This document shows positions 1 through 64,000 of a stretch of DNA of 64,000 nt, piece after piece. The notes under the pieces were generated by a model. The model was not told where the DNA came from. It was given only the letters and a program-made list of their open reading frames with translations, and made no database searches. Source of the DNA: a virus; IMG/VR virus record IMGVR_UViG_3300037504_000588, positions 1-64,000 of that record; one strand, written 5' to 3'. The stretch's first letter is position 1. Each line of letters begins with the position of its first letter. The translations under genes were made by a program, and so were the position numbers.

Positions 1-410
1 CTGATGATGTAAAATTATTAACACTTGTAAATGGGAAATGTGCAGAAACGGTTAAGCATTTGATGAAAGATGAAAGAAGCATTAAGGCTGTAGAAGCTGC
101 AATTTCTTACGGAGAAGGGAAAATAAGCAAAAAAGAATTAAAAGAATTTGCTACTGCTGCTCATGATGCTGCTAAGGTTGCTGCTGATGCTGTTTATGTT
201 GCTACTGCTCCTGATGTTGCTAATTATTATGCTGCTGAGGCTACTTCTAAGGTTGCTGCTGAGGCTGTTTATGCTGCTGAGGCTGTTGCTGAGGCTGTTT
301 ATTTTGCTGATTATTATGCTACTTATGCTGCTGCTACAAGAAAAGGAAAACTGCAACAAGCGGCAGATATAGTAAGAAGTATTATTAAAATTGAACAATT
401 TAACTTATAA
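1..410 (+). CDS. Ala-rich low-complexity phage protein, 5' end outside the window; tandem paralogue of 491..1027
   Basis: Frame is open from the window edge (DDVKLLTLVNGKCAETVKHLMKDERS...). It is near-identical to the next gene except in the GCT-rich core. Confidence 0.8.
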   Translation, partial: DDVKLLTLVNGKCAETVKHLMKDERSIKAVEAAISYGEGKISKKELKEFATAAHDAAKVAADAVYVATAPDVANYYAAEATSKVAAEAVYAAEAVAEAVYFADYYATYAAATRKGKLQQAADIVRSIIKIEQFNL

Positions 411-490
411 GAAATACTTTGCATTTTCTTGAAAGCTTCGGTGAGTAGGGGTTTCGCAAGATTTATTAATTAACCAAAAAACGCAAAATC

Positions 491-1027
491 ATGGACAAAG
501 AAAAATTTATCAAAAAATTAAAATCACTAAACGCTTGTGAGGAAGCAATTGAATTTGCAAAAACAAAATCATCCTGGCAAGAAGTGTATTCAGAATGCGA
601 TAGAGGCGATTGGCTGCTGTGGCTCTTCGCTAAAACAAATCCTGATGATGTAAGATTACTAATTCTTGCAAAAGGGAAATGTGCCGAGACAGTCAAACAC
701 CTAATGAAAGATGAAAGAAGTACCGCAGCTGTAGAAGCTGCAATTTCTTACGGAGAAGGGAAAATAAGCAAAAAAGAATTAAAAGAATTTGCTACTGCTG
801 CTCATGATGCTCATGATGCTCGTGCTGCTATTGCTTTCGCCGCTGCTGCTCATGCTGATACTGCCGCTGCTTATGCTGCTTTCGCTGCTTTCGCTGCTGC
901 TGACGCTGACGCTGACGCTTATACTGTTGCTGAGGCTGCTGCTTACGCTTCTACAAGAAAAGAAAAACTGAAACAAGCTGCTGATATAGTAAGAAATGTT
1001 ATTAAAATTGAACAATTTAACTTATAA
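491..1027 (+). CDS. Ala-rich low-complexity phage protein (LNACEEA...WLLWL type)
   Basis: 178-aa ORF; shares long identical DNA blocks with 1..410. Confidence 0.8.
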   Translation: MDKEKFIKKLKSLNACEEAIEFAKTKSSWQEVYSECDRGDWLLWLFAKTNPDDVRLLILAKGKCAETVKHLMKDERSTAAVEAAISYGEGKISKKELKEFATAAHDAHDARAAIAFAAAAHADTAAAYAAFAAFAAADADADAYTVAEAAAYASTRKEKLKQAADIVRNVIKIEQFNL

Positions 1028-1107
1028 GAAAGCCTTTGGGGTTTCGCAGGATTCACAATCAACTTTCACAAGATGAATAAAGAAGAGATAATTAAAATAC
1101 TAAACAG

Positions 1108-1593
1108 ATGAAATATATCATACCAATAGATAAAAAATCAATTAAAAGAAACCCAAAATACGGGGAAAAGGTAGAGTATATTCCTACTGGTAGAGAAATT
1201 ACATTTGAAAGTAACTTCATACCTACAGCTTTGAAGGATCGTTTGATTATATCAGAAAAGGGGACTTGTTTTAGTGGTATTCTAATTGAAGAACCAACTC
1301 ACGAAGAAATTCAAGAGATTCTTAAAGAGAATAAGGATGGTCAGTTTTTTTATTGCAGTGTAAAACTAAATTATCAACCTGTATATAAAAACGAACCCAA
1401 ATACTTTTATAATTATGAAATTGTAAAAGTAAAGTGCGATAGTTGTGGTGGTGAATTTATGAGTGACGAATTTAAAGAACTTGAATGTGAAGATGGATAT
1501 GATTACAGTTACACTTATACGGGTTGTCCCAAATGTGGAGCTTGGCATTGTTGCGATGTAGAATATGAAGATATTAAAGATATTAAATTATAA
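1108..1593 (+). CDS. Hypothetical protein with C-terminal Zn-ribbon
   Basis: CDSCG...CPKCG motifs. Confidence 0.65.
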   Translation: MKYIIPIDKKSIKRNPKYGEKVEYIPTGREITFESNFIPTALKDRLIISEKGTCFSGILIEEPTHEEIQEILKENKDGQFFYCSVKLNYQPVYKNEPKYFYNYEIVKVKCDSCGGEFMSDEFKELECEDGYDYSYTYTGCPKCGAWHCCDVEYEDIKDIKL

Positions 1594-1642
1594 CATGGAA
1601 CCTCTAATAATTAATAATTTTAAACTTTTAAACATTCGAAAA

Positions 1643-2863
1643 ATGGAAACTTTAACAACAATCACAAAAGAAGAATTAAATCAATTACCAGTTAATGAAT
1701 TACGTAAAGAAGCATCATCTTTAGGTATAAAGAATTATATCAGATTAGGGCAAAATGAACTAATTGAAGCTATTCTTAAAGAACAATCAAAACTTCAACT
1801 TATTGAAGAACAATCAAAACTTCAACTTATTGAAGAGATTGACCAGAAAATGGATAAAGTTATTGCAGAGAAGAATGATGATTTGTACAAAAAAGTCATG
1901 TCTTCACTGGGGGGCGAGTACGATAGTGATTTAGATGATCTTTTAGACGAAGCATCTTTTGAGGTTTTAAAAAAAACAAATTCTCTATTTGAAAAAAGTG
2001 AAGAAGTAAAAGAGTTTAATCCTTATCAATTAATAAATGAAATCAACAGTAAAAAGCCCGAAAGGGTTTTAGAAAAAGATGCTGTTAATGATACAAAAAG
2101 AAGTGATATATTTTATATTGACCCTAAATTAATTAAAGCTGAAAGTGGTTTTAATACACGTATTGATTATGGAGATATGGATGAATTGGTATCTTCTATA
2201 ATTGAAAATGGTGTAAGAGTACCATTGAGAGGATATAAGGAAGGAGATAATTATATTCTTGTTGATGGACATAGAAGGTTTAGAGCCGTTACACTTGCAT
2301 TGCAGAATGGGATTGATATAGCAAGAGTACCTTTTATATCAGAGAAGAAGAAAAGTAAAGAAGACAGGATTTTTGATATTTTGCTTTTAAATGATGGAAA
2401 GCCATTAAGTCCTCTGGAGCTTGGGGAAACATACCTTAAATTAAAAAAATATGGTTATAGTATAGCTGAAATATCCAGAAAAATAGGTAAAAGTGCAAAG
2501 CAAATAACATCTATGATTGGAGTTGCTGAATCAAGCAAAGAAGTTAAGAAGGTAATACAGGAAGGCAATATATCCGCTTCCCTTGTAGCAGAAATAAAGA
2601 AAAAGGTTAAAGATGAGGATAAGGTATCTGAGATTGTTTCTACTGTATCTTCTATAAAAAAAGAATCAGGAGATAAAAAGGGTCATAAAATAACTAAAAA
2701 AGATATTGATGATTTAGTTCACTCCAAAGAGGAAATAAAGGAAAATAAGGTTTATAAACATAAAGAGGTTATTGATTTGTTGAAAAAACAAATAGATAAG
2801 TGTTGTGAAAACTTACCAGATGAGTTAAAAGAAACGGTGATGAAAACTGAAATTGTTTTGTGA
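1643..2863 (+). CDS. ParB/Srx-domain protein with HTH and a Rho-N-like N-terminal helical motif
   Basis: FNTR..ELVSSIIENGV..LVDGHRR ParB motifs; SIAEISRKIGKS HTH; ELRKEASSLGIKNY. ATG at 1643 follows an A-rich leader. Confidence 0.8.
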   Translation: METLTTITKEELNQLPVNELRKEASSLGIKNYIRLGQNELIEAILKEQSKLQLIEEQSKLQLIEEIDQKMDKVIAEKNDDLYKKVMSSLGGEYDSDLDDLLDEASFEVLKKTNSLFEKSEEVKEFNPYQLINEINSKKPERVLEKDAVNDTKRSDIFYIDPKLIKAESGFNTRIDYGDMDELVSSIIENGVRVPLRGYKEGDNYILVDGHRRFRAVTLALQNGIDIARVPFISEKKKSKEDRIFDILLLNDGKPLSPLELGETYLKLKKYGYSIAEISRKIGKSAKQITSMIGVAESSKEVKKVIQEGNISASLVAEIKKKVKDEDKVSEIVSTVSSIKKESGDKKGHKITKKDIDDLVHSKEEIKENKVYKHKEVIDLLKKQIDKCCENLPDELKETVMKTEIVL

Positions 2864-2906
2864 AATTGTTATATTTGTAATAAATTTTTGAGTTATTTTT
2901 AAATAA

Positions 2907-5462
2907 ATGAATATGTTTATAGATTGGAACAATTTTGAAAATGAGTTAATTTCTCGTAGAGATGAAATTAATAAAGCATGGGAGAACGATATAAGTAAAG
3001 CAGATAGATCACACTTAACTAAGAAGATTATAACCGTTACAAGAGATGGGAAAACATTCAAGCAAACCGTTTATGTAAATCCAAAAGATGATAAAAAGGA
3101 AGAGGCAGTTGTAGGTGAAGAATTGTCTCCAGAGGTAAAAGGAATGAATATCAATAAATATTCAGATAAATCTTTACTTATTACTGGTGACACTTATGTT
3201 AATATTGACACATTAAGAAAAATAAAGCAAGATATTGGTGTAGGCAACTGGAATAGTAAATTAAAAGGATGGATATTCCCTATTGCTTATCTTGAAAAAG
3301 TTTTAGGTCATATATGGTCTGGTCTTGTTGAAAAAGGAGAGGATGAAAAGGCGCAAGCGGTTCAAAATCAAAAAAACTCTACATTCAATCAAGGAGATGA
3401 AGCAAATATTCATGGAGAGAAAGGCAAAATAGAAGAAAATGTTTCTGATTCAGAAGGAACAAAATATAATATATCTCTTGATGACGGAACAAAACTTGAA
3501 GGGGTAAATGAAAAGGTTATGAATAAAGAACCTGAAAAAGATGATAAAAAGATAAGAAATATAGTAAATAACACTTCACCTGAATCAAGAACAAAGTCAG
3601 AAAAACAGATTTATGGCATTAAACCAATTAAAGATATTCATAATTATTCTTTGCAGGAATATATGGAAATGCATGGCATATCAAAACAAGACATAGATCG
3701 TGTTATAAATTCTATAAAAAACCCAAAAAAGAGAGAAGGAAGCAAAACTTCTTCTGGTAGCAGTAAACAATACACACAAAAAGATAAAATACAAGGGTTA
3801 ACAAAGAGACAAATAATAGGTAAACTTGTATATGCACATTATAATGCAGTTAAAAAAGCTATTAATGATGGAAAAGTTGTTGATGACAAAGTATTATCTA
3901 TTTATAATGACTTAAAAGAGGCTTACAGTAAGAAAAGAAGTGCAATGTCAGAAGAAACTAAACGTAAGATTAGTGAAGCACTGAAAAAGAATAAAGTTGA
4001 AGAAACAGACAATAAAATACTTAAAAAAGAAAATAACGAGGCAGAAGATCAAGGTTTTTCAGATATAAACAAAAAAGATTATCAACCTAAAGAAGGTCAG
4101 AAAATAAGCGGTGTATACTCTTCCTATTCAACTCAAGATACTGAGTTTACATTAGAAACTAAGGATTATACAGACATACCCCCATTAGATGTTGTAATTC
4201 CAAAAGCAAAAGATATACTTAATAAACCAAAGCCTTATTTTATTCCAAATATAGATGAAAAACATTTTTCAAGAAATTCTTATACCTTGTCTGCTGTTAA
4301 ATTAGATGAAGATAAATATTTGGTTGCTCTGGATGGGTTTGAGAAAAGTGAAAATTATAGGACAATATTAAATCAGTCTGGCAATTACGCCATAATGTCA
4401 TTAGATACTTTTGTAGCTACTCAAAATTATTATCAATTAAAAGCAAAGGAAGAGTTTAAGAAAAGAAAAATAGAAGATTTAGAAAAAAGACGAGAGAGGT
4501 ATGCTGAGTCCATGATGAGAATAAAAGGTGTATCTAAAGAAGAGGCTATGAAAATGGCTAAAGATTATTATAAAAAACCATCTGGACAAAGATTAAAAAT
4601 CTTATCTAAAAATAGGGTTACGTATGATCAATTACACATGATTCAAAATGTTAAAACAAAGGAAGATGGGTCTAAATTAAGCAGAACAGAAGCATTAAGG
4701 GAATATTCTGAATTAAATAAAATTAAAAACCAAAAGTCCTTAGATTTGTCTTTGCAGCAAGAATACATAGATTCTGCATATACAAAAGGAGCAGAAACAT
4801 CATTTGGAGATTCTAACACTAAAGATGACCTATTAAAAGATTATGGTGTTAAAGTAAAAAGGCAAAATGGAGATGAGATAACTAAAGATGAAATTAGTCA
4901 GATTAAAGAAGCTATGGATGTGACAACTAAACTTTTTGGCAATAATAAAGAAATGAACAAAGAGTTTGGTTTAAAAATATCTCACGCTGGAGAAAAGAGA
5001 ATGCATGCAAGAAGAGCTATTGGCTTATTTCACCCTTATTATAATGCAATAGGTGTAAGTGAAGCCTATGGTGACAATAAATTCCAATTTACTTTTGGAC
5101 ATGAGTATGCTCATTTTATGGACTATTGGATAGGAAAACAAACAGGCAACACGTATGCATCAGATAAGGAGGGAAGTGCAGCAAATGAAATAGCAAGAGT
5201 ATTTAGAAAAAATATGAACAAACCTCCTATTTCTGATTATTGTAGTAGGACTTGTGAGTGCTTTGCCAGGGCACTTGAACAATATACAGCCATAGAAACG
5301 TATGGTGATAATGTTAATAAAATTAAAAAGAAGTATATAGAAACTGATGAACAAGTAAATTTAGAAATATATAAAACTAAGATAAAGCCCCTTGTGGAAA
5401 AATTTATTGATGAAAATAAAGAAATATTAAAATCAATGAATTTATTCGATATTTTAAAATAA
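2907..5462 (+). CDS. Large polyvalent-type protein: NUMOD3-like motif and C-terminal zincin (LPD1/MPTase-like) domain
   Basis: SEETKRKISEALKK; HEYAHFMD...ECFARALEQY; N-terminal INKA/ISKA motifs. Confidence 0.65.
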   Translation: MNMFIDWNNFENELISRRDEINKAWENDISKADRSHLTKKIITVTRDGKTFKQTVYVNPKDDKKEEAVVGEELSPEVKGMNINKYSDKSLLITGDTYVNIDTLRKIKQDIGVGNWNSKLKGWIFPIAYLEKVLGHIWSGLVEKGEDEKAQAVQNQKNSTFNQGDEANIHGEKGKIEENVSDSEGTKYNISLDDGTKLEGVNEKVMNKEPEKDDKKIRNIVNNTSPESRTKSEKQIYGIKPIKDIHNYSLQEYMEMHGISKQDIDRVINSIKNPKKREGSKTSSGSSKQYTQKDKIQGLTKRQIIGKLVYAHYNAVKKAINDGKVVDDKVLSIYNDLKEAYSKKRSAMSEETKRKISEALKKNKVEETDNKILKKENNEAEDQGFSDINKKDYQPKEGQKISGVYSSYSTQDTEFTLETKDYTDIPPLDVVIPKAKDILNKPKPYFIPNIDEKHFSRNSYTLSAVKLDEDKYLVALDGFEKSENYRTILNQSGNYAIMSLDTFVATQNYYQLKAKEEFKKRKIEDLEKRRERYAESMMRIKGVSKEEAMKMAKDYYKKPSGQRLKILSKNRVTYDQLHMIQNVKTKEDGSKLSRTEALREYSELNKIKNQKSLDLSLQQEYIDSAYTKGAETSFGDSNTKDDLLKDYGVKVKRQNGDEITKDEISQIKEAMDVTTKLFGNNKEMNKEFGLKISHAGEKRMHARRAIGLFHPYYNAIGVSEAYGDNKFQFTFGHEYAHFMDYWIGKQTGNTYASDKEGSAANEIARVFRKNMNKPPISDYCSRTCECFARALEQYTAIETYGDNVNKIKKKYIETDEQVNLEIYKTKIKPLVEKFIDENKEILKSMNLFDILK

Positions 5463-5524
5463 AATTAATATGTTTATATATAAATTTTACATATCTTTAA
5501 GGTCAAATTATAAACATTCGACAT

Positions 5525-7024
5525 ATGCAAACATTCGGAAAAGACTTTTACCCCACCCCAATTGGTGTAATTAATCAAATGTTATTGGATTTAGATTTAG
5601 AAGGTAAGTATGTACTTGAACCTTCTTCTGGAAAGGGTGATATACTTGATGCTTTAAAAACAAGAGGAGCTAAAACAATAGCTTGTGAGAAAAATAAAAA
5701 TCTTGCAACAATATCAAAAAGTAAATGTGATAGGTTTTTAAAGAATGATTTTCTTCAAGTAACAAGGGAAGAAATATCACATATTTCTTATATTGTGATG
5801 AACCCTCCTTTTTCAGCGGATGAAGTACACGTTATACATGCCTGGGAAATTGCTCCAGATGGGTGTGAAGTAATTGCCCTGTGTAATTCTGAAACAATCA
5901 ACAATAGTTATTCTTCCTATAGAAAAAGACTGAGTGCAATAATAAAAGAAAACGGTAAAACCCAATTTCTTGGTGATTGCTTTTCTACAGCAGAAAGAAA
6001 AACAGATGTAAATGTAACCCTTGTTCATCTTTACAAACCAAAACCAGAAGGTGAAGATGAATTTGAGGGTTATTTTGATATGGAAGAAGATGAGGGTAAT
6101 TATGATAGTGGGATAATGAAATTTGACGAAATAACCAACATAGTTAATCGTTATGTGGGCGCAGTTAAAATGTATGATTCTGTTATTGGAAAAGCAAATG
6201 AAATAAATGAATTAATTTCTCCTATTGCTAATGATAATATTTATTTTGGTTCCTATGAAAGAAGAGGAGGCGATCATTACACAATAACAAGGGAAGAATT
6301 TAAAAAATCATTGCAAAAGAACGCCTGGAGGTCATTGTTCAACAAAATGAACCTTTCTAAGTATGTTACAAGCTCTGTAATGGAAGATATTAATAAGTTT
6401 GTAGAACAACAGGAGAATGTTCCTTTTACAGTTAGAAACGTTTATAAAATGTTTGAAATGATAGTAGGAACAAGCGGTTCAAGAATGGAAAGGGTTATTG
6501 TGGAAGCTTTTGATAAAATAACAAAACATTACCATGATAACAGGTATCATGTAGAAGGTTGGAAAACCAACGATCAATGGATGGTAAATAAAAAGTTTAT
6601 TTTACCTTATGTTATACAACATTCATATTCTGGAGGAATGGGTGCTTCATATTCAAGAAGTGGAAGTCAAACAATGGATGACATACATAAGGCATTATGT
6701 TATGTAACTGGTACTTCTTTTAATAGTTCTCCTGACTGGTGGGATTTTATGAACAGGACTTACGAGAAAGACGAAGATGGTAATTTAATAAAAGGAGAAT
6801 ACGGCAGGGAAATAAAAGTTATCCGTCATTTTGGAACATGGTATGATTGGGGATTTTTTCAAATAAAAGGTTTTAAAAAAGGAACACTTCACGTTAAATT
6901 TAAAGATGATAAAGTGTGGGAGAAATTCAACCTAATGGCTTGTAAAGCTAAAGGATGGCAATTACCAGAAACTACAGAACATGATTTTAGAAAGAAAACA
7001 ACAGGAGTAGAAATATATGAATAA
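5525..7024 (+). CDS. N6-adenine DNA methyltransferase with DUF4942-like C-terminus
   Basis: DFYPTP, LEPSSGKG (SAM binding), MNPPF (catalytic), GWKTN, FKKGTLH. Confidence 0.85.
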   Translation: MQTFGKDFYPTPIGVINQMLLDLDLEGKYVLEPSSGKGDILDALKTRGAKTIACEKNKNLATISKSKCDRFLKNDFLQVTREEISHISYIVMNPPFSADEVHVIHAWEIAPDGCEVIALCNSETINNSYSSYRKRLSAIIKENGKTQFLGDCFSTAERKTDVNVTLVHLYKPKPEGEDEFEGYFDMEEDEGNYDSGIMKFDEITNIVNRYVGAVKMYDSVIGKANEINELISPIANDNIYFGSYERRGGDHYTITREEFKKSLQKNAWRSLFNKMNLSKYVTSSVMEDINKFVEQQENVPFTVRNVYKMFEMIVGTSGSRMERVIVEAFDKITKHYHDNRYHVEGWKTNDQWMVNKKFILPYVIQHSYSGGMGASYSRSGSQTMDDIHKALCYVTGTSFNSSPDWWDFMNRTYEKDEDGNLIKGEYGREIKVIRHFGTWYDWGFFQIKGFKKGTLHVKFKDDKVWEKFNLMACKAKGWQLPETTEHDFRKKTTGVEIYE

Positions 7025-7256
7025 TTCAGACTTAATAAAAATAGGTTTCAAAAGAATAGACCATTATAAGGATTCTGAAATAGAATACATGGTCTATCAG
7101 TTTAAAATAAATGATACAACATTTATTGATTTTACGGAAACAATATTTCCCAAAAAGGAGAAATGTTTTGATTTGGTTGTAAATAACGAAATGACAGAGG
7201 TATATTTTAATTCAACAGAAGAAATAATTAATTTTAAAAACCATTTTAATAAATGA
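7017..7256 (+). CDS. Hypothetical protein
   Basis: ORF overlaps both neighbours in operon style. Confidence 0.6.
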   Translation: MNNSDLIKIGFKRIDHYKDSEIEYMVYQFKINDTTFIDFTETIFPKKEKCFDLVVNNEMTEVYFNSTEEIINFKNHFNK

Positions 7257-8068
7257 AAAAACAAGAAGGATTAAGGTACAACAAAGGTAAACTAAGACTT
7301 GATCTTATAACTCCTCAGATAATAAAAGGCATAGGTGAAGTTCTCACTAAAGGGGCGGAAAAATATGCTGACCGTAATTGGGAATTGGGTATGTCATGGT
7401 CAAAGGTTATAGCTTCTTTAAAAAGACATTTACTTGCTGTTGAAAAAGGAGAAGATTATGATCAAGAAACAGGTTTGTTACATATAAATCATATTCTTTG
7501 TAATGCAGGATTTTTATCTACCTATTATCAAACTCATCCTGAATTCGATGATCGTCCCAACACTTTCTTTAATAAAAGAGTGGTACTTGACATTGATGGG
7601 GTATTGGCTGATTTTAATAAATCAGTTAAAGAAAAATACAGTATAAAAAATACTCCTTATCATTGGTATTATTCTTATGAATTTAAGAAAAGTGAATTAT
7701 GGAGTGAATTAAGTCAGGATAAAGATTTTTGGTTAAAATTAGAGCCTTTAATTAAAGGAGAGGAATTACCGTTTGATCCGGTATGTTATGTAACCAGCAG
7801 ACCTGTACCAAAAGAATGGTGTGAGGAATGGTTGGAGAAAAACAACTTCCCTTGTGTCCCTGTTCACGTTGTAAATGGAAGTAAGGTTGCAAAACTAAAG
7901 GAATTATCAGAAATACATAATATTGACTGGTTTGTTGATGATAGGTATGCTAATTTTGTTGAATTAAATAAAAACGGTATATTTACATATCTATTTGATC
8001 AACCCTGGAACAGTAAATACAATGTAGGTCATAAGAGAATTTATTCCTTAAATGATTTAGTTAAATAG
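7253..8068 (+). CDS. dATP/dGTP diphosphohydrolase (DUF5664-like) fused to HAD 5'(3')-deoxyribonucleotidase
   Basis: GKLRLDL..GAEKY..RNWELG..SLKRH..DQETGLLH; then LDIDGVLADF and FVDD HAD motifs. Confidence 0.8.
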   Translation: MKKQEGLRYNKGKLRLDLITPQIIKGIGEVLTKGAEKYADRNWELGMSWSKVIASLKRHLLAVEKGEDYDQETGLLHINHILCNAGFLSTYYQTHPEFDDRPNTFFNKRVVLDIDGVLADFNKSVKEKYSIKNTPYHWYYSYEFKKSELWSELSQDKDFWLKLEPLIKGEELPFDPVCYVTSRPVPKEWCEEWLEKNNFPCVPVHVVNGSKVAKLKELSEIHNIDWFVDDRYANFVELNKNGIFTYLFDQPWNSKYNVGHKRIYSLNDLVK

Positions 8069-8289
8069 TGATCTCTCAAATAGGCATATTTGTATTCGGT
8101 GCTTCTGCTATATGGTTTGTTGGCAGGAGGGAGAAGTGGTCAAGATGGGGTTATGTCTTAGGATTACTAAGCCAACCATTTTGGTTCTACTCTACTATTA
8201 AATTAGAGCAATGGGGAATGGTTACACTTTGCACATTTTATATGTATAGCTGGGTTCAAGGGTTTTATAATTACTGGATAAAGAAATAA
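8068..8289 (+). CDS. Small membrane protein
   Basis: Three hydrophobic segments; WGYVLGLLSQPFW. Confidence 0.6.
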   Translation: MISQIGIFVFGASAIWFVGRREKWSRWGYVLGLLSQPFWFYSTIKLEQWGMVTLCTFYMYSWVQGFYNYWIKK

Positions 8290-8293
8290 AATT

Positions 8294-8521
8294 ATGATTA
8301 TAGAAATAAATAAATGTTCAGATTGTCCATTTTTTAACGAAAACCAATCATTAGATCATGGATTATATCAAACTGGAGAATATTATCCTTCGTGCGATTA
8401 TTGTGATCATGATTTTGGAAGACAATGGTCGGATACCATAGAAGATATAATTCCACCGAATGTTTGCCCTATTAGAGATGAAGGTATTTTTATAAAATTA
8501 AACGAGAAAAAATTTAAATAA
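8294..8521 (+). CDS. Cys-rich hypothetical protein
   Basis: CSDCPF...CDYC...CP. Confidence 0.55.
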   Translation: MIIEINKCSDCPFFNENQSLDHGLYQTGEYYPSCDYCDHDFGRQWSDTIEDIIPPNVCPIRDEGIFIKLNEKKFK

Positions 8522-8545
8522 TTAACTTTAAAAATTGCTTAACCA

Positions 8546-9346
8546 ATGAGGTATTTTGGGGGGAAATCACGTATATCTAAACAAATAAGTAATTATATAA
8601 ACAATTTATCATGCAATATTTTGGGGGAAAGTCAAGAATATCAGAAAAAGTCGCAAAATTTATTAACACACACACACACAACACCTACGTTGAACCTTTT
8701 TGTGGGGCATGTAATGTAGCATCTAAAGTGAATATCAAAAATAAAATATTAAACGACAAACACCCTTATTTAATAGCAATGTGGGAGGCATTACAAGAAG
8801 GTTGGTTACCTCCAACAGATATTGATGCGGATATGTATTATTATATTAAGAAAAATAGACATGAATTTCCAATGGAAGTCTGTGGATTTATTGGTTTTGC
8901 TTGTGCATTTGGAGGAGTTTGGAATGGGGGGGTTCGCAAGGGATAAAAAAGGTAAAGAAGGTGGTGCAAATTATGCACAAAGAGGATGTAATTCCGTAAT
9001 GAAAAAACTTGAAGGAATAAAGGGTGCTAAATTTTATAATCTTGATTTTCTTGATTTAACTGACCATATTCCTGAAGGAAGTTTAATATACTGTGATCCT
9101 CCTTATAAAAACACTTCACCTTACAACAAACAGTTACTTGGCGAATTTCCTTATGAAATCTTTATAGAATGGGTTAAAATAATGTCAGAATATAATATTG
9201 TTTTAGTTAGTGAATATAAACACAATGTCTATAAAGATGCAAAAATAGTTTTGGAAATACCACAAAGGAAATCCATGAGAGATAAAAATGGAAACCATAT
9301 AGAAACAGTAGAAGTTTTATTTACATATAATAATTTAGAGCAATGA
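8546..9346 (+). pseudogene. Dam-family (D12) adenine methyltransferase, split by a frameshift in a G7 tract; possibly phase-variable
   Basis: YFGGKSR and YVEPFCG in 8611..8946; IYCDPPY in the next frame. Removing one G at 8926-8932 fuses them. Duplicate start at 8546; (CA)7 at 8667-8680. Confidence 0.8.
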
Positions 9347-10092
9347 AATATATGGGAAGTAAAAACCGAATTGCAAAGCACATATTACCAATAATGCTAA
9401 AATATAGAACACCTGAAATGACTTGGGTAGAGCCTTTTGTTGGCGGTGCAAACATGATTGATAAAGTTGAAGGTAAGCGAATAGGTGCAGACTTAAATAA
9501 ATACCTGATTGCTTTATTTACAGCACTACAAAATGGGTGGACGCCACCGAAATTTATTGAAAAGGATAAGCACAAGGATATAGTAAACAATAAAAGTAAT
9601 TATAACCCAGAACTTGTTGGTTGGGCAAGTATAGCTTGTAGTTATAGTGGGAGTGGTTGTGGATTTGCAGGTGTTGTAAAAACAAAAATAGGAACTAAAA
9701 GAAATTACCAAACAGAAGCTATTAATAATATTAATAAACAATTGCCAAAAATTAAATATGTTGAGTTTATTAGTTGTAGTTATGCTGATTTAGATATACC
9801 TCCAAATAGTTTAATTTACTGTGATCCACCTTATGAAAATACAAGTGGTTATAAGAATGTTAATAGCTTTGACCACGATTCTTTTTGGCAATGGTGTAGA
9901 CAGAAAGCAAAAGAAGGGCACACAGTATTTATAAGTGAATATAATGCACCTGATGATTTTTATTGCATTTGGGAGGGTGAATTTAAAAGTAGTTTAAGTG
10001 CGAATGGCAAAAGTGGTGGAAATAAAAATAGTACTGAACGCCTTTTTACCTCAATAGCTGCGATAGCAGACAAAGAACGTGGGCAAACTTAA
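9343..10092 (+). CDS. Dam-family (D12) adenine methyltransferase
   Basis: MKYMGSK, WVEPFVGG, IYCDPPY, FISEY. Confidence 0.9.
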   Translation: MKYMGSKNRIAKHILPIMLKYRTPEMTWVEPFVGGANMIDKVEGKRIGADLNKYLIALFTALQNGWTPPKFIEKDKHKDIVNNKSNYNPELVGWASIACSYSGSGCGFAGVVKTKIGTKRNYQTEAINNINKQLPKIKYVEFISCSYADLDIPPNSLIYCDPPYENTSGYKNVNSFDHDSFWQWCRQKAKEGHTVFISEYNAPDDFYCIWEGEFKSSLSANGKSGGNKNSTERLFTSIAAIADKERGQT

Positions 10093-10110
10093 TTTGAGAA
10101 ATTAAAATAT

Positions 10111-10398
10111 ATGGAAGAAATGAAACAATTACCTATAACAGAACTTTTGAGAATATATAAAGTTCAAATTAAAACAGATAACATTGATTGTATTAATGAT
10201 ATTAAACTTTTAATAAAGAATAGGGTGTTTGATGATTTCACTATATTTTATGAAGGTGCAAATGGATGTTGCAGTGAGTATAGAAATTCTTTTAGGATAT
10301 TTACAGAAGATATTTTTGATGCCATAAAAGATATTTTAACAGAAGATGAAAGAAACCAATTAGAAAATTATATAATCCGTGAAATAGACAAAATGTAA
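10111..10398 (+). CDS. Hypothetical protein
   Basis: ORF coupled to the dnaE start (TAATG). Confidence 0.55.
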   Translation: MEEMKQLPITELLRIYKVQIKTDNIDCINDIKLLIKNRVFDDFTIFYEGANGCCSEYRNSFRIFTEDIFDAIKDILTEDERNQLENYIIREIDKM

Positions 10399-13300
10399 TG
10401 ATACAAGAACTAAAACAATATTTAAAAGACAACAAAATAAAACATGAATACATTGATGAATTTATATTTATCAACAACAAGTGTTTTGTATTGGTGGCTC
10501 CAAATAAGGAAGGGAAGTTATTCACAGAAGATTTTATTCTCATAACCGATATATCCCCAAAAGAAGATCAATATTATGTATTCAAGTTTGGAGGTAAATG
10601 GTATTACTGTGATAATCCTGCAAAGCCTGAATTAAACTTGTTAAAATACATAGGTGAAGTAGAATTATCCTTTGCCCCTACTCCATTTTTAGGCATTCAT
10701 GGAAAATACGAGATACTTAACGGTTCAAGGGACTATAAGGATTGGTGCAAGAAAGCTAAATTCTTAGAAATAAACACTCTTGGTATATGTGAGAAGAATA
10801 CTCTTGCCGGAACATTATCATTTCAAATAGCATGTAAAGAAAGTGGAATAAAACCTGTAATCGGAGCAACATACACCGTTGACAGAAACGACTACAAGTA
10901 TGATGTTAAGTGTTATGTTAAAAACGAAAAAGGCTGGGAGAATATACTCCTTATAAACAAAGAAGTCAGAATATCAAACAATGGGTATATATTTGAAAAG
11001 GATTTTCTTAAACTACAAGAAGGGTTGGTTATTGTTGTTGACCCTAAAAGCATAGAATTTGATAAAGTATTTCCATTAGATATAAACAAAGATATTTATT
11101 ATCAATTAGATACTTGTGAGTACATTAACAACGATAGGGATAAATGGTATTTAGAGAATTTAAAGAAATTCGTACAGTCTGATATATTTCCAATCGTTAT
11201 AACTGATGCTTACTATCTTGACAAGGAAGATAGCCATATAAAGAAAAAACTCAACCTCATATCAGGCAAAATAGAATATGAAGCTAACAACCAATATTTT
11301 AAACCAATAGATGACTATATTACTGAACTGCATAGTCTATTTAACCCAGAGGATGATAGGTTTGTTGATATACTGGAAAGAGCCATTGCGAACACAAAGA
11401 ACATTTCTAAGGTTTGTGATTTTGAAATACAGACAGGAGTAAAGCACCTTCCTAAATACAAAATGACGAACGAAGAAAAAAAGAAATATAAAAACAATGA
11501 TGAACTTTTCTGGTCATTAATTGAGGAAGGGTTAAGTAAAAAGGAAAATGTTGATATTGATAAGTATGTTAGTAGGATAGAAAAAGAGGTTGAGATTATT
11601 GATCATGGAAATCTGAAAGATTATTTTTTGATTAATTACGATCAAGTAAAGTGGTGCAAAGAAAATAATATACTGACAGGCTTATCTCGTGGTAGTGCAG
11701 CAGGGTTCCTTACATCTAATTTGTTGGATATAACTAAATTAGACCCATTTGATTATAATTTAATTGCTGAGAGGTTTTTAACAAAAGAAAGGGCAAAAAA
11801 TAAAATTGCCGACATTGATATTGATCATGAGCAAGGAAGAAGAGATGATGTAAAAAATTACCTCATAGATAGGTACGGTAAAAATCAATGTTGTTCTGTA
11901 GGAACTTACACAACCCTTCAATTAAAGGGATGTATAAAGGAATTAAGTAGGTTAAATAATATTGATTTTGGCACATCTAATATGGTAACAAGGTCATTAA
12001 AGTTAGAAGATAAAGAGTGGTCAGATATATTTAAAAGAGCAAGTAAAGATAAAATATTAAAAAACTTTATATTAAAACACCCAAATATTATAAATGATAT
12101 TCGTTTAATGTTAGGTTGTATAAAATCAGAATCTATCCATGCTTCCGCTTTTATTATTACTCCCGAAGATAAAAAAGTCATGGAATGGATACCGACAAGG
12201 AAAGAAATTAAAGATGATAAAGAAATTTATATATCTGAATGGGAGGGGTATGACCTTGAAGATGCAGGGTATTTAAAACAAGATGTTCTGGGATTGTCAA
12301 CATTAGATCAAATTAAAGAGAAATTTGATTTAATAGAAAAATATGAAGGGGTTAAATCAACATTTGGTAAAATACCATTAGACGACCCTAAAACATTTCA
12401 TATGTTTTCCGATGGATATAACTGCAATGTGTTTCAATTTGAGGCTGATGGTTTATCTAATTACACAAAACAACTAAAACCATCTAATATAAGCGACATA
12501 ATAGCCACAGTTGCTTTGTATCGCCCTGGTGCAATTGAAAATAACTTTCATAATGAATACATATTATTAAAGAATGGAGAAAAAGAACCTGATTATTATT
12601 GGGGATGTGAAGAGATAACAAAAGATACTTATGGGTTACCTATATACCAAGAACAAATAATGAAAATTTGTCAAGAGGTGGGAGGATTTGATCTTGCATC
12701 TACTGACGAGATACGCAGAGGGTTAGGAAAGAAGAAGATAGAAGTTATTCAACCATTTAAAGAAAAGTTTATTGAAAATGCCGTTAAAAATGGTTGTCCA
12801 GAAAATGAAGCTATAGATATATGGAATATGATGGAAAAATTTGCTGGATATAGTTTCAATTTATCCCATGCAGCATCTTATGGCATCACAGGATATGTAA
12901 CCCAATGGATAAAAGCAAATTACCCTATTTATTCATGGATTGTTGGGTTTAGTTATGCCTCAGAAAACGAAATAGCAGGATACATAAGTGAGATACAGAA
13001 AACAGGAGATATATTAGTAACACCACCTGAGATAAACACCTCCAGCAATACATTTAAGGCTGATTTTACTAAAAACAGTATTCGCTGGTCTTTATCTTCA
13101 ATTAAACAATGTGGAGATAAAGCAGTTGAAGAAATATTAGAAATAAGAGAAGAAGGCGAATATTTTTCATTTGATGAATTTCTTAGTAAGCACGATTTTA
13201 AAGGAAGTAAAGTAAATAAATTAGTTATAGAGAATTTAGTATTAAGTGGTTCTTTTGATGAAATTGAAAATATTAAAAAACCAACACAACGGCTCAGGTT

Positions 13301-13778
13301 AATTGAATATTACCGTGATAAATTTAAGGTGAAAGTTGACAAGAGTAAAGATAAATTCCATACCGATGTTGATTATCTTGATGAAGACTGGTGGTGGTTA
13401 TTGCAACAAAAATTGGTAAGTGGTTTTGCAATATTCCCTTATGAACAGTTGCTTAACGAGGCAATAGAATCAGGTGACAATATAGATGTTGCATTGTTTC
13501 AAGATGAAGATATGGAAGGTAAGAATGTTAAGGTTGGAGGATATATACAGAATATAGATGTTAAGAATAGCAAAAATGGAGATTGGGCTAAGATAACTTT
13601 AGAAAGTAATTATCAATTTATTATAATCACTGTTTTTCAAAGCGAATGGAACGTGATGAAAAAAGATTTTGAAGATGCAGAAAAGAAAGTTGCATTATTC
13701 AGTGGAATTGTAAACAGATATAAAGATAATAATGGTTTAATATTGACTTCTAACAGTGAATATTTAATTTTAGAATAA
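10398..13778 (+). CDS. dnaE: DNA polymerase III alpha subunit (family C)
   Basis: PHP-like N-terminal region, SRGSAAG, DIDID, DVLGL, VFQFE, LYRPG, YQEQIM, GYSFNLSHA, C-terminal OB fold. Confidence 0.95.
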   Translation: MIQELKQYLKDNKIKHEYIDEFIFINNKCFVLVAPNKEGKLFTEDFILITDISPKEDQYYVFKFGGKWYYCDNPAKPELNLLKYIGEVELSFAPTPFLGIHGKYEILNGSRDYKDWCKKAKFLEINTLGICEKNTLAGTLSFQIACKESGIKPVIGATYTVDRNDYKYDVKCYVKNEKGWENILLINKEVRISNNGYIFEKDFLKLQEGLVIVVDPKSIEFDKVFPLDINKDIYYQLDTCEYINNDRDKWYLENLKKFVQSDIFPIVITDAYYLDKEDSHIKKKLNLISGKIEYEANNQYFKPIDDYITELHSLFNPEDDRFVDILERAIANTKNISKVCDFEIQTGVKHLPKYKMTNEEKKKYKNNDELFWSLIEEGLSKKENVDIDKYVSRIEKEVEIIDHGNLKDYFLINYDQVKWCKENNILTGLSRGSAAGFLTSNLLDITKLDPFDYNLIAERFLTKERAKNKIADIDIDHEQGRRDDVKNYLIDRYGKNQCCSVGTYTTLQLKGCIKELSRLNNIDFGTSNMVTRSLKLEDKEWSDIFKRASKDKILKNFILKHPNIINDIRLMLGCIKSESIHASAFIITPEDKKVMEWIPTRKEIKDDKEIYISEWEGYDLEDAGYLKQDVLGLSTLDQIKEKFDLIEKYEGVKSTFGKIPLDDPKTFHMFSDGYNCNVFQFEADGLSNYTKQLKPSNISDIIATVALYRPGAIENNFHNEYILLKNGEKEPDYYWGCEEITKDTYGLPIYQEQIMKICQEVGGFDLASTDEIRRGLGKKKIEVIQPFKEKFIENAVKNGCPENEAIDIWNMMEKFAGYSFNLSHAASYGITGYVTQWIKANYPIYSWIVGFSYASENEIAGYISEIQKTGDILVTPPEINTSSNTFKADFTKNSIRWSLSSIKQCGDKAVEEILEIREEGEYFSFDEFLSKHDFKGSKVNKLVIENLVLSGSFDEIENIKKPTQRLRLIEYYRDKFKVKVDKSKDKFHTDVDYLDEDWWWLLQQKLVSGFAIFPYEQLLNEAIESGDNIDVALFQDEDMEGKNVKVGGYIQNIDVKNSKNGDWAKITLESNYQFIIITVFQSEWNVMKKDFEDAEKKVALFSGIVNRYKDNNGLILTSNSEYLILE

Positions 13779-13784
13779 AATTAT

Positions 13785-13815
13785 TTTGTTTTTATATAAA
13801 AAAGTATTATATTTG
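13785..13815 (+). promoter_or_regulatory. Bacteroidota-type promoter (-33 TTTG, -7 TATATTTG)
   Basis: tttg-tttttatataaaaaagtat-tatatttg, 19-nt spacer; member of a repeat family. Confidence 0.7.
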
Positions 13816-13833
13816 TAAACTTAAATTTGAACT

Positions 13834-14307
13834 ATGAGACCAAAAGAAAGAATCCCTATATTTATGAAATTTATCAAAGTGGGTTGTAATTTAGATAAGT
13901 TAATAAAAGACATTTATAAGTTACCTTTTAAAAAGAAAAAAAGAAAAAAAGTTATTGAAAGCATAAAAGAAAACTTTGATCTAATTGAAGAGTATTGGTT
14001 AAATAATTATGATTTAAGATTTTCTCAAGTCTTGGTAAGTTTAAGATTTATTGATAATTTTGTCGGCTTTTGGTTTTATTTAGAAAGCTATGAAATATTA
14101 AACCAATTAAGTATTCCAGAAAGGGAATATTACCTTTGGAAAAGTATTTTAAACGAAAAGATGGAGAGGTTAAACACTCCTAAAATACAACCAATTAAGG
14201 ATTTAACAACTGAACATATAAAGTCAATATTAGAAGGCGGTTTTGTAGATTCTATACCAAAACATAAGAGAATATTGCAAGAAGAACTTAATTTAAGAAT
14301 TATTTAA
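13834..14307 (+). CDS. Hypothetical phage protein
   Basis: 157-aa ORF directly after the promoter. Confidence 0.65.
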   Translation: MRPKERIPIFMKFIKVGCNLDKLIKDIYKLPFKKKKRKKVIESIKENFDLIEEYWLNNYDLRFSQVLVSLRFIDNFVGFWFYLESYEILNQLSIPEREYYLWKSILNEKMERLNTPKIQPIKDLTTEHIKSILEGGFVDSIPKHKRILQEELNLRII

Positions 14308-14325
14308 AAATAAAATTTAATCATA

Positions 14326-14883
14326 ATGAAACACGAAAGTATATTTATCCACACGCCTTCTAAAACAATAGAAATATTAATAGGTGAATTCGGGAGTGAA
14401 GTAGATGGTGACAAATTAACATCTATTGATTACAGTAATCTTTACGGTGAAGCCATAAGTGTTTCCGCTTTACTTAATAAAGTTGGAATACTTAAATCCC
14501 AAGCAGAAGATCAATATAACGAAAAGAAATTAGAGTTTGATATATACGAAGCCGAAAGACGAAAAGAAATGAGGAGACAGGCTACTGACAATGGAGGTAA
14601 GTTTCAGTACGAAAAAGACGGAGAGTGGATGAAGATGACTGAAAAGTCATTAGACGAAGCTATTATATTAGATAAAGGATGGCAGGTTAAAAAGAAGAAT
14701 GTGTTTAAAGCACAAAAAGATTTAGGGTTTGTGGATGCTCTGTATTGGGGGATACAAAGCAAGGACAGAAAGTTGAGCGTTATGATGAAGGGTGTGTCTC
14801 CAGAGGAATTATCTAATGAAATAGTTGAAGGTAGCATCAACACCCTGTTCATTAAGAAACACAAGAAATTAAGTAACAATTAA
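14326..14883 (+). CDS. Helical protein, possibly a UvsY-like recombination mediator
   Basis: Coiled-coil character and position in the SSB/RecA block; function is inference. Confidence 0.4.
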   Translation: MKHESIFIHTPSKTIEILIGEFGSEVDGDKLTSIDYSNLYGEAISVSALLNKVGILKSQAEDQYNEKKLEFDIYEAERRKEMRRQATDNGGKFQYEKDGEWMKMTEKSLDEAIILDKGWQVKKKNVFKAQKDLGFVDALYWGIQSKDRKLSVMMKGVSPEELSNEIVEGSINTLFIKKHKKLSNN

Positions 14884-14894
14884 TCATTACACAT

Positions 14895-15191
14895 ATGGAA
14901 ATTAAAATCAGTGATAAGTACAGATTGGTAAGTCAAGAGGTTGGATTTGATGTGATTGAAAAGGTCGTTAGGCATAAAAATAAAAAAGGAGAAAAAGGTA
15001 TAAATGCAGAGAAAACAGGAGAAACTTATGAGTCAGACAATGTATTAGGTTATAATATGTCGTTGGAAGGAGCAATTAAAAAACTAATACATTTAACATT
15101 GCATACCAAAAAATTAAAATTAACTTTATCTGAATTTCTTGAAGAATATAAAAAAGAAAAAGAAAGAATAGAAGAATTAATCAATGTTTAA
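14895..15191 (+). CDS. Hypothetical protein
   Basis: 98-aa ORF in operon. Confidence 0.6.
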   Translation: MEIKISDKYRLVSQEVGFDVIEKVVRHKNKKGEKGINAEKTGETYESDNVLGYNMSLEGAIKKLIHLTLHTKKLKLTLSEFLEEYKKEKERIEELINV

Positions 15192-15209
15192 CAATTAAAA
15201 TTAATTAAA

Positions 15210-16577
15210 ATGAGTGAATCAATCAGAAATCGCTTTAGAGGAGCAAAATTGTCTAATTTACAAGACACAATTAAAGAAGCAAAATCAAAGTCTTACAGCC
15301 AAAACGAAAGGCCAGGATTTCATAATGTAACAAAAGAACCAGGGGTGTATAAATTAAGAATTGCACCTCCACACAACGTGGATACAGGTGTTAGTTTTCG
15401 ACCGATTCGTACAACTTTCCTAAAGTGTGAACTTCCTAAGTTGGATGAAAATAAAAAAGAAATAGAAGGAGAGGTTGAAATTAGAGGAAAAAAGGTTTTT
15501 ATTGCTACAATGCATGGAGATTCTATTGAAAAAGACCCTGTAGAGCTCTATATTGAGCACGTTAAAAAACAAGTATATGATCAATATCAAGATAAAGATG
15601 AAAGGCAAAAAAGATTAATACCGATTACAGGAAATTTTAAAAAAGGAAAAGATAATATCCCAGGAATCACTCCCCAAACTAATTATGTAGCCTATGCATG
15701 GATGAATGGAAGGTTAGGTAGAGTAGAGGTTTATCAGTCCATTATGAACAAAATAGAAGAATTAAATATAGCAGAACAATCAGATGAAGAGATTAAGATA
15801 GATATTTTCGCTGACCCCGTAGAACCTATTTTCCTTGTAATAGATAATGACCCTTCAAGGGGAAGCAAGCAGAGATATATTGTATCTAAAGAATCTCCAA
15901 ATTTTGCTAAGTATTTGAAAGAATATAAGAATAAAGAAGAGGCTATTGAGAAATATGAAAAAGCTTGTGAGGGTTATAAAGTATCAGACGAACAATTAAA
16001 AGAACTCCTTGAAAAAGAATCTTTAGAGGAATTATATGTGAATGTTTACACGAAAAGAGATTTTGATCTTGCGCTGAATGGGTTAAAAATTTTCGATGAA
16101 CAAAATGAATATAAAATTTTTGAAAATGAGGAGTTTTTAAAAGAACTTGAAGAGATTGAAAAACAAGTTCCTGAGAAGACTGAAAAAGAGAATTCAAATG
16201 AGGAGAAGGATGTAGAAGATAATTTTAAAAAAACACAAGAGGAACAAGAAGAAAGCGTACAAGAAGATTACACAAAGTGGAGTAAAATTAAATGCAGGAA
16301 ACATCTTGAGGCTTATATTCTTGAGAATTATGGTAATGATGCAATGTTGCCAGAAAAAGTAGAAGGTGATTTGGATGTTTTGAGGAAGTGGGTTGAGCTT
16401 TCTATTAAAGAAGAAGAGCTACCATTTGAAGATTATCAAGAGCAAGAAAAAGATGATTCAAATGAAAAACAAGAAGGATCAAGTAATAATAAAGAAGATG
16501 TAAAAGAAGAAAAAGATTTAAATCCTGATTTAAGAGCAAAATTAGAAAAATTAAAAAATAAATCAAAAAAGGGTTAA
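15210..16577 (+). CDS. Putative gp32-like ssDNA-binding protein
   Basis: YKLRIAPPH, DPVELY, long acidic tail; upstream of SbcD/RecA and followed by a terminator. Confidence 0.55.
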   Translation: MSESIRNRFRGAKLSNLQDTIKEAKSKSYSQNERPGFHNVTKEPGVYKLRIAPPHNVDTGVSFRPIRTTFLKCELPKLDENKKEIEGEVEIRGKKVFIATMHGDSIEKDPVELYIEHVKKQVYDQYQDKDERQKRLIPITGNFKKGKDNIPGITPQTNYVAYAWMNGRLGRVEVYQSIMNKIEELNIAEQSDEEIKIDIFADPVEPIFLVIDNDPSRGSKQRYIVSKESPNFAKYLKEYKNKEEAIEKYEKACEGYKVSDEQLKELLEKESLEELYVNVYTKRDFDLALNGLKIFDEQNEYKIFENEEFLKELEEIEKQVPEKTEKENSNEEKDVEDNFKKTQEEQEESVQEDYTKWSKIKCRKHLEAYILENYGNDAMLPEKVEGDLDVLRKWVELSIKEEELPFEDYQEQEKDDSNEKQEGSSNNKEDVKEEKDLNPDLRAKLEKLKNKSKKG

Positions 16578-16606
16578 GTTAGGCGCAATTAAGTGTTTTT
16601 AGGTTG

Positions 16607-16649
16607 GAAGGATGTGAGTTTTATTTGTTTCCTCACATCCTTCTTTTTT
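16607..16649 (+). terminator. Rho-independent terminator
   Basis: gaaggatgtgag / ctcacatccttc 12-bp stem followed by a T6 tract. Confidence 0.8.
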
Positions 16650-16671
16650 AATAAATTTAAAATATTAGAAT

Positions 16672-17667
16672 ATGGATCAGTCTATTTTAATTTCAACAGA
16701 TTGGCATTTAAAGGAAGATAATGTTGATCTAATTAAACATTTAGCTATACAGAAAAGAAATTTAGCTAAAAAATTAGGTATAAAGAAATTGTTCATCTTA
16801 GGAGATGTGTTTCATAACAGAATTTCTCAGAAGCAACAAGTATTGTCAGCTTTACATACTATACTTGTTGATATTTTTTATGGATACGAAGTATATATTA
16901 TTCCAGGAAATCATGACAAAACTGATTATAATTTAAAAGAAAGTTTTTTAGATTGTTTTTCTGCTTATAAAAAAGTAATTAGTAATTATGAATATTTACA
17001 ATTAGGGGATGTAAGATTTCATTTTATGCCCTTTTTTAAAGAAAATATTTGGATTGAAGAGTTCACTCCAAAATTGAATAATGATTGTTTTAATATACTT
17101 TTGACACATATTGCAATAACAGGAAGCAAAAACAATGACGGTTCGTTGGTAGAGTCTTCATTGAATGCAAAAATGTTTGAAAAATTTGATCTTGTTCTTT
17201 CAGGACATTACCACAATAAACAAAAAATTGGTGAAAATTTTTATCACATTCCTTCAATATGCCAGCATAATTATGGAGAAGATAAAGAAAAGGGGTTTAC
17301 AATATTACATAATGACAATAGAATAGAGCTATATAAATCAACCTTTCCTACATACGAAAAGATAATTGTTAATGTGGACGAAAAAAGCAAAAAAGAAATA
17401 GATTCTATTGTAGAAAAATATAAAGACAAAGATAATTGTAGAATAGAGTTAATAGGCAGTGAAAGCAATATTAATAGTATTGATAAAAACAAAATACTTT
17501 CACAGGGTATTGACGTTAAGGCAAAGATAAATGAAATAGAAGACACATCTATACAAGGGCAAATTACTGAAAAAATAACTGATAAAAGATTAAAAGAGGA
17601 ATTTAAAGAATTTTGTGAAAAAGAAAAATTAAATTTTAAAGAAGGTTTAGAATTATTAAAAAATTAA
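16672..17667 (+). CDS. SbcD/Mre11-like nuclease
   Basis: TDWH, LGDVFH, PGNHD, SGHYH motifs; SbcC nearby. Confidence 0.9.
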   Translation: MDQSILISTDWHLKEDNVDLIKHLAIQKRNLAKKLGIKKLFILGDVFHNRISQKQQVLSALHTILVDIFYGYEVYIIPGNHDKTDYNLKESFLDCFSAYKKVISNYEYLQLGDVRFHFMPFFKENIWIEEFTPKLNNDCFNILLTHIAITGSKNNDGSLVESSLNAKMFEKFDLVLSGHYHNKQKIGENFYHIPSICQHNYGEDKEKGFTILHNDNRIELYKSTFPTYEKIIVNVDEKSKKEIDSIVEKYKDKDNCRIELIGSESNINSIDKNKILSQGIDVKAKINEIEDTSIQGQITEKITDKRLKEEFKEFCEKEKLNFKEGLELLKN

Positions 17668-17672
17668 CAAAT

Positions 17673-18647
17673 ATGACAAAAGAAAACACTATTACAATAA
17701 ATCAAGTAATTTCTAATATTGAAAAAAGATTTGGAAAAGAAGCAATCGCAGGAAAACAAGAAGGGGTTGAGTTTGTTTCTTCTGGCTCAATTTCCCTTGA
17801 TGTTGCATTAGGAGGAGGATGGGCTAAAGGAAGGATTGCTGAGATATATGGATGGGAAAGTAGTGGTAAGACAACAGTAGCCTTACATCTTGCAGCAGAA
17901 ATACAAAGGTTAGGTAAGGCTGTTGTTTATATAGATACAGAGAATTCTCTTGACACAGTCTATGCACATAAGTTGGGAGTAAATATTGAAGATAAGGGTG
18001 GTTTGTGGTATTTAAGTCAACCGGAAGATGGAGAAACAGCAATTGAAATAGGAAGAGAGTTTGCAAAATCGAAAGATGTAGGGTTAGTAGTGTTTGACAG
18101 TGTAACCTCTATGTTACCCCGTGCACAAATACAGGGAGAAGCAGGTGATCAAAAAATGGGGTTGTTGGCAAGATTAATGTCACAATACATGCCAACATTA
18201 AAAGACCCGATAAAACGCTCAGGTTGCATTATTTTATTTATCAATCAATTGCGTGAAAAAATTGGAGTAATGTTCGGAAGCTCCGAAACTACAACAGGTG
18301 GCAATGCTCTTAAATTTTATGCATCGCAAAGGGTAAAGATTTCAAGAAGCGGACAAACTAAAGACAACAATAACGATATAATAGCTAACGGAACAAAATG
18401 TAAAGTGGTTAAAAACAAAGTTGATTTACCTTTTAAAGAGGCGTTATTTAAAATACGCTTTGGGGAAGGTATTGACAAGCTAAGTGAAATTATTGATATA
18501 GCTGCAGATGCTAATATTATACAAAAAAGGGGAAGTTGGTATAATTATGGAGACATTAAACTTGGACAAGGTGAAGAGAAAGTAAGAGAACTTTTGAAAG
18601 ATAATCCTGAACTTGTAGAAGAAATTAAACAAAAAATAAAACAATAA
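17673..18647 (+). CDS. recA: Recombinase RecA
   Basis: GWESSGKTT, FINQLREKIGVMFG, TTGGNALKFYAS, KVVKNKV. Confidence 0.97.
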   Translation: MTKENTITINQVISNIEKRFGKEAIAGKQEGVEFVSSGSISLDVALGGGWAKGRIAEIYGWESSGKTTVALHLAAEIQRLGKAVVYIDTENSLDTVYAHKLGVNIEDKGGLWYLSQPEDGETAIEIGREFAKSKDVGLVVFDSVTSMLPRAQIQGEAGDQKMGLLARLMSQYMPTLKDPIKRSGCIILFINQLREKIGVMFGSSETTTGGNALKFYASQRVKISRSGQTKDNNNDIIANGTKCKVVKNKVDLPFKEALFKIRFGEGIDKLSEIIDIAADANIIQKRGSWYNYGDIKLGQGEEKVRELLKDNPELVEEIKQKIKQ

Positions 18648-18652
18648 TTACT

Positions 18653-20656
18653 ATGTTTTTAAATTCATTATATTTAAAAAATTTTATTTCTTTTGAAGAA
18701 CAAGAATATGTTTTTAAAAGAGGTGTTCCTGTTTTAATTCAAGGAAAAAATTATTACAGAGAAGGGCAAGAAAGTAATGGAAGTGGTAAAACTGCTTTGC
18801 AGGCAGGAGTAGAATATTGTTTATTGAAAACAACTTCACGTAAAGAAAGGGACGTAAATCTTATTCGCAGAGGCTATAAGCAATCTATCTTGAAATTAAA
18901 TGTAGAATGTCCTATAAGGAAAGAAACGTTGAAGATACTAAGGGAGATTAATTTAAAAGGCTCTTCTACATGCAGGATAGAAATAAATAATGAAGAATTA
19001 TTTGACACAAAGAAAGGTAATGGAACCAATGACGAAGCAAATAATTTTATTATGAAATGGTTTGCATTTGAAGATAAAGAAGATTTAAAGAATTATTATA
19101 TAATGAATAAAGAAAGTCACAGATCATTCTTTAAATCTTCTAATACTAAAAAACTTGAATTAATTGCCAGATTATATGACTTTTCAAGTATAGATAATGC
19201 GGTTATAAAATTAAATAATAAAATATCTGAAAAAGAAAAAGAAGTTTCAAAGTTACAAGAAGAAATTTATAAAATAGAAGGTAAGATTGAAGCAAATGAA
19301 GAAAGTATTGAATCTTCGTCTTCTAAAAAAGATTGGGAAAAGCAAAAAGAATTAAAAATAAAAGAAAAAGATGTTGAGATTATAAATGAAGAAAAATTAT
19401 TAAAAGAATTAGAAAACGATATATTTAAAAATAAAAAGGAAAAAGATTCATTACAAAATGAAATTGGTAAAATAAATAATGAAATTAATGAAGTTACAAA
19501 AGATTTAAAGGAAAAATCAAAAGAGTTTGAAGGAAATATTGAAAAACTTGAAGCAAAAAAGGAAGATAGTCAATCTTTAATAGATGAAAGCAATGATATT
19601 AAAGATAGCTATAATCAAGAACTTGAAAAAATAAACAAAAAACTTTCTTCTATTAACAAAAATTTGATGGATTCTGTTGTTTGTCCAAATTGTGAATTTG
19701 AATTTTTACCGGGAAAAGATGTTGATGTAAAAGAAGAAGAAAAAAGGAAGAATGAAATTGAAGAAAGTCTTAAGTCTATTAATAATAGCATTAAGGAATG
19801 TCAAGAGTTAATAGATAACGGAAAAGAGCAAAAATTAGCCTTTAAAGAAAAAATTAAAAATGAACAAGAGAAAAAACAAATTAAAACTAAAAAAATAAGA
19901 GAATCTCTTGAATCAATTGAAGAAAATTTAAATACAAAAAAGAAAAATCTTTCAAGTGTTGAAGAATCTATTTATGCCAAAGAACAAAAAAAGAAAAGAT
20001 ATAGTGATAATATAAAAACCATTAAGGAAGAAAAAGCAAATATTATAAAGGAGGAATACAATGATAAATACATTTTACAATTAAAAGAAAAAAATAAAGA
20101 ATATTTAACAGATAAAACAAACAAAGAAGATGAAGTGTCTTTAATAGAAGAAGAAATAACATCTTTAAAGAAATGGATTAGCGATTTTAATAAATTTAAA
20201 ATGTTTCTTTCTAATAAAGTCTTATTAATTATTCAAAATAAAATTAATAAATGTTTAAAAGATATGAAAAGCGAATTACGTGTTAAAATTGAAGGATTTA
20301 AGCAAAATTCTGATGGAACACTTAAAGAACAGATCACTCCTTATGTTTTAGATAATTCAGATATTTGTTCTTTTAATAGTTTTTCAGGAGGAGAAAGAGC
20401 GAGATTAAATTATGCAGAAATTGTAGCAATACAAGAGCTTATAAACAATTCTCATCCTCACGGAGGGTTAGATTTAATGTGGGCTGATGAAATTAATGAA
20501 GGATTAGACCCACTGGGTACTGTTAATGTGCTTAAATCTTTAAAACACTTAAATAAAACTATTTTGTTAACTACCCATGTTTCGGTTGATGATATGTATG
20601 ATAATAAAATAGTTGTGGAAAATAGAAATGGGGTAAGTAAAATACAAACAAATTAA
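18653..20656 (+). CDS. SbcC/Rad50-like ATPase
   Basis: NGSGKT Walker A, coiled coils, CPNC zinc hook, FSGGE signature, WADE Walker B. Confidence 0.9.
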   Translation: MFLNSLYLKNFISFEEQEYVFKRGVPVLIQGKNYYREGQESNGSGKTALQAGVEYCLLKTTSRKERDVNLIRRGYKQSILKLNVECPIRKETLKILREINLKGSSTCRIEINNEELFDTKKGNGTNDEANNFIMKWFAFEDKEDLKNYYIMNKESHRSFFKSSNTKKLELIARLYDFSSIDNAVIKLNNKISEKEKEVSKLQEEIYKIEGKIEANEESIESSSSKKDWEKQKELKIKEKDVEIINEEKLLKELENDIFKNKKEKDSLQNEIGKINNEINEVTKDLKEKSKEFEGNIEKLEAKKEDSQSLIDESNDIKDSYNQELEKINKKLSSINKNLMDSVVCPNCEFEFLPGKDVDVKEEEKRKNEIEESLKSINNSIKECQELIDNGKEQKLAFKEKIKNEQEKKQIKTKKIRESLESIEENLNTKKKNLSSVEESIYAKEQKKKRYSDNIKTIKEEKANIIKEEYNDKYILQLKEKNKEYLTDKTNKEDEVSLIEEEITSLKKWISDFNKFKMFLSNKVLLIIQNKINKCLKDMKSELRVKIEGFKQNSDGTLKEQITPYVLDNSDICSFNSFSGGERARLNYAEIVAIQELINNSHPHGGLDLMWADEINEGLDPLGTVNVLKSLKHLNKTILLTTHVSVDDMYDNKIVVENRNGVSKIQTN

Positions 20657-20686
20657 TTATATTTATAAACCTTTAAATTAAAAAAA

Positions 20687-21073
20687 ATGGAAATATTAAA
20701 TTCTATATTGTTTTCTTCTATTATTGCGATAGCAGTGGTTTTTGGAATGGTTTACGTTAATAAGTATAAATGGATGAGGTATCACGAAAAAGCTGTTGGG
20801 GTAACTTGGGCTAATTTAAGCAAGGAATTAAGAATATTAATCAGATCATTTATGATTATTATAGGATTCTCCTGGTGTTCAATTGCCATAATAACTGTAT
20901 GTTTTTATCATCTAACAAAGGATATACCTATATCTATAATTCCAATATTTTTGATGAATATAGGGACATTTATTGGGTCTTTTAAGTTAAAGTTTGATAC
21001 AAGAGGTAATCCTCCTGTATGGTTGTCTCTTTTATTATTTATTATTATGATATTTTTAGTTTTAAATTTTTAA
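20687..21073 (+). CDS. Membrane protein (about 4 TM segments)
   Basis: Hydrophobic segments throughout. Confidence 0.6.
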   Translation: MEILNSILFSSIIAIAVVFGMVYVNKYKWMRYHEKAVGVTWANLSKELRILIRSFMIIIGFSWCSIAIITVCFYHLTKDIPISIIPIFLMNIGTFIGSFKLKFDTRGNPPVWLSLLLFIIMIFLVLNF

Positions 21074-21081
21074 TATATATT

Positions 21082-21564
21082 ATGAAAATATTAGCAATAG
21101 ATCAAGGAGACGTTGAAAGTGGTTATATTATTATGACAGATAAAGAAGAGATTATAGAAAAAGGTAAAATAAATAATGAAGAATTATTAAAAATCATTAA
21201 GCGCAATAATATAACAGAGCTTGCGATAGAAAAAATTAAAAGTTTTGGAATGTCTGTTGGTCAGACAACTTTTGATAGCTGTGTGTGGGCAGGCAGGTTT
21301 ATACAATGTTTTTTGGATAATGGAGGAGTAAGGTTTCAGGAGATACCCAGAAAAACTAAAGAAGGAGTTTGTAAACATATTTGCAAGAACTCTAATGCAA
21401 CAGATTCAAATATTCGACAGGCATTGATTGATCGTTATGAACCTAATTTAAAACCACGTCAACGACCAAAAAATAAATTAAAAGGGGTATCAAAGGATAT
21501 TTGGTCAGCATTGTCCATATGTGTAACTTATATAGATAAATTTATTAAAAAAGAGGAGGGATAG
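21082..21564 (+). CDS. RuvC-like Holliday junction resolvase
   Basis: MKILAIDQG, LAIEK, DIWSAL catalytic pattern; ATG at 21082. Confidence 0.75.
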   Translation: MKILAIDQGDVESGYIIMTDKEEIIEKGKINNEELLKIIKRNNITELAIEKIKSFGMSVGQTTFDSCVWAGRFIQCFLDNGGVRFQEIPRKTKEGVCKHICKNSNATDSNIRQALIDRYEPNLKPRQRPKNKLKGVSKDIWSALSICVTYIDKFIKKEEG

Positions 21565-21882
21565 ATGTCAAATAATTTTAAATGCATTGATTGTGATAAT
21601 TATTTTTTTATACCAAATTATTATTACAAGATTAATGCTAAAGATGGTCAAGTTGAATGGTACGATAAGTATGATAGAATTAAATGTAACAAATGTAACT
21701 CAAAAAACATACAATCTTTATCCAAACAAGGATATGGAGCTCCATTTATCGGTAAATTCAGAGGAATGACATCTTTTGAAAAAAAACAAGTATTAAAAAA
21801 ACGTGCAGCTCAAAAAGCAAAAACAGATTCAGAGATATTGGATCGTAAAGCACATAATAATAATAAATTTAAAGGAATATAA
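21565..21882 (+). CDS. Zn-ribbon protein
   Basis: CIDC...CNKC. Confidence 0.6.
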   Translation: MSNNFKCIDCDNYFFIPNYYYKINAKDGQVEWYDKYDRIKCNKCNSKNIQSLSKQGYGAPFIGKFRGMTSFEKKQVLKKRAAQKAKTDSEILDRKAHNNNKFKGI

Positions 21883-21884
21883 AG

Positions 21885-22166
21885 ATGATAACAAAAGAAA
21901 AATTTAAAATCATTAAGGATATAATTTCGTGGGAAGTAAAGGTTATATACATTGAAGATTTGGGTTTTTTTAACCCTGAAAAATTCACCCCCTCCTATAG
22001 CCAAAATGGAATTGAATTCCATGAACTTGAAGGGTATGATATAACACATCTAATTGATAACTTTAGTTCAAATTATGATTCTAAAAAATTTATTTCACAA
22101 ATTGAAAAAATGAACAAAATTCATTTAAAAATACATAAATCAATAAAATTTATTGTGTTCATGTGA
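21885..22166 (+). CDS. Hypothetical protein
   Basis: Last ORF of the operon before a terminator. Confidence 0.5.
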   Translation: MITKEKFKIIKDIISWEVKVIYIEDLGFFNPEKFTPSYSQNGIEFHELEGYDITHLIDNFSSNYDSKKFISQIEKMNKIHLKIHKSIKFIVFM

Positions 22167-22204
22167 AAACAATGTAAAAATAATGAATTTTTATTAATTT
22201 ATAT

Positions 22205-22237
22205 AAAAGTGGTTTCTAAATAGTTACCACTTTTTTT
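22205..22237 (+). terminator. Probable intrinsic terminator
   Basis: aaaagtggt...accactttt hairpin with a T tract. Confidence 0.55.
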
Positions 22238-22250
22238 ATATTTTTTTTAA

Positions 22251-22310
22251 AAAATAATTGTAAAAATATTTTGTTTTTATATATAAAAGTATTATATTTG
22301 TATTGTATTT
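22251..22310 (+). promoter_or_regulatory. Repeated ~60-bp promoter element (Bacteroidota -33/-7)
   Basis: aaaataattgtaaaaatatTTTG-N19-TATATTTGtattgtattt; near-identical copies at 27251, 36841 and 44942. Confidence 0.8.
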
Positions 22311-22342
22311 TAATATTTTTTAAACCTAAAAACGCAAGAATT

Positions 22343-22657
22343 ATGAAAGCAACAGAAATTAATTTAAAAAAAGACGGTTTTAATTTTAACTGCAACACTT
22401 ATCCAGCTCGCTCACATTACAGGTTTACCATGCGCTTAGGATGTGTTTTTCCTACAACAAGAGCACAAGCAAAATACTTTATTACAGAAGATATTTGGTT
22501 AGATGTATTAAACGGTGATGATGTTGAAACGGTTGAATCTATGCTTGTTAAGCATGGATTTGAAGGGGATTACAGATTTACAAAATCAAAAAAATGGGTT
22601 AGGCTTCAAAACCAAATTGATTTACACGAAGCATTAAAAAAAGAATATAACTTATGA
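22343..22657 (+). CDS. Hypothetical protein
   Basis: ATG at 22343 after the promoter and an A-rich leader. Confidence 0.65.
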   Translation: MKATEINLKKDGFNFNCNTYPARSHYRFTMRLGCVFPTTRAQAKYFITEDIWLDVLNGDDVETVESMLVKHGFEGDYRFTKSKKWVRLQNQIDLHEALKKEYNL

Positions 22658-22763
22658 ATAACGAGCAATCAAACGGGCAACAAAAATTATTTCATATACA
22701 AAATATTAAATTTTATAAAATGAAAACAAAGAACGAAATTATTAAACAGTAAATAACATTGAT

Positions 22764-23051
22764 ATGAAAAATAAAAATAACAATACAATAGAAACTGAGA
22801 CCATACCGTATGATGCGATGTTAGCAGCTGATCTTTTTAAGAGTGGGAAGGCATATTATTGTCAGCATTACCCAAGCCGTGAAGAGTGGCTTATACTTGG
22901 CATAAGTAAAGACTTTAAAAAAGTGTGTGTTGCTGGTTGGCCTCCAACAATTGCTAATGCGGAGGATTGTGAATTATGGAAACTTGCAAGGGATTTGACA
23001 GAAGATGAAATTGAATATAGACAAAAAGAATTTGGCAGCGGGTGGCTTTAG
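22764..23051 (+). CDS. Hypothetical protein (cassette-like)
   Basis: Most of the ORF lies between gttagcagc (22820-28) and gctgctaac (23056-64). Confidence 0.6.
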   Translation: MKNKNNNTIETETIPYDAMLAADLFKSGKAYYCQHYPSREEWLILGISKDFKKVCVAGWPPTIANAEDCELWKLARDLTEDEIEYRQKEFGSGWL

Positions 23052-23169
23052 GCTTGCTGCTAACCATTATATATAAAATCAACAACGAAATAAAATAAAT
23101 TATTAACCAACAATGCTGAATAAATATGCCGATAATGGCGTTTGATGTATTGTTATAAAAAATGTTTTT

Positions 23170-23364
23170 ATGAAAGATGTAGAGATAGTGTATTGGGGTA
23201 AAACACCTTTAACAAACATAGATGTATATATGTTAAATATAATTAATGAAGATGGAACTAAAACACCTGTTTATAGTAATGATAGGGTGTTTGAGGATGT
23301 ACGGTTGATGTGTGATTATGAAACGGCAACAGCTAAAAAAGTAGAACTGTTAAATGTTTTATAA
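23170..23364 (+). CDS. Hypothetical protein (cassette-like)
   Basis: Stop TAA lies inside ttttaTAAc, the inverse of gttataaaa at 23152. Confidence 0.6.
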   Translation: MKDVEIVYWGKTPLTNIDVYMLNIINEDGTKTPVYSNDRVFEDVRLMCDYETATAKKVELLNVL

Positions 23365-23475
23365 CGGTAAGCATAAGGCAAGTGCCTAAACGAATATTGA
23401 ATAAATGGACTACAACGTTGAGCGTATGCGCCTGTTGGCGTTTTGGTTGAAATTACAAACCTTAAAAACAGACAA

Positions 23476-24024
23476 ATGATAAACGAGATACGAAACGACA
23501 AAAGTAAGATGGCTATGCAGTATGACACATTGTTATGCCCCGTTATTTTAGACGCCTGCTGTGGTAGTAGAATGTTTTGGTTTGACAAGAAGAATCCAAA
23601 TTGTTTATTCATAGATAAACGAAGCGAGACAGTAACAGCAAAAGACAGCAGTCAAAAAAGTGGTTTAAGAACTATTGAAGTAAAACCTGACTTGATTGCG
23701 GACTTTACAGATATGCCTTTTGAAGATGAGCAATTTGCAATGGTGGTATTTGACCCACCACATCTAAAAACCCTTGGACAAAATAGCTGGATGGCTAAGA
23801 AGTATGGAAGATTGCCTAATGATTGGGAATATATGATTGCAAAGGGTTTTGATGAATGTATGCGAGTGTTGAAACCAGAGGGAACTTTAATCTTCAAATG
23901 GAATGAGCACGAAATTAAATCAAAGCAGGTTTTAGACCTAATACCTTATAAGCCACTTTTTGGACATACAACAGGGAGACAATCTAAAACAATTTGGATG
24001 GCTTTTATGAAGGGTGTCTCCTAA
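23476..24024 (+). CDS. SAM-dependent (amino-)DNA methyltransferase
   Basis: ILDACCGSRMFW, VFDPPH, ECMRVLKPEGTLIFKW. Confidence 0.85.
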   Translation: MINEIRNDKSKMAMQYDTLLCPVILDACCGSRMFWFDKKNPNCLFIDKRSETVTAKDSSQKSGLRTIEVKPDLIADFTDMPFEDEQFAMVVFDPPHLKTLGQNSWMAKKYGRLPNDWEYMIAKGFDECMRVLKPEGTLIFKWNEHEIKSKQVLDLIPYKPLFGHTTGRQSKTIWMAFMKGVS

Positions 24025-24063
24025 GTAATTTTTATTGTACCTATTTAGGTGTTATTTTTTACG

Positions 24064-24500
24064 AATTATTAACCATAAAATTTTATAAAATGAAAACACA
24101 TATTATCCCAAGAAGAAAAGGAAAAACAACCGAACTTATAAAAAAATCCGCTGAAACTGGTGACTATATAGTTTGCCATAAACTTGATGAAGCGAATAGA
24201 ATACAAGTAGAGGCTCAAGAAATGGGACTACAAATACCACTACCAATCACTTATGATGAATTTTTGAAGAAACGATATTACGGAAAAGATATCAGCGGTT
24301 TTTTGATTGATAATGCAGATATGTTCTTGCAATCACTTTCAAATGTGCCAATAAACAGTATTACAGTTAGCTCTTAATTGCGCACAACTATTATATATAA
24401 AACCAACAATGTAAACATTTGAATATGAATGTAAAACACAAATCAACTTTAGCAAATTTCAAAACAATTATTAACCATAAAATTTTATAAAATGAAAACA
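24064..24500 (+). repeat. 35-bp perfect direct repeat (24064-24098 and 24466-24500) covering leader plus start codon
   Basis: aattattaaccataaaattttataaaATGaaaaca occurs twice; partial third copy near 22708. Confidence 0.85.
24090..24377 (+). CDS. Small P-loop-like phage protein
   Basis: RRKGKTT and LIDN motifs. Confidence 0.55.
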   Translation: MKTHIIPRRKGKTTELIKKSAETGDYIVCHKLDEANRIQVEAQEMGLQIPLPITYDEFLKKRYYGKDISGFLIDNADMFLQSLSNVPINSITVSS

Positions 24501-24686
24501 ATAAAAACAAACGATACAACAACAATTAAACTTCACAAACTTCCAACTTCAACTCTTAAAGAAATAATAAGTTTGCAAGAAAACACCCCAGAAAGTAATA
24601 TTATATGTAGAGAATGTTACGAAGAGCTTCTCAAAAGAGGAAAAATTAAACCAAAATTTGAAACTAAAAATGTAAAAAAACGATAA
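24492..24686 (+). CDS. Hypothetical protein
   Basis: Starts inside the 35-bp repeat. Confidence 0.5.
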   Translation: MKTIKTNDTTTIKLHKLPTSTLKEIISLQENTPESNIICRECYEELLKRGKIKPKFETKNVKKR

Positions 24687-24706
24687 AATTTAAAAACAAA
24701 GATAAA

Positions 24707-25054
24707 ATGATAACAACCAATATAAAAATAAAAAATGAACCTGAATTCCATCAAAACACATCTATTGAATTTACAGATTCAGGAATGATACTAAGGGTTT
24801 CAATTAATATCCCCTATTCTTTAATTAAATATCTACCATATTGCAATGTATCAAAAGGTAAAGAATTGTGGGTTTATGCTTTAAGCAAAGAAATTAAATC
24901 TGGTGCAATTAAAAAAGAAAGAGTTCAGCAATTACATAATCATTTAATTAAAAATTGTATGATCATTATAAGAGAAGCAAAAAAGAAACACCTCAATGAT
25001 CAAATTTTAAAAATTAAAAACAGACAACCTAAACAATTAACTTTTTTTAATTAA
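24707..25054 (+). CDS. Hypothetical protein
   Basis: 115-aa ORF ending QLTFFN (clamp-binding-like motif). Confidence 0.5.
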   Translation: MITTNIKIKNEPEFHQNTSIEFTDSGMILRVSINIPYSLIKYLPYCNVSKGKELWVYALSKEIKSGAIKKERVQQLHNHLIKNCMIIIREAKKKHLNDQILKIKNRQPKQLTFFN

Positions 25055-25167
25055 TTTTACATTAAAATCTTAAATATAAGAGGGTTTTTGTGAATAATAG
25101 TATAAAGTTATTATTTAACTTTAATCTTTCTTATATACCTTTAAAAACCATTAAAAATTTAACAATT

Positions 25168-25344
25168 ATGGCAACACAAAATCTATTTGAAAAGATTGTA
25201 AAAGACTACCAAGAAGAAATTTTTAAATCATCCGGGAAACAAATAACAAGAGAGCAAGCCATTGAAAGTCTCAAAAATCATGGAATATATAATCCTAACT
25301 GTGATAATATTAATAAAATTGAAAAAAACAACATCATAAAATAA
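25168..25344 (+). CDS. Hypothetical protein
   Basis: ATG at 25168 with an A-rich leader. Confidence 0.45.
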   Translation: MATQNLFEKIVKDYQEEIFKSSGKQITREQAIESLKNHGIYNPNCDNINKIEKNNIIK

Positions 25345-25352
25345 GATTATAT

Positions 25353-25781
25353 ATGGGGAAAGGAAATAAAAAAAGAACACCTCTAAATGAAAGATTAATG
25401 TTATATAATCAAAAGTATGGAGATAAAAGGTTCTATCTTTATAATATTCACATTAATCAAAAAGCTGTTATAGAGAATCAATTCTACCTCCTGGATTTGT
25501 ATGATATATGTATATTTCAAGCAGTCAAAGAAATATCAGGAGGAGGATTCTGTGGGAGAATGGAAGATGAATTAGGAGTGTGGTATAATATAACAGAAAA
25601 TTTAATAATTAGTTACGTTCCTATAATAGGAATTACAAACAAAACAGCAATTTCTAATAGATTGGTTAAATTAGAAGATTATAAATTAATAGAAAGAAAC
25701 CCAAAAAATTCTCCAGGTAGAAAGAAATATTTGAGGCTTGGTTCAAATGCCCATAAACTAACATTTTGCGAACATAAGTAA
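25353..25781 (+). CDS. Winged-helix protein, possibly replication-initiator-like
   Basis: TAISNRLVKLEDYKLIER wHTH-like end; followed by an AT-rich tract and a helicase gene. Confidence 0.45.
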   Translation: MGKGNKKRTPLNERLMLYNQKYGDKRFYLYNIHINQKAVIENQFYLLDLYDICIFQAVKEISGGGFCGRMEDELGVWYNITENLIISYVPIIGITNKTAISNRLVKLEDYKLIERNPKNSPGRKKYLRLGSNAHKLTFCEHK

Positions 25782-25946
25782 ATTCTAAATAATATTTAAA
25801 TATTATTATAATAAATAATAAATATTATTTCTATTAACTTTAAATATTATTATAATTTATCGAATATATATATAATATAATAATATAGAAAAATAGGTAA
25901 GGGAAGCTAACGCTTCTAATCTTTTTTTTTAAAAAGAAAAAAATAA

Positions 25947-27257
25947 ATGTATATATTAAGAGATTATCAAAAAGAAGCAAGTAGAAAAGGATATGAATAT
26001 CTCATCTCTAATAATAAAAAGAATGGATTAATTATTATTCCAACCGGAGGAGGAAAAAGCCTCATCATAGCAGATATAGCTTCTAAATTAAATGAAAAAA
26101 TAATAGTTTTACAGCCTTCTAAAGAACTTTTAGAGCAGAACTATAATAAATACCTCTCTTATGGTAACGATGCCACTATCTATTCAGCATCTAAGAAATC
26201 TAAAGAGATAGGAGAAGTTACTTTTGCAACAATTGGAAGTATATATAAAAATCCTGAATTATTTTCTCATATTCCTTATATAATATGGGATGAATGTCAT
26301 ATAGGATCACCCAATGAAAAGAGTATGCATAAACAATTTTTTAACAATATTGGAGTTAAACTATTAGGAATGACAGCTACTCCATTTAGATTGAAAAGTT
26401 ATAATTATCCTGAACCTCATTCTAAGCTTTGTTTTCTAACACGTACACGGCCTAAGTTTTTCCATGATGTTGTACATATAACTCAAATACAAGAGTTAAT
26501 AAATGAAGGGTTTTGGAGTAAATTAATATATAAAAAACATGAATTTGATACTTCTAATTTAAAGGTTAATTCAACTGGTGCAAATTATAAAGAATCTTCT
26601 ATAAAGGAAGAAATATCAAAACAAAACATCATAGAAGAAGTTGTAAAAGAGGCAAAGCAATTAAAAGATCGTAAACATATTCTTATATTCTTACCAGATA
26701 TTAATTCAGCTTTGCAATGCTCAAGAAGGTTAAATTGTAAAACCTTAACAAGTGAAACAAAAAAGAAAGAAAGAGATAAAATAATTGAAGATTTTAAAAG
26801 TGGAAAAGAAAAATTTTTGTGTAATGTTGAAATAATGGGTGTTGGGTTTGATTTTCCTTCATTAGATTGTATTATTGATGCCTATCCTACAATGTCTTTT
26901 GCAAGATATTATCAACGTATTGGAAGACTTGTAAGGCCTGAATCAACAAAGAAAGATGCTTTATATGTTGACATGGTGGAAAACAGTAAATTGTTTGGCA
27001 AGGTAGAAGATTTTGTCATAGAGAATGTAAATGGATGGTATGGATTTAATGGCAAGAAGATAATCACAAATGTCCCTTTGGTAAAGAAAGAAGAAGTTCC
27101 AGATTTAGATAATATAGAAATAGGTTTTGGAAAGTTTAAAGGAACAAAATTTAAAAATCTTCCAAATTGGTATCTAAACTGGGTCAAGGATAATGTAAAA
27201 AAGAATCAATATAATCAATCGTTGTTTCAATACATTAATATTATTTTTAAAAAATAA
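25947..27257 (+). CDS. Superfamily 2 helicase (RadD/YejH-like)
   Basis: LRDYQ, PTGGGKS, DECH, TATP, GFDFP, QRIGR; C-terminal FGKFKG...WYLNW. Confidence 0.9.
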   Translation: MYILRDYQKEASRKGYEYLISNNKKNGLIIIPTGGGKSLIIADIASKLNEKIIVLQPSKELLEQNYNKYLSYGNDATIYSASKKSKEIGEVTFATIGSIYKNPELFSHIPYIIWDECHIGSPNEKSMHKQFFNNIGVKLLGMTATPFRLKSYNYPEPHSKLCFLTRTRPKFFHDVVHITQIQELINEGFWSKLIYKKHEFDTSNLKVNSTGANYKESSIKEEISKQNIIEEVVKEAKQLKDRKHILIFLPDINSALQCSRRLNCKTLTSETKKKERDKIIEDFKSGKEKFLCNVEIMGVGFDFPSLDCIIDAYPTMSFARYYQRIGRLVRPESTKKDALYVDMVENSKLFGKVEDFVIENVNGWYGFNGKKIITNVPLVKKEEVPDLDNIEIGFGKFKGTKFKNLPNWYLNWVKDNVKKNQYNQSLFQYINIIFKK

Positions 27258-27310
27258 TTGTAAAAATATTTTGTTTTTATATAAAAAAGTATTATATTTG
27301 TATTGTATTT
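27251..27310 (+). promoter_or_regulatory. Repeated promoter element
   Basis: TTTG at 27270-73; TATATTTG at 27293-300. Confidence 0.8.
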
Positions 27311-27338
27311 ATTTTTTTAACCTAAAAACAAAAAAATT

Positions 27339-27497
27339 ATGACACGTACACAATTAGTATCAGAGATGGCAAAAGCATTAAAAGACAATTATGATTGTAT
27401 AATGAAAATAGATGCTATCAAATGGTTAAAAGACCTTTATCCAAATACAAGTTTAACGCTAAAAATTAACGCTTATCATTTAGCTTATGAAGACTAA
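27339..27497 (+). CDS. Small hypothetical protein (52 aa, below the ORF-track cutoff)
   Basis: MTRTQLVSEMAKALKDNY..., first ORF after the promoter. Confidence 0.5.
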   Translation: MTRTQLVSEMAKALKDNYDCIMKIDAIKWLKDLYPNTSLTLKINAYHLAYED

Positions 27498-27631
27498 AAA
27501 GAAACTAATAGACATACCAGAAAAAAATCCTCGAAGATTTACAAATAAAAGCGGTTAAAGCAAAGAAACTTCTCAAAAATTATATTGAGGGCTTACTTGT
27601 AAAAGACGTGCGAGGCAAAAGAATTAACTAA
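27487..27631 (+). pseudogene. Ribbon-helix-helix-like regulator, frameshifted in an A7 run
   Basis: Removing one A at 27521-27 gives MKTKKKLIDIPEKILEDLQIKAVKAKKLLKNYIEGLLVKD... Confidence 0.5.
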
Positions 27632-27671
27632 CTTTTTTTAATTAATTTTACATTTACAAAACTAAATTAGA

Positions 27672-28220
27672 ATGAAAGTATTAATAGCTTGTGAATATAG
27701 CGGAACAGTTAGAGAGGCATTTTCCAAATTAGGACATGACGCTTGGAGCTGCGATATATTAGAAACTGAAATACCTGGCAATCATTACAAGGGTGATGTT
27801 AAGGAAATTCTTTGCGATGGTTGGGATTTAATGATAGCACATCCACCCTGCACTCATTTAGCCGTAAGCGGTGCAAGATGGTTTAAGTACAAACAGAAAG
27901 AGCAGGCAGAAGCGTTGGAGTTTGTTCGGTTGCTTTTAGACGCACCTATTGAACAGGTAGCACTTGAAAATCCAATAAGCATTATTAGCAGCCAAATAAG
28001 AAAGCCAGATCAGATAATACAGCCCTGGCAATTTGGACACGGTGAAACGAAGGCAACCTGTTTATGGCTGCAAAACTTACCGAAACTGCATCCGACAAAT
28101 ATTGTAGAGGGTAGGGAGAAAAGAATTTGGAAAATGCCACCTACCCCTGATAGATGGAAAGAACGAAGTCGAACATTTGAAGGAATTGCACAAGCTATGG
28201 CAACTCAATGGGGCGTTTGA
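27672..28220 (+). CDS. C5-cytosine DNA methyltransferase-like protein (short phage type)
   Basis: VLIACEYSG, HPPCT (PC catalytic motif), ALENP. Confidence 0.8.
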   Translation: MKVLIACEYSGTVREAFSKLGHDAWSCDILETEIPGNHYKGDVKEILCDGWDLMIAHPPCTHLAVSGARWFKYKQKEQAEALEFVRLLLDAPIEQVALENPISIISSQIRKPDQIIQPWQFGHGETKATCLWLQNLPKLHPTNIVEGREKRIWKMPPTPDRWKERSRTFEGIAQAMATQWGV

Positions 28221-28312
28221 TAGAAGTACAGACGTAGCCATATTATGCACAAACGTGCCGACTGTATGTTGTCGGTTTTTATGCGATTTTAAAACCCAAA
28301 TATTATAATATT

Positions 28313-28676
28313 ATGAGCTCACATGAATTATTTAAGAAACATTTTGGTAACCAGATAGCGGTTGACTTGAAACACCCTAACATTGAAAATTTTTTTGAAG
28401 AACTAAACGAAGAATGCTTGCAGGAAGATAAGCATAAAAAATGCAATATACAGCATGTTAGCAGCCGTGTTTTTTTTTGACCATTTTTTACCGAAAGTCA
28501 CCAAGCTAACTTTGATTGAAAAATTAGTGCTAAAATTTAAGAAGAAACTCCTTTATAGAGACGAACTGGAATTAATTACCATCGTCTATAAAAAATGGAG
28601 AGGTAAAACCTACGTACTTGATAGTTTTTATAATCCACCCGATCATTTTAATTGCAGGTGTTTTTTACGAATTTAA
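28313..28676 (+). pseudogene. Hypothetical gene split at a T9 run
   Basis: 28313..28480 (MSSHELFKK...CNIQHVSSRVFF*) joins 28455..28676 if one T is removed at 28470-78. Confidence 0.45.
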
Positions 28677-28689
28677 AAATGATAACAGT

Positions 28690-28920
28690 ATGAAAAATTT
28701 AATAAAAGAACTAAACAATCTAAGACCAACAAAAGAACAAGTAAAAGATAAACCTGCTTACTATGCTTTTGGTTATGTAGATGCTATAAATGCTGCAATA
28801 GAGTTAGTAAAAAATAACGAAGTGGCGGTTTGCGAAAAATGCACACACTATAATAAAGAACAAAAGCCTGAAATATGCAGAAGGTGCTTTAGTAATTCAC
28901 ATTTTATTGAGCAAACTTAA
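28690..28920 (+). CDS. Hypothetical Cys-containing protein
   Basis: ATG at 28690; stop is followed immediately by tgctaac. Confidence 0.55.
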   Translation: MKNLIKELNNLRPTKEQVKDKPAYYAFGYVDAINAAIELVKNNEVAVCEKCTHYNKEQKPEICRRCFSNSHFIEQT

Positions 28921-28958
28921 TGCTAACGGGATGCGGCTAAAATTTTAAAATAGATACA

Positions 28959-29201
28959 ATGAGGATTACACGCACACATTCGATTAAAAGCAAATACTTA
29001 GCAATGATTTATGACGCATTGTTATATGTTGTATTTGCTGCTTTTGAATTTATACACTACCAGCATTATAAGCAAACTTGGAACGGTAAGAAACGTTTAA
29101 AAACAATACAAATTACAGGAATAAGAAGTGCTTTATGTGATGATGTTAGCCAACGAATCAGAATAAAGTTTTACTGGAAGGTAGGCAAATATTACATATA
29201 A
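28959..29201 (+). CDS. Hypothetical protein (cassette-like)
   Basis: Stop lies within the inverted repeat. Confidence 0.5.
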   Translation: MRITRTHSIKSKYLAMIYDALLYVVFAAFEFIHYQHYKQTWNGKKRLKTIQITGIRSALCDDVSQRIRIKFYWKVGKYYI

Positions 29202-29221
29202 CGGTATAAAGACTAAAATAA

Positions 29222-29572
29222 ATGGGTGGAAATAACGATTATTTAAGCAGAAAAGAGTCATGCAATATACACGGTGTTAGGGTTAGTACCTACATAATTT
29301 GCTCGGCAATACATTTTGTAAATAACAAGAAATACCCACACCAACCAAAGAATATAAAGACAGGGATAGTAGTTGCAGGACGTAGACACCATAATGTATT
29401 TACAAGTATGAGTGCGTTGGGTGTTGACCATAAAGACTATGATGCAGTAGTGCAAGGGTTTTTAACTAATGATGATAGGTTTGTTGACCGTGAAGAGGGT
29501 GGGCGCATTGCCTACGAAGCACGGCAGATTAATAAGCTAACAAAAAGGTTGTTTAGTGAGGATTTGTATTAA
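29222..29572 (+). CDS. Conserved-looking phage hypothetical protein (GRRH...QGFLT...LFSEDLY type)
   Basis: Recognisable motif pattern; cassette-like flanks. Confidence 0.7.
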   Translation: MGGNNDYLSRKESCNIHGVRVSTYIICSAIHFVNNKKYPHQPKNIKTGIVVAGRRHHNVFTSMSALGVDHKDYDAVVQGFLTNDDRFVDREEGGRIAYEARQINKLTKRLFSEDLY

Positions 29573-29698
29573 CCATAACGAATGGGTATAAGATGTAGTG
29601 ATAGCGACCCGTAGGGTGCATTTTATACCGTGTTATCTACTGGCACGGTAAATACAGTAGAATGTTAATTAAAAGTACTAACGTAATAATTTATAAAA

Positions 29699-30490
29699 AT
29701 GTGGGATGGACAATATGCTTTTGAAAAAAGCAAAATAATACAAGGTGACTGCCTTGAAAAAATGAAACTAATACCTGATGGAAGTGTTGATATGATACTT
29801 GCGGATTTACCTTATGGAACGACTGCTTGTAAATGGGACAGTATTATTCCCTTGGATTTGCTTTGGAAAGAGTACGAGAGGATTGTCAAAGAAAATGGAG
29901 TTATATGCTTAACTGCAAGCCAACCATTTACAACAAAACTTATTGCAAGCAATTACGGTATGTTTAAGTATGAATTTATTTGGAATAAAGGCAAAAGCTC
30001 AAACTTTATGCTTGCAAAAAAGCAAATACTTAAAATGCATGAACAAATATTAGTGTTCTATCGTAAGCAACCATTCTTTAACCCACCAAAAATAAAAAGG
30101 TGTGAAAAAGATAAACGACCAGCAAATGTAAACAACATTAAGGTTGTTGAGGTTACTGGACAAAAAAGAATAGTTGTTGAATGTAAAAGTAATGAAAAAT
30201 TAGAAGGTAGTGTATTTGAACTTAGAGATAGAGAGTATGGCTTGCACCCAACACAGAAGCCAACAAGACTCTTTGAAAAGATGATAAAGACTTACACAAA
30301 CGAAGGCGACATAGTACTTGATAATGTTGCAGGAAGTGGAACAACAGGAGAAGCCTGTATAAACCTAAACAGAGACTTTATACTAATTGAAAAAGAACCT
30401 AATTATTACGAAGTAATAAAAGAGAGGGTGGGGAAGATTTTTAAAAATTATGGGCTTGACCTACAATCTTTATTAAATGAGCAAATGTAG
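29699..30490 (+). CDS. N4/N6 DNA methyltransferase (beta class)
   Basis: GDCLE, ADLPYG, HPTQKP, LDNVAGSGTT. Confidence 0.9.
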   Translation: MWDGQYAFEKSKIIQGDCLEKMKLIPDGSVDMILADLPYGTTACKWDSIIPLDLLWKEYERIVKENGVICLTASQPFTTKLIASNYGMFKYEFIWNKGKSSNFMLAKKQILKMHEQILVFYRKQPFFNPPKIKRCEKDKRPANVNNIKVVEVTGQKRIVVECKSNEKLEGSVFELRDREYGLHPTQKPTRLFEKMIKTYTNEGDIVLDNVAGSGTTGEACINLNRDFILIEKEPNYYEVIKERVGKIFKNYGLDLQSLLNEQM

Positions 30491-30654
30491 TGCTTGTGGG
30501 TAACGGTAACTTGTAAGGTGTCGTGGCTGCCTTAATCAAAGCCACACAATTTCAAATTTAAAATAAAATTAGATATGACTACAAAAAATTCAAAAACTAC
30601 TGAAATCTATACACAAGTAAGCACTAATGTATTACATAAACTACCATTAGCATT

Positions 30655-31188
30655 ATGATAACAGCATATACAGACGGTTCAGCAAGTGTAAAATCTATGA
30701 AAGGGGGATGTGGTTCTTGGATTAAATATAAAGACAGCAAAGAACATTTCATCTCCAAAGGATTCTACCCAACCAAAACGGGACGTATGGAATTAATGGC
30801 AGTCATTTTAACCCTACAATCTATAAAAGACAAAAGTGAAACTGTATTAATATACAGTGATAGTAAATATGTTGTGAATACAGTAATGCAAGGATGGTTG
30901 GATAAATGGGAAAGAGAATTCTGGCAAAACAATAAAAATACTGATATTTGTAAGGTTTTAAAAGAAGAATTATTTAAATTTACCTTATCAAACGGAAAAG
31001 TCATATTAAAGCATATAAAAGGACACCAGGATAATCTTCAAGATGAACATATTTATGGTAATAATGTAGCTGATGCATTGGCAGATTTGCATAATTTCAC
31101 AGAATTTGAAAAGGATTTAGAAGTAACCAGAGAAGAAATAAATGAAAGTGAGTTAAAATTTTATAATAAAGAAAATGGACAAAAGTAA
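30655..31188 (+). CDS. rnhA: Ribonuclease HI
   Basis: YTDGS, RMELMA, SDSKYV, HIKGH, GNNVADALA. Confidence 0.9.
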   Translation: MITAYTDGSASVKSMKGGCGSWIKYKDSKEHFISKGFYPTKTGRMELMAVILTLQSIKDKSETVLIYSDSKYVVNTVMQGWLDKWEREFWQNNKNTDICKVLKEELFKFTLSNGKVILKHIKGHQDNLQDEHIYGNNVADALADLHNFTEFEKDLEVTREEINESELKFYNKENGQK

Positions 31189-31369
31189 AGAATACGTAAA
31201 GATGTGCCAAGAAGCACAAGAGTTACAGGAAATATTTGATAATGGTGGATGTATTGAAAATGCAACTCATAGTGCCGTCTGGCTTCCACGTCAAGATCAA
31301 TTACAAGAAATGTTAAACGATGAAGGTTTATATGATTTTATAGGTGGTTTAAATTTAAATTGGAGGTGA
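31175..31369 (+). CDS. Hypothetical protein
   Basis: WLPRQDQLQEM motif. Confidence 0.55.
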   Translation: MDKSKEYVKMCQEAQELQEIFDNGGCIENATHSAVWLPRQDQLQEMLNDEGLYDFIGGLNLNWR

Positions 31370-31519
31370 TAATGATAAAGAAATAAATGGTGAATTGATG
31401 TTAGCTCTGCAGTATTTTTTTATATTCTCCTGATTGTATATTTCAGGAACATAAAGCAAACAATGAGGAATGGTATGGTAAGAAATTATTAAAACAAATA
31501 AGAAAAGAATAAAAAAACA

Positions 31520-33040
31520 ATGAAAGATTCGAAATATCAATTAGCAATATACGATGAATACGATAACACAAATAACAATATCTGTATAGAGGCGACAGCA
31601 GGTTCTGGAAAGACAACTACGATTTTAAACCTCCTCAAAAGAACACCTCCATACAAGAAAGTTATATTTTGCGCTTTCAATAAATCAATACAAGAGGAGT
31701 TATCCTCACGAGTACCTGATCAGGTCAAAGTATCAACAATACACTCCCTGGCTTATTCTATACTTAGATATAACATTAAGGCAAACTTTAAACTAACAGA
31801 ATACAAGAATTATCAACTCGCTTTAAAGTTAGTTAAGAAGAAATTCAAAAAGGATTCATTAAAACAATCATATCTATTCACTATAAGCAACATAGTAGAT
31901 TTATATAGGATGAATCTTTGTAAAAACAAAGAGGAATTAATTACAATATTAGACCAAAGAACGATAGATTACAGCAAGGGAGAATTAGAAGATGCATTGA
32001 AATTAATAAAATACCTTGAAACCTATAATAAAGAAAACCACGACACCTTCCTTATTGATTTTACAGATATGTTGTGGTTAGTTAAAGAATTGGTTCCAGA
32101 GCATAAATTCCCAAGATACGATGTAGTGATGGTAGATGAGGGGCAAGATTTGAATTTACTGCAACACCACATAATAAGTAATATAGTAAAACCAAGTGGC
32201 AGAATAATAGCCGTGGGGGATTCACAACAATCAATTTACAGTTTCATGGGCTCATCACCAGAGGCTTTTAATAAATTAAAAGAAAAACCCAAAACAACAT
32301 CTCTACCTTTATCTGTAACTTATAGGTGTTCAAAGAAAATAGTAGAAGAAGCACAGAAAGTATTCCCGGATAAGATAGAATATTTTGAGGAGGCAAGTGA
32401 AGGTATAGTAAGAAAAGGCTCACTGAACGAATTAAAAGAGGGAGATTTTTTATTATGTAGAAACAACCTCCCTTTAATGGAAGCCTTTATAGACTTACTA
32501 ACACAAGGAAAGAAAGCACATATAATGGGTAAAGATTTTTCAAAATCACTACTTAGAATTATAAGAAAGGTAGAATCTTCAGGTAAAGAACAAGCAAATG
32601 AAGTATTTAAAAAGATGTTAAATGAAAAGTGGGAACAGCTTAAAGAAAAAGGTGTTCATAATATATCAAACAATGCATCATATATAACACTTAAAGAAAA
32701 TATAGAGATAGTTAAGATATTGGCTAATGCTTACGGTGGTTATGAAAATCTTGAAAGTAAGATGGATGAAATATTCACAGACGACCAAGAAGGAATTACG
32801 TTATCTACAATACACAAATCAAAAGGACTTGAGAGTGAAAGAGTGTTCTTCTACATGCCAGAATTACTTCCAAGTAAGTATGCTAAAACAGATTTAGAAT
32901 TATTTGCAGAAAAATGTCTTGAGTTTGTAGCAATAACAAGAGCAAAGAAAGAGCTTGTTTATGTAAAAGCTATAACTAATAGAAACGAAGTAAAATCTAA
33001 AGAAAAATTTGAAGAAAACATTAAAGATGCTGTTATTTAA
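31520..33040 (+). CDS. UvrD/Rep superfamily 1 helicase
   Basis: AGSGKTT, DEGQD, VGDSQQSIYSF, TYRC, TIHKSKGLE, VAITRAK. Confidence 0.92.
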   Translation: MKDSKYQLAIYDEYDNTNNNICIEATAGSGKTTTILNLLKRTPPYKKVIFCAFNKSIQEELSSRVPDQVKVSTIHSLAYSILRYNIKANFKLTEYKNYQLALKLVKKKFKKDSLKQSYLFTISNIVDLYRMNLCKNKEELITILDQRTIDYSKGELEDALKLIKYLETYNKENHDTFLIDFTDMLWLVKELVPEHKFPRYDVVMVDEGQDLNLLQHHIISNIVKPSGRIIAVGDSQQSIYSFMGSSPEAFNKLKEKPKTTSLPLSVTYRCSKKIVEEAQKVFPDKIEYFEEASEGIVRKGSLNELKEGDFLLCRNNLPLMEAFIDLLTQGKKAHIMGKDFSKSLLRIIRKVESSGKEQANEVFKKMLNEKWEQLKEKGVHNISNNASYITLKENIEIVKILANAYGGYENLESKMDEIFTDDQEGITLSTIHKSKGLESERVFFYMPELLPSKYAKTDLELFAEKCLEFVAITRAKKELVYVKAITNRNEVKSKEKFEENIKDAVI

Positions 33041-33112
33041 AAACATTATAAATAAAATAAATTTTTAAGGCTTTATATATAATGTTATTGTTAAATTTAT
33101 TAATTTTATAAC

Positions 33113-33424
33113 ATGAAAAAAATTACATTCCAGGTACCAATATTGACTGATAAAGAAACAGTTACATTTGTAAATGCAGATAAAATAAAATCATTAAAAG
33201 GACTATTACCTCAGAAAGAAGTATTTAATCAATACATTCAAGATCAAAAAGAAATGATGGACAATGGCAAAGAATTTCACACAATGAAAATAATGGTAGG
33301 ATTAGCTAAATTTGAAGATTTAAAAAAGGAGTTAAATGGTAAGATGCCAGGACAAAAAGAATTTGATAAATGTATAGATATAACCGTTAATGAGATACCT
33401 TTGATACAGATAATGACTAAATAA
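33113..33424 (+). CDS. Hypothetical protein
   Basis: 103-aa ORF. Confidence 0.55.
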   Translation: MKKITFQVPILTDKETVTFVNADKIKSLKGLLPQKEVFNQYIQDQKEMMDNGKEFHTMKIMVGLAKFEDLKKELNGKMPGQKEFDKCIDITVNEIPLIQIMTK

Positions 33425-33428
33425 GATA

Positions 33429-33929
33429 ATGAGCAACGTAAGATTCATATCAGACTTACATTTAGGGCACGAAAACCAGGCAATTAAACGCCGTGGATTT
33501 CCAGATATTTACAATCATGATGAATACATTATAACAAGATGGAATCTTACCGTACATAAGAAAGATTTAACTTTTATCCTTGGTGATCTGACAATGGAGA
33601 AATGCACTTACGAAAACTTTAAAAGATTAACAGGTAGGAAAGTGATTGTCGGGGGCAACCACGACCCAAAGGGAGCAGCCAAGTATTTGTTAGATAACCA
33701 ACTAATAGAAGCATATATCGGGTGCATGAAGTATAAATCAAAACAATATGGAAAATTTTGGCTGACACATATCCCCATCCATCCTAAAGAACTTGATTAT
33801 AAGGTGAATTACAACATACACGGACATATTCATAATGGTAAGATAGAAGATAAGAGATATATCAATGTATGTGCAGAAGTAATTGATTACAAACCTAAAT
33901 TATTAAGTGAATTAATGCATGAAAAATAA
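33429..33929 (+). CDS. Calcineurin-like metallophosphoesterase
   Basis: SDLHLGH, LGD, GNHD, HGHIH. Confidence 0.9.
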   Translation: MSNVRFISDLHLGHENQAIKRRGFPDIYNHDEYIITRWNLTVHKKDLTFILGDLTMEKCTYENFKRLTGRKVIVGGNHDPKGAAKYLLDNQLIEAYIGCMKYKSKQYGKFWLTHIPIHPKELDYKVNYNIHGHIHNGKIEDKRYINVCAEVIDYKPKLLSELMHEK

Positions 33930-34227
33930 AAAAGTAAGAAAAATATCAGTATCGAAAAGCGGATTGATATATAAAAAGTTGGATATAGACAATCAAACCA
34001 TAGGGCTTTACCTTCCTAAAGAAAAAGAAAAAGCAGATAAACTAAAGGAATTCTATGAGAAAAAAATGAGAGAGATGGGGGTTAAATTAACATACAAAGA
34101 AGATATTCATCACAAAAAACCTTTTTGGAAATTTTGGGGAAAGCTTAACAATTACAGTATAGCAGTTTATAAGACAGTGTTTCCTGTAAGGGTAACAGAT
34201 TCAGAAAAACCAGAAGATATAAATTAA
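33919..34227 (+). CDS. Hypothetical protein
   Basis: 102-aa ORF. Confidence 0.5.
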   Translation: MKNKKVRKISVSKSGLIYKKLDIDNQTIGLYLPKEKEKADKLKEFYEKKMREMGVKLTYKEDIHHKKPFWKFWGKLNNYSIAVYKTVFPVRVTDSEKPEDIN

Positions 34228-34275
34228 ATTAAAAAATTTGGAACTAAATTCAGTATTGATATTTAAAAGATAAGA

Positions 34276-36780
34276 ATGTACACAAAAGAACAAGTGATTG
34301 AAGCAACATTAGATTACTTCAAAGGAGATGGCTTTGCAACAGATGTTTTTGTAAACAAATATTGTTTAAGAGACAGAGACGGCAATTATCTTGAAAAAAC
34401 ACCTGATGATATACACAGGAGATTAGCGAAGGAATTTACAAGAATAGAGCAAAAATACCTAAATCCATTAAATGAAAAAGAAATATACAGTCTACTAAAA
34501 GACTTCAAATATATAATACCTCAAGGTTCTCCAATGGCAGGGATAGGTAACAATCACCGATTACTTAGTCTTTCAAATTGTTTCGTAATTGATTCTGCTA
34601 AAGATTCATATACAGATATAATAGATACAGAAAAAAGGCAAATATATTTAATGAAGCGCAGAGGAGGTGTTGGACATGATCTTTCAAACATAAGACCGAA
34701 AAATGTAAAGACAAGTTCTGTGGCAGAAAAAAGTTCAGGTATTGTACTGTTTGGAGAGAGATATAGTAGAGGAACAAGGGAGGTAGCTCAAGATGGTCGC
34801 AGAGGAGCACTTATGTTATCTATATCAATAGATCATCCAGATGCAGAAAGTTTCATAGATGCTAAACTTGATAGAGGAATGATAACAGGAGCAAATATAT
34901 CAGTTAGGCTTTCTGATTCATTTATCAAAGCAGCTCTAAAAGGAGAAGAATATGAAGCAACATACACCAATCATCAAGGGGAATTTAAAACAAAAGTAAA
35001 TGCAAAGAAGTTATGGGATAAGATAATCCATAATGCATGGAAGTCAGCAGAACCAGGTGTTTTATTTTGGGATAATATATTAAGGGAATCAATTCCTTCG
35101 TGTTATGGAGATGAATGGAGAGAAACGAGCACAAACCCGTGCTCCGAAATTCCTCTCTGTCCATACGATAGTTGTAGGTTAATGGCGATCAATTTATACA
35201 GTTATATTGAAGAACCATTTACAGAAAAAGCAAAATTCAATTTTGAAAAATTTAAGAAACATGTAAGAATAGCTCAAAGGTTGATGGATGATATAGTTGA
35301 TTTGGAATTTGAAAAGATTGACAAAATATTGCATCACCTTGAAAATGATCCTGACAAGGAAGCAAATAACGTTGAAGAAATAAGACTATGGAAAGAGATA
35401 AGGAGAAAAGGGGAACAGGGACGTAGAACAGGGTTAGGTATAACTGCCGAAGGTGACATGATAGCTGCAATGGGGTTGAGATACGGAACAAAAGAAGCAA
35501 CAGAGTTAAGTATAGAAGTACATAAAACTTTAGCTGTAGAAAGTTACAAATCATCCATTGAGATGGCAAAAGAAAGAGGTTGCTTCCCTATTTGGGACTA
35601 TGATAAAGAAAAAAGAAACCCGTTTATAAACAGAGTAGAAGAACAATTAGCTTGGAATAAATTAAATGAATCAGATGATGAATATTGTTTATTATATAGA
35701 AAATATGGACGTAGAAACATAGCCAATCTAACCATCGCACCAACAGGAAGTGTAAGTGCTTGTTCACAGACAACTTCTGGAATAGAGCCAGCCTTCTTAA
35801 TATATTACAAAAGAAGGAGAAAGGTGAACCCAGAAGATAAAGACCAAAGAGTAGATTTTATAGATGAAACAGGGGACAGTTGGCAAGAATACAACGTATT
35901 TCACCATAAGTTTGTTGAGTGGTGGAAGGTTAATTTCGCACCAGATCACACATACCAGGAAGCACTTTCAAAGCTTCAACAATTAAAAGATCAAGAAATA
36001 GAAGAACTGATAGAAGAATCTCCTTATTATAAAGCAACTTCTAATGATATAGATTGGGAAGAAAGTGTAAAACTTCAAGGAGAGGTTCAGAAATGGGTGG
36101 ATCATAGTATATCTAAGACTGTGAATGTTCCAGAAAATACACCTGTAAGTATTATAGATAACATATATCGTAAAGCATATGAGTCAGGATGTAAAGGAGT
36201 GACTGTTTACAGAGATGGATGTAGAAGCGGGATTCTTGTAAACAACAAGGATGAAAGTAAGGGTGAATTTGAATACAAAGATGCATTTAAGAGACCGGAG
36301 GTAACTGATTGTGATATATATCACAAAACAGCTTTAAAGAAGGATTGGACTGTATTGGTTGGCAAGGTGGGAAACAACCCTTATGAGATATTTGTTTTAA
36401 AGCAGTTAGAAAATTCAGCCTTTCCTCACAAGATAACTAAAGGAAAAATAAAGAAAAATAAAAGCAAAAATTATTCCTTAATAGGTGTAGACAAAGATAA
36501 AAGATATACAATAGATAACATAATTAATTATATGTTGCCAGATGAGAGGGTGAACACTCGTAAGGTATCGTCAATGCTAAGACATGGAATGCATCCTGAA
36601 CACATAGTATCTCAAATAAGAGAATATGCTTCAATAACAAGTTTTGATAAAGTTGTTGAGAGAGTATTAAAGAATTACACAGAAGAAAAAGAAGAAAAAT
36701 GCCCTAATTGTGGAGATAAATTATTAAGACAAGAGGGGTGTGTAAAGTGCACTAATTGTACATATAGTGTTTGTGGTTGA
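34276..36780 (+). CDS. nrdJ: Class II (adenosylcobalamin-dependent) ribonucleotide reductase
   Basis: SNCFV, RRGALM, TNPCSE, RRTGLG, TIAPTG, SGIEP, KGVTVYRDG, C-terminal Cys cluster; no beta subunit nearby. Confidence 0.92.
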   Translation: MYTKEQVIEATLDYFKGDGFATDVFVNKYCLRDRDGNYLEKTPDDIHRRLAKEFTRIEQKYLNPLNEKEIYSLLKDFKYIIPQGSPMAGIGNNHRLLSLSNCFVIDSAKDSYTDIIDTEKRQIYLMKRRGGVGHDLSNIRPKNVKTSSVAEKSSGIVLFGERYSRGTREVAQDGRRGALMLSISIDHPDAESFIDAKLDRGMITGANISVRLSDSFIKAALKGEEYEATYTNHQGEFKTKVNAKKLWDKIIHNAWKSAEPGVLFWDNILRESIPSCYGDEWRETSTNPCSEIPLCPYDSCRLMAINLYSYIEEPFTEKAKFNFEKFKKHVRIAQRLMDDIVDLEFEKIDKILHHLENDPDKEANNVEEIRLWKEIRRKGEQGRRTGLGITAEGDMIAAMGLRYGTKEATELSIEVHKTLAVESYKSSIEMAKERGCFPIWDYDKEKRNPFINRVEEQLAWNKLNESDDEYCLLYRKYGRRNIANLTIAPTGSVSACSQTTSGIEPAFLIYYKRRRKVNPEDKDQRVDFIDETGDSWQEYNVFHHKFVEWWKVNFAPDHTYQEALSKLQQLKDQEIEELIEESPYYKATSNDIDWEESVKLQGEVQKWVDHSISKTVNVPENTPVSIIDNIYRKAYESGCKGVTVYRDGCRSGILVNNKDESKGEFEYKDAFKRPEVTDCDIYHKTALKKDWTVLVGKVGNNPYEIFVLKQLENSAFPHKITKGKIKKNKSKNYSLIGVDKDKRYTIDNIINYMLPDERVNTRKVSSMLRHGMHPEHIVSQIREYASITSFDKVVERVLKNYTEEKEEKCPNCGDKLLRQEGCVKCTNCTYSVCG

Positions 36781-36840
36781 TTTTTAACATTATCTAATTA
36801 TCAATCAATAATTTATAAATTTTTTTTATATTTTTTTTAA

Positions 36841-36889
36841 AAATAATTGCAAAAATATTTTGTTTTTATATAAAAAAGTATTATATTTA
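36841..36889 (+). promoter_or_regulatory. Truncated copy of the repeated promoter element
   Basis: Same core, but ends TATATTTA and abuts the ATG at 36891. Confidence 0.65.
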
Positions 36890-36890
36890 T

Positions 36891-37481
36891 ATGGTAGATA
36901 ATTTTGATTTGATTAAGCCAATGTTAAAATTTGAATCGGAAGATGATTTTTACTTCATTCAAATTTTACAAAGGAAGAAAGATAACCCTAATGGGTGTAA
37001 TGGAAGTAGTAATAGTGCCAGGTTAATAAAAGCATATTACATCAACTCAATAGAACATTTGGAAAGTTTAAAAGATGAGATGGTATTTTTTGCCAATCAT
37101 TTTAACTCAAGAGTTGGAATAAACCTAAATAAAAGGAGTTATGAAAAAACGGCTTTTAATACTTTGAAAAAAGTTGCAGAAGTGATGCACAATAAGAATT
37201 TTAAAATGGTAAGAAGAGCATGGAATACCTCTTGCGGTGTGCATAATGGTGGCGATAAAATATGGTTGTTAGATATTGATGTTAAAGACGCAGACTATAT
37301 AAAAAATATAAAGGAATTTGTGCAAAATCAACAACCCAAAAGGGATAAGATATTAGGATTAATTCCTTCAAAAAGTGGATTTCATTTAATTACAAAGGGG
37401 TTTGATTTGAGAGCTTTTAAAAAAGAATACCCAGAGATTGAAATACATAAAAACAATCCAACGAACTTATATATTCCATAA
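36891..37481 (+). CDS. Hypothetical protein with AEP-like motifs
   Basis: LLDID and SKSGFHL resemble primase-polymerase motifs I and II; function is inference. Confidence 0.45.
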   Translation: MVDNFDLIKPMLKFESEDDFYFIQILQRKKDNPNGCNGSSNSARLIKAYYINSIEHLESLKDEMVFFANHFNSRVGINLNKRSYEKTAFNTLKKVAEVMHNKNFKMVRRAWNTSCGVHNGGDKIWLLDIDVKDADYIKNIKEFVQNQQPKRDKILGLIPSKSGFHLITKGFDLRAFKKEYPEIEIHKNNPTNLYIP

Positions 37482-37501
37482 TTAATAAAAACAAAGCAAT
37501 A

Positions 37502-37714
37502 ATGGAAAAATTTGAAATTCACATTGGTAAGATTTACGACTTAGAAAGTAAAACTGAAAAACCAAAACAAACAATGATTATTACAATAGAGCAATTTGCA
37601 GTAATTGAGCAATTTGCAGACATTAGAAAAGATGAATACCTTAATACGATTTACAGACTAAACCAGTGTGAATTTAAGGTAGTACCTCACATTGATTTTA
37701 AAAGCAAAAAGTAG
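37502..37714 (+). CDS. Hypothetical protein
   Basis: Stop is followed by tgctaac (cassette-like end). Confidence 0.5.
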   Translation: MEKFEIHIGKIYDLESKTEKPKQTMIITIEQFAVIEQFADIRKDEYLNTIYRLNQCEFKVVPHIDFKSKK

Positions 37715-37975
37715 TGCTAACGGGATTGGCGTAATAAGCCATGTTATAAATCTGTAAAATTATGGATAAACCAACAATTAAGGATTTGCAAAGGTGGTTA
37801 AAATATAATATAGATGAATGTATTCGCTTTAGAAAAAAAGCGGGTGGGGAGGAAAGATATGAAGACGCAATGGAATTGAAACATATGGAGAATACTTATA
37901 AAAAAGTATGGTTAAAATTAGAAAGAATGCAGGAGTAATTTTATTGTTTTATAACGTTGAGTATATGGTAAGTTG
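37715..37975 (+). mobile_element. Single cassette-like unit with a 58-aa ORF (37762..37938)
   Basis: gttataaatctgtaaaatta (37743-62) vs taattttattgttttataac (37936-55), 17/20 inverted match; mini hairpin at 37718-46. Confidence 0.6.
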
Positions 37976-38066
37976 GGGATTAAAATGTGCTGACCCTTCA
38001 GCTTGCGACAAATAAAACAAAACGGATTGCGGTATGGTATCGTGCGGAATTTTTAAAACCTAATAT

Positions 38067-38765
38067 ATGAAACATACATGTGAACAGATTTATGAAATTG
38101 GAGCTAATAACAAAGTGTATGGCCATGAAAAAGGTCTTTGCCGAATAACAGGCAAAGAAAGTACAGGGGTGCTTTTTGATAAGTGGGTTAGAAACACATT
38201 CAATGACCACGACTATCTTTTTCCTGGTACTATAATTTCAAACGAAGCTTTATTTTGCTTTGATGAAAGCTCAGAGATTGTTCAGCGAAAAACTGGACGT
38301 GGTAAACCCCAAAGATTCCGCACGTATTCTCATATTATTAAAGATGGTGAGTGGTATTGCGTTACGAAAGGCGATAAACGAAAGATATTTGAATTAATAG
38401 TTGAAGGTGCTGAAGTGGTTTGTCTGACCGAAACAGGACAAAAACACGTATTGTTTAAGCATAAAAATGGCATGTGGCAGCTTGATGAATTGCATGTAAA
38501 ACCAGATATTGAATTATTAGGCTTACTGCATTACCACATGTGTGAGCTACTTGCATATCAATTTTCACAATCTGAAATTATCACAGGAGATTATAAATCA
38601 AATAGAATTTTGAAAGCTGGTTTAAAAAACTGGAAAGAACACGAAAATATTATAAAAGAATACCGTGGTAGTGGCATATTTGATTTTACTTCATTCATAC
38701 TTTACACGGACGAAAAGAAACAGGCAACGCCCGAACCTGTAAGTAAACCGGGCAAAGAAATATAA
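38067..38765 (+). CDS. csf1: Type IV Cas8-like large subunit (Csf1-like)
   Basis: CRITG..TFND..RTYSH..GQKH pattern; first gene of an operon with Csf2 and Csf3. Confidence 0.7.
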   Translation: MKHTCEQIYEIGANNKVYGHEKGLCRITGKESTGVLFDKWVRNTFNDHDYLFPGTIISNEALFCFDESSEIVQRKTGRGKPQRFRTYSHIIKDGEWYCVTKGDKRKIFELIVEGAEVVCLTETGQKHVLFKHKNGMWQLDELHVKPDIELLGLLHYHMCELLAYQFSQSEIITGDYKSNRILKAGLKNWKEHENIIKEYRGSGIFDFTSFILYTDEKKQATPEPVSKPGKEI

Positions 38766-38773
38766 AAATCATT

Positions 38774-39121
38774 ATGGAATTAACTCAGGAATTAGTTGCC
38801 GAAAACCTTCTATGGGGTTTGTGGCGAAGTATTACCGAGGATTACAAAACGCAATATCCTCGTGAAATTTGGGAGCATTACGAAAATGCTCTACGTTCAG
38901 CAAGCTACACAGATAGCTTGAAAGTATTCTTAACCAATTTCCAACGCCGTATACCTATCGATATTCAGGCGCAATACAATAAAGATATTCTTTCAGTTGT
39001 AGAAGCTGGCGAAGATGATACAGTACTTAATTGGCTAAGAACAGAAACCACCTACCTAACCATGTTGGTTAGACTTAGAAATCAGGAAAGAAAAGAATCA
39101 TTAAAAGAATTAAACTCATGA
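38774..39121 (+). CDS. cas11: Type IV-B small subunit (Cas11-like)
   Basis: 115-aa helical protein between csf1 and csf2, the usual IV-B position. Confidence 0.6.
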   Translation: MELTQELVAENLLWGLWRSITEDYKTQYPREIWEHYENALRSASYTDSLKVFLTNFQRRIPIDIQAQYNKDILSVVEAGEDDTVLNWLRTETTYLTMLVRLRNQERKESLKELNS

Positions 39122-40020
39122 AAACTTTAATCTTAGAGGGAAATTGCACGGCTTTAAGTTCAATTAGCCATAATGGAGGCGAAAAAAACGGAACAATAGT
39201 ACAATTACGCCGTGAGAAATTTGTACAACCCAAAGGCAAAGTAGTTGAAATTCCTGTTATATCAGGAAATAGTATTCGGGGGAAACTTCGAGACTTGGCT
39301 GCTATTGACATTTTAACAAAAAAAGACGGGGTAAAAGTTCAGGTTGATGCTGATAGTTTTAACTTGTTATTTTCCGGTGGTTCGCTTGAAAGTGTTGGCG
39401 AGAAAAATTTAAACATCGACAAGGTGCGTCAAATGCGAAAAGACATACCAATGATTTCGGTACTTGGATGTTCAGTCGGTAATATAATTGTGCCGGGTAA
39501 AGTTGACATAGGTAAAATGATCCCTATTTGTAAAGAAACCTTACACCTTATTCCCGAAAAATTCCATGGCACGGAAGAAATAAAAACAATTTGGGAGTAT
39601 TGTCAGGTCGAAATGAACACCCGAAAAGACGACACAAAAGATGAAAACAAGCGGGAATTTATCAAAGAAGAAGATAAGACCGAAGATTTGCGAGGTGGGC
39701 AGATGATGTACTACACCGAAACTTTAGTTACAGGCACTCGCTTTTACTGGAAAGTTTGTTTGCGAGATACTACCGACATTGAAACAGGTGCTTTTCTATC
39801 TATTCTGCAAAGTTGGGTAGCTCAAAGTTCACAGGTAGGCGGCAATGGGCGTGTAGGGCATGGTCGTTTAAAAGTTGATTTAACCGAAACTTCGGTTGTT
39901 GATTCTGACATGAAGTTTGAAAACTCCGACTTCGTAACCTATATTGACAAAGCTAACGAAGCTAAAAAAGATGTAACAGATTATTTTGAAAAAGGAGTTT
40001 CAAAAACACTATTTAAGTGA
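39118..40020 (+). CDS. csf2: Type IV Cas7-like RAMP backbone (Csf2)
   Basis: ALSSISH, IPVISGNSIRGKLRD, LFSGG, G-rich loop VGGNGRVGHG. Confidence 0.9.
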   Translation: MKTLILEGNCTALSSISHNGGEKNGTIVQLRREKFVQPKGKVVEIPVISGNSIRGKLRDLAAIDILTKKDGVKVQVDADSFNLLFSGGSLESVGEKNLNIDKVRQMRKDIPMISVLGCSVGNIIVPGKVDIGKMIPICKETLHLIPEKFHGTEEIKTIWEYCQVEMNTRKDDTKDENKREFIKEEDKTEDLRGGQMMYYTETLVTGTRFYWKVCLRDTTDIETGAFLSILQSWVAQSSQVGGNGRVGHGRLKVDLTETSVVDSDMKFENSDFVTYIDKANEAKKDVTDYFEKGVSKTLFK

Positions 40021-41288
40021 TGGGAAAGATATATTTAGATAAAAATGTATTTGAAGCTTTTTCAGAGAGAGTAAATTATATATTCGATGAATTTAAGTTA
40101 GTCTATATAAGTTTTTCTGGAGGTAAAGACAGTTCTGTTATGATTCAGCTGGTTAATGAGATAGCAAAAAAGAGAGGTAGAACTTTTTTTGTATATTACG
40201 TTGATTTGGAAGCTCAATATACTGCAACAATAAATCATGTTTACGAATTAAAACAATTATCTCAAATAGAAAAGTTTTATCATTTGTGCTTACCTATGTC
40301 ATTAACTAATGCATCATCAATACTTCAACCAAAATGGACATGTTGGGATAAAAATGTCAAAGAAAAATGGGTTAGAGATATGCCAGATGATTGCATTAAT
40401 ATTGATAACCATGATTTTGGAGATTATTATTTTGAAGGTATCGAGTTTGAGCAGTTTATGAAAAAATTCCCTGCATACTTAATGAAAAAACATAATGAAA
40501 ATAAAATTGCAGGGTTGGTTGGAATAAGAAGTGATGAATCTTTAAATCGGTTCAGGGCGATAGCGTTTGGTAAAAATATTTATAAAGATAAAAAATGGAC
40601 TACTGATAATGGGAACGGTTATTATTCGATATATCCCATTTATGATTGGAAGACACAAGATATATGGGGAGCTACATTTAAGTTTTCTTTAAAGTACAAT
40701 AAGGTGTATGAAATGATGCTTAAAAATGGTGTAGGAATACATGAACAAAGGATTTGCCACCCTTACGGAGCAGACCAAAGAGTATCTTTAAACCAATGGG
40801 CAGCAATAGAACCGAAAACATGGGATAAAATAGTTAATAGGGTTTCAGGTACTAATTTTGGAAACATCTATTGTAAAACTTCTTTATTAGGACATAACGG
40901 GACAGAAAAACCAAAACATTTAACTTGGCAAGAATATTCAATATTTCTATTGGAATCTATTGGCATGTACTCACCGACATTAATGAATCATTATGTCAGA
41001 AAATTGAAAATATACTTTAAATACTATAAAGACAATTATAATCTTAAAATAAAAGATATACCTGATTATAGAACACCAAAAGAAGCTAAAGAGCATGGTA
41101 AAGGTATTCATTGGAAAAAAATTGCTAAATGTTTAGAAAAAAACGATTTTGCTTGTACTTCATTAAGTTACGGATTAACAAATGATGATATTGAGGATGC
41201 AAAAAAATTAAAAAAAGAATGGAAAGATAGTTTAGGTATTCAAGAAACAACGAAAGTAATGAAAACATTAAAAGAAAAAATATCATGA
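40017..41288 (+). CDS. PAPS-reductase-family protein with DUF3440-like C-terminus (IbrA/YbdN-like)
   Basis: SFSGGKDS PP-loop, DLEAQY, GIRSDESLNR, YPIYDW, QRICHPYG, RVSGTNFG, KNDF. Confidence 0.88.
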   Translation: MMGKIYLDKNVFEAFSERVNYIFDEFKLVYISFSGGKDSSVMIQLVNEIAKKRGRTFFVYYVDLEAQYTATINHVYELKQLSQIEKFYHLCLPMSLTNASSILQPKWTCWDKNVKEKWVRDMPDDCINIDNHDFGDYYFEGIEFEQFMKKFPAYLMKKHNENKIAGLVGIRSDESLNRFRAIAFGKNIYKDKKWTTDNGNGYYSIYPIYDWKTQDIWGATFKFSLKYNKVYEMMLKNGVGIHEQRICHPYGADQRVSLNQWAAIEPKTWDKIVNRVSGTNFGNIYCKTSLLGHNGTEKPKHLTWQEYSIFLLESIGMYSPTLMNHYVRKLKIYFKYYKDNYNLKIKDIPDYRTPKEAKEHGKGIHWKKIAKCLEKNDFACTSLSYGLTNDDIEDAKKLKKEWKDSLGIQETTKVMKTLKEKIS

Positions 41289-41797
41289 TAAAATTTCCAG
41301 TATTAGATGTAAAAATGGTTGATATAGATTTGGTTTATAGTAATGATTACAATCCCAATGCAGTTGCTCCACCTGAAATGCAGTTGTTGAAGAAATCAAT
41401 AGAAGAAGATGGATATACGCAACCTATTGTAACATTTTACGATAAATTAGAAGATAAATATATAATAGTAGATGGTTTTCATAGATATCGGTGCGCTAAA
41501 GAGTTTTTTAATTTAGATAAAATACCTATAGTTGTAATCAATAAACCTATTCAAAATAGAATGGCATCTACTATAAGGCATAACAGAGCGAGAGGTACAC
41601 ATTCTATTAAAGGAATGAGCAGTATAGTTATGGAATTAACAAAAAAGGGTTGGGAAAACACTCAAATTTGTGAACATTTAGGAATGGAATTGGAAGAAGT
41701 TATTAGGTTAAAACAAATAACTGGACTAAAGGAAGCATTTGCAAATCATAAATTTTCAAAAAGTTGGGAAGAATTTGAAATTAATAATAATGGATAA
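41285..41797 (+). CDS. ParB/Srx-like protein (IbrB/YbdM-like)
   Basis: NDYNPNAVAPPEM, DGYTQPIV, VDGFHR, STIRHNRARGTH, RLKQITG. Confidence 0.9.
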   Translation: MIKFPVLDVKMVDIDLVYSNDYNPNAVAPPEMQLLKKSIEEDGYTQPIVTFYDKLEDKYIIVDGFHRYRCAKEFFNLDKIPIVVINKPIQNRMASTIRHNRARGTHSIKGMSSIVMELTKKGWENTQICEHLGMELEEVIRLKQITGLKEAFANHKFSKSWEEFEINNNG

Positions 41798-42470
41798 AAA
41801 AACAGCTTTATTATACGCTCAATTAAAGCCTTATAAAGCCCTGGTGAATAAAACATCAGGCTTTATAAGATGGGCTTTGGAGCGTGTTGGAAATCCTTAC
41901 GTTGCTTGTTCTTTCGGTAAGGATAGCACCGTAATGCTTCATTTAATTTTACAACATGATCCTGATATTCCTGTTCGCTTCGCTTCACATCCTGAAACAA
42001 GGATTTTAGATAATTATGATGAAGTTATAAATGAATGGATAAATAGAGGAATCAATTATCATGAAATTTATTGCAAGGGAGGGTTAGTAAAGGTGAGATA
42101 TGCACAAAGAAAAGCATTAGATGCTTTACATGAAGATTGGGATTCTTTTTTTGTTGGTATAAGAAAACAAGAATCATTCGGAAGGCGTGTATCTTTAAAA
42201 AAACATGGAATGTTTCATCAATTAAAATCTACTGGAAGGGTAAAAATAAGTCCATTGTCTGATTGGACAGAAAAAGAAATAGCGGTTTACATTTTAGTAA
42301 ATGATTTACCTGTTTTAAATAAATATAATATAGAGGGTTTTTCCGCAAGAACAACAAGCGGAATACCAAGGACTAATATTGAAGAGTGTTTAATATCGTT
42401 AAAACAACGAGATATTGAAAGCTACAATAAATTATGTCAATTATTTCCTGACACTAAATATTTTGGATAA
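41790..42470 (+). CDS. CysH-like PAPS-reductase-family protein of type IV-B loci
   Basis: SFGKDS, GIRKQES..R, PLSDW; ATG at 41790. Confidence 0.85.
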   Translation: MDKKTALLYAQLKPYKALVNKTSGFIRWALERVGNPYVACSFGKDSTVMLHLILQHDPDIPVRFASHPETRILDNYDEVINEWINRGINYHEIYCKGGLVKVRYAQRKALDALHEDWDSFFVGIRKQESFGRRVSLKKHGMFHQLKSTGRVKISPLSDWTEKEIAVYILVNDLPVLNKYNIEGFSARTTSGIPRTNIEECLISLKQRDIESYNKLCQLFPDTKYFG

Positions 42471-43126
42471 TGAACGAATTTAAACAGCTAAGAATAAGAG
42501 CCTATTTAAAAACAGGTGTAATAAGCGACCAATATCTACCTTTAGATGGTGTTTTATATTACCACCTTGTGCGCCGTGAAATGGGCGAAGAAATAATAAC
42601 AAAAAGCCGTGAGAGTAATGTAAGGCAGGGAGCCAATATTACTTTACCGATAAAAAAATCGGGACTAAAGAATAACCTTTGGTTTTACGCTTGCTCTTTT
42701 GCTCAATTTCCAGAATATGTTGTCGAAGATTCAAGTTTTAAAGTAAAGTCGGGCGATTGGCTAAAACATAGTCAACATTTTAACGCAAAAAAGAAAATAG
42801 ACATACAGCGTGGCAAATATAAAAACGCTCATATTAAGCTGTATTACAGGCATTGTGAGTACATAGACTGGTATTGTGTCGGCGTTCCTGAAAAACTTGC
42901 TGAATTACTTAAATTCTGTACCAATTTAGGCAAAAACACAGGAGATGGATGGGGAGAGGTTTTGAAATGGGAAATAAAAGAGTGGCCAGAAGATTGGAGT
43001 GTAAGAGGTGCTGGCAATAAGTTAATGCGGAATGTACCACTAAAACAAAACGGCAGAGGGATTATGTACGGAATGCGTCCAAGCTACTGGAACCCACGAC
43101 ACATTGCTGTATGTAAGATGCCGTGA
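42470..43126 (+). CDS. csf3: Type IV Cas5-like RAMP (Csf3)
   Basis: LPLDGVLYY, WFYACS, RGKYK, G-loop LGKNTGDGWGEV, MRPSYW. Confidence 0.85.
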   Translation: MNEFKQLRIRAYLKTGVISDQYLPLDGVLYYHLVRREMGEEIITKSRESNVRQGANITLPIKKSGLKNNLWFYACSFAQFPEYVVEDSSFKVKSGDWLKHSQHFNAKKKIDIQRGKYKNAHIKLYYRHCEYIDWYCVGVPEKLAELLKFCTNLGKNTGDGWGEVLKWEIKEWPEDWSVRGAGNKLMRNVPLKQNGRGIMYGMRPSYWNPRHIAVCKMP

Positions 43127-43345
43127 TTGTTGACGTCAGTTCTTTAATTTAAAAAGTTGATGTTGAAACAAGGAAAACAGAAGAAAATTAATCAGCAATT
43201 ATTTAGATCACCAAATCAAAAATTAAATCCACAATAAAAAAATAATGATAAAAAATTAATGTAATTCTTTTTAAAATATGTAATTATTTATTAATTTTAT
43301 ACTTTATTGAATTAAATATTTTAATTTTATATATATAATTTATAT

Positions 43346-44461
43346 ATGGCACAAAAAAATAAAAAAACATCAAATAAGAATCAAAAAGAACAGAAGAAAG
43401 TATTGTCTGTGCCAGATTATGTTATAGAAAAGGGTGAAAATGCCAAAAAGGCTTATATTGAGTGGGTTAAGTTAGATGAAAAGATACACGAACACCCAAA
43501 AAGATTTATACAAGTTCCACATCCAGATGATCCTTCCGATATGGTAGAGATAGATTGTATACAAGCATTATCTGCTATTCGTAAGAAAATCAAACATTTA
43601 CCTAAAAAAGAAAGAGATAAAATAGAGGCAATATGGAAAGAGTTGCAGTCTTTAAAAGCCAAGAAGGGAGGACTAAAGAAACAATGGGATAATGTTATGT
43701 ATAAAGGTAAGATGACCACCCTTTTTGACTACAAGAAGTCTGAATTATTGCAGTTGTTTGGTTCATATAAGACTAATAGTGAGGTATATGAGATTATAAA
43801 GAAAGATTGGGGCTATCATACAACAATGAACAAACTCAATGAGTTCAAAATGGCTAATAAAGAGCGCATTGCAGAACTTAGAAGAGAATGGACGGAGAAT
43901 TGCGGCGATTTTGATCTTGCACACAAGAGAGGAAGGTTAGAAAGGTTAGCATATATTGCTAATACTCAGATAGATAAATATAAAGAAAGTGGACATAAAC
44001 CAATTTATGCTAAACAGGCTCAATCTGCTATTGAGCAGATTAAAAAAGAAGTGGATGGAGAAGAGATAACTCTTAACGTTAAAGGGCATATAGATGTACG
44101 TAAAACATTGATAGTTAATCAATCTATAGATGAAATAACAAAAAAGGTTAACCTTAATAGTTTTATAGTTGCCCTTGTTAGCGCACAAAGAGGACTTGAT
44201 TCTATAAAATTTATGAATAGACTGTCAAACAGCTATTACAGTTCATACACAGGTTTTAATAAGAAGGATAGCAATGAGAAAGAAATACAATACCCTTCTA
44301 AATTTATCTATAATTGGAATGAGATAGAATTAAAACATAAACAAGGAGAAGTAAATCAAGATATACAAGATGTTGAATATGAAGAGATTAATGAAGATGA
44401 CGAGTTAAGACAGAAATTGAAATCAAGAATCAAAAAAAGAAGGCAAGAATTGGGTGATTAA
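43346..44461 (+). CDS. Putative terminase small subunit (DUF2280-like region)
   Basis: LAHKRGRLERL...IEQIKKEVDG pattern; lies upstream of the head genes. Confidence 0.45.
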   Translation: MAQKNKKTSNKNQKEQKKVLSVPDYVIEKGENAKKAYIEWVKLDEKIHEHPKRFIQVPHPDDPSDMVEIDCIQALSAIRKKIKHLPKKERDKIEAIWKELQSLKAKKGGLKKQWDNVMYKGKMTTLFDYKKSELLQLFGSYKTNSEVYEIIKKDWGYHTTMNKLNEFKMANKERIAELRREWTENCGDFDLAHKRGRLERLAYIANTQIDKYKESGHKPIYAKQAQSAIEQIKKEVDGEEITLNVKGHIDVRKTLIVNQSIDEITKKVNLNSFIVALVSAQRGLDSIKFMNRLSNSYYSSYTGFNKKDSNEKEIQYPSKFIYNWNEIELKHKQGEVNQDIQDVEYEEINEDDELRQKLKSRIKKRRQELGD

Positions 44462-44484
44462 TATAATTTTAATTTTTAATTATT

Positions 44485-44772
44485 ATGACATTAGAAGAAT
44501 CAAAACAATTACTTAAAGATTATCCTCCTATTGTAGAGGTAGAGTTAATAGAAGATAAAGGTTTAGATGCAAATGAGTTAAGGGCATTGTCTCAAGAATT
44601 GAAAAAAAGGATAAATAAACCAGGAACTTTCTGGGAAAAGTCTTTGGTTTTTGCAAAGATAGGCCGGCAACTTGAAATAAAGATTCATTCTGTTTTAGAG
44701 AAAGGAATAGACGAATTTGAAGAAGTAAGAAAAGAGATTTATGAATTTTTAAAAGTCAAAGATAATGGGTAG
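44485..44772 (+). CDS. Hypothetical protein
   Basis: 95-aa ORF. Confidence 0.55.
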   Translation: MTLEESKQLLKDYPPIVEVELIEDKGLDANELRALSQELKKRINKPGTFWEKSLVFAKIGRQLEIKIHSVLEKGIDEFEEVRKEIYEFLKVKDNG

Positions 44773-44947
44773 CGGAGATCATCTAAATAATGTGATTCAA
44801 GAAGAGTGTAATACAGAAAAGCAAAGAAAAAAAGCTTTAAAGGTATTAAACAAATTAAAAGAGAAAAGAAAAGGGAAAAAGTTTGTGTTGATACCTGTAA
44901 AGCACGCTTATAATGTTCCAACTTGGATAGAGAAGGAAGTTAAATAA
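44765..44947 (+). CDS. Small basic hypothetical protein
   Basis: 60-aa ORF overlapping the previous gene. Confidence 0.5.
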   Translation: MGSGDHLNNVIQEECNTEKQRKKALKVLNKLKEKRKGKKFVLIPVKHAYNVPTWIEKEVK

Positions 44948-45000
44948 TTGTAAAAATATTTTGTTTTTATATAAAAAAGTATTATATTTGTATTGTATTT
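44942..45000 (+). promoter_or_regulatory. Repeated promoter element
   Basis: TTTG at 44960-63; TATATTTG at 44983-90. Confidence 0.8.
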
Positions 45001-45026
45001 AATTATTAACCTAAAAATTTAGCGAT

Positions 45027-46259
45027 ATGAAAACAAAAAAAGAACAATTAGCCGGAACATATCTTAAATATAATAATAGAATTACTAAAAATGTTTTTGA
45101 TAAAGTGATAGAAAAGTTAGAACAGATAGGGTTTAGTTATTCTCTAAAAAGAGAAAAAAGTATGAATAATTCTGGTTTTAATGGAAGCTATGAGCAGTTT
45201 AGTGACTCTAATGGGTGTTTTTTTGGGGGATATTTGGTTATAAGTCCAGATAGGTATCCTGATGAATACTATGTAGATAATCATAGTAGCTCTGTAACTA
45301 AAGAGGTTACAGTAGAAGACATACTGGGGATACAGTTAATACCAGGAGAGGTGTATTATACAAGTGGGAAATATGGAGCAGCTCCAATTATATTTAGGTA
45401 TGATGAAATAAATGGTTACCTTGCAGTGTATGGTAACCATATAATAAAAACATACTATTACTCAAATGATTTGTTCCATAAAGATCACATAAATCTCTTT
45501 TCTTACTTCTTCAAAATAGACAAATCATTGGAAGTAAGACTTGCTACCCAAGAAGAAAAAAGATGGTTAGAAACCTGTGAGAAAGCAGGGAAGTTTGTAC
45601 CTAAAGAAACAATAAGCGAATTGAAAGGTTTTGAGATTGGCAAGTGGTATACACATAAAAATAAATCTATGTTAGTCTGTTATAAAGGAGAAGGTGAAGG
45701 ATATGGCTTTTTGAATAATATGTGGGGTTCTTATTGGTGTATTACAAAAAGAGAAGATTGGAAGTTAGCTACAGAAGAAGAAGTAAGGGATGCACTTCTG
45801 GAATTTGCAAAGAAGAACTACCCTAAAGGAACGGAGTATGTTTCTATAAGTACCTCGCTAACTTATACAAGTCAAGGTGGTTTTAAATATGATGATGGGC
45901 AGATAATGGAAGGTAGACCAGATAATCCACGTGTATGCTCTATTTATAAATATGGAAAATGGGCTAAAATAATATCTAAACCAAAAGAGAAAGCAATAGA
46001 TTTATCATGTAGATGCGTAACAGGAACATACAAGGTAGAGGAACCATCTTTAGGTGAATTTAAGAGGCTGTGGAAGGAAGATATGGAAGCAAGAAGTTAT
46101 CGTCCTTTTATATTACCAAAAAAAGCTACCACGATTTCATTAGGAACAGCTCAATTGAGCAAAAAGGAACCATTAAAACCTTCTGATTTTATAAAGTTAC
46201 CAGAGAAGAAGGAAGAAAAGAAAAAAGCAAGAATAAAAATAACAATAAACAAGTATTAA
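45027..46259 (+). CDS. Mosaic hypothetical protein with repeated small domains
   Basis: RLATQEE / KLATEEE repeats. Confidence 0.7.
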   Translation: MKTKKEQLAGTYLKYNNRITKNVFDKVIEKLEQIGFSYSLKREKSMNNSGFNGSYEQFSDSNGCFFGGYLVISPDRYPDEYYVDNHSSSVTKEVTVEDILGIQLIPGEVYYTSGKYGAAPIIFRYDEINGYLAVYGNHIIKTYYYSNDLFHKDHINLFSYFFKIDKSLEVRLATQEEKRWLETCEKAGKFVPKETISELKGFEIGKWYTHKNKSMLVCYKGEGEGYGFLNNMWGSYWCITKREDWKLATEEEVRDALLEFAKKNYPKGTEYVSISTSLTYTSQGGFKYDDGQIMEGRPDNPRVCSIYKYGKWAKIISKPKEKAIDLSCRCVTGTYKVEEPSLGEFKRLWKEDMEARSYRPFILPKKATTISLGTAQLSKKEPLKPSDFIKLPEKKEEKKKARIKITINKY

Positions 46260-46288
46260 TTTTTTTTAACAATCAAAACAATAGTAAA

Positions 46289-46765
46289 ATGAAAAACAAA
46301 TTCGTACAGAATGTATTATCATTCAAAAAAGCAGGAAGTAAGTCACAATTAATTAAATTTCACAAGGCACTTGAAGATAAAGTCTTGAAAGAAAATAAGA
46401 GAGACCTTGAAGACAAAAAAGCAGCTATTCAACACGAGGTATTAAGAATGGAAGAAGAGCTTGCAGAGTATAAAGAAGATCGTGAAAAAGAGATTGACGA
46501 ACTTATTCTAAATGTAGATGAAAAGAGAATAGGAACGAACAAAGACATTAAGGATTATGCTTATGAATACTTCTCTATGATCACAGAAAAAATTGAATTT
46601 GATGCACACGGTGACAACCTTAGCTCTATTATAAACATCAAGAAAGAAACAATAAAGGCTATTGATTATAAAATCAAAAGACTTGATGAGATAATGCATC
46701 GTATCAACAACACCTCCCACCATATCGAATTTACCCCTGTTGTAAATGATGAGGATGTTGAATAG
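46289..46765 (+). CDS. Coiled-coil hypothetical protein
   Basis: 158-aa ORF followed by the hairpin ggggaagta/tacttcccc (46781-46818). Confidence 0.6.
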   Translation: MKNKFVQNVLSFKKAGSKSQLIKFHKALEDKVLKENKRDLEDKKAAIQHEVLRMEEELAEYKEDREKEIDELILNVDEKRIGTNKDIKDYAYEYFSMITEKIEFDAHGDNLSSIINIKKETIKAIDYKIKRLDEIMHRINNTSHHIEFTPVVNDEDVE

Positions 46766-46898
46766 CTGTTAGCTGAATAAGGGGAAGTATAATTTCACAA
46801 GTAGGAAGTTACTTCCCCAAAAAAATTTAAATATTTTTTTATTTAATATTTTTTTATTATATTTATAAAAATTTGTATTAAAAAAATAGAATAGCGTA

Positions 46899-47315
46899 AT
46901 GTTAGAAACAAAAGAAATAGCAAGAGAAGATTTTGACAAATATGTTGAGGTTAATAATCTTGAGGTTATACCCCATGATAGTTATGTCAAATATATAAAC
47001 CAGATTAATGAGATTATAAACAAATCTGACACATACGAAGAGATGGAAGATGAGGATAGGGATAAATTCGATATTGCAATTGAAGAAGTTAATGACTTGA
47101 AGAAACATATTGTGTTGGATTATAACAAAGAAAATAATCGAATTACAAAATCAACTGTGTTTACCAGGGAAGAGCAAGTAGAATGGGATAAGGATGAAGA
47201 AACAGGAGAGATTTTAAAGGCACGTTCAGGCAAGTACAAAGATACACCTCTAAATAGAAAACTTGAAAGAGTTGGTGCAGAGTATATTGGCAATAAAGAT
47301 GAAGATAAAGAATAA
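46899..47315 (+). CDS. Putative internal head protein
   Basis: ILKA followed by YKDTPLNRKLERVG, a motif shared with the 1887-aa protein. Confidence 0.55.
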   Translation: MLETKEIAREDFDKYVEVNNLEVIPHDSYVKYINQINEIINKSDTYEEMEDEDRDKFDIAIEEVNDLKKHIVLDYNKENNRITKSTVFTREEQVEWDKDEETGEILKARSGKYKDTPLNRKLERVGAEYIGNKDEDKE

Positions 47316-47347
47316 CATTTGATAGATATTAATAATAAGTTAAAATA

Positions 47348-47659
47348 ATGAAAACTTTAGTATTTAGTAATAGTGACGATAGTAAGATAATTGAATTCAA
47401 CACAGACTTAATTGGTAACGGTGAAGCATTAACTGTATATCAAGTTAAACAAATAATTGACGGGACAGAGTCAATTATCAAAGGGACAGGCGGAAGTGCT
47501 GATATGGACAGTACATTAATATCAAAAGGATTTCTTCCTTATGCAGAGGTTGATGAGTTTGATTTAGGAGATTTTAAAACACTTGCTTCATCAGCTAATT
47601 ATAAGTTGACCGTTAAGGAAGATGGGCAAGATGATGTTGTATTAAATACAATAACATAA
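47348..47659 (+). CDS. Hypothetical (probably virion) protein
   Basis: ORF just upstream of the portal gene. Confidence 0.55.
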   Translation: MKTLVFSNSDDSKIIEFNTDLIGNGEALTVYQVKQIIDGTESIIKGTGGSADMDSTLISKGFLPYAEVDEFDLGDFKTLASSANYKLTVKEDGQDDVVLNTIT

Positions 47660-47673
47660 AAGTATTAAAAATT

Positions 47674-47772
47674 AAAAAAGGGGGTTGTTTAGTGTTTGGT
47701 TAGGATTTCTGTTTTTTCAATAGTGTTTTAGTTTTTAGGTTAATGTTAGATTTATAACAACCCTCTTTTTTT
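47674..47772 (+). terminator. Long-loop hairpin with T tract (terminator or small RNA)
   Basis: aaaaaagggggttgtt / aacaaccctctttttt stem around a ~66-nt GU-rich loop. Confidence 0.5.
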
Positions 47773-47808
47773 AAAAATTCGCACCCTCATATATAGGCAT
47801 ACATACAC

Positions 47809-49467
47809 ATGTCCAAAAAGAATATAAAGACATACCAAGATATAGATAAAGAGATAGAAAAGTTACAGGTAGAAAAGAACCTTCTTTTAGAAAAGCAGTT
47901 AAGCTCTAAAGAAAGTGAAGATATAATTAAAGCTCACTCATATTTAGAAAAAAACAATCAAAAGAAAAAGGGGGATGGGGTTAAGGCTTATATGTTTTCT
48001 CCCGAAAGAGAGTTTTATAGTGGATTAGGCTACAAATCTTCATTAAAATCTGTTACTTACGATCTTCTAAGAGGAATGGGAGATGTTCCAATTATTAAAT
48101 CAGCTATAACAACAAGAACGGATCAAATTAGAAAGTTTATAAATTTTCAAGTAGAGAGCGATAGAGAGGGGTGGACTATAGCTAAAAAGTTAGGTAAATT
48201 TGAGAAAGCAGAGGGGAATTATGAATTAACAGACGATGACAAAAAAAATATTGAAAAAATTGTTTCATTTATTGAAAACGGAGGATATTATAATAAATGG
48301 AGTTTAAATGATGATTTTGAAGTTTCTGTTACAAAGATTATAAAAGATTCATTAGAACTTGACCAACCCGCTTTAGAGATAGAGAGAGTCAATAGAGGAG
48401 ACCTATACGGATTTACGGCTATAGACGGAGGAACGATAAGAAATCTTGAAACTATAGACCCCAGAGAAGTAAAAAACACAAAATATGAAGAGATAAATGG
48501 ATATTATCCTCGCTATTGCCAAGTATATAACCAAAGAATATTAACACATTGGGAAACCAAAGAACCAATTGTATATTACCCCTGGGAGTTAGCCGTACCT
48601 ATCAGAAACTATTCTTCCGATATAAAGAGAAATGGGTACGGTAAAAGTGAATTGGAGATACTTGTTGAAGTTGTAACGTGGTTATTGTGGGGAATGCAAT
48701 ATAATGGTAACTTCTTTAAACAAGGTAGTCATCCAAAGGGGTTTATTACATTGCAAGATGCAGGGGATCAAGATACGTTAAATGAATTTAGGAGCGCATG
48801 GCGCAATATGATGTCAGGTGTTCATAATGCACATAAGATTCCTGTTTTTGAAGGGAAAGATATTCAGTGGATGGATATGCATCACTCGAATCGTGACATG
48901 GAGTTTGGTAATTGGAATGAATTTCTTATTTTAATTGTTTGTAGTGTATATAGAATAGACCCTTCTGAATTGGGGTTTAATTTCAAACAACAAACACAGT
49001 TATTTGGACAACAAGGACAAAAAGAACGCCTTGATCATTCTAAAGATAAAGGATTAAAACCTTTACTTAGAATGTTAGAGAAGATGTTTAATAAGTATAT
49101 AGTTTCTGAAATAGATGACAGGTATGAGTTTAAGTTTACAGGGATTGATATTGAAGACGAAGAGCAATTATTAAAAAATGATGCTACAAAGATAGATAAA
49201 GGGATGGTTAGCATGGAAGATATGTTTGAAAAACATAGTGGACGTAAATTTGATCCAAAAAAGGATACAGTATTAAATCCTGTATATTGGCAAGCTCAAC
49301 AGGCACAGCAATTTGGTGGACAAGAAAGTAATGAAGCAGTTGACGAAATGACAGGAGAACCCGATGAAGGAGTTCAGAACCCTTTTGATGAATATGAAAA
49401 AGCATGGAAAGATAATCCTATTGCAGAGGAAGCCAATAAGAGAATAGAAGAAATGTTTAACAAATAA
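47809..49467 (+). CDS. Portal protein
   Basis: IDGGTIR, GYGKSELE, NFFKQGSHPKG, RDMEF, YRIDPSELGF, SKDKGLKPLL. Confidence 0.9.
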   Translation: MSKKNIKTYQDIDKEIEKLQVEKNLLLEKQLSSKESEDIIKAHSYLEKNNQKKKGDGVKAYMFSPEREFYSGLGYKSSLKSVTYDLLRGMGDVPIIKSAITTRTDQIRKFINFQVESDREGWTIAKKLGKFEKAEGNYELTDDDKKNIEKIVSFIENGGYYNKWSLNDDFEVSVTKIIKDSLELDQPALEIERVNRGDLYGFTAIDGGTIRNLETIDPREVKNTKYEEINGYYPRYCQVYNQRILTHWETKEPIVYYPWELAVPIRNYSSDIKRNGYGKSELEILVEVVTWLLWGMQYNGNFFKQGSHPKGFITLQDAGDQDTLNEFRSAWRNMMSGVHNAHKIPVFEGKDIQWMDMHHSNRDMEFGNWNEFLILIVCSVYRIDPSELGFNFKQQTQLFGQQGQKERLDHSKDKGLKPLLRMLEKMFNKYIVSEIDDRYEFKFTGIDIEDEEQLLKNDATKIDKGMVSMEDMFEKHSGRKFDPKKDTVLNPVYWQAQQAQQFGGQESNEAVDEMTGEPDEGVQNPFDEYEKAWKDNPIAEEANKRIEEMFNK

Positions 49468-49481
49468 AAACTAAAAAGCTA

Positions 49482-50108
49482 ATGAGATATATATTATATG
49501 CTATATTGTTTATTTTCTTAACTTCTTGTTTAACAAAGAAGAACTTGCCTAAACATATGTATAAATTTAGAGGAGATGCTGCTAAAATTAGCAATCAAAT
49601 GTTTCCGGCAAATGATAGTATTGTTACCAAAATTATAAAAGAAAAAGAGTGGATAGACACAACATCTAAATTTAAGTTACCTTTTAACGTGGACTTTAAA
49701 GAAAAAGAGGTAATTTTTGACACAATTAATTTGTATGAAAATTTTGGAGTTGATCCTTGTGATTATTGTAATTCCGATACTGTATACACACAAACTTCTA
49801 CTTCATTCAATAAATGCTGGACGGAAAAAGGAATGATCAGATCAATTTCACAAAGTAAAGATTCACTTGAATTGAAGTACAAGTATCTTGTAGTAAGACA
49901 TGATTCTATTGTTAAATCATATAAAGAGTACGAAAGGGAGTGTATTTTTAAAGATTTAGAAATAGATAGACTTGAAAGAAATATTGATAAAATTGAATCT
50001 AAATTAGAGAGAAACAGAAAATGGAAGTTTAGATTTATGTCGGGATTTTTAGTTTTATTGTTAATAATAGGAGTGAGGGTTTGGATATGGGTGAAAACGA
50101 AAAGATAG
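49482..50108 (+). CDS. Lipoprotein with C-terminal TM segment; candidate unimolecular spanin
   Basis: Lipobox FLTS-C16, coiled coil, C-terminal hydrophobic helix ending KTKR. Confidence 0.55.
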   Translation: MRYILYAILFIFLTSCLTKKNLPKHMYKFRGDAAKISNQMFPANDSIVTKIIKEKEWIDTTSKFKLPFNVDFKEKEVIFDTINLYENFGVDPCDYCNSDTVYTQTSTSFNKCWTEKGMIRSISQSKDSLELKYKYLVVRHDSIVKSYKEYERECIFKDLEIDRLERNIDKIESKLERNRKWKFRFMSGFLVLLLIIGVRVWIWVKTKR

Positions 50109-50308
50109 AATTGCATGAATTAGATACAGGAATTGCTTTACCTATATCTTGGCAAGATATTACTGATTTTGTGAATATACAAGACGGAACAAAGATTTAC
50201 TTAACTAAATATGAAAAGAATAAAGAGACAACCATAGATATTGATGTGAGAGAATCTCTTGATGAGATAAATGCTAAAATAGGCAACCCTAACATAATTA
50301 TGGAATAG
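50087..50308 (+). CDS. Hypothetical protein
   Basis: VRESLDEI motif. Confidence 0.5.
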   Translation: MGENEKIELHELDTGIALPISWQDITDFVNIQDGTKIYLTKYEKNKETTIDIDVRESLDEINAKIGNPNIIME

Positions 50309-50322
50309 TATATTAATAAAGA

Positions 50323-50526
50323 ATGAAAAATATTAATCCCAAAACAAAACCTTTCCCTAAGCGTAAAAATTCAGAAGTAAAAGACCCTCCTCGGTATCCT
50401 AAAATCATTAATGCTTATGAAGATAAAGCTAAAAAAGATTATCATCATACATTAAAACAAACAATCAATGAAATTGCTAAAGAAATGATTCATATTGTTA
50501 AAAACAGAAGTAATGACAAAAAATGA
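50323..50526 (+). CDS. Hypothetical protein
   Basis: 67-aa ORF. Confidence 0.5.
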   Translation: MKNINPKTKPFPKRKNSEVKDPPRYPKIINAYEDKAKKDYHHTLKQTINEIAKEMIHIVKNRSNDKK

Positions 50527-52537
50527 AAAAAAAAGTAGATTATCAGATAAAAAATTAAGAGGATTAAGTCAATATTGTGCTAAACACGGTGCTGAACAAA
50601 CAGCAATACATTATGGACTTAAATTAGAAACATTAAATCGTTATTTGAGAGAAGCTAAAAAAAGAAATATTAATGTAGAGGATTCTAATAGGTGGTTACG
50701 TGAGATACGTGATAATTTTACAGATGAAGAGCTTAGAGCAATAGCAACAGGAGGAAGGGTGCTTCCAGGCATAGAAAAGGTTCCTATTATATCTTTTGAA
50801 GGACAAAGGATCAGGATAGGCGCTATGACAGATACACATATAGGCAGCAAATATTCAAAAGAAGAAAGAATATATCAAGCTTTCAACGAATTTAAAAAAG
50901 AAAAAGTTGATTTTATTGTCCACTCTGGAGATGTAACTGAAGGTATGTCACATCGCCCAGGACATATATATGAATTAGATGCTTTAGGTTATGATCAACA
51001 AAAAGAAAAAGCTATCAATATATTCGGACAATGGTCAGATACTGATATATATGCTATAGACGGAAATCATGACAGATGGTTTATCAAGAGCAATGGAGCA
51101 TATATTGTGAAAGATATTTCTAATCTTTTAAGAAATTTTCACTATCTTGGACAGGACGAGGGAGATATTAGTCTTAAAGGGAAGGCTACATTAAAGCTGT
51201 GGCATGGAGAGGACGGAAACTGTTTTTCAGATGATACAGAAATATTAACTAAAGAGAGTGGATTTATACCATTTTCAAAATTAACAAAAGATATGCATGT
51301 TGCTACTATGCAAAAAGAAGGACATATCTTTGAATGGCAAAAACCAACCCACATTACAAGTGAAGATTATAGTGGAGAGATGATTAATATAAAACATAGA
51401 TGTGTTGATATTAATATAACTCCCAATCATGGCATGTGGGCTAAACACACTCAATCTGTTTTAAACAGACTTTCTAAATTAAAACACAAAGAAAAATCAC
51501 ATAGAAAGTTAAAAGATGGATGGTTTAAAATTACTGCAAAAGAATTGTTATCTAATTTTAGAAAGCAGAAGTTTAAACTTCCTAAAACAGTGAATGATTT
51601 TGTATTTAAACCTGTGGAAAAATTCATGGAAATACAAAAGATTGAACCTAAAAATAAGGGAATGGATTCACGGATGAACCATGTTGGTACTATTTGTACG
51701 CTTGATTTAGTAAGGTTAATATCTTGGTATGTGACAGAAGGATATGCAAATAAAAACCAAATAACAATATCTCAATATAAGAACATTAACAAAAGTAATT
51801 ATAATGAGATATTAGAATTAGTGTCATCTTTAGGTGTGAATTACACTGCATCTGATAAATCAATATCAATTCATGGTAAAGAATTATCGGAATATCTTAT
51901 TAAGAGTTGTGGCAGTGGGTCATATCATAAATATCTTCCTGAATGGATCAAAGAAGGAAACAAAACAATATTAAATGTTGCCTTTAAAACTATGATAAAG
52001 GGAGATGGATGGAAAAGAGGAAAATCTTTTGGGTACAGAAGTGTAAGTAAAAGATTACGTGAAGACTTTGGGCTTATTGCATTAAAACTTGGATATGCTG
52101 TTAATTATAATGGCGATCAAGTATATGTTAATACAGTACAAATAAATCCCTCTATTGTTAAAAAACCTACAACGTTTTATTATAAAGGCAAAGTATATTG
52201 TTGTGAGGTTCCTAATGGATTGATATATGTTAGAAGAAATGGAAAAACATTATGGACACACAACAGCTATGCGCTTAGTTACCGGTTACAGAAGATAATA
52301 GAGAGTCTTAGCGGAGGAGAGAAACCAAATGCATTAATTTGCGGACATACTCATAAATATGTCAAGATTTTTGAACGCAATATTTATACTATATCTGTAG
52401 GAACGATGCAGCAGCAAACAAAATGGATGAGAGGTAAGCGTATTGCTGCACATACAGGATTCTCTATCATAGATTTATGGGTTAATGAAAAAGGAATTTG
52501 TAAATTAACAGACACTTGGTATCCGTTCTTTATATAA
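50513..52537 (+). CDS. Metallophosphoesterase with N-terminal HTH, interrupted by an intein
   Basis: TDTHIG, HSGD, DGNHD, CGHTH; intein in frame. Confidence 0.88.
   Translation: MTKNEKKSRLSDKKLRGLSQYCAKHGAEQTAIHYGLKLETLNRYLREAKKRNINVEDSNRWLREIRDNFTDEELRAIATGGRVLPGIEKVPIISFEGQRIRIGAMTDTHIGSKYSKEERIYQAFNEFKKEKVDFIVHSGDVTEGMSHRPGHIYELDALGYDQQKEKAINIFGQWSDTDIYAIDGNHDRWFIKSNGAYIVKDISNLLRNFHYLGQDEGDISLKGKATLKLWHGEDGNCFSDDTEILTKESGFIPFSKLTKDMHVATMQKEGHIFEWQKPTHITSEDYSGEMINIKHRCVDINITPNHGMWAKHTQSVLNRLSKLKHKEKSHRKLKDGWFKITAKELLSNFRKQKFKLPKTVNDFVFKPVEKFMEIQKIEPKNKGMDSRMNHVGTICTLDLVRLISWYVTEGYANKNQITISQYKNINKSNYNEILELVSSLGVNYTASDKSISIHGKELSEYLIKSCGSGSYHKYLPEWIKEGNKTILNVAFKTMIKGDGWKRGKSFGYRSVSKRLREDFGLIALKLGYAVNYNGDQVYVNTVQINPSIVKKPTTFYYKGKVYCCEVPNGLIYVRRNGKTLWTHNSYALSYRLQKIIESLSGGEKPNALICGHTHKYVKIFERNIYTISVGTMQQQTKWMRGKRIAAHTGFSIIDLWVNEKGICKLTDTWYPFFI
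51221..52264 (+). mobile_element. Intein (348 aa) with LAGLIDADG-type endonuclease
   Basis: Starts CFSDDTEILT; block B ITPNH; LISWYVTEG and MIKGDG endonuclease motifs; ends VYCCEVPNG...WTHN with Ser at +1. Confidence 0.9.
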
Positions 52538-52544
52538 AAATATT

Positions 52545-52751
52545 ATGAATACAGAAAAGTTAAAAAAATTAATAAGGTGTTGTTTTTTAGAGAGAGGTAA
52601 TGAAGATTATGTCTTATTAAAGGATATTATTGATTTAGTTGATTTGTTCACACAAGAAGGAGATGGTGTGAAAATATTCAAACAAAGGTTTGTAGAAGTA
52701 GACACTACTTTACAAAAAGATAAAATACAATTTCAAAGTAACGTTACATAG
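52545..52751 (+). CDS. Hypothetical protein
   Basis: 68-aa ORF in operon. Confidence 0.45.
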   Translation: MNTEKLKKLIRCCFLERGNEDYVLLKDIIDLVDLFTQEGDGVKIFKQRFVEVDTTLQKDKIQFQSNVT

Positions 52752-52753
52752 TT

Positions 52754-53689
52754 ATGTTATTTACTTCAACACAAATTCAAGATATTTTATATATAATTGA
52801 AAAGAATCATCTTATCTATGCAGGTGTTTCAATAGGATTTGATGTGTTAAGTGAATACGATAAGCGCATCTTGAAAGATTCTGGGATAGATATAGATAAG
52901 ATTAGTAGAGATTGGACTCCCTTTGAACAGAGCTTCTATTTTGGAAGATTAAGTCAATTATTAAACGATCAACAAGTCAAGAAGCTAAAATACAATGATT
53001 TTGTAAAATACCTTAAAAAGGGACAATACATTCCACTTAATAATCTTGAAAGAGACATGTTGAGCATTGCAAAGCAACGTTCATATAGACATATTAAGAA
53101 CTTAGGAAAAAATATTGGAGAAGATGTTAATGGAATGGTGTTTGAAGAAGATAAAAAGTTGAGAATGCGCAGAGAAAAGGTTATAGGAAAAGAGTTAGAA
53201 AGAGGTATTCAGGAACGCAACTCACTTTCTACTATAGTCAGAGAAATAGGAAAGAAAACAGGAGATTGGCAACGTAACTTGGGACGTATTGTAGACACTG
53301 AATTTAATACAGTAATGCAAGAAGGGCGTGCATCTCAAATATTAAGAGAGGGTGGAGAAGAAGCAAGAGTTTACAAGACAGTCTATCCTGGAGCTTGTAG
53401 GCATTGTATTAGATTGTATCTGACAGGAGGTATTGGAAGTAAGCCAAAAGTCTTTTTATTAAGAGAGCTTATTGACAATGGTTCTAATATAGGGAGAAAG
53501 GTTGCAGAATGGAAGCCTGTTGTGGAGAGTACTCATCCTCACTGTAGGTGCAATCTATACCATTTAGAAGAAGGGAAGGAGTGGAATGAAGAAACAGGAA
53601 GGTTTGAATATCCAGAAAAATATGAAACACATATAGAAAGAAAAAGTAAGGTTAGGGTAGCGGTAGGAGATAAAGAGTTTTTTGTTTAA
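52754..53689 (+). CDS. Head morphogenesis (MuF/SPP1 gp7-like) protein
   Basis: RIVDTE, ACRHC, HPHCRC. Confidence 0.8.
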   Translation: MLFTSTQIQDILYIIEKNHLIYAGVSIGFDVLSEYDKRILKDSGIDIDKISRDWTPFEQSFYFGRLSQLLNDQQVKKLKYNDFVKYLKKGQYIPLNNLERDMLSIAKQRSYRHIKNLGKNIGEDVNGMVFEEDKKLRMRREKVIGKELERGIQERNSLSTIVREIGKKTGDWQRNLGRIVDTEFNTVMQEGRASQILREGGEEARVYKTVYPGACRHCIRLYLTGGIGSKPKVFLLRELIDNGSNIGRKVAEWKPVVESTHPHCRCNLYHLEEGKEWNEETGRFEYPEKYETHIERKSKVRVAVGDKEFFV

Positions 53690-53703
53690 AGAATTAAATA
53701 AAT

Positions 53704-53997
53704 ATGAAGGAACTAACAGAAGAGCATCTTATTGACTGGTGGTTAAATAAATACCACAACACATCTCTAAAAAAAATAAGAGAAGAGCATCCAGAATGGG
53801 GGGATCATAATCCAGAATATACATCTCATATATTCTATGATGCATATCCTGTTACGCAAGAACAACATGATGAGTGGTGCGAATGGGCTAAAAAAGAAGT
53901 AAAGAAATATTTTAAACTATCTAAAATAGGTTTAAACAAATCTTTTGGCTTTATATATCTTAATACATCACCTAAAGTAATGAAATTAAAAATATAG
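53704..53997 (+). CDS. Hypothetical protein
   Basis: 97-aa ORF. Confidence 0.6.
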   Translation: MKELTEEHLIDWWLNKYHNTSLKKIREEHPEWGDHNPEYTSHIFYDAYPVTQEQHDEWCEWAKKEVKKYFKLSKIGLNKSFGFIYLNTSPKVMKLKI

Positions 53998-54072
53998 TAA
54001 AAATAATGATATTTAATAAAAATTTTTTTATATTTATAAAAATTTGTTTTTTTTGAATAATGTTACTAATTA

Positions 54073-54558
54073 GTGGGGATCAAAAGTAAAATAAAGCAAG
54101 AGAAGTTAGATAGGATTAATTATAGCAATATTTTTAATTTTGATGAAGAAAAAAGAAATAAGATATGTAAATCTCTTAATGTAGAAACCAAAGAACTATC
54201 AGGAAAAGAAGTTAAAGAGATGTTAAGCCTAAAAGTAAAGCAATCCAAGGTCTTCATATCTAAATTAGAAGATAGTATAATTAAATTGTTGGATAAGATT
54301 GTTATACCTGCTAATTCTTCTGTAGAAGGAAATATTCCTGAAATATTTCGAGATAGGGTAAATATACCTTATAATCTTTATTCTTACAATCAAATATTTA
54401 GTCGAGACAGCGATGGATTAATGCAGAGTTATAATAGACATGTTATTGAATTAATAGAAAAGAAAGTAGAGTGTAAAAAATTACAAATAATTTGTGATAA
54501 TATTTGTGTTAGTCAAATATATAAAATTCCGATAGTTTTGTTAAATAAACTGGTATAA
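54073..54558 (+). CDS. Hypothetical protein
   Basis: 161-aa ORF after a late-promoter-like motif. Confidence 0.55.
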   Translation: MGIKSKIKQEKLDRINYSNIFNFDEEKRNKICKSLNVETKELSGKEVKEMLSLKVKQSKVFISKLEDSIIKLLDKIVIPANSSVEGNIPEIFRDRVNIPYNLYSYNQIFSRDSDGLMQSYNRHVIELIEKKVECKKLQIICDNICVSQIYKIPIVLLNKLV

Positions 54559-54569
54559 TAAATTTATAT

Positions 54570-57500
54570 ATGAAAGATATATTTAAAAAAATATTAGGTA
54601 TTCCAACTTTAGAAGAAAAAGCAGAAGAATATATACAACTTGAAAATGAAAAGGAGCTGTTAAAAGGTGATATAGACAATGCGGCAGAAGAGTTTCAATA
54701 TATGTCATATGTAAGAAAGTCAGGAATTGAAAAATGCAACAACGAAGAGATAAAAGAACGTATTGAAGACAAATACAATGATTTTATCGCCGAGCACCTC
54801 TCTAATGTTAAGAAATTAAGAGAAAGAAAGAAGGAGATTGACTTACGTTTACAAAAATTAAACAAGGACGAAAGGATAAAAAAGGGAATAGGGGAATTAA
54901 AAAAGATTAATGCATATAATACTTTAAAAAAAGCGTACAAATTAGGAAGATTATCACACAGTGCATTTGATAAGATTTGTAAAGCCAAGCAAGGTAAAGT
55001 TAAATTTGCAGATGTGTTGGTTTATGATAAAGATTTAAATCAGTTATATTTAAAGCGTAAATCTGATAGTACATTTGAACCCGAAAAGTGGGGTCTTCCT
55101 GGAGGACATGTTGATTTGCATGAAGATTGCAAAGAGGCTGCAATACGTGAATTGCAAGAAGAAACAGGAATAGATGTAAAATCTAAAGATTTAGAGTTAA
55201 TTGGTAAATATGATAAAGGTGGTGTATATATTGAATATTATAAAGTTTATCTAAAAGAAGAAAAGCCTCAAATAACACTTGAATCAAGCGAACATCAAGA
55301 TTATAAATGGGGAAGATTTGATGATTTTACAAAAGAGGAGATGTTGTTAAATCTACACTCTAATTTAGAGGATATTTTAAATCCTTTAAAAAGAAATATA
55401 AGTATTATAAAAAAAGCAATAGATCAAGGGTTAATAAGTAAAGATCAATTGATTGATATTGTAAAAGCTAAAAAAGACCCCTGTTGGGAAGGATATGAAC
55501 AATACGGAACAAAAAAGAAAGACGGGAAGGAAGTTCCAAATTGTGTAAAAAAAGCAGACGAAGATTGGGACAGTTGGGAAGAAATGGAAAAAAGTGAAGA
55601 CGAAGAAACCCCTTCCAATGGAACAATAAAACCTTCAACCAGAGATGGTAAAAAGGCAATGGTATGGATGGATGGTAAATGGCATCACTTTGGACAGAAA
55701 GGAGCAAAGCATAATTACTCTAAAGAAGCAAGGGAAGCTGCAAAAGCAAGACATAAAAAGAACCTTGAAGGAAGCGATCCTCGATCTAAAGCATTCAGGG
55801 TATATTGGAAGAAGTATTGGGAGAAAGGTGGTAAGGTCAAAGAAACTGACACAACAAAGGCAGAAGCTGATTATTTTAATATTATTGATGAAGATGATGA
55901 TATTTTTAAATCTTGGTCTTCTGATCTTAAAAATAGGTTCCCTAATGGTGATTGGAGAACAATAAATGGAGCTAAGGTTTTTATCAATAATGGTAGGGTT
56001 ATAGCTGGGTTAGATGGTTTTAATGGAATGATAGATAATTACTTTAAAGAAAATAAGGAAAGTAAAATTAAAATATCTAAAGAAACAGATAAAGCTTATT
56101 TACTGAATAAAGATGGAGTTGAGTTTTGGGTGCAAAAAAGATGGTACAATAAAGACAAAGAGAAGTTAACTCCAAGAGGGGAGAAGGCATTAAATGAGGT
56201 TTTAGAAAAACAATCTAAAGTTGAAGGTGGGAATAAGGATTTTGATATAAAAAAAGAAACACAGAAAGCTTTTCTTTTAGAAAAAAATGGCGTTGAGTTT
56301 TGGGTTCCAAAGTCTTGGTATAAAGATGGAAGTTTAAACAGTAAGGGTTTAGATAATTATTTAGATGCAAAAGAGAAACAAAGACCATATAAAATATGGG
56401 AAGCACCAGGAGGAGATATGTTTAGAGCTTATGATAAAGATGGGTCTGGTAACTATATTCAAATATCAGTAAAAGAAAGAAACCCACAGGGGTATTATGA
56501 GAGGCATAGATATTCAAAAGGAGAGAGCGGATTTTATACTTTTTTCATAAAAGAAAATGGTGATTTTAGTCAAGCAGATAAAAAACAGTTTATAGAAGAT
56601 ATAGAAGATAAATTTGGAGCATATCATGTTAATTATGTTGAAAAATCTTCTATTGATACCCTAATCAAAGCCCTTGAATCAAATAAATTAGATTGGAATA
56701 GCTTTGAAAAAGCTGGAGGACACAAGTATATCCGTAGAGAAGGTACTCCGGGTAATTATAAGTATATATATAAAGAGAGTAAAACAAAAGGTAAAAAGGA
56801 TGATATAATTACTCCAGAGGAACGTGCTAAAAATTTCAAAGAATGGTTTGGGGATTCTAAGGTTGTTGATGAAAACGGAAAGCCTTTGGTTGTTTATCAT
56901 GGAACAGCTTCCGATAAAAAATTTACAGAATTTAAACCTATGTCAAGCAGTGAAGCAAGGCATATACATTTTAATGATAATTTTACATTTTTTACGTCTA
57001 AAAAAGATATAGCAGAAGATTATTCTAACTCTTCTGAATTAATAATGTTTATGCAAGAATATGGGCTTGAAGAAGACGATTATGATCTGTTTTTTGTTCC
57101 ACAAAGTGTACGTGAAGAAAATAAAGATAAATTTGAAAATTATTTAAAAAACAGTCATGGGTTAAGCGAAAGTGAAATAGATGAACTTGATGATTTAGAT
57201 TTAAATAATTATTGGCAGGATTATTTTACAGATTTATTGGCATATTATGACAAAAAACATATATACAGTACATATTTGAAGATAGAAAAACCTAAAATAG
57301 TAAATGCTGAAAAATTATTAAACTCTTTAAGTGAAGAAGAAAAAGATACAATAAGGAACGAACATGAAACCCTTAGAGAGTATATTATAAGTTCTTTTGA
57401 AAGAGAGTATAAAGATAAGGGGTATGATGGGCTCATAATTAAAAACATATTTGATTCTCCTAAATATGGTGAAGTTATAGATGATGAAGGGAAAGAGATG

Positions 57501-60233
57501 AAGAGTGATATTTATATAACAGTATCTCCTAATCAAATCAAATCAGCAACAGAAAACAAAGGAACTTTTGATCCAAATTCAAACGATATAACAAAGTCAA
57601 GTGTTGATACCCTACTAAAAGCCTTTGAATCAGGTATCTTAGATTATGACTTATTTGAAAAGGCAGGGGGTCATAAGTATATCCGTAGGGAAGGGACAAA
57701 GGGTAATTATAAATACATTTATGCAGAACCTCATGGAACAGACGGTGGACATAAAGAGGAGATGGAAGGCTTAGGTCAATTAAATGAAAAAGATTTTTTA
57801 AATAGATTAGGAGAGGCTCTTTATTCGTATAATAAAGAACCTAAAAAAATTAGAGATTTAAGAAAAGATATTATAAATTACCTGTATATTAATTCTGAAG
57901 AATCAATTCTCACCAATAATGATTATTTTAATGATTATGTTCAAGAATGGATTGAAAAAAATAAACCAGTGCACCTTGACAATGATGATTTTGTTAATGA
58001 TTATATACATATAGAAACTGGGGAAAAAGAGAATGCCACTAAATTAATAGAAGAGTATAAAGAATATATAGATTCTTTAGAGGAAAATATGGACACTGAT
58101 GAAGAAGAAGAAGGAGATCAAGAAGAGATAGAAAGATATGAAGAAGAAATTAAGACAATTGTCAAAAATTCTATTACAAGAAGTGATTTACACGAAATCT
58201 TATCAGATTTAAATGAATTAAAATCTAAATTTTATGAAGATAAAAATAAGATTATTGAAAAATATGGAGAATTTACTGGAATAGTTCATTCCTTTAAAGG
58301 AGATGAAGATAATTTATATCCATTATATAAGATAGGTGGTAATGAATTTCATTTAATTAAAGATAAAGAAGATATAGATGAAAAATATAAAGAAGATATA
58401 GTAGAATTGGATGAAATAAGAAGAGAATCTAAAAGGGAATTAACACAAGAAGATATTAAGATTTTAAATTATGCATTAGATAATAAAAAAATAATAAAGT
58501 CTCGATACTTTGATCCAAATTCAAACGACATAACAAAAGCAGGAGGTCATAAGTACATAAGACGTGAAGGAACTCCTGGAAATTATAAATATATCTATAA
58601 TGAGCAAAGCAACAATCAAAAAGAAAGGAAGGAAAAAGGTTCTGATAAAGTAAAAAGTAGTTATGGTTTTGATTATGTTAGTGAAGGTAAAGGAAAGAAT
58701 GGTGCAGTCTTTAAAGTAAAAAATAGTGAAGGCGAAGAGGTAGCGTTGCTTGAATATCATAATATAAACGATAATAAGGTTGAGGTGGACAGAATTTATG
58801 TTAGAGACAAATTTCAGAAAAAGGGGAATGGTCAAAAAATACTAAAAGATATTTTGGATCACGAAAAAGCAGATAGTTTTGAGTTATATCCCTTAGATCA
58901 TGTCCCCTGGGTGAAGATGGGAATGCAGTTTGAGGGAAAAATGCTAAAAATATCTAAAGAGGATTTTGTAGATAAAAATAAGAAAAAGTTAGAGACAGCT
59001 AAATCGCAAGACGAAGACATTCAAAAAGCAGAATATACAAAGGATCAACTTCAAAGTATGGTAGAAGAACATGAGAGACTTATTTCTATCATAGAACCCC
59101 ACGCTAAAATGGATGAGAAAGTTGCAAAGGAAGTTGAGATACAAAAGAAGGAACTGGAAGATTATAAAAAACAACTATCTGAATTGATAGGTAAGGCAGA
59201 TGGTGATGAACTGAATCCTTTTGAAGAGTTTGAATATATAGAAAAAGCACAAAGAGTATATGCAGACAATGCACTTAACCGTAAACTAAAAAGAGTGGGG
59301 AAACCATATGGAAGCACAGGACAAGAAGAAACTCCTAAAGATAAGCCTTCTAAAGAAAGCGATGAATCAAAGCAATCCTCAAAAAGTGTTGAAGATCATG
59401 CTAAACAAGCAAGTGGAGAAGCATTAGAAGAAGCAAGTAAGAATGCCAAAGACCCTGAGATGAGGGAAGCAGCACACAAGGAATTACAGAGGAGAGAAAA
59501 GGAAGAAAAACCAAAAGAAGAGAAAGTACAGGAAGAGGGTTTAGATCAATCTAAAGAAAAAGAAGGTAATTCGCAAAAAGAAGAAGGAAAGGAAGGCGAT
59601 TCACCTAAGGAGGGAAGTTTTTTAGATAAATATAAAGATAAGATAAAAAATTGGACACAAAAAGAAAAAGAATTTTTTCGTAAGGGGTTACATAAGGAAG
59701 GATCAAGGGAGAGAAGAAAATTTGGAGATTTTATAAAAGACAAATCAAAAGGGATAATTAAAGCAGTTAAGCACGAAGTAGAAGAGTTTAAGGAAGCTGG
59801 TCACGGAATAGCAAAATTATTTCAAGGAAAAAAAATAGAAGATAAAGAGAAGGAAGCAGTAAAGAATGTAAGTAAACATCTTGCATTAACTATTGGTAGT
59901 ATTGTTGCAACAGGAGGAGCTGGGCATTTACTTCATGCAGGAATAATGGGGGCATCAAAAGGATTATTTGTACATTATTTAGAACATGTTGGAGTTCAGA
60001 CACTTGGAAGAGCATTGATATTTGCATCAGATGAGGGGAATATAGGAGAAGTGAGAGACGTTGACCCAGAAAAAGTTATTGAACAATTATTGTTAGATTT
60101 TTCAAATTGGGTAAAAAATGAAGAAATTTCAGAAGAAAAGTGGGTTGATATAATGAATGATAGTAAGGAATTATTAGAACAAGAAAAATATAATAAATCT
60201 GAAAAAGAATCAAATAACAAAAGAGATGAATAA
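54570..60233 (+). CDS. 1887-aa polyvalent protein: Nudix, ART-like polyvalent domain, GNAT-like domain and repeated short modules
   Basis: Nudix box GGHVDLHEDCKEAAIRELQEETG; FKEWFGDSKVVDENGKPLVVYHGT...NQIKS; IYVRDKFQKKGNG; 3x KAGGHKYIRREG; 2x KET.KA.LL...FWV.K. Confidence 0.8.
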   Translation: MKDIFKKILGIPTLEEKAEEYIQLENEKELLKGDIDNAAEEFQYMSYVRKSGIEKCNNEEIKERIEDKYNDFIAEHLSNVKKLRERKKEIDLRLQKLNKDERIKKGIGELKKINAYNTLKKAYKLGRLSHSAFDKICKAKQGKVKFADVLVYDKDLNQLYLKRKSDSTFEPEKWGLPGGHVDLHEDCKEAAIRELQEETGIDVKSKDLELIGKYDKGGVYIEYYKVYLKEEKPQITLESSEHQDYKWGRFDDFTKEEMLLNLHSNLEDILNPLKRNISIIKKAIDQGLISKDQLIDIVKAKKDPCWEGYEQYGTKKKDGKEVPNCVKKADEDWDSWEEMEKSEDEETPSNGTIKPSTRDGKKAMVWMDGKWHHFGQKGAKHNYSKEAREAAKARHKKNLEGSDPRSKAFRVYWKKYWEKGGKVKETDTTKAEADYFNIIDEDDDIFKSWSSDLKNRFPNGDWRTINGAKVFINNGRVIAGLDGFNGMIDNYFKENKESKIKISKETDKAYLLNKDGVEFWVQKRWYNKDKEKLTPRGEKALNEVLEKQSKVEGGNKDFDIKKETQKAFLLEKNGVEFWVPKSWYKDGSLNSKGLDNYLDAKEKQRPYKIWEAPGGDMFRAYDKDGSGNYIQISVKERNPQGYYERHRYSKGESGFYTFFIKENGDFSQADKKQFIEDIEDKFGAYHVNYVEKSSIDTLIKALESNKLDWNSFEKAGGHKYIRREGTPGNYKYIYKESKTKGKKDDIITPEERAKNFKEWFGDSKVVDENGKPLVVYHGTASDKKFTEFKPMSSSEARHIHFNDNFTFFTSKKDIAEDYSNSSELIMFMQEYGLEEDDYDLFFVPQSVREENKDKFENYLKNSHGLSESEIDELDDLDLNNYWQDYFTDLLAYYDKKHIYSTYLKIEKPKIVNAEKLLNSLSEEEKDTIRNEHETLREYIISSFEREYKDKGYDGLIIKNIFDSPKYGEVIDDEGKEMKSDIYITVSPNQIKSATENKGTFDPNSNDITKSSVDTLLKAFESGILDYDLFEKAGGHKYIRREGTKGNYKYIYAEPHGTDGGHKEEMEGLGQLNEKDFLNRLGEALYSYNKEPKKIRDLRKDIINYLYINSEESILTNNDYFNDYVQEWIEKNKPVHLDNDDFVNDYIHIETGEKENATKLIEEYKEYIDSLEENMDTDEEEEGDQEEIERYEEEIKTIVKNSITRSDLHEILSDLNELKSKFYEDKNKIIEKYGEFTGIVHSFKGDEDNLYPLYKIGGNEFHLIKDKEDIDEKYKEDIVELDEIRRESKRELTQEDIKILNYALDNKKIIKSRYFDPNSNDITKAGGHKYIRREGTPGNYKYIYNEQSNNQKERKEKGSDKVKSSYGFDYVSEGKGKNGAVFKVKNSEGEEVALLEYHNINDNKVEVDRIYVRDKFQKKGNGQKILKDILDHEKADSFELYPLDHVPWVKMGMQFEGKMLKISKEDFVDKNKKKLETAKSQDEDIQKAEYTKDQLQSMVEEHERLISIIEPHAKMDEKVAKEVEIQKKELEDYKKQLSELIGKADGDELNPFEEFEYIEKAQRVYADNALNRKLKRVGKPYGSTGQEETPKDKPSKESDESKQSSKSVEDHAKQASGEALEEASKNAKDPEMREAAHKELQRREKEEKPKEEKVQEEGLDQSKEKEGNSQKEEGKEGDSPKEGSFLDKYKDKIKNWTQKEKEFFRKGLHKEGSRERRKFGDFIKDKSKGIIKAVKHEVEEFKEAGHGIAKLFQGKKIEDKEKEAVKNVSKHLALTIGSIVATGGAGHLLHAGIMGASKGLFVHYLEHVGVQTLGRALIFASDEGNIGEVRDVDPEKVIEQLLLDFSNWVKNEEISEEKWVDIMNDSKELLEQEKYNKSEKESNNKRDE

Positions 60234-61071
60234 TGTAAATGATTTTAACTTTTTTATAAAAGCTGAACCGAAAGGGAAAAGGGGAAGTTATGATAATATG
60301 GTATTATATGGTGAAGCGTCTGATAATTCAAAAGATAGTGATGAGGAGATACTTGAACCAAAAGGATATGTTATAGGGAATTTTTTGCAAAATGGGCTTT
60401 TAAATTATGAACATCAAGCTAAACAGTCTTCTAAATTTATTGTTGGAGAACCAACAAAAGCAGAGATTAAGGATAATAAATTTTTTATAAAGGGAAAATT
60501 ATGGAAAGGTCAAAAGGTGGCCGAAGATTTATGGGACACTCTTCACATAATGAAAGACAACAAGTCTAATAGAAAGTTAGGTTGGTCTATTGAAGGAAAA
60601 GCATTACAAAGAGACCCCGTTAATCCTAAACGAATAACTAAAGCATTAATAACGAATGTTGCTTTAACTTTTCAGCCTAAAAACAAAAATACTTGGGCTC
60701 AAATATCAAAGGGAGAATACACAGAGCCTTATATTGAACCAGAATTTGATGAAACGGCAAATGGAGGAGCTGAATATTTGTTAGATATTACGAAACCTGA
60801 TGGTACACGTATTACGATAGATAAGGAATTTAATATTAAGATAGATAAGGCAATGTCAGCAGGTCATAAAACTGGCAGGGATTTAGATGGAGTAACATCA
60901 TCAGGAGCTGCATTAAAAAAAGAAAGTTTAGATGAGAAGTTGAGGAACCTTCAGCCAGAATTAAAAGAAGCAATAATAGCTATTGCAGAAAATAAAAGAA
61001 AAAATAAAATAGAAAAAAAGATATTAGAAAAAACAAAAAAAATAATAAAAAGTTTTTTATTTCAAAATTAA
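60226..61071 (+). CDS. Prohead protease
   Basis: GEASDNSKDSDEE, LNYEH, GWSIEG, VALTFQPKN; upstream of the scaffold and MCP. Confidence 0.85.
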   Translation: MNNVNDFNFFIKAEPKGKRGSYDNMVLYGEASDNSKDSDEEILEPKGYVIGNFLQNGLLNYEHQAKQSSKFIVGEPTKAEIKDNKFFIKGKLWKGQKVAEDLWDTLHIMKDNKSNRKLGWSIEGKALQRDPVNPKRITKALITNVALTFQPKNKNTWAQISKGEYTEPYIEPEFDETANGGAEYLLDITKPDGTRITIDKEFNIKIDKAMSAGHKTGRDLDGVTSSGAALKKESLDEKLRNLQPELKEAIIAIAENKRKNKIEKKILEKTKKIIKSFLFQN

Positions 61072-61133
61072 TTTTTTATTTTTATAAAAATCGTTAGAAG
61101 AAATATTCGTAGAGTAGAAAAATATAATTTATA

Positions 61134-61592
61134 ATGAAAAAAATTAAGTTTTTGGCAATAGGTTTATCATTATTGTCGGCTATTGTATTTATTAATGCAA
61201 CAAAAACTCCGATTAAAAAGTTAGGGGAGGTTTACACACACACAGCTACGTTAGATTCTAACAGTGCAGATACTGTTACATTTACAATTAATTCAAGTGT
61301 TTTTGGTGGAGCAGAAAAGGCACTATTACTTCAAACTATAATTAGCGGAAGCCCTGACTCTTCTTCTATTATTACTGATTTTTATAGGAGTGAAGAGTCT
61401 TCGATAGCTAAAGCTGAAAGTTATTTTAGTGATACATTAAAGGCTGAATCTGATAAGGTTACTATTAATACTAAATCAGATTATGCAAGTTCTGTATTGT
61501 TTGCTATTATTAGAAATACAAAGAGTGAAGTAAATGACACTGCTGTTTCACAGTCTTATTCTTTGAAGGTAAAAGTATTAGACGAGCAATAA
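61134..61592 (+). CDS. Protein with N-terminal signal peptide
   Basis: MKKIKFLAIGLSLLSAIVFINA; beta-rich, Ser/Thr-rich mature part. Confidence 0.6.
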   Translation: MKKIKFLAIGLSLLSAIVFINATKTPIKKLGEVYTHTATLDSNSADTVTFTINSSVFGGAEKALLLQTIISGSPDSSSIITDFYRSEESSIAKAESYFSDTLKAESDKVTINTKSDYASSVLFAIIRNTKSEVNDTAVSQSYSLKVKVLDEQ

Positions 61593-61637
61593 GATATATT
61601 ATAAAAAAATTCGATATTTTTAATTAAGAAAATTATT

Positions 61638-62414
61638 ATGTCAACTGAAAAAGATAAAAAAGAGTTAACACAAGAAGAATTATCTAAGGCATTGCTTGAC
61701 ATCTTTCAGGATGAAGAATCGGTTAAAGACCTCTTAGAGAAAGGTAAAAAGGGGCAAGATTATGACGATGAGCAAGGTGATGTTCCTGGTGAACAAGACA
61801 CCGGACAGGATGAGTACGATGAAGATGAAGACATGAAAAAAGCCAAAGATGAGTATGATAAGGCTGAAAAGGCAATGAAAGCAGCTAAAGATAAGTTAGA
61901 AAAAATGAAAAAAGCTGGAACTTCATGTAAAAAAGGAGAAGAAGACGATCTTAACAAAGATGAAAATAAAGAACAAAATGTTGAAAAAGCTGAATCTTTA
62001 AATATCCTTAAAGGTTTTATTGATAACCTCACCTCTAATGATAAAGAGTTTAAGGAAGAAATTAGAAAATCAATTAATGATTTAAGTGAAAAACATGATT
62101 CTTTATGTAAAGAATGGGAAAAATTTGCTTCACAGCCAAAAGGGTTGAAGAGTTATAAGGGATTAAATTTTATAGAAAAGGGTGAAGGTTTTGAAAATAA
62201 TGAAGAAGACAATGACCAACTTTCTATTTCAAAAGATAAAGCAAAAATAGAAAAGGCTATAGAATCAATGATAGAGTTAACTGACAATAATAACAAGAAA
62301 CAGTCTTACGAAAATCAGTTAATGAATTATAATTCTTCTGGTGATCCACGTTCTTTAAGTAAAGCATTGGTTCAAGATTTACAAAAAAGTCAGGATATAA
62401 CACTTATTAAGTAA
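61638..62414 (+). CDS. Putative scaffolding protein
   Basis: Acidic coiled coil with many KA/KS/KG motifs, directly before the MCP. Confidence 0.6.
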   Translation: MSTEKDKKELTQEELSKALLDIFQDEESVKDLLEKGKKGQDYDDEQGDVPGEQDTGQDEYDEDEDMKKAKDEYDKAEKAMKAAKDKLEKMKKAGTSCKKGEEDDLNKDENKEQNVEKAESLNILKGFIDNLTSNDKEFKEEIRKSINDLSEKHDSLCKEWEKFASQPKGLKSYKGLNFIEKGEGFENNEEDNDQLSISKDKAKIEKAIESMIELTDNNNKKQSYENQLMNYNSSGDPRSLSKALVQDLQKSQDITLIK

Positions 62415-62452
62415 TAAAAAATATTTGGTTAGAGAATAAATTTATATAAAAA

Positions 62453-63940
62453 ATGAACAATAATTTAGATTTTTATCAATATTCAAATCTGGAAACAGGA
62501 CATAAGACAGAATCAGAAGTTTATGATCTTATGAAAGCAATGTCTGCTGGTTCGCAGACTGGTAGAGATTTGGACGGAACAACAACTTCTGGTAGTGCGT
62601 TGAAAGTAGAATCTCTTGATCCTACATTGCGTGTATTGACCAATAGAGACAAACACATTGTTTTTTGGAAAATGCTTCCAAAAGAAAAAGCATACAATAC
62701 AGTAGAAGAATACAATGTATTGGAGGATTATGGAGGAGATATTGGCATATTTAACACCGAAGGTGAAACTCCAAGTTTTACTGACTCACAATACAAACGT
62801 GAAAGTGTGTTAATTAAATATATGGGTGTTTCTGGTGAAGTAACACACCCCTTTACTCTTGTTAATCTTGGTTCAGGTGTTGGAAATGCACTTGGAAAAG
62901 AAGTTCAAAATAAGACGCAATACCTTGTAAGGACTATTAATAAGAGTTTAGCAACAGCTAACAGTGATCATGTTGGTGAAGAGTTTGATGGAGTATTTAA
63001 ACAACATTATGATGGCATTGTAGGAAGTGGTGACCTTGATACTTATTTTAGTAACTCAACTGTGATTGATGCGAGAGGAAAGGCTCTTTCAGATGCAAAT
63101 GTAGAAGATGCTGCACAAGCTGTTGTGAACGATAATTTTGGTGAAATTAGTACAATATTGGGTTCACCTTCTGTGTTCAATAGTTATGTTAAAAGATTCC
63201 ACGAATCTAAACGTATTAATGTTAACAACCCAGTTACTGCAACTACTGGAGCAACCATGGGTCAAAAGGTAAATAATATCCAGACTCAATTCGGAGATGT
63301 TAATGTTGTTAATGATATTTATTTTGATAAAGATAGGCTTACTGGTGTTGATTACAATAAATCAGCTACATCAAGCAAGTCTCCCGATGCCCCAACGGCG
63401 TTAAGTTATGCAACTGCTGTAGATACAAAAACCAATTTTGCTGATAGTACAGGGGATTACTTTTATGCTATTGCTGCTAAGAATCGTTATGGACAAAGTG
63501 CTGTCACTATAGTTGACACTACTGCCGTAACGGTTAGTGCAAATGAAAGTGTAGATATTTCTTTTACTTACACTGATGGTTCATATGCAGCTGAATCTTT
63601 TGTTGTATATAGAACTAAAGCAGATGTAACAGATTATACAACTGCTAAATTTTATCCTATATTTACAGTAAGCGCAAGTGAGCGTACAAGCGGTTATGAC
63701 GGTGCTGCTGCATCAAAAATTAGAGATAGGAATAGATTCCTTCCAGGCACATCAAGTGCTATTGTTTTAGATTTTAATAGTGAAATTATTACATTTAAAC
63801 AATTAGCTCCTATGATGAGGATGGATTTAGCAAGAACTTCACCTTCTTATAGGTTTATGGTTCTTTGTTATGGAACTCCGCTCTGTGGTATACCAAAGAG
63901 GATTGCACGTATAGTTAATCTGGGTACAGATATTTCTTAA
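62453..63940 (+). CDS. Major capsid protein (SPO1/Twort-like type)
   Basis: LMKA...ALKVESLD, EFDG, VIDARG, APMMRMDLA, YGTP; followed by a terminator. Confidence 0.88.
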   Translation: MNNNLDFYQYSNLETGHKTESEVYDLMKAMSAGSQTGRDLDGTTTSGSALKVESLDPTLRVLTNRDKHIVFWKMLPKEKAYNTVEEYNVLEDYGGDIGIFNTEGETPSFTDSQYKRESVLIKYMGVSGEVTHPFTLVNLGSGVGNALGKEVQNKTQYLVRTINKSLATANSDHVGEEFDGVFKQHYDGIVGSGDLDTYFSNSTVIDARGKALSDANVEDAAQAVVNDNFGEISTILGSPSVFNSYVKRFHESKRINVNNPVTATTGATMGQKVNNIQTQFGDVNVVNDIYFDKDRLTGVDYNKSATSSKSPDAPTALSYATAVDTKTNFADSTGDYFYAIAAKNRYGQSAVTIVDTTAVTVSANESVDISFTYTDGSYAAESFVVYRTKADVTDYTTAKFYPIFTVSASERTSGYDGAAASKIRDRNRFLPGTSSAIVLDFNSEIITFKQLAPMMRMDLARTSPSYRFMVLCYGTPLCGIPKRIARIVNLGTDIS

Positions 63941-63948
63941 ATAAAGAT

Positions 63949-63974
63949 AAGGGGGCATTTGCCCCTTTATTTTG
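63949..63974 (+). terminator. Rho-independent terminator
   Basis: ggggc-attt-gcccc followed by a T-rich tract. Confidence 0.75.
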
Positions 63975-64000
63975 TTTTATTAATTAAAAAATATTGAAAT

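Follow-up and report, generated by a model that had tools for sequence, protein, structure and literature searches.

The segment at 28.2-30.5 kb of the window, i.e., of the whole 64,000-nt stretch of viral DNA analyzed here (positions 1 to 64,000 of IMG/VR record IMGVR_UViG_3300037504_000588), is probably a row of four or five mobile gene cassettes without a recombinase of its own. Judged by their sequence, the junctions between its units are degenerate members of a family of hairpin sites from marine flavobacterial phages, and comparative evidence, not the repeat pairs of the window alone, carries the case. The original prediction had read the segment as an integron-like array in which cassettes are shuffled; that reading is supported, the activity of a recombinase being only predicted. 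Units and junctions are listed below, with scores from R2, a covariance model derived from related phages, mostly from phage sites.

27672-28220, plus strand: DNA methyltransferase phrog_757 (PHROG match 1.2e-71), immediately upstream of the array.
28245-28275, plus strand: junction B0, read from the sequence as a degenerate N6-AAC (CACAAAC), a short hairpin CCGAC/GTCGG and then a T-run.
28373-28475, plus strand: junction B1, a weak site, CACCCTAAC ... GTTAGCAGC (R2 13.0 bits, E 1.2).
28455-28920, plus strand: cargo of unit 1, two small ORFs of 73 and 76 aa; arms GTTAGCAGC / AATGCTAAC agree 7/9.
28919-29039, plus strand: junction B2, AATGCTAAC-GGGAT ... ATT-GTTATATGT (R2 17.8 bits, E 0.1).
28959-29201, plus strand: cargo of unit 2, an 80-aa ORF; arms GTTATATGT / ACATATAAC agree 9/9 (extended: 16/18).
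29194-29294, plus strand: junction B3, ACATATAAC-GGTAT ... ATATACACGGT-GTTAGGGTT-AGTAC (R2 22.8 bits, E 0.007).
29222-29572, plus strand: cargo of unit 3, a 116-aa ORF (phrog_839, function unknown); arms GTTAGGGTT / AACCATAAC agree 8/9.
29571-29650, plus strand: junction B4, AACCATAAC-GAATG-stem/loop/stem-GT-GTTATCTAC-TGGCACGG (R2 24.6 bits, E 0.003).
29699-30490, plus strand: cargo of unit 4, an N6_N4 DNA methyltransferase (Pfam PF01555, 1.2e-32).
30493-30545, plus strand: terminal half-site B5 at the array end, CTTGTGGGTAAC-GGTAA and a hairpin, without a GTT box.

Four sites between 28373 and 29650 are recovered by our own covariance model, with no recombinase. The arms of the units agree 9/9, 8/9, 7/9 and 7/9, and the variable arms of the three consecutive R2-defined site pairs agree 4/6, 6/6 and 5/6; in addition, the N6-AAC arm of B1 and the GTT arm at 29276 agree at 8/9 positions as an outer, nested pair. 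B4 is the sole well-preserved, complete site of the array, the remaining window sites being degenerate: the left stems of B2 and B3 are lost, B3 joins a decayed left half to a family-like right half, and the window junctions score only 13-29 bits with R2. Since several sites are decayed, part of the array may be fossil. Units were originally delimited from GTTA to TAAC. The swapped arms on which this rested hold, but two of the GTT arms fall within ORFs (29021 by 62 nt, 29276 by 54 nt) and a third, at 28457, falls in codons 1-3. Cutting the units after AAC is better, each hairpin and each ORF start then belonging to the downstream unit. The ATG of the next ORF sits inside the loop of B2, and the ATG at 29222 inside that of B3. 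On the window strand, a unit boundary at AA|C is more likely than one at G|TT.

Several elements of the array recur elsewhere. Strings of 15-16 nt are exactly common to the window and its relatives at stop codons, e.g., the 15-mer TAATGCTAACGGGAT of B2 is seen again after the stop codon at 37712 and in the related contig L033. The R' box GTTATCTAC of B4 is identical in L097, B4 is homologous to element e4 of L033, and TTGTGGGTAACGGTAA of B5 is exactly common to element e1 of L033. A strain variant occurring alongside has a canonical GTT-N6 box before the phrog_757 methyltransferase (loose contig end at 27656, reading GTGTTGTACACTGTATGGCGG), and this R' box is also present in L151. In L033 and in Polaribacter phage P12002L, homologues of the unit 4 methyltransferase are carried by cassettes (tblastx), and the methyltransferase cargo is probably anti-restriction. 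Family searches with the 73- and 76-aa ORFs of unit 1 gave no match. The array stems from a tidal-flat phage and carries methyltransferases and small unknown genes.

Taken singly, the repeats of the window are modest. The four predicted inverted-repeat pairs are present with their positions and scores (16/18, 12/14, 11/15 and 7/7). Pairs anchored by GTTA...TAAC are only mildly enriched over dinucleotide-shuffled versions of the window (n = 100; 9 vs 5.3 at a score of at least 9; 2 vs 0.19 at a score of at least 12), and only the 16/18 pair at 29021/29202 and a pair outside the array at 37743/37955 (17/20) individually exceed the shuffles. The 11/15 and 7/7 pairs are at chance level. The hairpin at 29576-29635, said to be attC-like, exists and belongs to the best-kept site of the array, but its fold as single-stranded DNA is not significantly more stable than those of shuffles (z -0.95), and the same holds for the window junctions as DNA. 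TAACGGTA occurs three times against 0.9 expected, which alone is not significant. A genome-wide TAAC-hairpin-GTTA pattern was rejected, as a forced-folding scan showed nothing beyond 29576. The mild enrichment, the chance-level pairs and the unremarkable folds are what chance inverted repeats and ordinary terminators in an AT-rich early region would give, yet we find this explanation barely credible: the exact 15-16-nt strings lie at stop codons of relatives as well, and it is already contradicted by the clustering of covariance-model matches at junctions and by the arm statistic across the site family.

That family has the layout N6-AAC, a 5-nt unpaired spacer, a covarying stem-loop, 2-3 nt and GTT-N6, and its alignment contains the attC architecture (R''..AAC, spacer, L''...L', spacer, R' GTT..). 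Its stems covary (AACGG/CCGTT, AACCA/TGGTT, AAGCC/GGCTT). An exact-motif scan gave about 40 viral contigs with complete sites, and the family is also present in P12002L, for which R2 gives nine sites at E<1. A narrower first model, R1, produced weak window matches only; R2, a custom model of the kind proposed as a check of the original prediction, recovers the same family in the window and in related genomes. The 15-mer TARTGCTAACGGGAT has 57 viral matches, nearly all of them chance coding matches with L033 as the one true relative, and a motif scan of genome contigs gave mostly chance matches, 8/120 passing a hairpin filter and six scoring as family sites. When each GTT-N6 arm is compared with the N6-AAC arm of the next site, the match is perfect (6/6) in 8 of the 25 consecutive pairs (null 0.9%, binomial ~6e-11) and at least 5/6 in 11 of them (null 4.7%, binomial tail 6e-9), whereas arms match perfectly within one hairpin in only 2/68. 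Such complementarity between consecutive sites is the signature of integron cassettes. Methyltransferases are the only proteins shared by P12002L and the window phage, which we count toward horizontal spread.

The window holds two further sets of sites.

22654-24391, plus strand: second cluster of similar kind, with units flanked by GTTAGCAGC/GCTGCTAAC (9/9), GTTATAAAA/TTTTATAAC (9/9) and GTTATGCCC/GCGCACAAC (7/9).
37712-37990, plus strand: single unit, consisting of a mini-site TGCTAAC-GGGAT-hairpin-T-GTTATAAAT, a 58-aa ORF and a mini-site TTTTATAAC-GTTGA-...-GTTGGGGAT.

The best four R2 matches on both strands of the 64-kb window are all junctions (23408-23550, 29571-29650, 29194-29294 and 28919-29039), the top one (28.7 bits, E 3e-4) belonging to the second cluster, whose cargo includes a SAM-methyltransferase-like ORF (23476-24024). 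The single unit at 37.7-38.0 kb is the one enclosed by the 37743/37955 arms. Rfam at the gathering threshold gave no family in the window, and a BLAST search of the phage collection with the array region gave methyltransferase homologies only. Used as a query for relatives, the UvrD-like helicase found none, and the other helicase found distant ones only (28-44% identity).

Related phages differ by whole units, and the breakpoints expected at the AAC/GTT core are found there in several comparisons. Contigs L159 and L166 differ by a single extra unit in L166, whose insertion point lies immediately behind an AAC. The methyltransferase cassette common to L033 and P12002L starts its 98.2% identity exactly at GTT, between hairpins with almost no flanking homology. 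The AAC arm is also where the sequences of L158 and L179 part, and in the syntenic relative L126 the interval from the same helicase gene to the same RNase H gene is occupied by different cassettes. In the window itself, junction B0 is a strain breakpoint, since variant contigs from runs X1 and X2 diverge after 28252 into a canonical CACAAC and another hairpin. Breakpoints are found on both sides of the hairpin, at AAC (L166 and L158/L179) and at GTT (L033/P12002L), which is not expected of a crossover confined to one strand and one site.

In the original prediction, the recombinase is supplied elsewhere or by the host. Consistent with this, no tyrosine recombinase (PF00589) is found in the 79-kb record of the window or in five other element-bearing phage records, two of the six being rated 100% complete in addition to the complete P12002L genome. 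In contrast, family sites lie within ~1.5 kb of a 384-aa Xer-like recombinase in 8 of the 14 Bacteroidota loci examined, and R2 matches arrays directly downstream of the recombinase (L312, L313, L311, L315, L318, L320, L321 and L323; E down to 4.5e-9). In the L313 array, swapped arms agree 9/9 twice. At the 5' end of these chromosomal arrays stands a XerD-like tyrosine recombinase, followed by low-GC cassette genes in one direction with integron-like sequences repeated between them; the recombinase family associated with the arrays is present in 89/121 sampled Flavobacteriaceae genomes. By its sequence, this recombinase lacks the IntI-specific insertion and is not an IntI, contrary to what an integron reading would require: array recombinases score 198-209 bits against a TIGR02249 cut-off of 265, and the alignment skips model positions ~182-237. 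Relative to the genes, phage sites are inverted compared to those of the chromosomal arrays, so that direct cassette exchange with host arrays would put genes antisense. No protein of the window or of P12002L has a homologue in the bacterial array loci compared. With no recombinase and inverted sites, the phage array can at most be a recombinase-less satellite of the Xer-headed system. A shared phage nuclease was dropped as the enzyme because P12002L and the window phage have only methyltransferases in common.

With the same site family beside a host Xer-like recombinase, phage accessory genes appear to be shuffled in an integron-like manner without a true integron integrase. Adjacent cassettes would be linked through attC-like sites, folded in single-stranded form. 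As a GTT arm complements the next AAC arm, a unit would once have been circular with one perfect site and would have entered by crossover at the AAC/GTT core. The enzyme making this crossover in trans would be the Xer-like tyrosine recombinase found at the head of Flavobacteriaceae arrays of the same site family, and a cut of the phage coding strand at AA|C would let the hairpin and the start codon in its loop move with the downstream gene. Tentatively, and with somewhat less than even confidence, we propose that marine Flavobacteriia phages with recombinase-less arrays draw on the Xer-like cassette recombinase of the host while infecting it, taking up and reshuffling anti-defence genes (DNA methyltransferases, for example) and swapping them among unrelated phages, the inverted sites meaning that each gene starts inside its own site.

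The strand on which the sites fold could point to another function. The model strand is more stable than its complement in 44/48 family sites (P 1.7e-8), and the better-folding strand is the coding (mRNA) strand in phages, which is favoured by G-T (G-U) pairs, and the non-coding strand in bacterial arrays. If the GTT-N6 and N6-AAC arms paired in the transcript, a long-range stem around each gene could serve processing or stability and would account for the covariation; that arms flank single genes on the transcribed strand of phages agrees with this. Such an RNA-level role is nevertheless very improbable, since nested outer arm pairs enclose several units (E1/E2 of P12002L; 28373/29276 in the window), the insertion polymorphism of L166/L159 has exact site edges in line with the whole-unit exchange already seen, and the chromosomal arrays hold their sites on the non-coding strand.

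Systems of this kind are already published, as phage CALINs (clusters of attC sites lacking integron-integrase; Qi et al., 2023, PMC9892861, Front Microbiol 14:1091391), which include the virulent Polaribacter phage P12002L, and as rAID-1 arrays (Ross et al., 2019, bioRxiv 10.1101/471110). The CALIN of P12002L shares with our array an integrase-less cassette row, AAC...GTT hairpin sites, a virulent phage and DNA methyltransferase cargo, and the published P12002L_attC1 primer sequence belongs to the site family of the window. Qi et al. call two P12002L sites in divergent directions, where our family model gives nine at E<1, and read them as integron attC sites; in the consulted sections, neither a Xer-like recombinase connected with the sites nor unit-specific arms of 9 nt nor a spread across many flavobacterial phages is mentioned. 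In their assay, P12002L_attC1, the one family site with a published test, was the only one of six sites for which no attC x attI1 junction made by IntI1 was verified, whereas P12002L_attC2, the array-end sequence, did yield one. We suggest that P12002L_attC1 failed because IntI1 may be the wrong enzyme for it. The chromosomal partner system matches the layout of rAID-1, chromosomal arrays of immunity genes from gut Bacteroidales; our array differs in being phage-borne, without recombinase, with methyltransferase cargo and with opposite site orientation. Within the consulted parts of Qi et al. (2023) and Ross et al. (2019), the size of the phage family, the link to a Xer-like platform, the inverted site orientation and the cassette-sized deletions in natural variants are not found. 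Integrons (Cury et al., 2016, PMC4889954; Néron et al., 2022, PMC9024848) share the R box AAC/GTT, unpaired spacer, L stem, variable loop, cassette-specific arm complementarity, one better-folding strand and one-directional arrays. Differences are the missing IntI (the bacterial partner recombinase falls below the integron-integrase cut-off), arms of 9 nt instead of 7, a conserved L-box GTATA/TATAC, and phage sites inverted to the genes with ORFs starting in the site loop.

Hyperplastic regions of phages, with their orphan genes and anti-restriction methyltransferases, are usually ascribed to illegitimate or homologous recombination. Exact site-defined unit edges, together with the same sites beside a recombinase of the likely host family, provide a concrete and testable mechanism of gene turnover in marine flavobacterial phages. 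Integron-like gene capture would thereby be extended to a phylum that IntegronFinder 2.0 reports as nearly free of complete integrons (Néron et al., 2022, PMC9024848). If true, an undescribed IntI-independent integron-like system would be a main force behind accessory-gene turnover in an abundant marine phage group, for which a cultivable pair exists in Polaribacter IMCC12002 and P12002L.

Breakpoints at the core are not universal. Run X2 contains variants without 22684-23096 (a 413-nt unit) and without 24093-24503 (a 411-nt unit), and both clean deletions have their joints away from AAC/GTT, either in direct repeats located 22-33 nt into neighbouring junctions or within a leader that is repeated. 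No variant contig contains a circle junction at any unit, the sole joint that goes back (36826->27244) lying in a repeated promoter-like element. Homologous recombination between adjacent junction repeats also removes units, as these natural variants show, and resembles the PeSL modules of T4-type phages (Arbiol et al., 2010, PMC2839356; Comeau et al., 2014, PMC4122927), where hyperplastic regions of small genes with conserved stem-loops in between gain, lose or replace single genes. Applied here, the junctions would be primarily regulatory, combining terminator or RNA-stability hairpins with leaders, and would be recombined by the RecA and Mre11/Rad50 (SbcCD)-like proteins encoded by the phage at 16672-20656 rather than by a dedicated site-specific enzyme. 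Besides these genes and the X2 deletions, this agrees with breakpoints on both sides of the hairpin, beside the conserved blocks AAC-GTTGAGTATA and TATAC-ATT-GTT, with the lack of a candidate enzyme common to the unrelated P12002L and window phage, and with mRNA and folding strand being the same in phages. We consider it unlikely, however, because it leaves the perfect complementarity of a unit's two arms unexplained, the L033/P12002L breakpoint falls at GTT between hairpins that have almost no common flanks, and bacterial sites are antisense to the genes, which excludes an RNA role as the function shared by both settings. PeSLs are moreover promoter plus stem-loop modules recombined by homology, without an AAC/GTT core, unit-specific arms or a counterpart beside a recombinase in host chromosomes; a conserved early promoter would be expected before each unit, but the repeated promoter-like 50-mer of the window lies at cluster starts (22254, 27258, 36850 and 44948, with a variant at 13779) and not between units. 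Run X2 also has a long joint, 28405->29942.

The cassette array at 28245-30530 belongs to a family of hairpin sites that recurs in other phages and beside a recombinase in Bacteroidota. The 79-kb IMG/VR record, whose first 64 kb form the window, is linear and ~75% complete; the window has a GC content of 30.6% and carries every gene on the plus strand. The array and its neighbours comprise:

27672-28220, plus strand, phrog_757 DNA methyltransferase, left neighbour of the array
within the array, plus strand, small ORFs of 55, 73, 76, 80 and 116 aa
29699-30490, plus strand, N6_N4 DNA methyltransferase, inside the array
30655-31188, plus strand, RNase H gene, right neighbour of the array

When all intergenic stretches of the window were listed, identical strings were seen to straddle the stop codons of unrelated genes, e.g., TAA/TAG-TGCTAACGGGAT at 28918 and 37712, where the two proteins lack similarity. 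A 15-mer scan of viral contigs gave 57 matches, nearly all of them chance coding matches, with a single true relative by tblastx, contig L033. Its intergenic regions display the pattern much more clearly than the window. The hairpin elements stand 3' of gene ends and are ordered as N6-AAC, a 5-nt spacer (GTTGA, GTTTA, GTATG or GGGAT), a stem starting with GTATA, a loop, a return stem ending in TATAC, 2-3 nt and GTT-N6. Within a hairpin, the arms often have just AAC/GTT in common, whereas the arm after GTT exactly complements the arm preceding the next AAC (GTTGTCTGC/GCAGACAAC, GTTAGCATTA/TAATGCTAAC, GTTAGCCAC/GTGGCTAAC). The 14-mer TAACGTTGAGTATA, common to L033 and window position 37952, pulled 112 viral stretches, ~40 of which hold complete elements of 57-145 nt with a GC of 0.27-0.43. 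Their inner stems covary (AACGG/CCGTT, AACCA/TGGTT, AACGC/GCGTT, AAGCC/GGCTT). Two covariance models were built, R1 on 15 short elements and the general model R2 on 48 matches.

A search of the whole 64 kb with R2, on both strands and with filters off, places sites at the junctions of the window, as the original prediction had proposed for a custom model:

23408-23550, plus strand, R2 site, 28.7 bits, rank 1
29571-29650, plus strand, R2 site, 24.6 bits, among the four best
29194-29294, plus strand, R2 site, 22.8 bits, among the four best
28919-29039, plus strand, R2 site, 17.8 bits, among the four best
28373-28475, plus strand, R2 site, 13 bits, rank 6

The arms of the three consecutive R2-defined pairs of the array match at 4/6, 6/6 and 5/6 positions. 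The window sites are degenerate: the full stem is kept at 29571-29650 only, and as DNA no window site out-folds its shuffles. Part of the array looks decayed. A weak R2 site (14 bits) lies at 8681-8799, upstream of a gp54-type methyltransferase (9343-10092), and 37712-38066 holds a single cassette with two mini-sites.

Re-examination of the sequence reproduced the four inverted-repeat pairs of the original prediction, with their coordinates and match scores. Compared with 100 dinucleotide shuffles, the enrichment of GTTA...TAAC-anchored pairs 100-1200 nt apart was mild (9 versus 5.3 in shuffles at a score of at least 9; 2 versus 0.19 at a score of at least 12). By this test 29021/29202 (16/18) is the sole listed pair that stands out, joined by a newly found pair, 37743/37955 (17/20), which encloses a 58-aa gene. 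Three GTT arms fall inside ORFs (62 nt past the ATG, 54 nt past the ATG and within codons 1-3), at first sight an argument against one gene having one pair of arms. Cutting the units 3' of AAC, in line with the L166 insertion described below, keeps each ORF whole inside a single unit and puts start codons 28959 and 29222 in the loop of their own unit's site. The right half of the site (TAT-AC/GA-c-ATT-GTT-A) is conserved and translated as Y-T/D-x-L-L; long elements in other phages likewise have a start codon in the loop and a translated right half. On the comparative evidence from relatives and the covariance model, both the observation and its reading as cassettes hold.

The swapped arms were quantified over the variable six bases of 25 consecutive site pairs from 16 loci, with cross-locus rates as the null. 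A perfect match occurs in 8/25 pairs (null 0.9%; binomial tail 6e-11) and a match at ≥5/6 positions in 11/25 (null 4.7%; binomial tail 6e-9), while the hairpin's own arms match perfectly in just 2/68 hairpins. Such arm swapping is the classical mark of units that enter as circles, as cassettes do, via crossover at the core.

In three comparisons of natural variants the breakpoints coincide with the core, whether on the AAC or the GTT side of the hairpin. Contig L166 equals contig L159 plus one unit (hairpin, GTTAGCGGT, a ~75-aa gene and ACCGCTAAC); the unit sits directly 3' of the AAC in TTAATTAAC, and the resident hairpin is still 97.7% identical. L033 and Polaribacter phage P12002L have in common an 856-nt methyltransferase segment (98.2% identity) that starts ≤1 nt from GTT, with unlike upstream hairpins. 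Contigs L158 and L179 share 5.6 kb at 99.98% identity as far as the AAC arm and differ past that point. Three tidal-flat metagenomes supplied Logan contigs, which were mapped to 21.5-39 kb. Variant contigs diverge past 28252, where canonical CACAAC is followed by a different hairpin, and before 27656, where a canonical GTTGTACAC box precedes the methyltransferase. An independent sample (X2) contains variants lacking one-gene stretches of 413 nt (22684-23096) and 411 nt (24093-24503), both joined in direct repeats of neighbouring junctions or leaders and not at AAC/GTT. One of these repeats is a 28-nt leader, ATTATTAACCATAAAATTTTATAAAATG, preceding 24090 and 24492 alike. Between the helicase gene and the RNase H gene, which it has in common with this phage, the syntenic relative L126 carries a different set of cassettes, again with family sites; one of these, preceded in L126 by a strong site (63.8 bits), is the methyltransferase that this phage has at 9343-10092.

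The recombinase had been expected from elsewhere or from the host, with IntI-like enzymes as candidates. This record, the complete genome of P12002L and four further phage records with family elements, of which two have a completeness rating of 100%, gave no match to a tyrosine recombinase (PF00589). By tblastx, P12002L and this phage have methyltransferases alone in common; an enzyme encoded by all these phages is therefore unlikely. A motif scan of bacterial genomes matched a few Bacteroidota contigs, and in the genomes concerned the integron-integrase model gave sub-threshold matches. At these matches, R2 site arrays lie directly 3' of a 384-aa tyrosine recombinase (L311, L312, L313), with arms swapped 9/9 twice in L313. 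The enzyme is Xer-like rather than IntI-like: it scores 212-218 bits with NF040815 (cut-off 220), 198-209 with TIGR02249 (cut-off 265) and 174-189 with XerC/XerD, lacks the IntI-specific segment and has ~95 extra N-terminal aa. Homologues occur in 89/121 sampled Flavobacteriaceae genomes (E <= 1e-40), and 3'-side R2 sites recur in 5/11 further recombinase loci (1.5 kb flank each). We infer that a host recombinase acts in trans on the phage sites. In many Flavobacteriaceae drafts the recombinase gene ends ~160 nt short of the contig end, as would be expected if an assembly-breaking repeated array begins there.

Orientation differs between the two settings. In the bacterial arrays (L312, L313, L315, L318, L320, L321, L323) the sites are antisense to the cassette genes on their model strand, and the 3-nt spacer is thus next to AAC when read along the genes. 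In the three phages examined (the window, L033, L181) the model strand is instead the coding strand, which is why phage ORFs often begin in the loop of a site and translate the site's right half. Of 48 sites, 44 fold more stably on the model strand than on the complementary one (P 1.7e-8), so that the strand with the better fold in bacteria is the 'bottom' one, as in integrons. If the enzyme cut on the 5-nt-spacer side, phage crossover would occur at AA|C, with which L166, L158/L179 and breakpoint 28252 are consistent; for the GTT-side breakpoint of L033/P12002L, either the opposite strand would have to be used or the event would have to be of another type. Since phage sites are inverted, a host cassette placed in a phage array would be antisense.

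Qi et al. 2023 (PMC9892861) report 17 CALINs in a set of 10,705 phage genomes, P12002L with its two methyltransferases among them, and P12002L_attC1 as the sole one of six sites without a verified IntI1-mediated junction. That oligonucleotide is a member of the site family (R1 38.3 bits). Compared with the two published sites, R2 finds nine in P12002L at E<1, one pair flanking the gp54 methyltransferase and one site in the structural module (14497-14640). P12002L encodes a junction endonuclease of the NinG/Rap type, has three HNH genes and lacks an integrase. Complete integrons are nearly absent from Bacteroidetes according to IntegronFinder 2.0 (PMC9024848). The bacterial arrays, in which the recombinase comes first and is followed by cassettes in the same direction with repeated integron-like sequences between genes, share the rAID-1 layout of Bacteroidales (Ross et al. 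2019, bioRxiv 10.1101/471110), and the closest purely phage analogue is the PeSL cassettes of T4-type phages (PMC2839356; PMC4122927). As phage CALINs and integron-like Bacteroidota arrays are already published, the window array is not a new category. The consulted portions of that literature made no mention of phage sites as a large conserved family, its tie to a non-IntI, Xer-like Flavobacteriaceae platform, the inversion of sites in phages, methyltransferases as recurrent cargo, or unit gain and loss in natural populations.

Other features of the window are:

16672-20656, consecutive genes for an SbcD/Mre11-like phosphoesterase, RecA (1.1e-91) and an SbcC/Rad50-like AAA_23 protein
22254-22310, 27258-27310, 36850-36890 and 44948-45000, promoter-like ~50-nt element TTGTAAAAATATTTTGTTTTTATATAAAAAAGTATTATATTTGTA, with a variant at 13779-13833

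The former constitute a hairpin-cutting and recombination kit for which the palindromic junctions could be a substrate. The promoter-like element is of Bacteroidota type, with a TAnnTTTG box at its end, and stands where gene blocks begin. Contig joints, including one that goes back from 36826 to 27244, are located in it. A run of nine T (28469-28477) connects ORF 28313-28480 to ORF 28455-28676 in the next frame; one T fewer would give a single fused ORF of ~121 aa, and the frame break may reflect slippage or a fault in the assembly.

Follow-up and report, generated by a model that had tools for sequence, protein, structure and literature searches.

Among the type IV subtypes, IV-B is the most widespread. 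Reviews have placed the key to its function in a cysH-like accessory gene (PMC7038947, PMC8175902). The phage DNA analyzed here, a stretch of 64,000 nucleotides referred to as the window, holds a type IV-B operon in which a second PP-loop enzyme, IbrA, and a ParB/Srx protein, IbrB, are encoded among the csf genes. This raises the question of whether IbrAB is a working part of the operon or an unrelated module that landed in it. No published description of a link between IbrAB and type IV-B was found.

The operon and its phage carrier

An earlier note, made from the letters of the sequence, had described a seven-gene csf/ibrAB/cysH operon in a phage. The operon was recovered at the same coordinates (38067-43126, + strand) as seven tightly coupled ORFs in the order csf1, cas11, csf2, ibrA, ibrB, cysH-like and csf3, each of which matched the corresponding HMMs in Pfam, PADLOC, TIGRFAM-type and phrog searches (Table 1). 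With the refined starts, each junction is an overlap of 1-8 nt or an 8-nt gap, the cas11/csf2 junction being a 4-nt ATGA overlap. The start of the cysH-like gene was refined to ATG 41790, not TTG 41739, and the most likely ibrA start, ATG 40020 (alternative, GTG 40017), agrees with a 422-aa database protein.

Table 1. Features of the operon and of the flanking repeat, in window coordinates
Feature	Position	Strand	Length	Remark
Promoter-like intergenic element, copy 1	36841..36903	+		Likely start of the operon's transcription unit
csf1, type IV Cas8-like large subunit	38067..38765	+	232 aa	
cas11, type IV small subunit	38774..39121	+	115 aa	PADLOC Cas11_1_IV 7.7e-20
csf2, type IV Cas7 backbone subunit	39118..40020	+	300 aa	
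ibrA-ibrB insertion block	40020..41789	+	1,770 bp	Empty-site allele
ibrA, PP-loop ATP pyrophosphatase (PAPS-reductase fold) with C-terminal DUF3440	40020..41288	+	422 aa	
ibrB, ParB/Srx N-terminal domain with helical HTH-like C-terminal part	41285..41797	+	170 aa	
cysH-like gene (CasCysH), standard IV-B accessory PP-loop enzyme	41790..42470	+	226 aa	
csf3, type IV Cas5	42470..43126	+	218 aa	Csf3_0_IV 1.1e-45; TIGR03116 6e-18
Promoter-like intergenic element, copy 2	44942..45004	+		Start of the next transcription unit

The csf1 scores are weak (PADLOC Csf1_0_IV 2.7e-5 over residues 18-221, full length; typeIV_Cas8 2.3e-6), but about 85 related loci have the gene in this same first position. The proposed Cas7 and Cas5 genes do match RAMP families, csf3 by the models in Table 1 and csf2 by PADLOC Csf2_0_IV (2.7e-69), phrog_22746 (4.4e-62) and TIGR03115 (4.2e-25, a score below the NCBI equivalog cut-off of 130 bits).

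The operon's neighbors in the window, which include portal, ribonucleotide reductase, helicase and DNA methyltransferase genes, provide a phage context. The carrier is an uncultured tailed phage of tidal-flat sediment that probably infects a bacterium of the Bacteroidota. The IMG/VR record is a virus contig of 78,996 bp, estimated to be 75% complete, and the missing 25% could hold further genes. Within the phage genome, the operon forms part of a transcription unit located where the DNA-metabolism genes end. The two promoter-like elements in Table 1 form a 63-nt direct repeat (92% identity), the 38-nt core of which occurs in five copies in the window, all on the + strand, with none expected by chance. 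A joint of 36841 to 44942 in run X3 is only a weak hint of relatives without the whole 8.1-kb unit, since it has only 21 nt on one side and lies beside this repeated element.

The absence of an array, cas1, cas6 and dinG, noted earlier for the window, extends to the whole 79-kb record at its estimated 75% completeness: no CRISPR-like array was detected in it, and a six-frame search of it gave no Cas6 (PF01881), Cas1 (PF01867) or DinG-type DEAD_2 (PF06733) match. Searches for Rfam families and tRNAs found none, and no RNA run containing the operon stretch was listed. A hairpin ending GTTGAAAC, located 3' of csf3 (43130-43166), was considered as a candidate RNA and rejected (z-score -0.74; 41 of 200 shuffles fold equally well); the sequence downstream of csf3 is conserved in no relative.

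The missing array, nuclease and adaptation genes could be read as signs of decay, the operon being a remnant that has no function and is simply carried along by the phage. This is highly improbable in our judgment, because the seven ORFs are intact and coupled, the catalytic motifs are conserved, the architecture is kept in about 85 loci, and selection on the csf genes and cysH is strongly purifying (dN/dS 0.03-0.12; 0.06 for csf1 versus locus L097, 0.03 for csf2, 0.03 for csf3 and about 0.1 for the cysH-like gene).

The features of subtype IV-B are seen here, namely Csf1, Cas11, Csf2, Csf3 and a cysH-like gene, with array, Cas6, Cas1 and DinG not found. The same five gene families, carried by mobile elements, are known from the JS623 plasmid, from 'Fuxiviridae' and from Skermania phage SPI1 (orf40-44), likewise with no array, Cas6, adaptation genes, nuclease or helicase. 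Virus-borne IV-B loci have been published ('Fuxiviridae', PMC10848311), and phage carriage is thus not new. Unlike those examples, the order here is csf2-X-csf3, with an enzyme slot inside the operon; ibrA and ibrB are added, giving two PP-loop enzymes and a ParB/Srx protein; and close relatives of the operon swap cysH for a methyltransferase-like gene.

The interval between csf2 and csf3

The cysH-like protein matched Pfam PAPS_reduct (2.7e-15) and CysH in the PDB (6e-6). Its motifs SFGKDS and G-x-R-x-x-ES, but no Cys, are conserved across 58 homologues linked to IV-B. The CasCysH proteins described previously also keep the PP-loop with no conserved catalytic Cys, and lack the cysteine needed for sulfur chemistry (PMC8175902).

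In a comparison of related loci, the identity of this gene did not follow that of the csf genes. Between the window and L097, Csf1, Cas11, Csf2 and Csf3 are 85-94% identical and CysH only 59%, whereas between the window and L109 and L010 CysH is 77% identical and the Csf proteins only 62-77%. A small methyltransferase-like gene stands in place of cysH in 14 loci, with at least five changes on the Csf2 tree, and no Pfam family was matched by the genes that occupy the slot in L115 (244 aa) and L188 (240 and 314 aa). The csf2-csf3 interval thus appears to be an exchangeable accessory-enzyme slot, which is filled by divergent CysH-like PP-loop ATPases or by a small SAM-methyltransferase-like protein, and in the window phage contains IbrA, IbrB and CysH. 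The flanks of the operon have nothing in common with those of any related locus, which suggests that the operon travels as a cassette and makes its genomic position uninformative about its origin.

IbrA matched Pfam PAPS_reduct (2.2e-13), DUF3440 (9.2e-25) and phrog_2302 (3.7e-83); its SGGKDS motif is invariant in 56 homologues, and the PP-loops of both IbrA and the CysH-like protein are intact. In an AlphaFold model of IbrA (pLDDT 86.6), the N-terminal domain matches the CysH, CysD and TtuA folds; the DUF3440 domain modeled alone (pLDDT 71.6) reached a best Z of 5.8 against PDB representatives, all matches being helical. IbrB matched Pfam ParB_N (6.7e-10) and phrog_2159 (7.3e-67), and the motifs DGFHR and RHNRARG do not vary among 31 of its homologues. 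A complex prediction for IbrA, IbrB and CysH scored 0.00 and gave no verdict. Phage homologues from cultured phages are 33-45% identical to IbrA. In metagenomes identity reaches 82%, and the closest homologues (P0002-P0007) show 82-76%. A single-protein IbrA search of viral contigs returned no match, and a narrower alignment was used instead.

The boundaries of the insertion could be read from run X4, which belongs to another tidal-flat study. One of its contigs has 40019 joined directly to 41790, that is, the csf2 stop to the cysH start, with four letters in common at this joint; the cysH on that contig is of the window's type (about 92% nucleotide identity). The GC3 of the block is 0.18-0.22 vs 0.28-0.34 in the csf genes. 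By this comparison, ibrA-ibrB appears as a discrete, clean block inserted between csf2 and cysH and translationally coupled to its neighbors, and alleles with and without IbrAB occur naturally in one habitat. A clean and recent insertion, an empty-site allele in the same habitat and a slot that is demonstrably a recombination hotspot would also suit an IbrAB that is an independent phage module, for DNA modification or regulation, which landed in a recombination-prone spot and is co-transcribed with the csf genes, not cooperating with Csf.

IbrAB and type IV-B in other loci

A survey of IbrAB within csf operons, called for in the earlier note, bears on this alternative. IbrAB adjoins or sits inside IV-B loci in 14 cases, spread over at least eight Csf2 lineages and at least five gene orders (the window, L017, L021, L030, L058, L145, L147, L148, L158, L159, L167, L176, L178 and the Rhodovastum atsumiense plasmid RHOApd). 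In three of these (the window, L017 and L058) the pair lies inside the operon between csf2 and csf3. The Csf2 tree contains at least eight changes of the IbrAB label, five of them forced by well-supported branches, and the csf-linked IbrAs are scattered over the IbrA tree with at least seven forced changes, so that both trees appear to require repeated gains or losses of the pairing. The view that two PP-loop enzymes in one operon are unusual holds within the window's Csf2 clade, where, among about 50 relatives, the window alone has ibrAB in its slot. Overall the arrangement is not unique, as IbrAB is present at 13 other IV-B loci.

IV-B phage records that lack an adjacent IbrAB had no IbrA elsewhere in 10 of 10 cases, four of these records being 95-100% complete. 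An IbrA homologue was found in 223 of 50,697 phage records (0.44%), a base rate that may overstate the enrichment because IbrAB may be much commoner in phages of some host groups; Flavobacterium phages account for 90 of the 223. Most IV-B loci are without IbrAB (the second clade has about 19 such loci among its 28, and the window's clade about 50 among 51), and Csf2 proteins at least 95% identical were found both with and without it, which suggests that IbrAB is not required for the core function.

Away from csf genes, IbrAB modules make up 75 of 87 surveyed loci, the other 12 being csf-linked, and the ibrA-ibrB pair is kept in 78 of 80 related loci. Within the window's IbrA clade, ibrA is directly preceded by an SNF2 helicase gene in all nine dereplicated non-csf loci and by a csf or cysH gene in all four csf-linked loci. 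Across the survey, none of the 12 csf-linked loci has an SNF2 gene within 3 kb of ibrA, vs 22 of 75 non-csf loci.

For the independent module, the free-standing majority, often with its own SNF2 helicase, and the gain or loss of IbrAB among near-identical Csf2 lineages are further points in favor. Such a module does not, however, account well for at least five to eight independent associations with varied gene orders, three of them between csf2 and csf3, for the ten IV-B phages that carry no IbrA elsewhere, or for the missing SNF2 helicase near csf-linked ibrA. We consider it possible, though on balance unlikely. Some of the co-location could reflect genome architecture, as both modules favor phage DNA-metabolism regions. 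Altogether, IbrAB appears to be a facultative yet recurrent partner of type IV-B loci, and its recurrence is more readily read as that of a functional accessory than of a passenger.

Possible roles of the operon

The reading we prefer, to which we give about an even chance, is that of a functional array-less IV-B operon in which the inserted IbrAB works as an accessory in the exchangeable slot. Csf1, Cas11, Csf2 and Csf3 would assemble a Cas7 filament on RNA, with no nuclease, as does the Csf complex of the Mycobacterium sp. JS623 plasmid (PMC7937560), and this complex would provide the slot enzymes with a platform that binds nucleic acid. The CysH-like protein and IbrA may activate a nucleic-acid group by adenylation, with IbrB (ParB/Srx plus HTH) providing DNA binding or an NTP switch, and DNA or RNA would be covalently marked instead of cut. 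The position of the operon at the end of the DNA-metabolism genes fits the marking of phage DNA, or the silencing of host or competitor nucleic acid, in early or mid infection.

The RNA on which IV-B complexes assemble is heterogeneous and not of CRISPR origin (PMC7937560), which would also agree with a counter-defense sponge that binds and neutralizes small RNAs such as host crRNAs and to which the slot enzymes are secondary or irrelevant. IV-B presence anticorrelates with other CRISPR-Cas systems in hosts, and the window locus is phage-borne and without an array. The authors of PMC7038947, where the idea was raised, judged it unlikely, and it leaves the near-invariant slot enzyme, the methyltransferase-like swap and the recurrent IbrAB unexplained; we regard it as improbable.

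The earlier note had also pointed to Dnd systems. Dnd (DndB/DndC) and type 4 BREX BrxP have fold families in common with the operon, a ParB-like protein and a PAPS-reductase-family PP-loop ATPase that act on DNA, and the analogy stands at this level and no further. DndC and BrxP models match IbrA and CysH over the PP-loop region only (E 1e-3 to 1e-8), far below family cut-offs; TIGR03183 (DndC) gave E 1.4e-3 and 2e-3, or 17 bits vs the 290 bits expected of a DndC equivalent; PADLOC DndC matched residues 18-48 of IbrA only; and none of the seven genes matched the partners DndA, DndD or DndE. With these DndC scores and no conserved Cys in the CysH-like protein, a Dnd-like phosphorothioation system was rejected.

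The original phenotype of E. coli IbrA/IbrB is that of an activator of prophage gene expression. The proteins of E. coli prophage-like elements and their K-12 paralogues YbdN/YbdM have the same PAPS_reduct plus DUF3440 and then ParB_N domains, with the motifs conserved, and the module is also annotated in Flavobacterium, Streptococcus and other phages (PMC9068703). Other IbrAB modules occur with an SNF2 helicase, GNAT or DNA methylase in a replication module, whereas the window has the pair within a cas operon.

With the CysH/methyltransferase-like slot swaps, the recurrent IbrAB and the neighboring GNAT, DNA methylase and SNF2 genes, the comparative data favor a link of type IV-B to nucleic-acid-modifying enzymes. 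A bolder and doubtful proposal is that IV-B Csf complexes are RNA-scaffolded or RNA-guided, nuclease-free writers that deliver interchangeable modifying enzymes to DNA or RNA, and that IbrAB, normally served by SNF2, is here served by Csf. The enzymes of such writers would be the CysH-like PP-loop ATPase, the small methyltransferase, IbrA/IbrB and sometimes a GNAT or DNA methylase.

New in this work are the ibrAB insertion block, the variable csf2-csf3 slot, the recurrence of IbrAB in 14 loci and the absence of IbrA from ten other IV-B phages. The plasmid RHOApd offers a cultured entry point to IbrAB-linked type IV-B, and two orphan systems, IbrAB (YbdNM in E. coli K-12) and type IV-B, gain a shared, testable hypothesis.

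Identity and surroundings of the phage type IV-B operon

The seven open reading frames that the earlier note had placed at 38067-43126 were found at those coordinates, and HMM searches bore out the gene identities proposed for them, with matches to Csf1, Cas11, Csf2, Csf3, PAPS_reduct, DUF3440 and ParB_N. Reading of the junctions placed the start codons of ibrA and cysH at ATG 40020 and ATG 41790, and with these starts every junction of the seven genes is either an overlap of 1-8 nt or an 8-nt gap. The complete viral record (78,996 bp, estimated completeness 75%) yielded no CRISPR-like array, no Cas6, Cas1 or DinG-type domain and no Rfam family, so that the lack of an array, cas1, cas6 and dinG noted earlier for the window extends to the longer record.

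In comparison with the closest relatives, dN/dS lay at 0.03-0.06 in the csf genes and near 0.1 in cysH. The PP-loop motif SGGKDS of IbrA is invariant, and the N-terminal part of a model of this protein (pLDDT 86.6) adopts a PAPS-reductase/PP-loop fold. The ParB/Srx motifs DGFHR and RHNRARG are retained in IbrB. The CysH-like protein retains SFGKDS and G-x-R-x-x-ES and has no conserved cysteine, which agrees with the published assignment of CasCysH, the cysH-like protein of type IV-B, to the ATP alpha-hydrolases rather than the reductases (PMC8175902). The genes are under selection, and their products seem catalytically competent. The locus is an intact, selected, array-less type IV-B operon in a phage.

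The window has a GC content of 30.6% and is coded nearly entirely on the + strand. Phage DNA-metabolism genes lie 5' of the operon (a SNF2/ResIII-type helicase, a DNA methyltransferase, RNase H, a UvrD-type helicase, a metallophosphoesterase and a ribonucleotide reductase), and portal and head genes lie 3' of it. Judging by MAG bins and sequence composition, the phage probably infects Bacteroidota. A 38-nt AT-rich element, present in five copies where none is expected by chance, is likely to be a repeated promoter belonging to the phage. Two of its copies extend to 63 nt with 92% identity and flank an 8.1-kb unit that contains the IV-B operon. In a contig from metagenome run X3, position 36841 is joined to 44942 and the 8,100 bp between the repeat copies are missing; the shorter side of this joint, only 21 nt long, gives a faint hint of a relative without the entire unit, operon included.

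Positions and best matches of the features discussed
Feature	Record or locus	Position	Strand	Best match or remark
csf1	window			Csf1_0_IV 2.7e-5, weak, full length
cas11	window			Cas11_1_IV 7.7e-20
csf2	window			Csf2_0_IV 2.7e-69
ibrA	window			PAPS_reduct + DUF3440; phrog_2302 3.7e-83
ibrB	window			ParB_N; phrog_2159 7.3e-67
cysH-like	window			PAPS_reduct 2.7e-15
csf3	window			Csf3_0_IV 1.1e-45
38-nt AT-rich element	window	13777-13814, 22262-22299, 27262-27299, 36851-36888, 44952-44989	+	all intergenic
Methyltransferase-like slot gene	related loci	L003:3791-4261, L012:3826-4290, L013:4167-4649, L185:7903-8373		and 10 more loci
SNF2 beside IbrAB-less IV-B	related loci	L011:4248-5477, L115:2800-4194, L162:2860-4110, L179:10022-11800
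IV-B region of plasmid RHOApd (L180)	NZ_OW485605.1	24543-37286		IV-B genes unannotated

Enzyme exchange between csf2 and csf3

Relatives of the window's Csf2 were collected on 13 viral contigs, 48 metagenome contigs and 8 MAG contigs, the last mostly assigned to Bacteroidales, Lutibacter, Massilibacteroides and Ignavibacteria. All of them had the gene order csf1-cas11-csf2-X-csf3, and ibrAB occupied the slot X in none of these 13, 48 and 8 contigs. The slot mostly held a cysH-like gene, with a history unlike that of the genes flanking it. For example, the window and its relative L097 share 85, 94, 92 and 90% identity in Csf1, Cas11, Csf2 and Csf3 but only 59% in CysH, whereas comparison with L109 and L010 gave 77% for CysH and 62-77% for the Csf proteins. 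At 14 loci cysH was absent, and the slot product, about 155 aa long, carried SAM-methyltransferase motifs (YAGEG and DCDAYG). It matched RrnaAD (3.1e-6), TRM5/TYW2 (weakly) and PDB entry PH0793 (5.7e-4) and bears likeness to Trm5/TYW2, Trm1 and RsmD. The Csf2 tree requires at least five (5-6) such replacements of cysH by the methyltransferase-like gene. Weak matches to DNA-methylase-type families were seen in or beside some of the IV-B operons surveyed (L158, L166). Within the window, GC3 is 0.18-0.22 in the three slot genes versus 0.28-0.34 in the four csf genes. The slot exchanges enzymes through recombination.

An allele without ibrAB was detected on comparing the window with contigs of run X4, from another tidal-flat metagenome study. 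One contig (depth 5, shorter side of the joint 60 nt) joins 40019 straight to 41790 with four letters common to both sides, lacks exactly the 1,770 bp of ibrA and ibrB, and then carries a cysH of the same type as in the window (nucleotide identity about 92%). An allele with this cysH directly 3' of csf2 is thus present in the same habitat, and ibrAB is a clean insertion into the slot.

Recurrence of the IV-B/IbrAB pairing

Among 80 viral loci collected with IbrA as the seed, csf genes adjoined ibrAB in four (L017, L021, L030 and L058), each with a different gene order; like all loci compared here, these were sampled by similarity to the window, and the frequencies are not population estimates. 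A second collection, seeded with Csf2 of L021 and L030, added 36 viral loci. In this clade the order is csf1-cas11-csf2-csf3-cysH, and where at least 2 kb past cysH was available, ibrA-ibrB was present in 9 loci, either adjoining the 3' end of cysH or separated from it by at most a few small genes, and absent in 19. The pairing extends to RHOApd, a RefSeq replicon of Rhodovastum atsumiense, on which csf1-cas11-csf2-csf3-x-cysH is convergent with a DUF3440(IbrA)-GNAT-x-ParB(IbrB) set; its IV-B genes are labelled 'hypothetical' apart from one PAPS reductase family protein. The same IbrA-GNAT-IbrB set lies between csf2 and csf3 in L058. As a plasmid of a cultured alphaproteobacterium, RHOApd is a possible experimental entry point.

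In the survey of IbrAB in csf operons suggested in the earlier note, the pairing occurred at 14 loci in at least eight Csf2 lineages; no other collected member of the window's own Csf2 clade had ibrAB in the slot. In maximum-likelihood trees that were built by a quick method and contain some long branches, the IbrAB label changes at least eight times along the Csf2 tree, five of these changes being forced by well-supported branches, and csf-linked members of the IbrA tree are interspersed with ordinary phage proteins, which forces at least seven changes. IbrA homologues are present in 223 of 50,697 phage records, a base rate that differs between host groups, with Flavobacterium phages making up 90 of the 223. 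An IbrA profile search of ten whole IV-B phage records without adjacent IbrAB, four of them 95-100% complete, gave no match beyond a weak cross-hit to each record's own cysH. The IV-B/IbrAB pairing arose or was kept many times.

The main rival explanation treats IbrAB as a passenger that sits in a recombination hotspot and is co-transcribed. As the module is facultative and stands free at most of its loci, this reading retains considerable weight.

Neighbouring genes, previous reports and proposed role

Of 75 non-csf loci, 22 had a SNF2 helicase no more than 3 kb from ibrA; none of the 12 csf-linked loci did. Within the window's IbrA clade, which is well supported, SNF2 was immediately upstream in all nine dereplicated non-csf loci, and the upstream gene was csf or cysH in the four csf-linked ones. 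Such a split has a chance of about 1 in 715 on the assumption of independent loci, which holds only roughly. The same SNF2 family also adjoins IV-B loci without IbrAB (L011/L112, L115, L162/L163 and L179), and SNF2, IbrAB and IV-B thus form a three-way neighbourhood network rather than a strict either/or. In the IV-B phage of locus L160 (6260-8846), immediately 3' of cysH come a UDG-exonuclease fusion, a family A DNA polymerase and then a ParB-like gene, which embeds this IV-B operon in the replication module. Separately, late genes of locus L016 contain two tandem arrays of a 114-bp (38-codon) repeat (7959-8756 and 12747-13536; record positions 67959-68756 and 72747-73536), which probably specify the repeat domains of proteins of the tail-fibre type.

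IV-B loci of phages and viruses have already been published (PMC10848311, PMC11656645, PMC7038947), and some IV-B loci were described with an ADP-ribosyltransferase in a preprint whose figure also shows the gene label N6 methylase (10.1101/270033). The cultured actinophage Skermania phage SPI1 (KR011061.1) carries an unannotated IV-B operon (orf40-orf44, in the order csf2-csf3-cysH-like, all labelled hypothetical), with no IbrAB within 6 kb of it. A full-text literature search found no discussion of IbrA, IbrB, DUF3440 or ParB with type IV-B, nor did these terms turn up in those IV-B papers that were searched for them. Both the IV-B/IbrAB link and the swap of cysH for a methyltransferase, giving a cysH-less IV-B variant, appear undescribed in the searched literature.

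We propose that the Csf proteins would assemble an RNA-bound filament like that of the solved homologue (PMC7937560), and that the slot enzymes would act on the nucleic acid that this filament holds or finds. The families found in the slot or at the operon edges are PP-loop ATPases, small N-methyltransferase-like proteins, GNAT, ParB/Srx, DNA methylase and SNF2, all of which modify or handle nucleic acid. As far as gene content can indicate, this shared character favours a role of the IV-B complex in covalent marking over one as a sponge that captures RNA.
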